A stretch of 4,814 bases of DNA, taken from the IMG/VR virus record IMGVR_UViG_2695420744_000014, one strand, 5' to 3'. This stretch comes from a virus. Taxonomy: Duplodnaviria > Heunggongvirae > Uroviricota > Caudoviricetes. This document shows, piece by piece, positions 1-4,814 of this stretch. Positions within the stretch are counted from its first letter, which is position 1. Each line of letters starts with the position of its first letter. Position numbers and translations under genes: made by a program. Under the pieces are notes generated by a model. It was given only the letters and a program-made list of their open reading frames with translations. It was not told where the DNA came from and did not search any database.

Positions 1-63
1 GGAAACGATGATCTGGCAGCCTGAGTTCACAGATAAAACACTCTCCAGGAAACCCGGGGCGGT

Positions 64-300
64 TCAGACCTCCCCGGTCAGCATATCCTGTGCTTCAGAT
101 TTTACTGGCCGCTCTTCGGTTACCCGGGATTCACCTTCGCCAGCCAGAAACCAGGTGTGACCAGTTTTATCAACGACGCCTTTTCTTTTGAGTTCCCACA
201 GCTCGTTGACAGCCTCTTCACGACTGATTCCAAGGCGAGCTGCCACCACATGTGAAGAGGCTTTTTTCAGTGCTTTCAGTGCGTCAGATACGGTTTCCAT
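64..300 (-). CDS. Small (78 aa) putative winged-helix/HTH DNA-binding protein, function unknown; last gene of the minus-strand replication operon in this window
   Basis: ATG at 300-298 preceded by SD GGAGGA (complement of 308-313) with 7-nt spacer; stop at 64-66. Sits 21 nt downstream of the DnaC-like gene stop. The stretch VAARLGISREEAVNELWELKRKGVV looks like a recognition helix plus wing. Family assignment not verified. Confidence 0.6.
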   Translation of the reverse strand: METVSDALKALKKASSHVVAARLGISREEAVNELWELKRKGVVDKTGHTWFLAGEGESRVTEERPVKSEAQDMLTGEV

Positions 301-321
301 TAAAATTTCCTCCGGACAAAA

Positions 322-1068
322 TTACTTCACAACCCTCATATTGCTGACATTTGGACGCCAGCTATCCCAGTTAAACGTCACCCATCGACCACCGTTCATG
401 GTCATGCGGTCCATAATCCTCTCACCAAGAAGCGTACTCATTGCGGCATGATTCAGGTTTGTTAACATCCCGACACTGCACAGTGATGCTGTCCGGCGAT
501 CAATTATCTGGTGCAATACCACCTGCTCGTTTTTCGTCTCCCGCTGAACGCCTATTTCATCCAGGACCAGCAAATCAACCCCGCAAAGCTCCTGTAAAAA
601 TTTTTCCCCGGATTTGCCGTTGTCGTAGCTGTCATGCAACACGCTCATGACGTCAGACACGGTGACGATAATCACGCTGCGCCCCTTCACCATCAGCCGG
701 TTGCCCATCGCCGCTGCAAGGTGATTTTTCCCGGTGCCGGTTTTACCGCTGAACACAAAATTCGTGCACCCGGTCATCAGTTCGTCAGCTATGGATTTGG
801 CCTGGCTCAGCGCGTATTTTTGCCCGTCGTTCTGCACCTGATAATTTGCAAACGAGCATTTGCTGTGCAGAGGCTGGATGCCCGAACGATTCAGGATTTT
901 TTCCACCCGCAACTGGCGATTCTGGCGGTTAATCTCCTCGCTGCGTTTTCGTCCTTCAGCAAGTTGCCATTCCCGCCACTCCTCCACCGTCCGGTACGGT
1001 GGAACCGACCCCTGTGGTGCAAGTCTGCGAATACGTTCAAGAACCCCAACTGCCGCAATGTTTTTCAT
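322..1068 (-). CDS. DnaC-like AAA+ replicative helicase loader (phage P-equivalent; IstB/DnaC family), 248 aa
   Basis: Full-length ORF; ATG at 1068-1066 lies 6 nt after the stop of the upstream O-like gene. Walker A-like GKTGTGKNHLAAA and Walker B-like LLVLDEIG are present. Strong recalled similarity to E. coli DnaC across the whole length (for example FANYQV, SQAKSIADE, FVFSGKTGTGKNHLAAA, TNLNHAAMSTLLGERIMDRM). Same size and position as Rac-prophage YdaV, but the symbol is left blank because identity was not checked. Confidence 0.9.
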   Translation of the reverse strand: MKNIAAVGVLERIRRLAPQGSVPPYRTVEEWREWQLAEGRKRSEEINRQNRQLRVEKILNRSGIQPLHSKCSFANYQVQNDGQKYALSQAKSIADELMTGCTNFVFSGKTGTGKNHLAAAMGNRLMVKGRSVIIVTVSDVMSVLHDSYDNGKSGEKFLQELCGVDLLVLDEIGVQRETKNEQVVLHQIIDRRTASLCSVGMLTNLNHAAMSTLLGERIMDRMTMNGGRWVTFNWDSWRPNVSNMRVVK

Positions 1069-1074
1069 GACACG

Positions 1075-2007
1075 TCACCCCCTGAATCCCGGCGGTATTT
1101 CAGTGTCCGGTTCAGAAATGTGATTCACGCAACGCTGCGCAGGCGAACGCCCTAGGCGGATAACCAGTTCATCCCATTTTTCCCGGAGTTTTGCCGGACT
1201 CATGATGTTTTTTACCCAGAACGAATCCCGCTGGAGACGCCCAAACATTTCACAAATTTGTCTGTGAGTTCTGCCATCCAGCATCCGCATTGTGCGAACG
1301 TCATTGGCCCATGCTGTCCAGTTGGGTTCTTTCGGTCTAGTGATCTCGCCATCATAGCTGGCCGCCTGCTCGTAAAGACTCACGATTCGTCCCCAGATCC
1401 ACTGTGCGCACACCAAATCTTCCTGACTTCCCCACTGGCGTTTTTTCGCACTGAACACAACCGCGTCAGGGTGTCGGGTTAAAAAATCCTGTTCAGCCGT
1501 CTGCGGGTCCGGTTGCGAAGCGTCCGGACAAGAAGATCTTTTATCTGACGGATCAGGTTTTAATACTGACGGATCGGGGTCAATCATCGCCCCCCTAATC
1601 GGCAGTTTTTTATCAACAGTTGATCCATCAAAATTTGACGGGTCAACCGTTGAGGGGTCATTTTTTGCCGGGCTAATTTTTCTTTTCGGTTTATATGACT
1701 CACGCGCCGCCGCCGCAGCTGCTTCGAGTTTTTCCACATTAAGCCGATAGATATTGCTTACATTACGCCCACCGACCTTACGCTCTTCCTTCGTCAGCCA
1801 GCCCTCTTTCGCCAGTTCTGCAATAGCCGATTTCACTGTGGATTCACTTCTTGCACCGATCTGACGCCGGATAGTTTCAATGGCAGGCCATGACACGCCC
1901 TCGTCATTGCTGTAGTCTGCAAGACGGGCCATAACCGCCACCCTGGATAAGATCATGCCGGTGAAGGCGCACCCTTCCCAGACAAGACCATGAAGCTTGC
2001 TGCTCAT
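1075..2007 (-). CDS. Phage replication initiation protein, lambda O-like architecture: N-terminal winged-helix DNA-binding domain, low-complexity linker, C-terminal domain possibly DnaT-like
   Basis: Long ORF directly upstream of and coupled to the DnaC-like gene. The preferred start is ATG at 2007-2005 (MSSKLHG...), preceded by a GGGGG run with a 4-nt spacer. The ORF track extends to a GTG at 2022, which is less likely. N-terminus has wHTH-like sequence (ETIRRQIGARSESTVKSAIAELAKEGWL); the middle is a poly-Ala and DP/PS-rich linker coinciding with DNA repeats; the C-terminal domain is W-rich. Domain names are inferred from recall. Confidence 0.8.
   Translation of the reverse strand: MSSKLHGLVWEGCAFTGMILSRVAVMARLADYSNDEGVSWPAIETIRRQIGARSESTVKSAIAELAKEGWLTKEERKVGGRNVSNIYRLNVEKLEAAAAAARESYKPKRKISPAKNDPSTVDPSNFDGSTVDKKLPIRGAMIDPDPSVLKPDPSDKRSSCPDASQPDPQTAEQDFLTRHPDAVVFSAKKRQWGSQEDLVCAQWIWGRIVSLYEQAASYDGEITRPKEPNWTAWANDVRTMRMLDGRTHRQICEMFGRLQRDSFWVKNIMSPAKLREKWDELVIRLGRSPAQRCVNHISEPDTEIPPGFRG
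1545..1700. repeat. Putative replication origin inside the O-like gene: iteron-like direct and palindromic repeats followed by an AT-rich tract
   Basis: Seen directly. CTGACGGATC(A/G)GG at 1545-1557 and 1566-1578, with related TGACGGGTCA at 1636-1645. Palindromes ATCAACAGTTGAT (1612-1624) and TCAACCGTTGA (1643-1653). GGGGTCA at 1576-1582 and 1654-1660. A T-rich stretch follows at 1658-1700. The repeats encode the DP/PS-rich linker of the initiator, as for ori-lambda inside gene O. Confidence 0.5.
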
Positions 2008-2029
2008 AAAACCCCCGAACACCGTGCTT

Positions 2030-2455
2030 TTAGTGCATCACCACAGCATTCCCTGCCGGGCCGCCGCGATTCATCTGGTCATACAAAACAACCGCTGACG
2101 CAACAAAATCATCGACATCCTTCACCAGCCGATCCCTCCGTTCGACGATCTCACGGTAATATTCAGAACTGTGGCTGCGCATACGGGCCACCAGCAAAGG
2201 CGGCATCGCCTTTTCGATCGCCGGTAACAGAGCCTGCATTTTTTCAACAGCATCAGGGGTGTCTTTATCCAGCCAACGGAAAATTTTCTGGGTATTACGG
2301 GCCAGGGCTTCCGGATGGCTGTCGTCGTACAGTTCAGGGAACGTCATCCCCAGTTCGAAATAAGTCCGGGCTATTTCAGCTGCAGGAACTTTCTCACCAT
2401 CAGGGTATGCCCAGGCATTCATCGCCATGCGGATGTGCTCATGTTTGATTTTCAT
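2030..2455 (-). CDS. ydaT: YdaT-family protein (CII-like HTH regulator; reported as toxic when derepressed), 141 aa
   Basis: ATG at 2455-2453, stop TAA at 2032-2030. Its start overlaps the last 17 nt of the upstream Cro-like gene in another frame (translational coupling). Sequence recalled as the YdaT family of Rac / CP-933P prophages. It occupies the cII position between cro-like and O-like genes. Confidence 0.85.
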   Translation of the reverse strand: MKIKHEHIRMAMNAWAYPDGEKVPAAEIARTYFELGMTFPELYDDSHPEALARNTQKIFRWLDKDTPDAVEKMQALLPAIEKAMPPLLVARMRSHSSEYYREIVERRDRLVKDVDDFVASAVVLYDQMNRGGPAGNAVVMH

Positions 2456-2762
2456 GAATCATTTGCCTCTTGATGCTTCGGGTATGATCGTTTTCGTCAT
2501 TTGGTTGCTTCATCGACATATTCTGCGAATAACATGACGAGCGTCGTAAGTATGTCCAATCAACATCAGGACGAAGTTCTTCACACAGGACACCACCTTT
2601 TGTTGCTCGTTCAATCGCAGGACATCTCTCAGCAGGTAACTGACGTACACCTTTGATCCATTGATTTACGCTTGGAGGAGATACACCTAAAAGCCTAGCC
2701 ATTGCTGATTGCCCACCGACAACAGCACAAGCTCGTTTGAATGAATAGTTATCTTTTTTCAT
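2439..2762 (-). CDS. ydaS: YdaS-family Cro-like HTH protein (XRE-type), about 107 aa
   Basis: Preferred start ATG at 2762-2760 (MKKDNYSF...) with SD GGAG (complement of 2771-2774) about 8 nt upstream. The ORF track extends to 2783, but that start would sit inside the predicted promoter. HTH-like segment ACAVVGGQSAMARLLGVSPPSVNQWIKG. First gene downstream of the pR-like promoter, divergent from the repressor. Confidence 0.8.
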   Translation of the reverse strand: MKKDNYSFKRACAVVGGQSAMARLLGVSPPSVNQWIKGVRQLPAERCPAIERATKGGVLCEELRPDVDWTYLRRSSCYSQNMSMKQPNDENDHTRSIKRQMIHENQT

Positions 2763-2789
2763 CGAATGAACTCCAAAAAACACGCAACA

Positions 2790-2819
2790 ATATTAGGCTT
2801 AGCCTAATGAAATTGTCAA
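2790..2819 (-). promoter_or_regulatory. pR-like sigma70 promoter for the ydaS-ydaT-replication operon
   Basis: On the minus strand: -35 TTGACA (complement of 2814-2819), 18-nt spacer, -10 TAATAT (complement of 2790-2795). Predicted start near 2783, about 20 nt before the ydaS ATG. Both hexamers overlap operator palindromes. Confidence 0.55.
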
Positions 2820-2859
2820 TAGGCTATGCCTAATACATCGAGAGTAGGGATTGCCTAAC
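2792..2859. promoter_or_regulatory. Right operator region: three 17-bp palindromic repressor-binding sites between racR and ydaS
   Basis: Site 1 ATTAGGCTTAGCCTAAT (2792-2808, perfect palindrome); site 2 AATAGGCTATGCCTAAT (2818-2834); site 3 AGTAGGGATTGCCTAAC (2843-2859, degenerate). Centre-to-centre spacing is 26 and 25 bp, like lambda OR1-OR2-OR3. Binding by the adjacent repressor is inferred. Confidence 0.55.
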
Positions 2860-2886
2860 GCGATGCGCATAGGAGACTATTAAGCA

Positions 2887-3363
2887 ATGCTTAGTGGTAA
2901 AGACTTAGGCCGAGCGATAGAGCAGGCCATTAACAAAAAAATTGCATCAGGAGCCGTCAAATCAAAGGCGGAAATCGCACGTCATTTCAAAGTCCAACCA
3001 CCATCAATCCATGACTGGATTAAGAAAGGTTCGATAAGTAAAGACAAACTTCCAGAACTATGGCGTTTCTTTTCTGATGTGGTTGGTCCAGAGCATTGGG
3101 GGCTTAACGAATACCCCATACCAACCCCATCCACTTCAGATACAAAAAGTGAACTTTTAGACATAAACAGCCTTTATCAAGCCGCCTCTGATGAAAAAAA
3201 AGCAATTGTGGCTTTCATCTTATCTGGAAATGCTACGGAGCCTAGTTGGGTTGATTATGACGTTCGCGCCTACATTGCCGCAATGGAAATGAAGGTAGCT
3301 AACTATCTGAAAAATCAAGAATCAAAACGGAAAAGCCAGAACATCACCAAGACAGGAACTTAA
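2887..3363 (+). CDS. racR: RacR-like prophage repressor (N-terminal XRE/cI-type HTH, no S24 peptidase domain), 158 aa
   Basis: ATG at 2887 with AGGAG at 2871-2875 (spacer about 11 nt, slightly long); stop TAA at 3361-3363. Divergent from the Cro-like gene and flanked on both sides by the operator palindromes. HTH-like N-terminus (GKDLGRAIEQAINKK...KAEIARHFKVQPPSIHDWIKKG). Length and context match Rac-prophage RacR; identity is from recall. Confidence 0.8.
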   Translation: MLSGKDLGRAIEQAINKKIASGAVKSKAEIARHFKVQPPSIHDWIKKGSISKDKLPELWRFFSDVVGPEHWGLNEYPIPTPSTSDTKSELLDINSLYQAASDEKKAIVAFILSGNATEPSWVDYDVRAYIAAMEMKVANYLKNQESKRKSQNITKTGT

Positions 3364-3437
3364 ACTTATATGGTCCGACGGGAAATTCCTAGTTCCCGTT
3401 AGTTAACTCCTACTACCTCTCCCACAAACCATCACCT

Positions 3438-3500
3438 ATTAGGTTGCGCCCAAATTATTAGGCATAGCCTATTGACAAGTAATTAGGCATTTCCTATAGT
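3438..3500 (+). promoter_or_regulatory. pL-like sigma70 promoter with left operator sites, driving plus-strand genes downstream of racR
   Basis: -35 TTGACA at 3472-3477, 17-nt spacer, -10 TATAGT at 3495-3500. Operator-like palindromes ATTAGGCATAGCCTATT (3457-3473) and ATTAGGCATTTCCTATA (3482-3498) overlap the -35 and the spacer/-10; a degenerate third site lies at 3438-3454. The 23-mer TATTAGGCATAGCCTATTGACAA (3456-3478) is an exact inverted copy of 2813-2835. Confidence 0.55.
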
Positions 3501-3681
3501 TTTCCCATACCAACCCATCCCGTCCCACACAATACAGGGCAATACCTCGAGTTACCAGGCAGTGGTCAGGGGTTAAGTAGCCAGCCCGAGGCGTAAGAAC
3601 ATGACGGCAGGGTTCAACTTTAATAACTATGCAGCAGGTTTTTGTTCCGCTACCCCGGCGTTAAGGGGAAATGAGGTCAGC

Positions 3682-3834
3682 ATGGATACTATCGAGCTTG
3701 GCAACAACGAATCTCTGGTATGCGGCGTGTTTCCCAACCAGGACGGCACGTTTACCGCGATGACATATACCAGAAGCAAAACGTTTAAAACTGAAGCTGG
3801 CGCGCGTCGCTGGTTAACCAGAAACACTGACTGA
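3682..3834 (+). CDS. Small early-left protein (50 aa), YdaF-like / DUF1391-like by recall
   Basis: ATG at 3682 with SD GAGG at 3673-3676 (5-nt spacer); stop TGA at 3832-3834. The ORF track starts at ATG 3601 (77 aa), but that start has no convincing SD. Family assignment is tentative. Confidence 0.5.
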   Translation: MDTIELGNNESLVCGVFPNQDGTFTAMTYTRSKTFKTEAGARRWLTRNTD

Positions 3835-3845
3835 TGAGGTTGACG

Positions 3846-4166
3846 ATGGAATTTAAAGATTTACCAGTACCATTCCAGGAAATGGCATCGAATGTGGTTC
3901 GCTCTCAACTGGCGACTCTTGACCTGAGTACCGTAGAAAAAGAAACCATCGACAATATATCCGGTAACGTACGCCGAGCCTTTATCGGGCTGTACGAAGA
4001 GAAGCAGCTCTCTGATAACCAGGATTTACATGAAAAATACTTCCTGGATCTAATGGACATCATTGATAAGGGGTTTGGCTTGTTAATGAAAAAGAAAGGG
4101 ATTCGAATAGAACCCCTTGAAAATTACTTTGCAACAAAAAGCATTAATTCTTTTGATTCAAAATAA
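3846..4166 (+). CDS. Hypothetical protein (106 aa from ATG 3846), charged and probably helical, function unknown
   Basis: ATG at 3846 with SD GAGG at 3836-3839 (6-nt spacer). An alternative ATG at 3834 overlaps the upstream stop (TGATG). Stop TAA at 4164-4166. GC content falls toward the 3' end. I recognise no family. Confidence 0.5.
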   Translation: MEFKDLPVPFQEMASNVVRSQLATLDLSTVEKETIDNISGNVRRAFIGLYEEKQLSDNQDLHEKYFLDLMDIIDKGFGLLMKKKGIRIEPLENYFATKSINSFDSK

Positions 4167-4419
4167 GAGAATTAATTACAGACTTAACATGCTCTTTCTC
4201 ATGATTGAAGCTCTCATGATTGAAAGTGCCGGGTTGAAGCGAGTCGATATAATCAACAAGACTCTGTCGTACGACTTCATTTTTATCCATAACAGATGCA
4301 AGAAATGAAATTGCTAAAAGAGTTATATCACTACGCGCCGCAGCATGTTGCAATGCTTTATCAAAATTATTAATCTGGCGTATCAGGGAGTTAATGATTT
4401 CATCATTTTCAGTCGACAT
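4144..4419 (-). CDS. Hypothetical protein (91 aa), AT-rich, function unknown; convergent with and overlapping the 106-aa gene by 23 bp
   Basis: ATG at 4419-4417 with a strong SD AGGAGG (complement of 4425-4430) and 5-nt spacer; stop TGA at 4143-4141 (coordinates follow the ORF track's 3' boundary). The track ORF extends to 4752 from a TTG start; that extension is rich in rare Arg codons (CGG, CGA, AGG) and unlike the rest, so I treat it as non-coding. Contains a 15-bp in-frame tandem duplication. Confidence 0.5.
   Translation of the reverse strand: MSTENDEIINSLIRQINNFDKALQHAAARSDITLLAISFLASVMDKNEVVRQSLVDYIDSLQPGTFNHESFNHEKEHVKSVINSLILNQKN
4197..4226. repeat. Two-copy 15-bp tandem direct repeat (TCTCATGATTGAAGC / TCTCATGATTGAAAG) inside the 91-aa gene
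   Basis: Seen directly; 13 of 15 positions identical. In the minus-strand frame it encodes the duplicated peptide FNHES/FNHEK. Confidence 0.7.
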
Positions 4420-4439
4420 TTCACCCTCCTGAGGGTTGG

Positions 4440-4814
4440 TGATTAAGGAGTTCTCCACGGGTGAGGTGGAGTGCGTGCGCCGGACACGGGTGAGCATCCG
4501 GCACTGACAGTTTACTGAAAGGATATTTCCCTGAAAAGTCAGACCATAACGCGAAAGCGCCCGGCGAGGTAGCTGGTTCATAGATAGCCTGTCGTTAAAT
4601 TTTCGTCGACCGTGCGTTTCCGGTTGTGGCAATCCGCGAAATGGCGCGGCGGTAAGTATGGCGGGGTTATTCCTTCCCCGTTGAGGACACCGAGTTGTCA
4701 GGTTGACCATACGCTTAAGTGACAACCCCGCTGCAACGCCCTCTGTTATCAATTTTCTGGTGACGTTTGGCGGTATCAGTTTTACTCCGTGACTGCTCTG
4801 CCGCCCTTTTTAAA
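4440..4814. other. Structured, GC-richer, apparently non-coding block upstream of the 91-aa gene; possible long 5' leader, ncRNA or REP-like element
   Basis: No credible ORF on either strand. Hairpins read directly: CTCCAC/GTGGAG (4453-4471); GCCGGA/TCCGGC (about 4475-4504); CCGCG/CGCGG (4634-4649); CGGGG/CCCCG (4662-4680); GTTGTCA/TGACAAC (4694-4726). No sigma70 promoter for the 91-aa gene was found inside it. Confidence 0.3.

Follow-up and report, generated by a model that had tools for sequence, protein, structure and literature searches.

The analysed stretch of DNA, 4,814 nucleotides long and hereafter called the window, covers the immunity and replication region of an E. coli prophage that is lambdoid and Rac-like. 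The whole window was matched at 100% identity by E. coli chromosomes, e.g., NZ_CP030768, in which it is part of a lambdoid prophage beside ompW. The genes annotated in this prophage include racR, a YdaS-like cro, a YdaT-like cII, a 'helix-turn-helix domain protein' and an 'ATP-binding protein', and Q, RusA, integrase and exonuclease are found farther along. The replication genes of the window are all encoded on the minus strand (Table 1). The CDS of the O-like replication initiator is also annotated by RefSeq in the identical prophage, and the gene of the DnaC-like loader additionally matches Pfam IstB_IS21 and PHROG 50. A transcript starting at the predicted pR-like promoter would cross the cro-like, cII-like, O-like and DnaC-like genes, and hence the repeats that lie within the O-like gene. 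DnaA boxes (TTWTNCACA) did not cluster in the window, where one match was found (1730-1738) and 0.58 were expected. A DnaA-dependent (oriC-type) origin was rejected, since a single box is at chance level.

Table 1. Genes, protein domains and DNA elements of the replication region, with positions in the window.
Feature	Position	Strand	Evidence or remark
DnaC-like helicase loader gene, directly downstream of the initiator gene	322..1068	-	NCBIfam PRK12377, E 1e-152; DnaC PRK07952, E 2e-89
O-like replication initiator gene, 310 aa, stop 1075-1077	1075..2007	-	listed ORF; PHROG 391 'replication initiation O-like', E 6e-116; Pfam HTH_36
C-terminal tail, aa 290-310 (...PDTEIPPGFRG), DnaT-C-terminus-like	1078..1140	-	phmmer against PDB DnaT chains, E ~0.01
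C-terminal helical domain, aa 168-285, homologous to the lambda O C-domain	1153..1506	-	BLASTP, 39% identity over 119 aa, E 4e-26
Disordered interdomain linker, about aa 105-167, holding all repeats	1507..1695	-	AlphaFold2 pLDDT <50 over residues 109-167; low-complexity, D-P-S-rich
Least stable 40-mer of the O gene, candidate DNA-unwinding element	1530..1569	.	67.5% A+T, z 2.8
Distal GATC element 2, TGATCCGTCA	1546..1555	-	21 bp from element 1, after an 11-bp gap
Distal GATC element 1, composite element TTGACCCC-GATCCGTCA	1567..1583	-	
Degenerate fourth unit, TGATAAAAAA	1606..1615	-	in register, 15 bp from unit 3; read from the sequence
Tandem unit 3, TGATGGATCA, then ACTGT	1621..1630	-	inverted orientation of TGATCCATCA; has GATC
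Tandem unit 2, TGACCCGTCA, then AATTT	1636..1645	-	15 bp from unit 1
Tandem unit 1, TGACCCCTCA, then ACGGT	1651..1660	-	
T-rich tract; its coding strand is A-rich and encodes YKPKRKISPAKN	1660..1699	.	52.5% T, 67.5% A+T; rank 19/894 among 40-mers of the gene
N-terminal winged-helix domain, aa 1-104, presumed iteron-binding	1696..2007	-	AlphaFold2 pLDDT 72-89; H-H-H-H-strand-strand; HTH_36
YdaT-like (cII-like) gene	2030-2455	-	
cro-like gene	2439-2762	-	
pR-like promoter, TTGACA-18-TAATAT	2790..2819	-	consensus match only

The initiator was divided into its domains by structure prediction, for which retrieved homologous proteins, mostly truncated, served solely as alignment depth. A Pfam scan of the protein returned HTH_36 and a sub-threshold match to DnaD_N and nothing else. 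When the N-terminal domain was compared with the PDB by Foldseek, MarR/ArsR/PadR-type dimeric winged helix-turn-helix proteins were the best matches, with a weak E of ~4e-3; these matches were generic for the fold, and no replication initiator was among them. The N-domain also gave no alignment to lambda O in BLASTP. Thus, the lambda-type N-terminal ori-binding domain (Pfam Phage_rep_O) was absent from the window initiator as judged by Pfam scan and BLASTP. The initial annotation as an O-like gene holds for the C-terminal domain, with its 39% identity to lambda O, and not for the N-terminal domain, which is of the HTH_36 and not of the lambda O type. By these comparisons the initiator is a mosaic, in which a non-lambda DNA-binding domain is fused to a lambda-type effector domain. 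The C-terminal tail aligned to positions 159-179 of NCBIfam DnaT and shared 68% identity with the 19 C-terminal aa of K-12 YdaU. Relatives bear the label 'primosomal protein I' because this tail resembles the C-terminus of host DnaT.

Repeats in the interdomain linker and their conservation as DNA

A repeat search, by which the iterons of lambda were recovered as a positive control, returned three copies of a ATCTGACGGATCA-like sequence (ATCTGACGGATCA, TACTGACGGATCG and ATTTGACGGGTCA at 1543, 1564 and 1633) and two copies of GGGGTCA... (1576 and 1654). The core common to the repeats is a near-palindromic 10-mer, TGAY-NNN-TCA, which occurs five times within 1546-1660, at 1546, 1567 (1567-1576, with one mismatch), 1621, 1636 and 1651. 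The consensus TGAYSSNTCA had 7 strand matches in the window, all of them in 1546-1660, as compared with 0.38 expected, and 7 matches were reached by 0/200 shuffled sequences. The cluster of direct and palindromic repeats proposed for 1545-1700 is thus real, and its claimed location, the low-complexity linker between the two domains, agreed with the linker predicted by AlphaFold2. A 16.7-kb portion of the identical prophage contained no cluster of the motif other than that in the linker, and one isolated match elsewhere. The cores show dyad symmetry, as TGA-N4-TCA matches on both strands, and this is consistent with binding of an initiator dimer.

The array consists of three intact units and one degenerate unit with a 15-bp period, and of two elements with the sequence GATCCRTCAG on the C-domain side; a spacer of 23 bp lies between the degenerate unit TGATAAAAAA and distal element 1. 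Each core is in frame, being read as T-GAY-NNN-TCA and translated to D-x-S. Tandem Repeats Finder reported nothing in the window because the window allele has just three tandem units, and the program detected the array in an allele with five units.

Conservation was analyzed in 80 N-domain loci taken from one-genome-per-species contigs, with 49-77% aa identity to the N-domain of the window. This set spans the Enterobacterales (Erwinia, Edwardsiella, Yersinia, Proteus, Providencia, Gilliamella, the Klebsiella group, Citrobacter and others), and the phages SfII, phiNP and Klebsiella phage 1 LV-2017 were added to it. In nearly all homologs, 2-6 TGAY-NNN-TCA cores recurred every 15 bp within the linker, and beyond them came a spacer and two more elements; units with this period were present in all informative N-domain homologs. 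The number of exact cores per homolog ranged from 1 to 6 across species. In the family logo, TGAY and TCA were fixed and the central codon was free (CCG, GCA, CCA, GCG, GGG, ACG and others). The flanks of the core read TTGACCCC...TCAAC in the window subfamily and TCTGACNCNTCAAAA in the SfII subfamily.

In the 80 homologs, which are interrelated, so that counts are not independent events (a problem eased but not removed by the N-domain codon control given below), the serine of the linker D-x-S was encoded by TCA in 393/434 cases (91%). In comparison, TCA accounted for 15% of Ser outside the linker and for 20% in D-x-S tripeptides elsewhere. The Ser preceding Asp in the linker was mostly TCT, which is the source of the T in TGAY. 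The Asp codon was GAT in 76/76 homologs at distal element 1 and in 66/66 homologs with Asp at distal element 2, and GAC in 81% of the tandem units. Since the distal Asp is always GAT, the GATC tetranucleotide is fixed at a synonymous site. As a control for common ancestry, codons were scored at 31 conserved N-domain positions with four- or six-fold degeneracy; here, the commonest codon averaged 0.47, with a maximum of 0.75, and synonymous sites are therefore otherwise randomised in the homolog set.

Units in opposite orientations were found to encode different residues. While GTTGACCCCTCAAC is translated to V-D-P-S-T, its reverse complement GTTGAGGGGTCAAC yields V-E-G-S-T. D-P-S and D-G-S are paired by the same inversion, and unit 3 of the window (D-G-S) inverts a D-P-S unit. 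Such inverted copies fit recognition of duplex DNA and not a requirement of the protein. Taken as a comparison of sequences, the codon data indicate that the constraint on the repeats acts at the DNA level, beyond coding needs, the DNA motif being kept more strictly than the protein requires. The linker is forced to read D-x-S because the sites lie in the ORF. The outcome named beforehand as speaking against an origin, i.e., homologs that keep the protein linker and have lost the DNA repeats, was looked for in the 80 homologs, and the proposal was not refuted.

These data also bear on the view that the repeats are a by-product of the low-complexity linker, namely a 15- or 30-bp coding unit duplicated by slippage and devoid of any role in cis. 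It would agree with this view that the region encodes a disordered linker and that the unit number varies, with a 30-bp step between alleles and 1 to 6 exact cores between species. However, slippage or concerted evolution would allow different synonymous codons to be fixed in different lineages, yet TCA prevails in the linker to the extent given above, and the codons of conserved N-domain residues are randomised. Moreover, GAT is invariant at two positions and GAC dominant in the tandem units, inverted copies alter the amino acids and retain the DNA palindrome, and the middle codon is free between fixed TGAY and TCA flanks. A mere coding by-product is thus highly improbable.

It is hardly credible that the conserved nucleotides represent an overlapping gene or a structured RNA instead of a DNA site. 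A 51-aa ORF is present at 1584-1739 in another frame of the minus strand, but alternative frames across the linker were not conserved and in most homologs none was open, three of them being open in 0-3/80 and the other two in 24-30/80. A terminator-like hairpin was called at 1634-1654 on the plus strand, as the sole promoter or terminator call inside the repeats. However, it was at chance level, with 1 found and 2.2 expected, and corresponds to two adjacent inverted units, and no Rfam family matched in the repeat region.

Association of the repeats with the N-terminal domain

The C-domain is shared by the initiator of phage HannyBb, with 86% identity at the nucleotide level (window 1082-1542), and this identity stops at the edge of the repeats. 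Past that edge, the N-domain of HannyBb is unrelated, and so is its repeat, CATTTTGACCnGATG, present in 5-6 copies at ~23 bp and followed by three AT-rich repeats of 12 nt. In the homolog set, the module of N-domain and TGAY-NNN-TCA repeats was fused to a lambda-O-like C-domain in 20 loci and to a C-domain of another kind in 56. The GFRx tail accompanied this module in some loci and was lacking in others, as was a downstream DnaC-like gene. In the loci of SfII, phiNP and the Klebsiella phage, the motif clustered solely in the linker, and it did not occur in the loci of lambda, HannyBb and K-12 Rac. As far as these loci can be compared, the occurrence of the repeats is tied to the N-terminal winged-helix domain and not to the C-terminal one. 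The type of repeat changes with the type of N-terminal domain, which supports the earlier suggestion of repeats unlike the iterons of lambda and of a distinct specificity.

The Rac prophage of K-12, for which an active origin, oriJ, was reported (PMC3945230), is of the same prophage type as that of the window and has the same order of racR, ydaS, ydaT, initiator and DnaC-like loader. Like the window initiator gene, K-12 ydaU contains mid-gene repeats (AAGCAGATGTTCAA, four close copies). However, K-12 YdaU is a DUF1376 protein that aligns with the window initiator in the last 19 aa only. K-12 Rac was rejected as a direct reference, the initiator being a different protein. Judged from these alignments, the window and K-12 Rac have different origin specificities in the same chassis.

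Candidate unwinding segment and GATC elements

Helix stability was scanned along the gene by the nearest-neighbour method. In 67/76 homologs, the 40-mer with the lowest stability in the entire gene was found at the position equivalent to 1530-1569. The centre of this minimum was located 20-40 nt past the first distal element, with a median z of 3.0 and a median A+T content of 70%. In the same scan, the known A+T-rich region of lambda appeared directly after the four iterons with a z of 3.0 and 77.5% A+T, as compared with 67.5-70% A+T in the candidate unwinding segments. The order of N-domain, iterons, low-stability DNA and C-domain is kept in the family and is that of lambda.

The initial annotation had assigned the role of the AT-rich unwinding element to the T-rich tract at 1660-1700. 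This tract exists and is real but modest. Among relatives, it is represented by a Lys-rich stretch in the closest subfamily only and is missing from SfII-type relatives. As it is not conserved and lies opposite to the C-domain side, with the stability minimum on the other flank in most homologs, it was downgraded as a candidate and is probably not the main unwinding element.

The window contains four GATC sites within 1535-1625. The candidate unwinding segment itself contains two of them (1535 and 1551), and a third (1572) is adjacent. In homologs, the density of GATC was 10.8 per kb in linkers and 3.2 per kb outside. Methylation gating of origins has precedents in oriC and P1 oriR. The GATCCRTCAG pair might represent Dam-methylation-sensitive control sites instead of ordinary iterons, with the methylation state gating the firing of the origin, although this reading is speculative and rather unlikely. 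Gating would occur by SeqA-type sequestration or by methylation-dependent initiator binding or unwinding. Of all the features, only the GATC pair might nonetheless open a new direction, namely methylation control of origin firing.

In relatives, a gene for a Dam-type methylase is often located near the O-like gene.

Since constraint at the DNA level proves a function and not which one, the conserved sites might also serve a purpose other than replication initiation, such as autoregulation or handcuffing by the initiator or a target for a Dam/SeqA-type system, with the true origin elsewhere. The enrichment of GATC in the linkers and the frequent proximity of the methylase gene would be in line with such a role. 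Against it, position, dyad symmetry, stability minimum and linkage to the N-domain all agree with the sole arrangement that has experimental precedent in lambdoid phages. Moreover, the 16.7 kb of prophage, promoter region included, had no second cluster of the motif, which speaks against an operator, and a DnaA-box cluster is absent, the one match being within chance. A role apart from the origin is therefore considered distinctly unlikely.

Probable replication origin in comparison with known systems

Taken together, the region at ~1530-1660 is probably the vegetative replication origin of the Rac-like prophage, located inside the gene of its own initiator. In its core, the ori-lambda-like iteron layout that had been proposed for this gene passed every test open to sequence comparison, with the adjacent low-stability segment as a candidate unwinding region. 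A lambda-type iteron origin with a new specificity is well supported by the comparison and is unsurprising.

In ori-lambda, dyad-symmetric iterons inside O are bound by O dimers and adjoin an A+T-rich region of 40 bp (PMC5043065). The window resembles this origin in its repeated dyad-symmetric sites within the linker-coding part of the initiator gene, between the two domains, in the low-stability, A-rich segment on the C-domain side, in the homologous C-terminal domain of the initiator and in the position of the gene within a pR-cro-cII-O-loader operon. It differs in that the N-domain belongs to HTH_36 and has no detectable similarity to that of lambda O, and in that the repeat has a 10-bp core and a 15-bp period, whereas the lambda iteron ATCCCTCAAAACGAGGGA has 18-19 bp and is spaced at 20-24 bp. 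Furthermore, the window has two extra invariant GATC elements, its AT-rich segment is weaker (67.5% versus 77.5%), and the partner of the initiator is a DnaC-like AAA+ loader instead of lambda P.

Origins were also inferred from in-gene repeats within gene 18 of P22 and phage L, the latter having six imprecise 11-bp repeats (PMC8022706). As in these phages, each O-type initiator has its own short mid-gene repeats, and the repeat size of phage L is close to that of the window. However, the phage L repeat TGTCCAACGGA differs in sequence from the window units, and P22 and phage L use the DnaB-type helicase gp12, whereas the window phage has a DnaC-like loader (PMC8022706). The Stx phages 933W and P27 have lambda-type origins with six iterons and an initiator that is longer by 13 aa (PMC7466680). 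Their iteron number varies naturally and the initiator length follows, as seen for the window in comparison with the common allele (10 aa, 30 bp). In 933W and P27, true lambda-type O and iterons are present and binding was demonstrated by EMSA and footprinting, whereas binding in the window family is a prediction.

The candidate origin also shares the winged-helix initiator, the direct-repeat array and the adjoining (here candidate) unwinding element with plasmid iteron origins. In the latter, which include those of RepA, RepE and pi, a winged-helix initiator acts on a direct-repeat array with an adjacent unwinding element; the iterons of plasmids, however, are located outside rep, and tandem WH domains are present in the Rep proteins. 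No sequence or fold match between plasmid Rep proteins and the window initiator was obtained with phmmer or with Foldseek against the PDB.

By analogy with ori-lambda, dimers of the N-domain would bind the palindromic units and assemble into a higher-order nucleoprotein complex. This complex, together with negative supercoiling and pR-driven transcription through the site, may open the segment at 1530-1569. The lambda-O-like C-domain and the DnaT-like tail would then recruit host DnaB via the phage DnaC-like loader. As the 15-bp spacing of 10-bp cores differs from that of the lambda iterons, the geometry of the complex cannot simply be transferred from lambda.

The principle of an in-gene iteron origin has been textbook knowledge since the lambda work of 1979-81, and similar inferences of in-gene origins are routine in lambdoid genome annotation. 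New here are the recognition sequence, the 15-bp array geometry and the invariant GATC pair in the probable unwinding region. In the literature, no paper was found that describes an origin or iterons for the initiator family with an HTH_36 N-domain, and no experimentally mapped origin was found in this N-domain family. A text search for the 10-mers gave nothing related among the matches listed, and the paper on the Stx 'Eru' replication regions does not treat the HTH_36-type initiator and its iterons.

A probable origin with a testable recognition sequence is thereby assigned to a widespread family of O-like initiators, i.e., proteins with an HTH_36 N-domain from Rac-like, SfII/SfIV-like, Klebsiella and numerous further prophages of enterobacteria, which are usually labelled just 'helix-turn-helix domain protein' or 'primosomal protein I'. 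The family illustrates how the residues of a protein linker can be dictated by a DNA site acting in cis, for the DNA motif accounts for the D-x-S repeats, for the serines encoded by TCA only and for the P/G and T/V exchanges seen when a copy is inverted. Such statistics of codon choice can tell origins from plain low-complexity coding repeats. Practical uses may be found in prophage replicon typing and the design of mini-replicons.

Variation in the unit number was followed in a separate set of 80 IMG/VR loci with 100% identical N-domains, which is unsuited to tests of divergence and revealed the five-unit allele. All of these loci (80/80) differed from the window alike, from nucleotide 354 of the gene on, and 77/80 encoded a full-length protein of 320 aa. 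The one locus with this common allele that was aligned (L008) had five tandem units as compared with three in the window. The array has a super-period of 30 bp, and exactly one 30-bp super-unit (two units, 10 aa) is absent from the window allele. In lambda, the ori- mutants r93, r96 and r99 carry small in-frame iteron deletions that inactivate ori, and the copy of the origin in the window could be weakened by the missing 30 bp. The unit number changes in steps of 30 bp, which alters the length of the protein without harm. The short allele of the window was present in several complete E. coli genomes, and its three units are inside the range of the family.

Repeat units and short motifs in the initiator gene

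Compared with a 320-amino-acid allele, the initiator allele of the window lacked 10 amino acids, corresponding to 30 bp or two repeat units; the length difference was located at approximately position 1660, between nucleotides 347 and 348 of the gene. Of the 80 IMG/VR loci that share this N-domain, 77 carried the 320-amino-acid allele, and the ORFs of the remaining three were shorter or cut. Four GATC sites were found inside 90 bp (1535-1625), and two of these were invariant family-wide at synonymous positions. On the plus strand, GATCTTTTATCTG (1535-1547) agreed at 11 of 13 positions with GATCTnTTnTTTT, the consensus of the oriC 13-mer; this likeness may be a coincidence. The isolated TGACACGTCA core at the junction of the initiator and DnaC-like genes was not matched by the stricter repeat pattern and probably arose by chance.

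A different O-like initiator, that of phage HannyBb (L006), showed a lambda-like layout in its textbook form: five to six copies of CATTTTGACCnGATG at a spacing of about 23 bp were followed by three 12-nt AT-rich repeats and then by the C-domain. The DNA of this C-domain was 86% identical to that of the C-domain in the window.

Features located in the window and in phage HannyBb (coordinates of the latter refer to L006)
Feature	Position	Strand	Remark
Isolated TGACACGTCA core	1068-1077		Covers the initiator stop codon and the DnaC-like start codon
Initiator tail, last 21 amino acids (...PDTEIPPGFRG)	1078-1140	-	Resembles the extreme C-terminus of host DnaT
TAGGCnTnGCCTA set, three copies	2794-2806, 2820-2832, 2845-2857		Between racR and the cro-like gene
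TAGGCnTnGCCTA set, two copies	3459-3471, 3484-3496		Downstream of racR
DicF small RNA gene, full-length	4755-4806	+	Rfam RF00039, 76.7 bits, E 2.7e-16
HannyBb repeat region (L006)	2961-3138		In an O-like initiator different from that of the window

C-terminal tail of the initiator and adjacent genes in relatives

The end of K-12 YdaU, a protein otherwise unrelated to the initiator, was 68% identical to the initiator tail, and a GFRx tail also formed the terminus of many initiator relatives with other C-domains. Such a tail may be a portable peptide that docks to DnaB/DnaC. According to a 2026 preprimosome paper (PMC13377028), the way in which DnaT brings in DnaB/DnaC has yet to be established.

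No DnaC-like or P-like loader gene followed the initiator gene in SfII, phiNP and Klebsiella phage 1 LV-2017; instead, a Dam-type or N6-adenine methylase gene was located close behind it in all three. In most of the 80 genomic homologs, too, the 0.8 kb downstream of the initiator contained no DnaC-like gene.

Candidate operators around racR and the DicF gene

The 13-bp palindrome TAGGCnTnGCCTA occurred in five copies, with 11 strand matches as compared to 0.70 expected; a weaker sixth site (2881-2893) was counted among these matches. The three-copy set had a spacing of about 25 bp and overlapped a pR-like promoter. Together, the two sets look like OR- and OL-type operators for RacR and the YdaS-like protein. 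At the window edge, the DicF gene is followed downstream by dicB, which is annotated just past the window end in an identical prophage.

Follow-up and report, generated by a model that had tools for sequence, protein, structure and literature searches.

Genes of the module and its prophage

At the centre of the 4,814-nucleotide stretch of DNA analysed here (the window), positions 2030-3363 hold three open reading frames, ydaT and ydaS on the minus strand and racR divergent from them on the plus strand. racR (2887..3363, +) encodes a 158-amino-acid prophage repressor, an analogue of cI that has no S24 peptidase. It is identical to K-12 RacR at 142 of 158 residues in a gap-free alignment (90%) and belongs to the RacR equivalog family of NCBIfam (NF049929; 244.6 bits, cut-off 200). 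The Cro-like regulator gene ydaS (2439..2762, -) encodes 107 amino acids when counted from the ATG used by PGAP; an alternative 114-amino-acid ORF starts at a GTG at 2783 and overruns the promoter. YdaS, 85% identical to its K-12 counterpart, falls into PF15943 (103.7 bits, cut-off 30), carries a Cro-type helix-turn-helix (HTH; P22_Cro, 35.1 bits against a threshold of 30.2) and matches the Xfaso Cro structure (PDB 3bd1, E 2.8e-10). PDB entries 8co2 and 8c7k are matched at E about 1e-3; if both are CP-933P YdaS, that protein is only distant kin of the one here. The initial annotation had suspected a Cro-like C-terminus unlike that of K-12, and a DNA alignment explains the difference: relative to K-12, ydaS has lost 12 bp and, with a TGA-to-CGA change, its stop codon. 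The protein thereby gains 13 residues (RSIKRQMIHENQT), and its gene extends over the start of ydaT.

The third gene, ydaT (2030..2455, -), encodes a CII-like tetrameric activator of 141 amino acids that belongs to PF06254 (40.9 bits, cut-off 21) and matches phrog_163, ‘CII-like transcriptional activator’. It is of the CP-933P type, being identical at 134 of 140 residues (~96%; E 3e-89) to the crystallised CP-933P protein (PDB 8bt1); it also matches PDB 3c4r, and shares only 31% of its residues with K-12 YdaT. These alignments to K-12 and CP-933P bear out the earlier identification of the module as RacR-YdaS-YdaT and establish the identities of the genes.

Judged by sequence, the largest departure from K-12 is thus YdaT and not the YdaS tail. 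Because YdaT is CP-933P-like while RacR and YdaS are K-12-like, the module is a mosaic. Its breakpoints, at ~2432 and ~2463, lie beside the conserved YdaT-box. The module is a natural recombinant in which racR, ydaS and the operators resemble K-12 Rac, the replication genes and all but the first eight codons of ydaT resemble CP-933P, and the two are joined at the YdaT-box. The RacR/YdaS/YdaT switch is already known and well studied, and the present one is a common mosaic version: several complete E. coli genomes have an annotated racR locus to which its DNA is 100% identical, and a Rac-type racR-ydaS is combined with a CP-933P-type ydaT in roughly 10% of the complete genomes of the species.

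Beyond ydaT, the rightward operon continues with an O-like replication initiator with an HTH_36 domain (1075..2022, -; PF13730, 27.9 bits) and a DnaC-like, YdaV-like helicase loader (322..1068, -; NCBIfam PRK12377, 506 bits; IstB_IS21, 68.6 bits). The initiator occupies the position of ydaU in the Rac gene order, although it is of a different family from the DUF1376 protein YdaU of K-12. On the other side, the first gene of the leftward operon encodes a small DUF1391 (YdaF/YdfA-like) protein (3682..3834, +; PF07151, 96 bits; annotated by PGAP). A minus-strand ORF at 4144-4419 was considered as a sieB equivalent and rejected, being unrelated to SieB.

The host prophage is integrated at ompW and looks intact, with its replication, Q, lysis, head and tail genes kept. 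In a search of phage collections for an isolated phage of the RacR type, the only good match was vB_EcoS-683R6, which proved to be a computationally excised prophage with host genes still present.

Compared with K-12 Rac (racR-ydaS-ydaT, b1356-b1358), gene order and orientation are the same, as are the four intergenic operators, the hexamers of the ydaST promoter, the 18-nucleotide YdaT-box and the presence of an operator/promoter cluster downstream of racR. In addition to the differences in YdaT, the YdaS tail and the initiator, the leftward operon here carries DicF and DicB, as in Qin, where K-12 Rac has kilR, and the prophage is apparently complete whereas K-12 Rac is defective. CP-933P/Sp12 of E. 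coli O157:H7 (paaR2-paaA2-parE2/ydaS/ydaT) shares its YdaT type, an inverted-repeat operator at the ydaS/ydaT junction and a lambdoid PR/PRM/PL/PRE logic (PMC8630535, PMC9986795), but there PaaR2 takes the place of RacR as the repressor, and a ParE2 toxin-antitoxin pair is embedded with it.

Operators and promoters on both sides of racR

A search with the RacR operator pattern WTAGGC-n3-GCCTAW found four operators between racR and ydaS (OR cluster, 2793..2894), at 2793-2807, 2819-2833, 2844-2858 and 2880-2894, the last of which covers the racR ATG. These correspond to the footprinted O1-O3 region of K-12, which comprises four operators (PMC9638921, PMC11879457), and are accordingly operators of the RacR family; the footprints of RacR on the intergenic racR-ydaS operators are published results (PMC9638921). 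The cluster is conserved from E. coli to Achromobacter. Within it lies PydaST, the analogue of PR (2790..2819, -), with TTGACA (2819-2814), an 18-nucleotide spacer and TAATAT (2795-2790); it matches 10 of 12 positions in a promoter scan, and the same hexamers are reported in K-12 (PMC11879457).

At the ydaS/ydaT junction, the YdaT-box (2445..2462; TTGATTTTCATGAATCAT), known as the OM operator in CP-933P, spans the ydaT start codon. With one mismatch to the consensus TTGATT-N6-AATCAA (PMC9986795), it qualifies as a YdaT operator, and on the opposite strand it reads exactly as the YdaT-box footprinted in K-12, ATGATTCATGAAAATCAA (PMC11879457). Its function is likewise drawn from published work: YdaT acts at this site to activate a PRE-like reverse promoter, and the Rac and CP-933P YdaT proteins cross-react (PMC11879457). 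K-12 YdaT binds the Rac-type intergenic region as well, which CP-933P YdaT does not do with the region of its own prophage. A putative homologue of that promoter, PracR4, was located inside ydaS by alignment to K-12 (2640..2672, +), with CTGACG as a -35 element weaker than the TTGACG of K-12 and TACGCT as the -10, the elements being those defined in PMC11879457.

A second set of predicted operators lies downstream of racR (OL-like cluster, 3439..3497), comprising a weak site at 3439-3453 (two mismatches to the pattern), a perfect one at 3458-3472 and one with a single mismatch at 3483-3497. racR is flanked on both sides by a 23-nucleotide perfect inverted repeat (2813-2835 / 3456-3478). Across the whole 49-kb prophage, the OR and OL-like clusters are the sole operator clusters, and the OL-like cluster is kept in K-12 and in distant genera. 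It overlies a near-consensus PL-like promoter (3472..3500, +; TTGACA-17-TATAGT; 11 of 12 matches in a promoter scan) that points outward from racR into the DUF1391/dicF/dicB/exo/xis/int operon. Its -35 and -10 are each overlapped by an operator, which is the geometry of PydaST, and the layout operator / -35 / operator / -10 recurs on both sides of racR in E. coli, Mixta, Proteus, Achromobacter and a Nitrosomonas MAG. The anatomy and conservation of operators and promoters on both sides are thereby established.

The initial annotation overlooked the operators as well as this second operator/promoter cluster, and our literature search found no report of RacR binding at, or any description of, the downstream PL-side cluster. 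Two published observations concern this side of the switch: ydaF, ydaG and kilR rise 40-70-fold in RNA-seq as RacR falls (PMC11014345), and a PL with repeated operators has been shown experimentally in CP-933P (PMC8630535). The conserved stretch of 180 nucleotides that separates the PL-like promoter from the first ORF was considered as a leader RNA; it folds no better than shuffled sequences (z +1.19), which led us to reject the idea, and has no match in Rfam.

Taken together, the region is very probably the lysis/lysogeny (immunity) switch of a lambdoid E. coli prophage of the Rac immunity type, with RacR in the role of cI, YdaS in that of Cro and YdaT in that of CII. RacR would bind palindromic operators in two clusters on either side of its own gene. 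Each cluster sits on a strong outward promoter, the -35 of which adjoins one operator while its -10 falls within the next. Since the operators abut or contain the promoter hexamers, bound RacR would shut off both promoters. On the PydaST side, where repression of ydaST is documented in the literature for the K-12 RacR protein (PMC5700373, PMC5700377), this would keep ydaS and ydaT off together with the two replication genes, O-like and DnaC-like; on the other side, RacR probably silences the PL-like promoter and with it DUF1391, DicF, DicB, exonuclease, xis and int. The operator over the racR start codon would allow autoregulation. Following infection, YdaT would occupy the YdaT-box and so raise the transcription of racR that starts at the reverse promoter inside ydaS.

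The parallel with lambda lies in a repressor gene placed between two multi-operator clusters, each over an outward early promoter, in a divergent Cro-like gene and in a CII-like tetramer that activates a reverse promoter. In contrast, RacR has no sequence homology to lambda cI beyond the generic HTH fold and lacks its S24 domain, the operators (15-17 bp with a 3-bp spacer) are unlike those of lambda, and the clusters lie ~640 bp apart rather than 2.4 kb. Moreover, because K-12 YdaS is reported not to repress racR (PMC9638921), the Cro analogy is imperfect.

The peptidase-less repressor and its induction

RacR begins with an HTH domain (residues 1-72), which a flexible linker (~73-87) joins to a C-terminal domain of three helices; its AlphaFold model is all-alpha (pLDDT 81). 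The suggestion that it lacks a LexA/cI-type self-cleaving domain, through which classical phage repressors sense DNA damage, holds up: the Pfam search gave no Peptidase_S24 (PF00717) match at E <= 0.1, the sequence has no GDSM-type motif, and neither AG nor CG dipeptides occur anywhere in its 158 residues, leaving it without an Ala-Gly (or Cys-Gly) cleavage site. As a positive control, the relatives P0101, P0102 and P0114 score 68-76 bits on Peptidase_S24. The absence of the S24 domain is therefore established. The accompanying description of RacR as ‘only HTH’ does not stand, as the protein possesses a conserved, helical C-terminal domain of ~70 residues with the motif PxWVDxDxRAY and the conserved positions Y97, E103, P119, W121, D125, A128 and Y129. 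We found no solved RacR structure, and a Foldseek search with the model returned weak XRE, HipB and lambda cI N-terminal-domain matches and none for the C-terminal domain.

Relatives exist in which an N-terminal DNA-binding domain 86% identical to that of RacR is fused to Peptidase_S24 and goes with the same operators; these S24-bearing proteins have SAGNG in the linker. Their homology to RacR ends at the linker, and the RacR C-terminal domain is therefore a genuine alternative module. As its C-terminal half is helical and not an S24 peptidase, RacR should not be induced by RecA-stimulated self-cleavage. Doubt about autocleavage of this repressor, also voiced in the initial annotation, had been raised before (Lemire et al. 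2011, PMC3121763; Ragunathan et al. 2023, PMC10448788), and Lemire et al. 2011 (PMC3121763) named RacR in a class of short peptidase-less repressors. With 158 amino acids and no S24 domain, it indeed resembles the ~135-160-amino-acid repressors GfoR/GtgR of Gifsy and DicA, which are countered by the antirepressors GfoA, GftA and Rem. Sequence kinship between RacR and DicA was rejected, as BLASTP finds none; the ‘Gifsy/DicA class’ is therefore an architectural grouping and not a sequence family. A further difference is that no cognate or LexA-boxed antirepressor locus was found here.

Most likely, we infer, RacR is inactivated without proteolysis, by an antirepressor encoded outside the window or on another prophage, or gives way when stress or noise flips the RacR/YdaS bistable switch. 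The latter route would need no dedicated inducer, a heat-unstable repressor or oxidative stress acting through OxyR sufficing, as in DicA/DicC and CP-933P; we regard it as possible but tentative. Bistability has been demonstrated in CP-933P (PMC8630535), urea or heat derepresses Qin with no need for Rem or RecA (PMC10448788), and OxyR binds the Rac intergenic region (PMC11879457); the failure to find a LexA-controlled antirepressor in this prophage points the same way. However, SOS input is usual in most intact lambdoid prophages, and the S24-bearing relatives with the same operators suggest an immunity type that is normally coupled to a signal.

An SOS-controlled antirepressor within the same prophage, of the Gifsy, 186 Tum or Rem kind, appears less probable still. 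Profile and PHROG searches of the window genes returned no antirepressor candidate, in keeping with the initial annotation, and extending the search to the surrounding prophage, as had been proposed, produced one weak candidate, a Rha-family gene by attR (NZ_CP030768 4211489-4212046). Its product would bind the RacR C-terminal domain, of which the conserved residues listed above could form the docking surface, and strip RacR off the DNA. Gifsy short peptidase-less repressors and DicA are controlled in this manner by antirepressors (PMC3121763, PMC10448788), the Rha-family protein matches the anti-repressor families phrog_373 (4e-28), phrog_2379 and phrog_63, and its gene has a strong promoter-like site of its own. 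But no convincing LexA box lies upstream, the lone candidate (CTGAAAGAAAAAACAG) being poor and ~150 nucleotides off the promoter, and Rha-domain proteins are not established as antirepressors for this repressor class. Nor does a Rem homologue occupy the rem position: the 90-amino-acid protein between DUF968 and hokD, where Qin has rem, was rejected, having no similarity to Rem and no annotated family. In the 44.7 kb around the window there is no perfect CTGT-N8-ACAG LexA box; one-mismatch matches in the tail-side 33 kb are mostly intragenic, and the sole good LexA-like box in the prophage lies inside a methyltransferase gene. A second RacR prophage, moreover, has no Rha gene; its late lysis cluster contains a gene with an Ant-N domain instead.

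That the module is at heart a toxin-repressor or atypical toxin-antitoxin (addiction) system, in which YdaS and YdaT serve to kill cells or stop their growth once RacR is lost and the repressor is retained mainly to silence them, is very improbable: the Pfam names are still ‘YdaS_toxin’ and ‘YdaT_toxin’, and the literature agrees with the initial annotation that K-12 racR is essential unless ydaS-ydaT is deleted and that ectopic YdaS or YdaT is toxic (PMC5700373, PMC5700377), but racR is divergent from ydaST rather than co-transcribed with it as a type II toxin and antitoxin are, control is transcriptional and exerted at operators and promoters, YdaS is a Cro-fold HTH protein and YdaT an operator-binding tetramer with a defined site and CII-like activity (PMC9986795, PMC11879457), and CP-933P YdaT, of the type found here, showed no toxicity (PMC8630535). 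The toxin-antitoxin-like character initially ascribed to the module thus has its basis in reported toxicity, while the framing itself is disputed (Jobling 2018, PMC5917428, a critique that makes the same points; Jurenas 2021, PMC8630535). It is also unnecessary, adding nothing for a prophage whose lytic genes are all still in place, where loss of the repressor would be lethal anyway.

Implications for the Rac immunity type

As a discovery, the locus offers little, given that genetic, biochemical and structural studies have taken apart the lysis/lysogeny switch to which it belongs since 2017 and that the idea of pairing short repressors with antirepressors dates from 2011. Its value lies first in the clear annotation of a common mosaic allele, in which a Rac-type repressor and Cro are combined with a CP-933P-type CII. 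The predicted control of the PL-like promoter by RacR would, moreover, account for the ydaFG and kilR derepression seen in published work, and in the present prophage would extend to the division inhibitors DicF and DicB.

Further value resides in the finding of one DNA-binding domain and operator set both with and without an S24 domain. It is conceivable, albeit speculative, that the RacR DNA-binding module and its operators, including the apparently undescribed PL-side cluster, constitute a fixed ‘immunity cartridge’ with interchangeable signal-input domains, namely the S24 autoprotease in some prophages, giving RecA-dependent induction, and the three-helix domain in RacR proper, whose ligand may be an antirepressor or a stress signal. 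If so, the apparently intact ompW prophage would be a tractable system for finding the inducer of RacR, and one in which looping cooperation between operator clusters 640 bp apart could be tested.

Module identity and mosaic composition

The window DNA is an E. coli prophage, with positions 62-4814 being 100% identical to several complete E. coli genomes, such as NZ_CP030768, in which PGAP labels the matching positions racR, 'toxin YdaT family protein' and HTH protein. In the ORF listing, the CII-like ydaT (2030-2455) and the Cro-like ydaS (2439-2762) lie on the minus strand and the repressor gene racR (2887-3363) on the plus strand; a longer GTG-start ydaS ORF, up to 2783, reaches into the promoter. 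Scores far over the curated cut-offs for RacR (NCBIfam equivalog NF049929, 244.6 bits, cut-off 200), YdaS (Pfam PF15943, 103.7 bits, cut-off 30) and YdaT (Pfam PF06254, 40.9 bits, cut-off 21) argue that the arrangement is real and not due to chance. These scores agree with alignments to K-12 and the O157:H7 prophage CP-933P, confirming the RacR-YdaS-YdaT identity proposed in the initial annotation.

RacR matches K-12 RacR at 142 of 158 residues and YdaS is 85% identical to its K-12 counterpart, whereas YdaT shares only 31% identity with K-12 YdaT and 134 of 140 residues with CP-933P YdaT (crystal structure 8bt1). The suspicion that the YdaS C-terminus is unlike that of K-12 was borne out by DNA alignment: NKSS is lost through a 12-bp deletion and CGA replaces the K-12 stop codon TGA, so that YdaS is 13 residues longer, reading through both the YdaT-box and the start codon of ydaT. 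DNA homology to K-12 Rac spans the region downstream of racR, ydaS and ydaT up to codon eight (MKIKHEHI), ending at ~2430.

At least 80% of window 2030-3500 is present in 530 of 5,426 complete E. coli genomes, among which partial matches to this query break off at its positions 403 and 432-434. Both breakpoints flank the YdaT-box, and the window stretch 2432-2463 (~30 bp) holds this box and the ydaT start. Breaks on either side of the box thus point to the ~30-bp conserved sequence as a mosaic joint, which, judging from the alignments, unites a Rac-type repressor/Cro cassette with a CP-933P-type CII/replication cassette; 2432-2463 apparently serves as a conserved joint at which immunity cassettes recombine with CII/replication cassettes. 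The YdaT-box itself (2445-2462) has exactly the sequence of the one footprinted in K-12. Since both YdaT types, ~30% identical, bind and activate via one shared box (PMC11879457), the combination of Rac-type repressor/Cro with CP-933P-type CII should work.

Operators on both sides of racR

The published RacR operator consensus, W-TAGGC-n3-GCCTA-W (PMC9638921), was found by pattern search at two places in the window. The first, the OR cluster in the racR-ydaS intergenic region, comprises sites at 2793, 2819, 2844 and 2880, of which the 2880 site covers the ATG of racR, in agreement with the 'four operators' reported in K-12; these overlap PydaST, the PR analogue driving ydaS-ydaT (TTGACA/18/TAATAT, minus strand). 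The second lies downstream of racR, with a weak site at 3439, a perfect one at 3458 and a site with a single mismatch at 3483, overlapping a near-consensus promoter (TTGACA-17-TATAGT, 3472-3500) that fires away from racR. No further operator cluster occurs across the 49-kb prophage. Bracketing racR is a 23-nt perfect inverted repeat, TATTAGGCATAGCCTATTGACAA (2813-2835 and 3456-3478), which gives both promoters an identical operator and -35 hexamer; by our own estimate, ~1e-8 such repeats are expected by chance in the 921-nt region.

The layout is conserved: one operator has as its last base the T of TTGACA, and the 3' half-site of a second contains the -10 hexamer. E. coli, E. ruysiae, Mixta, Proteus, two Achromobacter genomes and an unclassified Pseudomonadota MAG all have it at both flanks of the repressor gene, with extra genes separating the repressor from the second cluster in Achromobacter, like rexAB in lambda. 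In a Nitrosomonas MAG the layout is confined to the PR side, and no downstream operator cluster was found at that locus. The second cluster is therefore a predicted OL/PL analogue, at which we infer RacR binding from sequence. This reading fits the 40-70-fold increase of ydaF, ydaG and kilR in RNA-seq upon RacR depletion (PMC11014345), whose authors describe the RacR regulon as uncharacterised in detail, and the experimentally shown PL of CP-933P (PMC8630535). We found no description of RacR sites downstream of racR in the published literature.

Separately, a direct repeat of 13 nt with no mismatch, CCCATACCAACCC, has one copy inside racR (3115-3127) and the other directly following the PL-like promoter's -10 (3504-3516); its chance expectation is ~0.006 (own estimate), and the second copy is imperfect in K-12.

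RacR architecture and the route of induction

The initial annotation described the repressor as only an HTH region without a LexA/cI-type self-cleaving domain. The latter part holds: RacR has no Peptidase_S24 match in a Pfam search even at E = 0.1, its sequence lacks Ala-Gly and Cys-Gly dipeptides as well as a GDSM motif, and its AlphaFold model (55 homologues, pLDDT 81) is wholly helical. The former is contradicted by the same model, in which a five-helix HTH domain (1-72) and a low-confidence segment (80-87) are accompanied by three C-terminal helices (84-153) carrying the near-invariant residues Y97, E103, L112, P119, W121, D125, A128 and Y129; this conserved domain presumably serves oligomerisation and/or signal input. 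RacR has no sequence relative in the PDB, and Foldseek finds only weak resemblance of its N-terminal domain to XRE, HipB and the lambda cI N-terminal domain.

A homologue search recovered three longer relatives (P0101, P0102 and P0114; 226-235 aa), which share up to 86% identity with RacR over residues 1-77 and consist for the rest of a bona fide S24 domain (68-76 bits) with a SAGNG site, GDSM and a KR motif. The locus of P0102 (L017 4001-4708) is a prophage immunity region with a 63% identical YdaS-like Cro and the same operator consensus at both promoters. Such relatives lend good comparative support to the view that RecA-stimulated autocleavage of RacR is unlikely, as already inferred in print (PMC3121763; PMC10448788).

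Ranked above self-cleavage, which is very unlikely, are a trans-acting antirepressor from somewhere in the genome and flipping of the RacR/YdaS switch by stress or noise, akin to that documented for DicA/DicC and CP-933P. As first noted, the window holds no antirepressor candidate: Pfam, NCBIfam and PHROG find no such signature in its other ORFs (one for a DUF1391 protein, one for a 106-aa protein of PHROG-6937, and one of 91 aa on the minus strand). In the proposed search of the surrounding prophage, the sole antirepressor-like gene, of the Rha family (PF09669), lies beside attR, matches PHROG 'anti-repressor' families and has a strong promoter-like site upstream, but no convincing LexA box there, and the rem position holds no Rem homologue. 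The only good LexA-like box in the prophage, and the only such site in the ~78 kb scanned, is TACTGTAAAAATATCCAGTT (16/20 to consensus, CTG and CAG exact; late region of NZ_CP030768, L001 14655-14674), in the opening codons of a DNA methyltransferase gene located downstream of Q. A second RacR-type prophage with the same module (NZ_CM167691, at potC) has no Rha gene; its late lysis cluster instead contains a 'phage antirepressor N-terminal domain' gene (L020 4875-5444).

Upstream of the Rha-family gene, at the attR end (L004 20200-20320, minus strand), an annotated 'ash family' CDS has a TTG start that falls within a near-consensus promoter (TTGACA-17-TATATT), followed ~80 nt downstream by a terminator-like hairpin and a T-run; the region may encode a short RNA or leader, instead of or besides a protein.

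Prophage context and the toxin-antitoxin framing

Inserted in ompW, the host prophage appears complete from its gene content: int, xis, exonuclease, dicB, the immunity region, O-like and DnaC-like replication genes, Q, lysis, terminase, head and tail. A DicF sRNA gene lies at 4755-4806 on the plus strand (Rfam RF00039, 76.7 bits, threshold 48), followed in the matching genome by dicB and a DUF1482 (YdfD-like) gene; the leftward operon thus carries Qin-type division inhibitors, where Rac has kilR. Antisense to this operon, at the position of sieB in Rac, is the 91-aa ORF (4144-4419, minus strand), which shows no SieB similarity and no Pfam, NCBIfam or PHROG family. At the window's other end (1-66), the first ~61 bases are no part of the prophage backbone in the genomes that match best; they match an IS3-family element instead (reverse complement beginning TGAACCGCCCCGGG), which takes its family name from an IS3 transposase annotation in the joined match. 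The element truncates a DUF1627 gene, of which ORF 64-300 retains only the N-terminal 78 codons.

The toxin-antitoxin-like character ascribed to the module is contested. In K-12, racR is essential and ectopic YdaS and YdaT are toxic (PMC5700373, PMC5700377), but later work and commentary treat YdaS/YdaT as Cro/CII analogues (PMC5917428, PMC8630535, PMC9986795, PMC11879457), and CP-933P-type YdaT, the type carried here, was non-toxic (PMC8630535). Derepression here would also switch on the replication genes, DicF, DicB and finally the lysis genes, so lethality of a repressor deletion would say nothing specific about YdaS/YdaT.

The module is a known, common and well-characterised system, for which the earlier reasoning was sound, though not new. 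To this we make three modest additions: the predicted OL/PL cluster, the placement of the mosaic junction at the YdaT-box, and the S24-bearing relatives with the same DNA-binding domain and operators, by which RacR operator specificity exists with and without an autoprotease.

Follow-up and report, generated by a model that had tools for sequence, protein, structure and literature searches.

The stretch of DNA analyzed here (4,814 nucleotides, hereafter the window) comes from a Rac-type lambdoid prophage of Escherichia coli and contains its immunity region, in which racR lies between two outward-facing early promoters that carry copies of the same operators. We think it very probable that this is a lambdoid switch in which RacR acts on two mirror operator/promoter arrays to silence both early operons. 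The switch is largely known already: the left module corresponds to the racR-ydaS intergenic region of K-12, which has been characterized experimentally in published work. The right module is its expected counterpart, an explicit Rac OL/PL element that we found described in no accessible paper; an earlier description is possible. The preliminary description had proposed a racR gene bracketed by two outward promoters with the same operators, as in lambda, and all points that could be checked agree with it.

The RacR orthologue, the ydaS/ydaT gene content, and the intergenic repeats all match those of Rac, and the TTAGGC/GCCTAA inverted repeats that overlap the TTGACA-18-TAATAT ydaS promoter match the published elements (PMC9638921). 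Genes are arranged as ydaV-ydaU-ydaT-ydaS in the leftward direction and racR, followed by the PL operon (DUF1391 ... DicF), in the rightward direction. The racR gene (positions 2887 to 3363, plus strand; PGAP annotation), which is annotated as racR in identical genomes, encodes a 158-aa repressor with a conserved N-terminal helix-turn-helix (HTH) domain (aa 1 to 75); 142 of the 158 residues (90%) are identical to those of K-12 RacR. RacR had no Pfam match at an E value of ≤0.01 and no meaningful match among PDB sequences, and it lacks the C-terminal Peptidase_S24 autocleavage domain that defines SOS-cleavable repressors of the CI/LexA type. On the minus strand, ydaS (2439 to 2762; Pfam YdaS_toxin, 3.8e-30, and P22_Cro, 1e-8) is Cro-like and comes first in the PR operon, and the YdaS HTH is 41% identical to that of RacR over 29 aa. 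It is followed by the CII-like ydaT (2030 to 2455, minus strand; Pfam YdaT_toxin, 2.8e-10) and by O/DnaC-like replication genes (Pfam HTH_36 and IstB_IS21). The YdaT-box, ATGATTCATGAAAATCAA (2445 to 2462, minus strand), is identical to the K-12 box, which has been footprinted (PMC11879457). On the plus strand, the first annotated gene 3' of PL is a DUF1391 gene of the ydaF/ydfA type (3682 to 3834; Pfam DUF1391, 9.3e-28), and the gene for the DicF sRNA (4755 to 4806; Rfam RF00039, 76.7 bits, E = 2.7e-16) lies 1.25 kb downstream of PL in the same orientation. In the prophage locus L001, dicB comes next. This prophage, which spans 28.7 kb and adjoins ompW, is larger and apparently more complete than K-12 Rac and retains integrase, excisionase, Q, and lysis genes; an isolated phage, vB_EcoS-683R6, is 86.8% identical across the whole region.

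The left module is built around a PR-type promoter, PydaS (2790 to 2819, minus strand; 10/12), with a -35 hexamer TTGACA at 2819 to 2814, an 18-nt spacer, and a -10 hexamer TAATAT at 2795 to 2790. From it, ydaS-ydaT and the replication genes are expressed, and its hexamers are identical to those of K-12 PydaS in the alignment. The spacer is filled by OR1 (2792 to 2808), a perfect 17-bp palindrome, ATTAGGCTTAGCCTAAT, without mismatches to TTAGGC-N3-GCCTAA, which overlaps the -10 hexamer by 3 to 4 nt. OR2 (2818 to 2834; core ATAGGCTATGCCTAA, one mismatch) abuts and overlaps the -35 hexamer. OR3 (2843 to 2859; core GTAGGGATTGCCTAA, two mismatches) lies in the racR promoter region and is kept in K-12, and the 3-nt spacer of OR4 (2879 to 2895; TTAAGCAATGCTTAG, three mismatches) overlaps the racR ATG (2887 to 2889). 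The centers, at 2800, 2826, 2851, and 2887, are 26, 25, and 36 bp apart. With an extra TTAGGC half-site at 2905 to 2910, the left array comprises four palindromes and a half-site, rather than one or two palindromes.

All four OR sites occupy the same positions in K-12 according to the sequence alignment, and the K-12 region has been studied extensively. Binding of RacR to the racR-ydaS intergenic region and repression of ydaS were demonstrated by EMSA, ChIP-qPCR, and reporter assays (PMC5700373). DNase I footprints yielded a logo with an ATTAGGC half-site, and PydaS (TTGACA/TAATAT) was mapped by primer extension and mutagenesis of its -10 element (PMC9638921). In the same study, O1, the counterpart of OR1, was protected at the lowest RacR concentration, and an operator with a spacer that overlaps the start codon corresponds to OR4 (PMC9638921). 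We assume, by analogy, that RacR binding and ydaS repression hold for the 90%-identical allele in the window. Usage of the racR promoters in this allele is uncertain because the -10 hexamers mapped in K-12, GAGAAT and AGTAAG, read GAGACT and ATCGAG here in the alignment.

The right module mirrors this arrangement. A PL-type promoter (3472 to 3500, plus strand; TTGACA-17-TATAGT, 11/12), the best in the window, has a predicted start at ∼3507 and points toward the DUF1391 gene and, beyond it, DicF and DicB. OL1 (3482 to 3498; TTAGGCATTTCCTAT, two mismatches) sits in its spacer and overlaps the -10 hexamer; OL2 (3457 to 3473; TTAGGCATAGCCTAT, one mismatch), 25 bp away, ends with the T that begins the -35 hexamer; and OL3 (3438 to 3454; TTAGGTTGCGCCCAA, two mismatches) is a weak distal site 19 bp from OL2. 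Conservation of OL3 is limited to its left half and to Escherichia alleles. The proposal of three right-hand operators at intervals of about 25 bp has to be amended, as the centers fall at 3446, 3465, and 3490, with spacings of 19 and 25 bp, and the distal site is weak. Autoregulation, which had been placed at these sites, would by lambda analogy belong to the left array, with its racR promoters and start codon. The promoter and the module as a whole are kept in K-12, with seven substitutions across 3432 to 3500, five of them in spacers or linkers. Accessible papers yielded no direct evidence of RacR binding or transcription initiation at the right module; RacR binding at OL and PL activity are predicted, and occupancy of OL1 and OL3 may need cooperativity because each has two mismatches.

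Between racR and PL, an 8-bp hairpin (3377 to 3400, plus strand) follows the racR stop codon and shows one compensatory change, G:C to A:T, relative to K-12 in the alignment. A role in weak termination or in RNA processing is possible; an intrinsic terminator was rejected, as the hairpin has no U-tract, was not called by the scan, and lies in an 86-nt fold that is not significant (z = -0.88). The initial transcribed region of PL (3493 to 3535, plus strand) is C rich and G poor and includes the 40-nt stretch with the greatest excess of C over G anywhere on the plus strand of the window (18 C, 2 G), making it a candidate Rho utilization (rut) element. A 13-mer, CCCATACCAACCC, is common to this leader and to racR (3115 to 3127) as a direct repeat. 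Rho-dependent termination (trac) occurs inside racR in K-12 (PMC4150792). A structured leader was discarded: the fold was no better than those of shuffled sequences (z = +1.33), and Rfam gave no match there.

The two modules are joined by an exact 23-nt inverted repeat, with arms TTGTCAATAGGCTATGCCTAATA (2813 to 2835), which contains OR2, and TATTAGGCATAGCCTATTGACAA (3456 to 3478), which contains OL2, separated by 620 nt. By our arithmetic, ∼2e-7 exact inverted 23-mers would be expected by chance in 4.8 kb [(4814^2/2)/4^23]. Along with this repeat, the preliminary description had reported two near-consensus outward promoters overlapped by 17-bp operators; both promoters are where it placed them and are the best two matches in a promoter scan of the window, and TTAGGC-N3-GCCTAA palindromes overlap both. 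When the whole window was scanned for this motif with up to three mismatches, all eight matches fell within 2793 to 2919 or 3439 to 3497; 200 shuffled windows had 1.54 ± 1.31 matches, and none reached eight. Across the 28.7 kb of L001, with up to two mismatches, there were only six matches, all in the two arrays.

To follow the arrays in relatives without bias as to the DNA motif, we used 12 loci retrieved by protein (4 from Escherichia and 8 from elsewhere). The downstream module is present in all four Escherichia loci and in five of the eight others (Mixta, a Pseudomonadota MAG, Proteus, and two Achromobacter loci), with the pattern TTAGGC-N3-GCCTATTGACA-N5-TTAGGC-N3-RCYTAH followed by a -10-like T-A-N-N-N-T; the -10 hexamer of PL in distant relatives is TAATAT, TAACAT, or TACTAT. 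No downstream array was found within 2 to 2.5 kb of sequence in the Klebsiella (L009), Nitrosomonas (L012), and Aeromonas (L014) loci, and the Aeromonas locus is the one diverged case, with only three-mismatch operator sites. A second set, of viral contigs, was collected by searching with the module pattern, which makes the invariance of pattern positions among them circular; at least 120 contain the module, and in 83 both copies are present, divergent and 624 to 628 bp apart. Where the sequence of the other loci reaches far enough, most show a second array 0.6 to 2.3 kb away. Where a RacR-like ORF could be recognized (113 loci), the module lies downstream of it in 110, 86 to 1,398 bp past the stop codon; at one locus, it is 2.3 kb past the repressor stop codon. 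The order operator-TTGACA-operator-(-10) is seen wherever the module is present, in protein-retrieved and viral loci alike. Conservation is concentrated in islands (OL2, -35, OL1, and -10), and the linker at 3405 to 3428 is variable. Alignment of operators across related prophages had been named as a check, and the two-array design is indeed kept across hosts.

Proteins vary around this core. In all relatives recovered, both the half-site and the DNA-binding domain of RacR vary hardly at all, and the near-invariance of the domain fits that of the half-site. The repressors of one Achromobacter locus (L013; 362 aa) and of the Aeromonas locus (225 aa) combine the same N-terminal domain with Peptidase_S24 (E ∼6e-15). 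In some relatives, the repressor gene and OL are separated by cargo genes, which differ by locus.

In the mechanism that we favor, RacR dimers would bind palindromes of 15 to 17 bp, (A)TTAGGC-N3-GCCTAA(T), in two mirror arrays flanking racR. Each array has one site in the spacer and -10 element of a strong sigma-70 promoter and another fused to the -35 element (GCCTAT|TGACA). The left array (OR1 to OR4) overlaps PydaS, the PR analogue, together with the racR promoter region and start codon, and the right array (OL1, OL2, and the weak OL3) overlaps the rightward PL analogue, which is predicted to read through DUF1391 ... DicF-DicB-exonuclease-xis-int. With RacR on the two promoter-proximal sites of each array, RNA polymerase would be shut out and both early operons kept silent, and the weaker OR3 and OR4 could mediate negative autoregulation of racR. 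YdaS, with its related HTH, would be the Cro-like competitor, and YdaT would act at its own box. Transcriptomic data from K-12 show that both arms are derepressed when RacR falls: ydaS is upregulated, and ydaG, ydaF, kilR, ydaE, and racC rise 40- to 70-fold (PMC6765115). For the rac recombination genes, zygotic induction is a classical result (cited in PMC5917428). YdaS is reported to act in the racR-ydaS intergenic region, and K-12 reporters showed no repression of racR by it (PMC9638921); for Rac, the term "bistable" is therefore unproven, and the Rac switch may be asymmetric, unlike that of lambda. We infer cooperative pairing, OL-OR bridging over ∼0.65 kb, and true bistability for Rac.

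Other readings of the right module can be weighed against promoter occlusion at two arrays. It is possible, in our view a little short of an even chance, that the right array serves mainly as auxiliary operators that a RacR octamer brings together with the left array, in a 0.65-kb loop that tightens PydaS repression and racR autoregulation, and that its promoter is minor in vivo. RacR is an octamer in solution by size exclusion chromatography (PMC11014345), the same motif recurs in both arrays, and interarray distances of 0.6 to 2.2 kb are tolerated, as for looping partners; lambda and the discussion of PaaR2 (PMC8630535) offer precedents. The published model places the octamer on the four intergenic sites and not in a loop (PMC11014345). 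A minor promoter sits poorly with the operator-fused TTGACA and the -10-like hexamer at 17-nt spacing in every relative with the module, and with the co-oriented genes that come next and are the ones derepressed in K-12. Looping and occlusion are not exclusive, and a loop would add to the two-array mechanism rather than replace it. We regard as improbable the idea that the right module is a decaying relic of a cryptic prophage, consensus-like and no longer bound or firing. Rac-type elements are often defective, and OL1 and OL3 are imperfect, but the core is kept across genera and in the isolated phage vB_EcoS-683R6, allele differences sit in spacers and linkers, L001 retains its integrase, excisionase, Q, and lysis genes, and the K-12 transcriptomic data (PMC6765115) also argue against decay.

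The perfect inverted repeats around a single gene superficially resemble the ends of an insertion sequence or MITE, and lambdoid immunity regions are mosaic, with variable cargo (DicF/DicB here, where K-12 has kilR). The 23-nt repeats could be read as bounding a cassette that moves or recombines, either as transposon-like terminal repeats or as a hot spot where immunity modules are exchanged, with arms that are identical through recent duplication or gene conversion. We consider this exceedingly unlikely and reject it: operator half-sites and the -35 hexamer account for 17 of the 23 positions, the flanks contain no direct repeat (taatgaaa versus gtaattag), no transposase was found by a Pfam search, and the distance between the arms varies from 0.6 to 2.2 kb in relatives. 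Neither empty-site alleles lacking exactly 2813 to 3478 nor target site duplications were seen. Within loci, the 3-nt spacers, which are free of constraint, agree between the PL and PR copies in 32 of 45 cases, with 32.1 expected by chance; because this is the chance level, there is no sign of locus-specific gene conversion, and conversion between the two modules was rejected. The identity of the arms reflects shared constraint, operator plus -35, and not gene conversion.

The Rac arrays can also be compared to known switches. K-12 Rac has the same genes in the same order, with identical PydaS hexamers and YdaT-box and with OL/PL present. It differs in its PL operon, ydaG-ydaF-(sieB)-kilR as opposed to DUF1391, a hypothetical gene, DicF, and DicB in this allele, and in the mapped racR -10 hexamers, which are altered here. 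As in lambda, the repressor gene lies between outward lytic promoters with several related palindromic operators at roughly two-turn spacing (19 to 26 bp in Rac array sites), cro-like and cII-like genes are divergent, and PL is co-directional with and downstream of the repressor gene; the cargo that relatives carry before OL resembles lambda rexAB, and RacR is reported to form octamers. Unlike the lambda repressor, RacR lacks an S24 autocleavage domain; four sites make up the left array, versus three in lambda, the operator sequence is unlike that of lambda, Rac sites supply parts of both promoter hexamers, and the Rac arrays are 0.65 kb apart, compared to about 2.3 kb. Lambda also has positive autoregulation and repression of the repressor promoter by Cro, both of which are hypothetical for Rac. 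Another parallel is CP-933P of E. coli O157:H7, a sister cryptic lambdoid prophage of the YdaS/YdaT type with an octameric repressor, PaaR2, and a PaaR2-YdaS-YdaT switch that uses PR933P, PRM933P, and PL933P (PMC8630535). There, the PL/OL analogue has been verified experimentally and is repressed by PaaR2 and YdaS in reporters (PMC8630535). CP-933P differs in its operator consensus, which consists of GTTTAGTAA repeats, and in the toxin-antitoxin pair paaA2-parE2, which is cotranscribed with the repressor; bistability has been demonstrated experimentally in CP-933P, whereas it is inferred for Rac.

The Rac immunity region governs genes that are toxic if derepressed: ydaS/ydaT, kilR or dicB/DicF, and recET. 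The racR gene is essential in K-12 because the genes that it controls are toxic when derepressed. Published work and models take in only the operators of the racR-ydaS intergenic (OR) array. A tentative joint reading, to which we give somewhat less than even weight, combines an octamer loop of ∼0.65 kb between OR1-OR2 and OL1-OL2 with a portable cassette and a Rho lock. RacR octamers may bridge these two pairs instead of, or besides, the four intergenic sites. If this is true, the family would be a portable cassette composed of a near-invariant DNA-binding domain and two mirror promoter/operator modules, around which the repressor C-terminal domain (RacR type or S24) and the cargo between repressor and OL are exchanged, and the C-rich, rut-like leader that directly follows PL would put the kil/dicB arm under a second lock, Rho. 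No new principle is involved: the design is that of lambda, made from different parts. A second conserved module downstream of racR offers a direct explanation in cis for co-derepression of the "left arm" genes and an alternative reading of the RacR octamer.

The preliminary description had placed a single repressor gene between two outward-facing promoter/operator modules; this finding is real, and its interpretation was correct in outline. The gene is racR (2887-3363, + strand). All coordinates given in that description were borne out. A repeat search confirmed the exact 23-mer at 2813-2835 and, on the other strand, at 3456-3478, and the two outward promoters, TTGACA-18-TAATAT (− strand, 2819..2790) and TTGACA-17-TATAGT (+ strand, 3472..3500), are the top two sigma-70 matches of the window. 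With up to three mismatches, the operator palindrome TTAGGC-N3-GCCTAA has 8 sites in the window (1.5 expected), all within 2793-2919 or 3439-3497; in a 28.7-kb stretch of prophage, just six sites have at most two mismatches, and they make up exactly the two arrays. The left array (OR) comprises four palindromes, centered at 2800, 2826, 2851, and 2887, the fourth of which spans the racR start codon, and an extra half-site at 2905-2910. The right array (OL) had been described as three operators at about 25-bp spacing: two good sites, OL2 (3458-3472) and OL1 (3483-3497), are indeed 25 bp apart, but the third (3439-3453) is weak and lies 19 bp from OL2.

The modules mirror each other. Read 5′ to 3′ on the transcribed strand, each consists of an operator, TTAGGC-N3-GCCTAT, fused to TGACA, then 5 to 6 nt and a second operator, with whose last bases the −10 hexamer starts; thus, a dimer on the proximal site would cover the spacer and the −10 element, and a dimer on the next site would cover the upstream edge of the −35 element. 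The 23-nt repeat is the −35-fused operator plus TTGACA, and bases of the half-sites or of the −35 element account for 17 of its 23 positions. When 45 distinct PL/PR combinations collected from related loci are compared, the unconstrained 3-nt spacers of the PL and PR copies match in 32, against 32.1 expected by chance; the identity therefore reflects a common constraint rather than recent gene conversion or the end of a mobile element.

The left module corresponds to the stretch between racR and ydaS in Rac, a region that has been investigated in detail in Escherichia coli K-12. There, RacR binding was detected by thermal shift, EMSA (three complexes), and ChIP-qPCR, and a ydaS reporter was repressed by RacR (PMC5700373). 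Primer extension defined PydaS as TTGACA/TAATAT, DNase I footprinting showed protection of the ydaS promoter first and of the racR promoter region next, and the half-site was defined as ATTAGGC and the inverted repeats as (T/A)TAGGC-N3-GCCTA(T/A), with the spacer of one repeat overlying the racR ATG; racR reporters were not repressed by YdaS (PMC9638921). In size-exclusion chromatography, RacR behaves as an octamer, which the authors connect with the four intergenic inverted repeats (PMC11014345). YdaT, a CII-like activator, acts at a YdaT-box (PMC11879457). According to Jobling's letter, it has long been recognized that YdaS is analogous to Cro and YdaT to CII, and zygotic induction of the rac recombination genes is a classical finding (PMC5917428). 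As a system, this is the Rac immunity switch and already known. The YdaT-box in the window, ATGATTCATGAAAATCAA (2445-2462, −), is identical to the K-12 site. The K-12 racR-promoter −10 elements PracR3 (GAGAAT) and PracR2 (AGTAAG) read GAGACT (2873-2878) and ATCGAG (2837-2842) here, and the racR promoters in use may, judging from these sequences, differ between the alleles. The reverse, PRE-like PracR4 promoter inside ydaS keeps its −10 element TACGCT (2668-2673, +); its −35 element is TTGACG in K-12 and CTGACG in the window.

Prophage DNA 100% identical to the 4,814-nt window is present in several E. coli chromosomes, the K-12 Rac prophage is ∼90% identical over racR and its flanks in the opposite orientation, and the entire region is also present, at 86.8% identity, in an isolated phage, vB_EcoS-683R6. 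The leftward arm, all on the − strand, contains ydaS (2439-2762), ydaT (2030-2455), genes for an O-like HTH protein (1075-2022) and a DnaC/IstB-like ATPase (322-1068), and a ydaW-like fragment (64-300), and in the complete prophage continues to Q and lysis genes. On the + strand, the rightward arm carries a DUF1391 gene (3682-3834), a hypothetical gene (3846-4166), and a full-length DicF small RNA gene (4755-4806; Rfam RF00039, 76.7 bits); beyond the window lie dicB, a DUF1482 gene, exonuclease, xis, and int, with ompW adjoining. DicF is co-oriented with PL and 1.25 kb downstream of it, and dicB is next; RacR would thus control a DicF/DicB division-inhibitor arm in this Rac-type prophage, whereas K-12 Rac has kilR. 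Inside the PL operon, a small antisense ORF (4144-4419, −; 91 aa, without a Pfam match) runs into the 3′ end of the gene before it; in K-12 Rac, sieB occupies the corresponding slot in the opposite orientation.

Aligning operator sites across related prophages had been proposed as a check, and the sites are indeed shared. Twelve loci were selected through their RacR-like proteins, with a single genome taken for each species, which makes the sample unbiased as to the DNA motif; 11 of the 12 have the upstream array. A downstream module with the very same architecture occurs in all four Escherichia loci and also in those of Mixta, a Pseudomonadota MAG, Proteus mirabilis, and two Achromobacter species. 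In Mixta, the MAG, and P. mirabilis, the module follows the stop codon by 87 to 105 bp; in one Achromobacter locus it follows by 0.76 kb, and in the second it sits ∼2.3 kb beyond the repressor gene. It was not found within 2 to 2.5 kb of sequence in the Klebsiella, Nitrosomonas, and Aeromonas loci. A pattern scan of viral contigs yielded at least 120 loci with the module; selected by the pattern itself, this set is informative for pairing, orientation, and distances only. Both modules are divergent and 624 to 628 bp apart in 83 of the loci listed, and in most of the other listed loci with sufficient flanking sequence, a second array lies 0.6 to 2.3 kb away. Where a RacR-like ORF is recognizable among the matches listed, the module lies downstream of it in 110 of 113 loci. 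Where the repressor-OL distance is long, cargo genes intervene, in the position of rexAB in lambda; they span 0.8 to 1.4 kb in many viral contigs, and examples of such loci are L015, L105, L107, and the Achromobacter locus L013. One such cargo encodes a 389-aa protein with an HSDR_N (type I restriction enzyme N-terminal) domain, and another consists of three small ORFs.

RacR in the window is identical to K-12 RacR at 142 of 158 residues; searches found no Pfam domain in it and no sequence relative in the PDB. Residues 1 to 75, including the HTH (...PPSIHDWIKKGSISKDKLP.LW...), are nearly invariant across all relatives, which fits the invariant operator half-site. In Achromobacter, Aeromonas, and Nitrosomonas, this DNA-binding domain is 65 to 78% identical to that of RacR over the first 77 to 93 residues. 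The C-terminal part is RacR-type in enterobacteria, a fused Peptidase_S24 domain in Achromobacter (L013:2501-3586, 362 aa) and Aeromonas (L014:2501-3175, 225 aa), and an unrelated short tail in Nitrosomonas (L012:2501-2941), and the Achromobacter and Nitrosomonas loci, at least, keep the operator motif. The pattern resembles domain swapping, in which a conserved DNA-binding domain is combined with different sensor/oligomerization domains. RacR is thus a CI-type DNA-binding domain without an SOS-cleavable domain: its action on DNA is like that of lambda CI, but it lacks this hallmark of CI/LexA-type repressors. The YdaS HTH is 41% identical to that of RacR over 29 aa, a likeness compatible with operators common to both.

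The first 40 nt transcribed from PL (3493-3532, +, within an initial region extending to 3535) are the most C-rich, G-poor 40-nt + strand stretch of the window (18 C, 2 G) and share an exact 13-mer, CCCATACCAACCC (3504-3516), with a C-rich stretch inside racR (3115-3127 within 3108-3147). Both regions look like Rho-utilization elements. In K-12, a Rho-dependent terminator within racR, trac, protects cells from kil expression (PMC4150792); the PL leader may contain a second rut-type element. Just 3′ of the racR stop codon lies an 8-bp hairpin without a U-tract (3377-3400, +); relative to K-12, both bases of one stem pair are changed (G:C to A:T). Placed between racR and OL, the hairpin may serve as a weak terminator or a site of processing. 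The ∼95-nt untranslated leader from PL to the first ORF (3536-3600, +) is well conserved relative to K-12 and other alleles (e.g., GAGTTACCAGGCAGTGGT...GGTTAAGTAGCCAGCCCGAGGCGTA), with no significant fold or Rfam match found in it.

RacR dimers on OR1/OR2 and OL1/OL2 would very probably occlude both lytic promoters, OR3 and OR4 would mediate negative autoregulation of racR, and loss of RacR would fire both arms. Functionally, the right module is an expected part: when racR expression is lowered in K-12, ydaS rises, and ydaG, ydaF, kilR, ydaE, racC, and ralA rise 40- to 70-fold or more (PMC6765115). K-12 carries the same module with seven substitutions, almost all in spacers or linkers, next to a scrambled upstream stretch (3405-3428). 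In the sister prophage CP-933P, a PL/OL analogue with hexamers identical to those of CP-933P PR was verified experimentally and is repressed by the octameric PaaR2 and by YdaS (PMC8630535). Because RacR is octameric, pairwise cooperativity and a candidate OL-OR bridge are plausible, if tentative; bistability has been demonstrated for CP-933P and is putative for Rac. We found no description of operators or a promoter downstream of racR in the accessible literature. The sole increment here is an explicit, conserved OL/PL module, an undescribed but expected part of the switch, and its implication for the octamer model.

Follow-up and report, generated by a model that had tools for sequence, protein, structure and literature searches.

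The two convergent genes described here lie inside the repressor-controlled ydfA–DicF–dicB operon of an Escherichia coli prophage, and they are two separable modules with no obligate pairing. ORF106, on the plus strand, is a member of that operon, which runs ydfA, ORF106, DicF, dicB. ORF91, on the minus strand, lies antisense within it, and our comparison of related loci shows it to be one of several alternative occupants of a polymorphic reverse-strand slot that adjoins the DicF leader on its upstream side. The window, by which we mean the whole stretch of 4,814 nucleotides that was analyzed, matches, at 100% identity, a prophage integrated at ompW in an E. coli chromosome and is part of a lambdoid prophage with RacR immunity. 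Both ORFs are real genes. Most E. coli genomes contain the DicF–dicB module, frequently in multiple copies; it controls both cell division and phage entry, and its regulation is only partly understood.

The immunity region and the start of the operon contain the following features.

322-1068, minus strand: DnaC-like ATPase
1075-2022, minus strand: replication initiator
2030-2455, minus strand: YdaT-like gene
2561-2762, minus strand: YdaS/Cro-like gene
2793-2807, 2819-2833 and 2844-2858: palindromes between racR and the cro-like gene
2887-3363, plus strand: RacR repressor
3458-3472 and 3483-3497: palindromes covering the two hexamers (−35 and −10) of the left promoter
3472-3500, plus strand: pL-like promoter of the ydfA–DicF–dicB operon, TTGACA-17-TATAGT, 11/12 consensus positions
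3682-3834, plus strand: ydfA-like DUF1391 gene (PF07151, E = 2.8e-28; RefSeq annotation), first of the operon

Palindromes of the 15-bp form TTAGGC-N3-GCCTAA gave 8 strand matches against 0.10 expected, and the five listed above are probably RacR operators. Because two of them cover the hexamers of the left promoter, this promoter is very probably under repressor control, in agreement with an earlier note on this DNA. The same note had set the gene pair directly downstream of the promoter, a placement that we correct in that the DUF1391/ydfA gene intervenes and in that the pair sits inside the ydfA–DicF–dicB operon, a context the note had missed. In the source genome, the order is racR, the DUF1391 gene, ORF106, ORF91, dicB, a DUF1482 (ydfD-like) gene, an exonuclease gene, xis and int; the window ends just past the T-run of the DicF terminator, and dicB comes next. 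ORF106 lies between the promoter and ydfA on one side and DicF–dicB on the other, on the same strand as both, and the RNA that makes DicF and DicB in this prophage must cross ORF106 and, in the antisense direction, ORF91. The flanks of the region (ydfA, leader and DicF) were matched in 4566 of 5426 E. coli genomes, and a search with 3400-4814 of the window gave about 11,000 matching places in them. On the other arm of the immunity region, the minus-strand genes that stand where cII and cro would be are assigned by Pfam to the families 'YdaT toxin' and 'YdaS toxin', respectively; here, YdaT- and YdaS-type genes occupy the slots of ordinary immunity-region regulators, adjoining the RacR repressor.

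The dicBF operon of the Qin prophage (ydfA-ydfB-ydfC-dicF-dicB-ydfD) shares with this one the DUF1391 gene, the leader, DicF, dicB and ydfD. The window differs in that it lacks ydfB and ydfC, in that ORF106 and ORF91 stand between ydfA and the leader, and in that the repressor is of the RacR type rather than DicA. In K-12, DicF is processed by RNase III/E, and a study of the plus strand of the dicBF operon detected no second promoter inside it (PMC10448788). Induction of the dicBF operon is toxic (PMC5069750).

The pair itself and the DNA that follows it are made up as listed below.

3846-4166, plus strand: ORF106, 106 aa, with GAGG 6 nt 5′ of its ATG
3846-4004, plus strand: conserved N-terminal module of ORF106 (MEFKDLP..., codons 1-53, GC 0.45), common to PHROGs 1363, 2151, 9419 and 33007
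4005-4166, plus strand: exchangeable AT-rich C-terminal part of ORF106, GC 0.33
4086-4118, minus strand: predicted intrinsic terminator for the ORF91 transcript, a hairpin with a T tract inside the ORF106 coding sequence
4144-4166: overlap of the 3′ ends of ORF106 and ORF91, 23 bp
4144-4419, minus strand: ORF91, 91 aa, with AGGAGG (4425-4430) 5 nt 5′ of its ATG
4197-4224, minus strand: tandem 15-bp repeat in ORF91, two 13-nt perfect copies, encoding FNHES-FNHE
4420-4436, minus strand: common translation-start platform, tcAGGAGGgtgaa-ATG, which serves five families of reverse ORFs, of which four show no sequence relationship
4437-4754, plus strand: conserved DicF leader (about 335 bp), also present in phages without the gene pair
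4755-4806, plus strand: DicF sRNA, complete (RF00039, 76.7 bits, E = 2.7e-16)

This geometry, with convergent genes that overlap at their 3′ ends and a good ribosome-binding site in front of each, is as the earlier note described it. The further statement that both genes are more AT-rich than their flanks holds for ORF91, with a GC content of 0.35, and for codons 54-106 of ORF106, and fails for codons 1-53 of ORF106, so that the AT-rich block sets in midway through this gene and not at its start. Across the block, the GC content is 0.33-0.37 as compared with 0.45-0.54 in the surrounding DNA (0.50 in ydfA and 0.54 in the DicF leader), a base composition unlike that of the neighbors. Lack of conservation as coding sequence had been put forward as grounds for rejecting the pair; we obtained, from a single pair of alleles, dN/dS ratios of 0.24 for ORF106 and of 0.28 for ORF91, which point to coding sequence in both cases. 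RefSeq annotates both ORFs as hypothetical proteins (WP_001435739.1 and WP_000102678.1).

Over its full length, ORF106 belongs to PHROG 6937 (E = 6e-67), with residues 1-106 on positions 1-106 of a 124-position profile, of which the protein in the window lacks the last 18. The related PHROGs 1363, 2151, 9419 and 33007 match only the first 53-66 residues, and neither PHROG 6937 nor any of these relatives has a known function. The 231 relatives of ORF106 that we collected occur in Escherichia and Salmonella, and all are unnamed or hypothetical. In the AF2 model of ORF106 (pLDDT 70.8), there are three main helices (8-23, 32-55 and 59-83), with a pLDDT of about 85 over the first 50 residues and below 50 in the tail; the model of ORF91 has four helices and a pLDDT of 69. 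Both proteins are computed to be acidic and soluble, with pI values of 5.0 and 5.4. Searches of Pfam, NCBIfam and PADLOC returned nothing below an E-value of 0.01 for either protein; for ORF91, Pfam gave no match at E ≤ 1, and PHROGs, NCBIfam and PADLOC were likewise empty. Foldseek comparison of the models, which are of moderate confidence (pLDDT about 70), to the PDB and BFVD, as well as a sequence search of the PDB, yielded nothing significant for either. The impression that neither protein falls in a recognized family thus survives the searches of Pfam, NCBIfam, PADLOC, the PDB and BFVD, PHROG 6937 being itself uncharacterized, and in the databases searched neither protein resembles exclusion, defense or regulatory proteins in sequence or fold.

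To what extent the two genes belong together can be read from the roughly 200 related loci that we compared overall. Eighty of these were IMG/VR loci fetched for a plus gene at least 89% identical to ORF106, and 77 were informative. The 91-aa reverse ORF accompanies a plus gene of 106 or 109 aa in 53 of the 77, the plus gene is 124 aa long and the reverse ORF is absent in 22, and in the other 2, a 124-aa plus gene is followed by an unrelated 73-aa reverse ORF; ORF91 is present or absent, then, between the same flanks in close relatives. The switch from the 124-aa to the 106-aa form of the plus gene is where the ORF91 cassette begins, and the last three codons of ORF106 stand in place of the 21-residue tail of the longer form. 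At the same place, the PPompW phages have a 135-aa plus gene with a 77-aa reverse ORF, and mEp460 has a 121-aa plus gene with a 66-aa reverse ORF. The plus genes of all such pairs have the first ~50 residues (MEFKDLP...) in common and diverge beyond. The 135-aa gene is a shortened version of a 201-aa form, so that, with 106 residues in place of 124 and 135 in place of 201, loci that bear a cassette repeatedly have shortened plus genes. Phage Tritos has ydfA-ydfB-ydfC, the leader and DicF with no gene pair, and the K-12 Qin prophage, with ydfABC and then dicF, has the same order and likewise lacks the pair (PMC5069750). Some genomes have ydfABC as well as the pair, which then follows ydfC.

These comparisons show ORF106 and ORF91 to be two separable modules. 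They bear out the suggestion of a variable cassette at a fixed position, occupied by alternative reverse ORFs or by none, and speak against the two genes being one functional pair, as the earlier note had treated them: the plus gene stands alone in 22 of the 77 loci and has another partner in 2, and the remote ORF91 homologue described below faces an unrelated gene. A coupled two-gene system (toxin and antidote, abortive infection, or sensor and effector), with the C terminus of the plus gene product and the minus-strand protein as cognate partners, is accordingly an explanation that we consider unlikely. It would account well for the six different convergent pairs at the same position, for the association of each C-terminal type of plus gene with a particular minus-strand ORF across overlaps of 11-41 bp, and for a variable block that covers both the plus-gene C terminus and the minus-strand ORF. 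It sits poorly with the occurrence of the same plus-gene body alone or alongside either the 91-aa or the 73-aa ORF, with the shortened plus genes at reverse-cassette loci, and with the HTH protein that the remote homologue faces. Cognate partnership is weakened on all three counts, by loci without the reverse gene, by loci with another one and by the remote contig. The genes are also neither always together nor co-transcribed, as those of a toxin–antitoxin system would be, since they converge and the plus gene can occur alone, and neither protein matches a known type II toxin–antitoxin or defense family in PADLOC, Pfam or NCBIfam. In every lambdoid locus examined, the reverse ORF adjoins a gene of the MEFKDLP type, and some functional link between the two may exist.

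The slot is defined by its start. We scanned IMG/VR for the 19-mer CACCCTCCTGAGGGTTGGT and found that the ORFs beginning at the platform ATG fall into five families, of 77, 91, 92, 73 and 63 aa, with a sixth, of 66 aa, in mEp460. The segment tcAGGAGGgtgaaATG, which adjoins the leader, is common to unrelated reverse ORFs, and each family comes with a characteristic form of the plus gene, which it overlaps by 11-41 bp. Kinship is detectable only between the 91-aa and 92-aa families, which are 28.6% identical over 84 aa (pairwise E = 5e-7); the 63-aa and 66-aa families may be related (E = 0.008). Three of the families correspond to PHROGs, none of known function: 10348 for the 77-aa, 34441 for the 66-aa and 7249 for the 73-aa ORF. 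Of 5426 complete E. coli genomes, 198 have the 91-aa ORF, 650 (O157:H7 included) the 77-aa ORF, 127 the 92-aa ORF and 88 the 73-aa ORF. The searchable papers on the dicBF operon and on morons nowhere mention these ORFs or the slot.

In a homologue search, ORF91 has only close relatives, all from Escherichia. When 1.84 billion representatives were scanned in full with HMMER, a single genuine distant relative emerged, P0139, of 92 aa (E = 8.7e-5); two other hits from that scan, P0137 and P0138, proved to be repeat-protein artefacts and were discarded. The contig that encodes P0139 (L207; Logan SRR5508307, 1-1710) opens with the reverse-complemented DicF leader, followed by a diverged platform, the ORF and a similar hairpin. 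There, the ORF runs convergently into the gene for an unrelated 214-aa HTH_3 protein and overlaps it by 41 bp; that gene follows a Cox-like one in an immunity region of the P2 type, and an integrase is present. That a P2-like prophage has both the leader and an ORF91 homologue indicates that a leader-plus-reverse-gene module moves between phage types, and the reverse ORF travels with the DicF leader and not with ORF106. The last ~20 residues of this HTH_3 protein (MKMKGAQFDPL) resemble the tail of ORF106 (MKKKGIRIEPL), and both are encoded opposite the terminator hairpin.

Signals for transcription of the minus strand are unevenly distributed. Past the ORF91 stop codon by 26 nt, AAGGGGTTCTATTCGAATCCCTT and then TCTTTTTC form a predicted factor-independent terminator with a 9-bp stem (−11 kcal/mol). 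The hairpin is kept in the diverged 91-aa allele (L053 and L051), occurs in a diverged form in L207 and is found again ~95 nt past the stop codon of the 73-aa ORF. Terminator candidates are weaker for the 77-, 92- and 63-aa ORFs, and we found none for the 66-aa ORF. Our comparison shows that the start platform and the predicted terminator are shared. At the other end of the gene, neither a consensus scan nor inspection by eye of the minus strand from 4420 to 4814 turned up a sigma-70 consensus promoter 5′ of the ORF91 ATG; the sole sigma-70-like site upstream on that strand (9/12 positions) lies beyond DicF. The lack of such a site is the main gap in the argument; a weak promoter, or one of a type other than sigma-70, may be present. 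Promoter-like sites on the minus strand (9/12) also occur inside ORF91 (4394-4366, past the start codon) and inside ORF106 (4086-4059); they may be no more than intragenic promoters that arise by chance in AT-rich DNA, or they may give rise to an antisense RNA.

The nearest parallel in architecture is N/sieB of lambda, where two genes likewise converge in the corresponding place, and to this extent the comparison with the lambda slot that the earlier note drew was apt. The sieB gene is made from the prophage and excludes other phages. In lambda as here, a reverse-strand gene converges on the pL-proximal early gene, with sieB abutting the 3′ end of N. The likeness does not reach the proteins, since SieB has 184-192 aa, belongs to PF14163 and has long hydrophobic stretches, whereas ORF91 is a soluble helical protein of 91 aa (GRAVY −0.31) that does not match PF14163 in the same Pfam library in which lambda SieB does so at E = 1e-29. 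The partner differs as well, in that ORF106 is not N, and the slot here is polymorphic with one common start platform. Like ORF91, sieB is patchy: P22 has it, and the closely related phage L does not (PMC8022706).

A second comparison is with phage morons, as reportedly described by Juhala et al. 2000 and Hendrix et al. 2000. ORF91 resembles them in being present or absent between the same neighbors, in its deviant base composition and in having its own predicted terminator. It differs in that its own promoter was not detected, in that its ribosome-binding site is common to unrelated cargo ORFs, and in that its cassette overlaps and truncates a neighboring gene instead of lying between genes.

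From these analogies, ORF91 is most likely a moron-like gene made under pL repression, and its most probable function is the exclusion of other phages or the restraint of the toxic dicBF operon; its promoter, its expression in the lysogen and its biological function are what we infer in this way. We favor an account in which two separable modules meet, ORF106 as an early operon gene and ORF91 as moron-like cargo expressed in the lysogen, and would give it an even chance of being right. ORF106 would be co-transcribed with ydfA, DicF and dicB from the left promoter upon derepression of the prophage, yielding a small, acidic, helical protein with a conserved N terminus and a C terminus that is swapped or truncated between phages. 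Unrelated small ORFs are swapped into the slot behind one AGGAGG-ATG platform at the DicF leader. By analogy with sieB converging on N, ORF91 would be made while the left promoter is repressed, its transcript would end at the minus-strand hairpin within ORF106, and the protein would give the lysogen an accessory function, either phage exclusion or restraint of the dicBF operon. The ORF91 RNA would be antisense to the 3′ end of ORF106, and strong transcription from pL would collide with it. A broader version, in which the edge of the DicF leader is a dedicated platform for swapped, unrelated small lysogen genes, all new families that exclude phages or check DicF and DicB, is more speculative, and we think it rather improbable as a whole.

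The proposal that ORF91 encodes a protein under selection draws on its alleles. Two groups of them, beginning MSTEND... and MGFDVN..., differ at 16% of nucleotides, and both have exactly 91 codons. The dN/dS ratio for this frame is the lowest among the six frames (19 synonymous and 24 non-synonymous differences; Fisher p = 1.5e-4), which indicates that ORF91 is under purifying selection. The 15-bp repeat is present in 1, 2 or 3 copies among alleles, and the frame is always kept; some alleles, such as P0013, are truncated. The length of the ORF by itself is only modest evidence for a gene, because an ATG-initiated ORF of at least 91 aa appeared in 32 of 2000 dinucleotide shuffles of 4000-4436 (1.6%); the comparative evidence is stronger.

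The locus might instead act mainly at the level of RNA, with ORF91 transcription as a cis-antisense brake on read-through into the toxic DicF and dicB and with the protein secondary; we judge this no better than the coupled system. The position of the predicted terminator would let the ORF91 RNA overlap ~70 nt of the ORF106 3′ end, and the slot follows the DicF leader rather than the plus gene. RNase III, an enzyme that cleaves double-stranded RNA, processes the DicF precursor, which has to traverse this stretch (PMC10448788), and the operon to be held back is toxic when expressed (PMC5069750). Such a brake would not call for purifying selection on the ORF91 frame or for a perfect AGGAGG, and it would leave unexplained why five ORF families stay open behind the same start; moreover, many prophages, K-12 Qin among them, do without the reverse gene, and the promoter that an antisense RNA would need was not found. 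The lambda cII/oop pair offers a parallel, as there too an early gene is met at its 3′ end by an overlapping transcript from the opposite strand, and a role for RNase III is plausible. The 77-nt oop RNA, antisense to cII in lambda, is non-coding, whereas ORF91 is a conserved protein-coding gene.

That ORF91 is an unexpressed chance frame in AT-rich DNA, with ORF106 the sole gene, is highly improbable: the promoter was not found, nor were homologues outside enterobacterial prophages or of known function, such lengths do arise in shuffled sequence and some alleles (P0013) are truncated, but chance would have to account for the lowest dN/dS of six frames, two diverged alleles that both have 91 codons, indels that stay in frame, a perfect Shine–Dalgarno sequence at ideal spacing, a remote homologue at 28.6% identity and four further ORF families that begin at the same ATG.

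Accessory cassettes of prophages are known; what is unusual here is one start platform for unrelated cargo ORFs beside an sRNA leader. The reverse-gene slot is occupied in about one-fifth of complete E. coli genomes (the sum of the four families counted), O157:H7 strains included. Should the small proteins function in the lysogen, they would represent new factors for exclusion or regulation and would place a toxic prophage operon under additional control; if they have no measurable effect, the locus is still a clean case of cassette exchange at a gene start.

The starts of several genes in the region are open to more than one reading. On the minus strand, a longer frame runs through the leader (202 aa from a TTG at 4752, with 4420-4752 fused to ORF91), and RefSeq has a 145-aa version of it in some genomes (WP_001351093.1). 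We rejected the longer frame, since 1-bp indels break the extension in many related loci, which supports the 91-aa reading; the extension through the DicF leader is probably an annotation artefact. RefSeq is inconsistent as to the ORF91 start, giving 91 or 145 aa, and this can be corrected. On the plus strand, the open frame of ydfA extends back as far as an ATG at 3601, which would give 77 aa, the RefSeq start being 3682. An ATG at 3834 that overlaps the ydfA stop codon (TGATG) would make ORF106 110 aa long, and the MEFKDLP start is the conserved one where the gene follows ydfC instead.

Follow-up and report, generated by a model that had tools for sequence, protein, structure and literature searches.

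Genomic context of the locus

The window, by which we mean the whole 4,814-nucleotide stretch of DNA that was analyzed, comes from a Rac/PPompW-like lambdoid prophage of E. coli and covers its immunity and early-left region. Our analysis centered on positions 4420-4814 (hereafter, the block), which include the small RNA DicF. Positions 4100-4814 are 100% identical to E. coli 2017C-4173W12 and to several further genomes. In the 100%-identical genome, the block is preceded on its left by replication genes, ydaT, a cro-like gene, racR, a DUF1391 gene (ydfA-like), a hypothetical gene, and a minus-strand hypothetical gene, and is followed on its right by dicB, a DUF1482 gene (ydfD-like), an exonuclease gene, excisionase (xis) and integrase (int) genes, and ompW. 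The start of dicB lies approximately 175 nt 3' of DicF in this genome, and recE, xis and int lie beyond dicB and ydfD, just outside the window. An earlier sequence-only reading of this DNA had raised the question of whether a reverse transcriptase or other enzyme gene lies just past the window; no reverse transcriptase is present, and dicB, the DUF1482 gene, the exonuclease gene, xis and int are found instead. The same reading placed the end of the window inside the block, which is correct, as the U-run of DicF stops at 4811 and the untranslated region continues for approximately 170 nt up to dicB.

Of 5426 complete E. coli genomes, 4328 contain a match to the block, with as many as 8 copies in a single genome. 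Conservation of the block is 95-99% across thousands of E. coli genomes and also in phages without the 91 amino acid ORF located next to it in the window (K-12 Qin and Tritos). The gene order in Qin of K-12 MG1655 is dicA, ydfA, ydfB, ydfC, 340 nt without genes, dicF, dicB and ydfD, and positions 4432-4814 share approximately 97.7% identity (about nine differences) with the untranslated ydfC-dicF region. The two loci thus have an identical DicF, an upstream stretch of 320 nt that is approximately 97.7% identical, and dicB and a ydfD-like gene downstream. They differ in that Qin carries ydfB and ydfC, whereas the window carries the DUF1391 gene, a phrog_6937 ORF and the inserted minus-strand ORF of 91 amino acids, and in that the present prophage is Rac/PPompW-like and integrated beside ompW, whereas the dicBF operon of K-12 is located in Qin.

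A consensus scan identified a pL-like early-left promoter on the plus strand at 3472-3500 (TTGACA-17-TATAGT, 11/12 matches), downstream of the racR/cI-like repressor gene and at a position equivalent to that of dicBp in K-12 Qin. This promoter-like site is the presumed start of the transcript that would carry the block. No N-like gene is visible within the window.

The locus is therefore DicF together with the untranslated precursor region of a prophage operon, and as such it is already known. We consider it probable (roughly 80%) that the block, read from the plus strand, corresponds to the untranslated section of the transcript made from the early-left (dicBF-type) operon of this Rac/PPompW-like prophage, and that the last 190 nt of the block form a conserved module. 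What appears to be new here is a widespread folded domain of 120 nt within this module.

DicF and its terminator

DicF (RF00039) is the only Rfam family in the window. It is encoded on the plus strand at 4755-4806, with a match that covers the entire model (positions 1-52 of 52) and scores 76.7 bits against a gathering threshold of 48 (E = 2.7e-16), and over this match the sequence is identical to DicF of K-12. The 5' end of DicF overlaps an A/U-rich linker (plus strand, 4741-4768) in which fold prediction places a small hairpin (4745-4751/4758-4764). The mature 5' end of DicF (4755), attributed to RNase E (PMC10448788, PMC5069750), falls in the loop of this predicted hairpin. The 3' half of DicF corresponds to an intrinsic terminator (plus strand, 4769-4811), with a stem formed by 4769-4779/4793-4805 and a U-run (TTTTT) at 4807-4811; positions 4741-4814 fold with z = -3.8, and the 3' hairpin of DicF has been described as a terminator (PMC5069750, PMC9438474). 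The sequence features of RF00039 are all present, including a full-length match above threshold, a 3' hairpin with its U-run, and a position upstream of dicB in a dicBF-type operon. DicF represses ftsZ and other mRNAs in an Hfq-dependent manner (PMC5069750), and since the sequence found here is identical to that of K-12 DicF, it would be expected to repress ftsZ and other targets as well.

A nut-like (boxA/boxB) interpretation of the CGCGAAAGCG hairpin and of the terminator tail was considered separately and rejected, as on inspection it is not conserved across lineages.

A folded domain of 120 nt upstream of DicF

Adjoining the linker on its 5' side, we identified a 120-nt RNA domain (plus strand, 4621-4740) that forms a four-way junction with a pseudoknot, as indicated by covariation, by a match to our covariance model R1 (143 bits on the domain in the window), and by the minimum-energy fold of the window sequence alone, which leads to the same junction. 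The elements supported by alignment, all on the plus strand, are the closing helix P0 (4623-4630/4730-4737), helix P1 (4634-4638/4645-4649), Pa (4650-4653/4689-4692), P2 (4662-4666/4676-4680), P3 (4693-4700/4720-4727), and a pseudoknot between 4656-4661 and the P3 loop (4707-4712). An independent non-coding RNA had been among the possibilities raised from the letters of the block, and the block does contain an independent small RNA, DicF, along with this structured RNA.

The fold was evaluated in three alignments against slid partners and against shuffles, a control that does not amount to a probability because the copies are related: in A2 (73 distinct copies, aligned with MAFFT in an unbiased way), 95.1% of the cells are paired compared with 30-55% when the partners are slid, and 13 pairs show changes on both sides compared with 5.4 +/- 1.6 in shuffles (0 of 500 reach 13); in A3, the same 73 copies aligned to the model, 96.1% are paired (30-55% when slid) and 16 pairs show double changes (5.6 +/- 1.6 in shuffles); and in A4, comprising 38 more diverse copies aligned to the model, among them divergent copies from scans requiring a P3 change, 94.2% are paired (30-52% when slid) and compensatory changes occur in 19 of 36 base pairs (10.5 +/- 1.8 in shuffles). 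Alignment of homologs to look for compensatory changes, a check that the sequence-only reading had suggested, therefore finds them in the domain at 4621-4740 and not in the hairpins drawn upstream of it.

One example is P3, which reads GGGUUGUCA/UGACAACCC in the window, GGGUAACCA/UGGUUACCC in Izhakiella, GUUGCCA/UGGCAAC in phage P1, and either GGAUCACCA/UGGUGAUCC or GAGCUACCA/UGGUAGCUC in contigs of the L155 and L149 types. At least six different stem sequences are found for P2 among the copies, the pseudoknot is GUAUGG/CCAUAC in the window and GCAUGG/CCAUGC in phage P1, and Pa is CGGU/ACCG in the window and CGGC/GCCG in P7-like copies. Helix P1, Pa and the pseudoknot are nearly invariant among copies, a low variation that is partly due to search patterns in which those sequences were fixed; the loops of the domain are almost invariant too. 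The GGU at 4651-4653 has two mutually exclusive pairings that fit equally well, either with ACC (as in Pa) or with GCY beside the pseudoknot. Many pairs of P0 are G-U; read from the opposite strand they would become A-C mismatches, and this identifies the plus strand as the folded one. By comparative evidence the fold of the domain is real, with support that comes from covariation and not from folding energy (z = -0.98).

Searches against Rfam 15 (4227 models) gave no hit at E <= 1 for the domain in the window, in phage P1, in cdtI or in pPE4, and no hit at E <= 0.1 in the L155-type loci. ARAGORN found no tRNA or tmRNA in the window, and the Rfam tRNA model matches only the true tRNAs of phage P1. 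Text searches of the literature, including searches with the literal sequence, returned no description of the domain; the early DicF papers and the P1 genome paper were outside the reach of these searches, so that an older drawing is possible. The domain at 4621-4740 is absent from Rfam and apparently undescribed.

Composition, coding potential and the upstream part of the block

The sharp change in composition seen in the sequence-only reading was confirmed, as the G+C content goes from 0.33-0.375 (windows over 4001-4400) to 0.52-0.54 (4401-4800). This break coincides with the ATG (4419) of the AT-rich, inserted ORF of 91 amino acids encoded on the minus strand (4144-4419), which has no Pfam match and belongs to no PHROG family. 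Homology to other prophages starts at 4416 for PPompW phages, at 4434 for K-12 Qin, Tritos and many others, and deeper (4456, 4474 or 4534) in some other genomes. Taking into account that homology begins at the break and that the AT-rich ORF is absent from K-12 and Tritos, the compositional step is explained as a mosaic joint (4416-4434) between the inserted gene and the conserved dicF-type untranslated region.

According to the main proposal of the sequence-only reading, this minus-strand gene (4144-4419) would have the block as its long structured leader or as a riboregulator. The ribosome-binding site of the gene (GGAGGG, 4424-4429) does adjoin the block, different minus-strand ORFs with the same ribosome-binding site occupy the same joint in other prophages, and a weak promoter-like site (8/12 matches) is found on the minus strand at 4537-4509. 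We nevertheless regard this proposal as very improbable, because the block is conserved without the 91 amino acid gene in K-12, in Tritos and in thousands of genomes, and because DicF and the G-U pairs of the closing helix fix the functional strand as plus, which overturns the assignment to the minus strand. In addition, consensus scans of the block revealed only two minus-strand sites, with 8/12 matches, neither of them a convincing promoter.

The view that 4420-4814 holds no plausible ORF stands. ORFs on the plus strand are only 23-36 amino acids long, and the tested 36 amino acid ORF (4612-4722) had no Pfam hit. The only long frame is the minus-strand extension of 111 codons that precedes the ATG at 4419, already doubted in the first reading, and it is not kept in relatives, in which 1-nt indels and swapped mosaic segments occur. 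Within 4432-4620, these 1-nt indels and the wholesale replacement of sub-segments among relatives exclude a conserved protein on either strand. We therefore describe this part of the block (plus strand, 4432-4620) as a variable, non-coding, untranslated spacer, homologous to the ydfC-dicF intergenic region of K-12, in which structure is without statistical support. Hairpins can be drawn at 4453-4471, 4479-4502, 4504-4542, 4550-4559 (with a GAAA loop) and 4591-4610. No compensatory changes were found in these upstream hairpins (4453-4610), including the GCCGGA...TCCGGC hairpin at 4479-4502, and 20 of 64 variants carry an A-C mismatch in the hairpin with the GAAA loop.

Compared with shuffles of the same dinucleotide content, the whole block folds with z = -1.35 on each strand, and the values for its pieces are +0.28 (4432-4620), -0.98 (4621-4740) and -3.8 (4741-4814). 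Given the unremarkable values for the whole block, the spacer and the domain, thermodynamics is unable to carry the claim of structure. The earlier description of the block as hairpin-dense is thus right in part: hairpins can be drawn, and both the DicF terminator region and 4621-4740 are structured, whereas the energy of the block as a whole is ordinary and the hairpins within 4432-4620 are unsupported.

Two further origins proposed for the block, a cluster of REP/BIME-like repeats or the remnant of a decayed protein gene, are scarcely credible. The minus-strand 5' end of the hairpin at 4479-4502, GCCGGATGC, resembles the start of the E. coli REP consensus; however, this hairpin has the wrong copy number, with a median of 1 and a maximum of 7 per genome and always together with the block, whereas REP/BIME elements are present as hundreds of extragenic copies per E. 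coli genome. A decayed gene is opposed by the indels and segment swaps seen in relatives, which leave no conserved reading frame, and by the lack of a Pfam hit for the ORF at 4612-4722.

Distribution and genomic settings of the domain

BLAST hits showed that 4623-4729 is also present alone, that is, without the rest of the block. The domain is found in e14/cdtI-type prophages between a cI-like gene and yfdP, in the P1/P7 family and 510 P1-like plasmids, in a record named Actinobacillus phage pPE4, and, through pattern scans, in other Enterobacterales, including Citrobacter, Serratia symbiotica, Trabulsiella, Erwinia tracheiphila and Izhakiella. In Erwinia, Izhakiella and the cdtI-type prophages it lies within the leader that separates the cI-like gene from yfdP/yfdQ, and in cdtI-type phages it lies approximately 285 nt past a pL-like promoter.

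In phage P1 (NC_005856), the domain corresponds to 68726-68843 and starts approximately 30 nt after the -10 element of the C1-controlled Pban promoter. The tRNA genes and ban follow up to 2.6 kb past the domain, with no annotated plus-strand promoter in between. The stretch of P1 annotated as a dicF-like region (68791-68892) covers P3 and the terminator that follows. The P1 copy, which shows compensatory changes in P2, P3 and the pseudoknot, differs from the one in the window in that its terminator hairpin is unrelated to DicF and in that it lies near Pban and not inside an operon.

A different setting was found in L155-type contigs, in which the domain, not directly followed by a terminator, lies in an ORF-poor stretch of approximately 2.9 kb that extends from a phrog_536 regulator to a holin gene. 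The sequences flanking the domain fold as similar junctions with the same GUUGUGG/CCACAA closing helix, and carry related GCGGC(C/G)GUAAG motifs and a repeated junction motif; these flanking modules are folds of single sequences with energies not above chance.

In each of the 14 copies examined from early-left leaders and from P1, an intrinsic terminator is located 10-55 nt past the domain. DicF-like sequences (GGCGGUA...) make up most of these terminators, and that of P1 is unrelated. We found no protein gene common to all contexts of the domain, and each region examined holds one copy, with no second copy in the rightward operon.

It is possible, although we hold this tentatively, that the domain is the first recognized example of a so far undescribed class of RNA modules in enterobacterial temperate phages, with a pseudoknot, a cloverleaf-like shape and a function beyond the delivery of DicF. 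Common to such a class would be a GUUGUGG/CCACAAC-type closing helix and a core with almost no variation, CGCGGCGGUAAGUAUGG...CAGGUUGACCAUACGC. Its members would travel between lambdoid, P1-like and other phages, and would be found either singly before DicF-type terminators or together with related modules in kilobase-long untranslated regions. Their function would be, for example, to make RNA polymerase resistant to terminators or to be excised as stable RNA.

The domain and the long form of DicF

K-12 produces DicF species of 190 and 53 nt, as found in the work of Faubladier et al. and confirmed by Ragunathan et al. 2023 (PMC10448788). The 5' end of the 190-nt form requires RNase III, and this form accumulates upon inactivation of RNase E, is stable and builds up in stationary phase, whereas the 53-nt DicF requires RNase E (PMC10448788). 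In all, species of 53, 72 and 190 nt arise through termination, RNase E and RNase III, without an internal promoter (PMC5069750, PMC9438474, PMC10448788). The main long transcript of K-12 ends at the DicF terminator and has 1,146 nt; a read-through transcript of 1,608 nt is visible only in the absence of RNase E (PMC10448788).

The unit formed by the domain, the linker and DicF (plus strand, 4621-4811) fits the published long DicF in length, since 190 nt counted back from the end of the U-run (4810-4811) lead to 4621-4622, the 5' edge of the match to R1. It also has the same sequence, which is printed exactly in Fig. S1 of PMC10448788, with few differences between 4621-4811 and the long DicF of K-12. 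From the reported length, we infer that the mapped RNase III end would lie exactly at the edge of the domain; this coincidence rests on a length estimated from gels, as the mapped nucleotide is not legible in the text of Fig. S1. The 190-nt species has been described as an RNase III/RNase E intermediate (PMC10448788), whereas its fold, covariation and conservation across phages were found here and not in the texts searched.

A long-range stalk for RNase III, in which the sequence just upstream of 4621 would pair with the spacer between dicF and dicB, was also evaluated and discarded, since its folding energy (-39.2) is no better than that of shuffles (-41.5 +/- 4.4).

Proposed mechanism and function of the domain

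Based on these features, and with the processing steps taken from the literature, we propose that RNA polymerase would start at the repressor-controlled promoter near 3472-3500 and cross the ydfA-like ORFs, the antisense strand of the inserted 91 amino acid gene, and then the block. The 4621-4811 module would emerge as a 120-nt junction locked by its pseudoknot, a short A/U-rich linker, and the 53-nt DicF with its terminator hairpin, at which polymerase would either stop or continue into dicB, ydfD, recE, xis and int. Cleavage by RNase III at the domain's 5' edge would then yield the 190-nt long DicF, and a cut by RNase E in the linker would release DicF, which together with Hfq would repress ftsZ and other host mRNAs.

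The role of the domain itself can be stated with less confidence. The most likely one, at somewhat less than even odds, is that of a folded scaffold that defines the cuts of RNase III and RNase E and stabilizes the precursor; such a scaffold might present the RNase III site at the closing helix and leave the A/U-rich linker open to RNase E. This role fits the 190-nt intermediate and the strict linkage of the domain to a terminator-type small RNA in most lineages. It should be noted that a 120-nt pseudoknotted fold with near-invariant loops is more elaborate than a usual RNase III/RNase E site needs, a point against the scaffold. Moreover, the domain lies near the 5' end of the primary transcript in P1 and the cdtI-type phages and lacks an adjoining terminator in the L155-type contigs, suggesting that its role is not the delivery of DicF alone.

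Control of terminator read-through is a possible role and the next most likely, although we consider it unlikely. The domain would act in cis, like HK022 put or Bacillus EAR, as a nascent RNA that, on its own or helped by host factors, modifies polymerase such that DicF-type and later terminators are passed and dicB...int (ban in P1) are expressed. In agreement with this, the domain is in every case part of the transcribed strand in long operons that are late or under repressor control, before terminators that have to be passed, as in P1 (Pban), the cdtI-type phages (pL-like promoter), Erwinia and Izhakiella (after cI-like genes) and the L155-type contigs (between the Q-position regulator and holin). 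The lack of a neighboring protein gene common to these contexts points to host partners, and an N-like gene is not visible in the window. HK022 putL/putR are likewise structured RNAs carried by early transcripts of a lambdoid phage that has no N gene, located before terminators to be passed, and no dedicated protein partner is apparent. However, put is approximately 70 nt long and has two stem-loops and a triplex, whereas the domain is a 120-nt four-way junction with a pseudoknot, and HK022 has both putL and putR, whereas each phage has one copy of the domain, which would act in antitermination only by hypothesis. EAR (eps-associated RNA) of the Bacillales is also a pseudoknotted RNA of approximately 120 nt that is intergenic within an operon, as is the domain; the two differ in taxa and in sequence, and the part assigned to the domain in antitermination is hypothetical. 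Further points against read-through are that the domain has no sequence or structure match to put (a search of HK022 24-34 kb with the domain model and filters off, in a record fetched for its immunity genes and put sites, in which the put sites were not located, gave a best score of 7 bits) and no Rfam hit, that each region examined has one copy and the rightward operon none, that the spacing between domain and terminator is not fixed, and that the main species of K-12 is the terminated 1,146-nt transcript, so that termination there is efficient (PMC10448788).

We give somewhat less credence to the idea that the domain is a stable non-coding RNA with a job in trans, such as a protein decoy or a tRNA-like mimic, belonging to a set of cloverleaf-like modules excised from the untranslated regions of phages. 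The stability of the 190-nt species and its accumulation in stationary phase (PMC10448788) would suit such an RNA, as would the cloverleaf topology (a closing stem and three arms), the L155-type flanking modules with the same GUUGUGG/CCACAA helix and related motifs, and the location at sites where phages often keep tRNA genes (beside the tRNAs of P1, and between the Q position and holin). Against it, ARAGORN recognizes no tRNA or tmRNA, and the neighboring modules are single-sequence folds with energies not above chance. A riboswitch-like or factor-dependent attenuator, in which the state of an aptamer would decide whether the DicF terminator forms, is improbable: a conserved pseudoknotted fold followed by a terminator, and the mutually exclusive pairings of the GGU at 4651-4653 that fit equally well, are as expected for an attenuator, but no Rfam riboswitch matches at E <= 1, the linker varies from 10 to 55 nt with no conserved alternative pairing with the terminator, the terminator stem of P1 is unrelated, and L155-type copies have no adjoining terminator.

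Biological significance

DicF ranks among the longest-known small RNAs of bacteria, and it ties prophages to host cell division, metabolism and the virulence of EHEC. The untranslated region that precedes it is not featureless, as its 3' 120 nt form a fold supported by covariation that moves as a unit between unrelated phages and that, judging by length, makes up the 5' part of the stable 190-nt DicF species. The domain gives researchers working on DicF a concrete target for mutagenesis, and it could explain the position of the RNase III cut, the choice between the release of DicF and read-through into the toxic dicB, and how lambdoid phages without N and the ban operon of P1 pass their first terminator.

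Possible RNA modules and terminator sequences around the conserved domain

In contigs of the L155 type, the conserved four-way-junction RNA domain lies within an ORF-poor stretch of approximately 2.9 kb (L155 3964-6876), located between the phrog_536 regulator and the holin gene and also present in L149, L159, and L166. In L155, this stretch harbors the domain together with adjoining sequences that fold as junctions, all of them with the same closing helix (GUUGUGG/CCACAA). The junction-forming neighbors of the domain bear the related motifs GCGGCCGUAAGUAAGCAGGGG and GCGGCGUAAGGUGGUCAAAGG as well as a repeated junction motif, GTGCKCTTNCCGTTGTGRTG. A search of the L155 stretch against Rfam returned no match. 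The stretch may correspond to an array of related RNA modules.

Analysis of the 130 nt located 3' of the domain in copies from Erwinia, Izhakiella, Trabulsiella, and Serratia (L145, L146, L143, and L134) showed that the loop of the terminator hairpin contains AGGAG, which resembles a Shine-Dalgarno sequence, and after it an ATG, from which a short frame crosses the 3' strand of the terminator stem. This frame could encode a leader peptide or serve in translational coupling. Three other copies (L017, L065, and L136) look like degenerating ones: in all three, a deletion that fuses two occurrences of the repeat ACGCGAAA (at 4548-4556 and 4637-4645 of the window) has removed the 5' strand of P0, the closing helix of the domain, and in L136, from Shigella flexneri, DicF is decayed as well.

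The record named Actinobacillus phage vB_Apl-pPE4 (L007) carries a tandem duplication of the DicF-like terminator and its leader (3600-3780). The flanks of this locus are almost identical to E. coli prophage sequence, and the host attribution of the record may need checking. Weak matches to STnc100 (RF02076), under the gathering score of 47, were found in this record (3766-3950; 39 bits) and in P1 (L006 3842-3961; 33 bits). The former is located in the spacer 3' of the DicF-like terminator, the counterpart of the dicF-dicB spacer just outside the window; the latter lies approximately 1.2 kb 3' of the terminator, past tRNA genes. In phage cdtI, whose leftward leader contains the domain, the minus strand of L008 1040-1241, within the rightward operon, matched C4 antisense RNA (68 bits), isrK (60 bits), and, weakly, c4-a1b1. 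This region would be an RNA immunity module of the P1/P4 type.

Protein-coding genes of the window

The ORF listed at window 3601-3834 (77 aa, start at 3601) has its RefSeq start at 3682, giving a 50-aa DUF1391 (YdfA-like) protein, and the Pfam match (97.8 bits) agrees with this shorter form.

The minus-strand 91-aa ORF (window 4144-4419) belongs to no Pfam or PHROG family. It abuts the joint (4420-4434), which is also the start point of other, differing minus-strand ORFs in other prophages (L013, L022, L029, L030, and L071 were compared), some of which have the ribosome-binding site and 5' sequence in common with it (CCCTCAGGAGGGTGAAATG). Since differing ORFs begin at a single joint, some with these shared sequences, the comparison suggests that the joint is a slot for the exchange of variable "moron" genes oriented against the early-left transcript.
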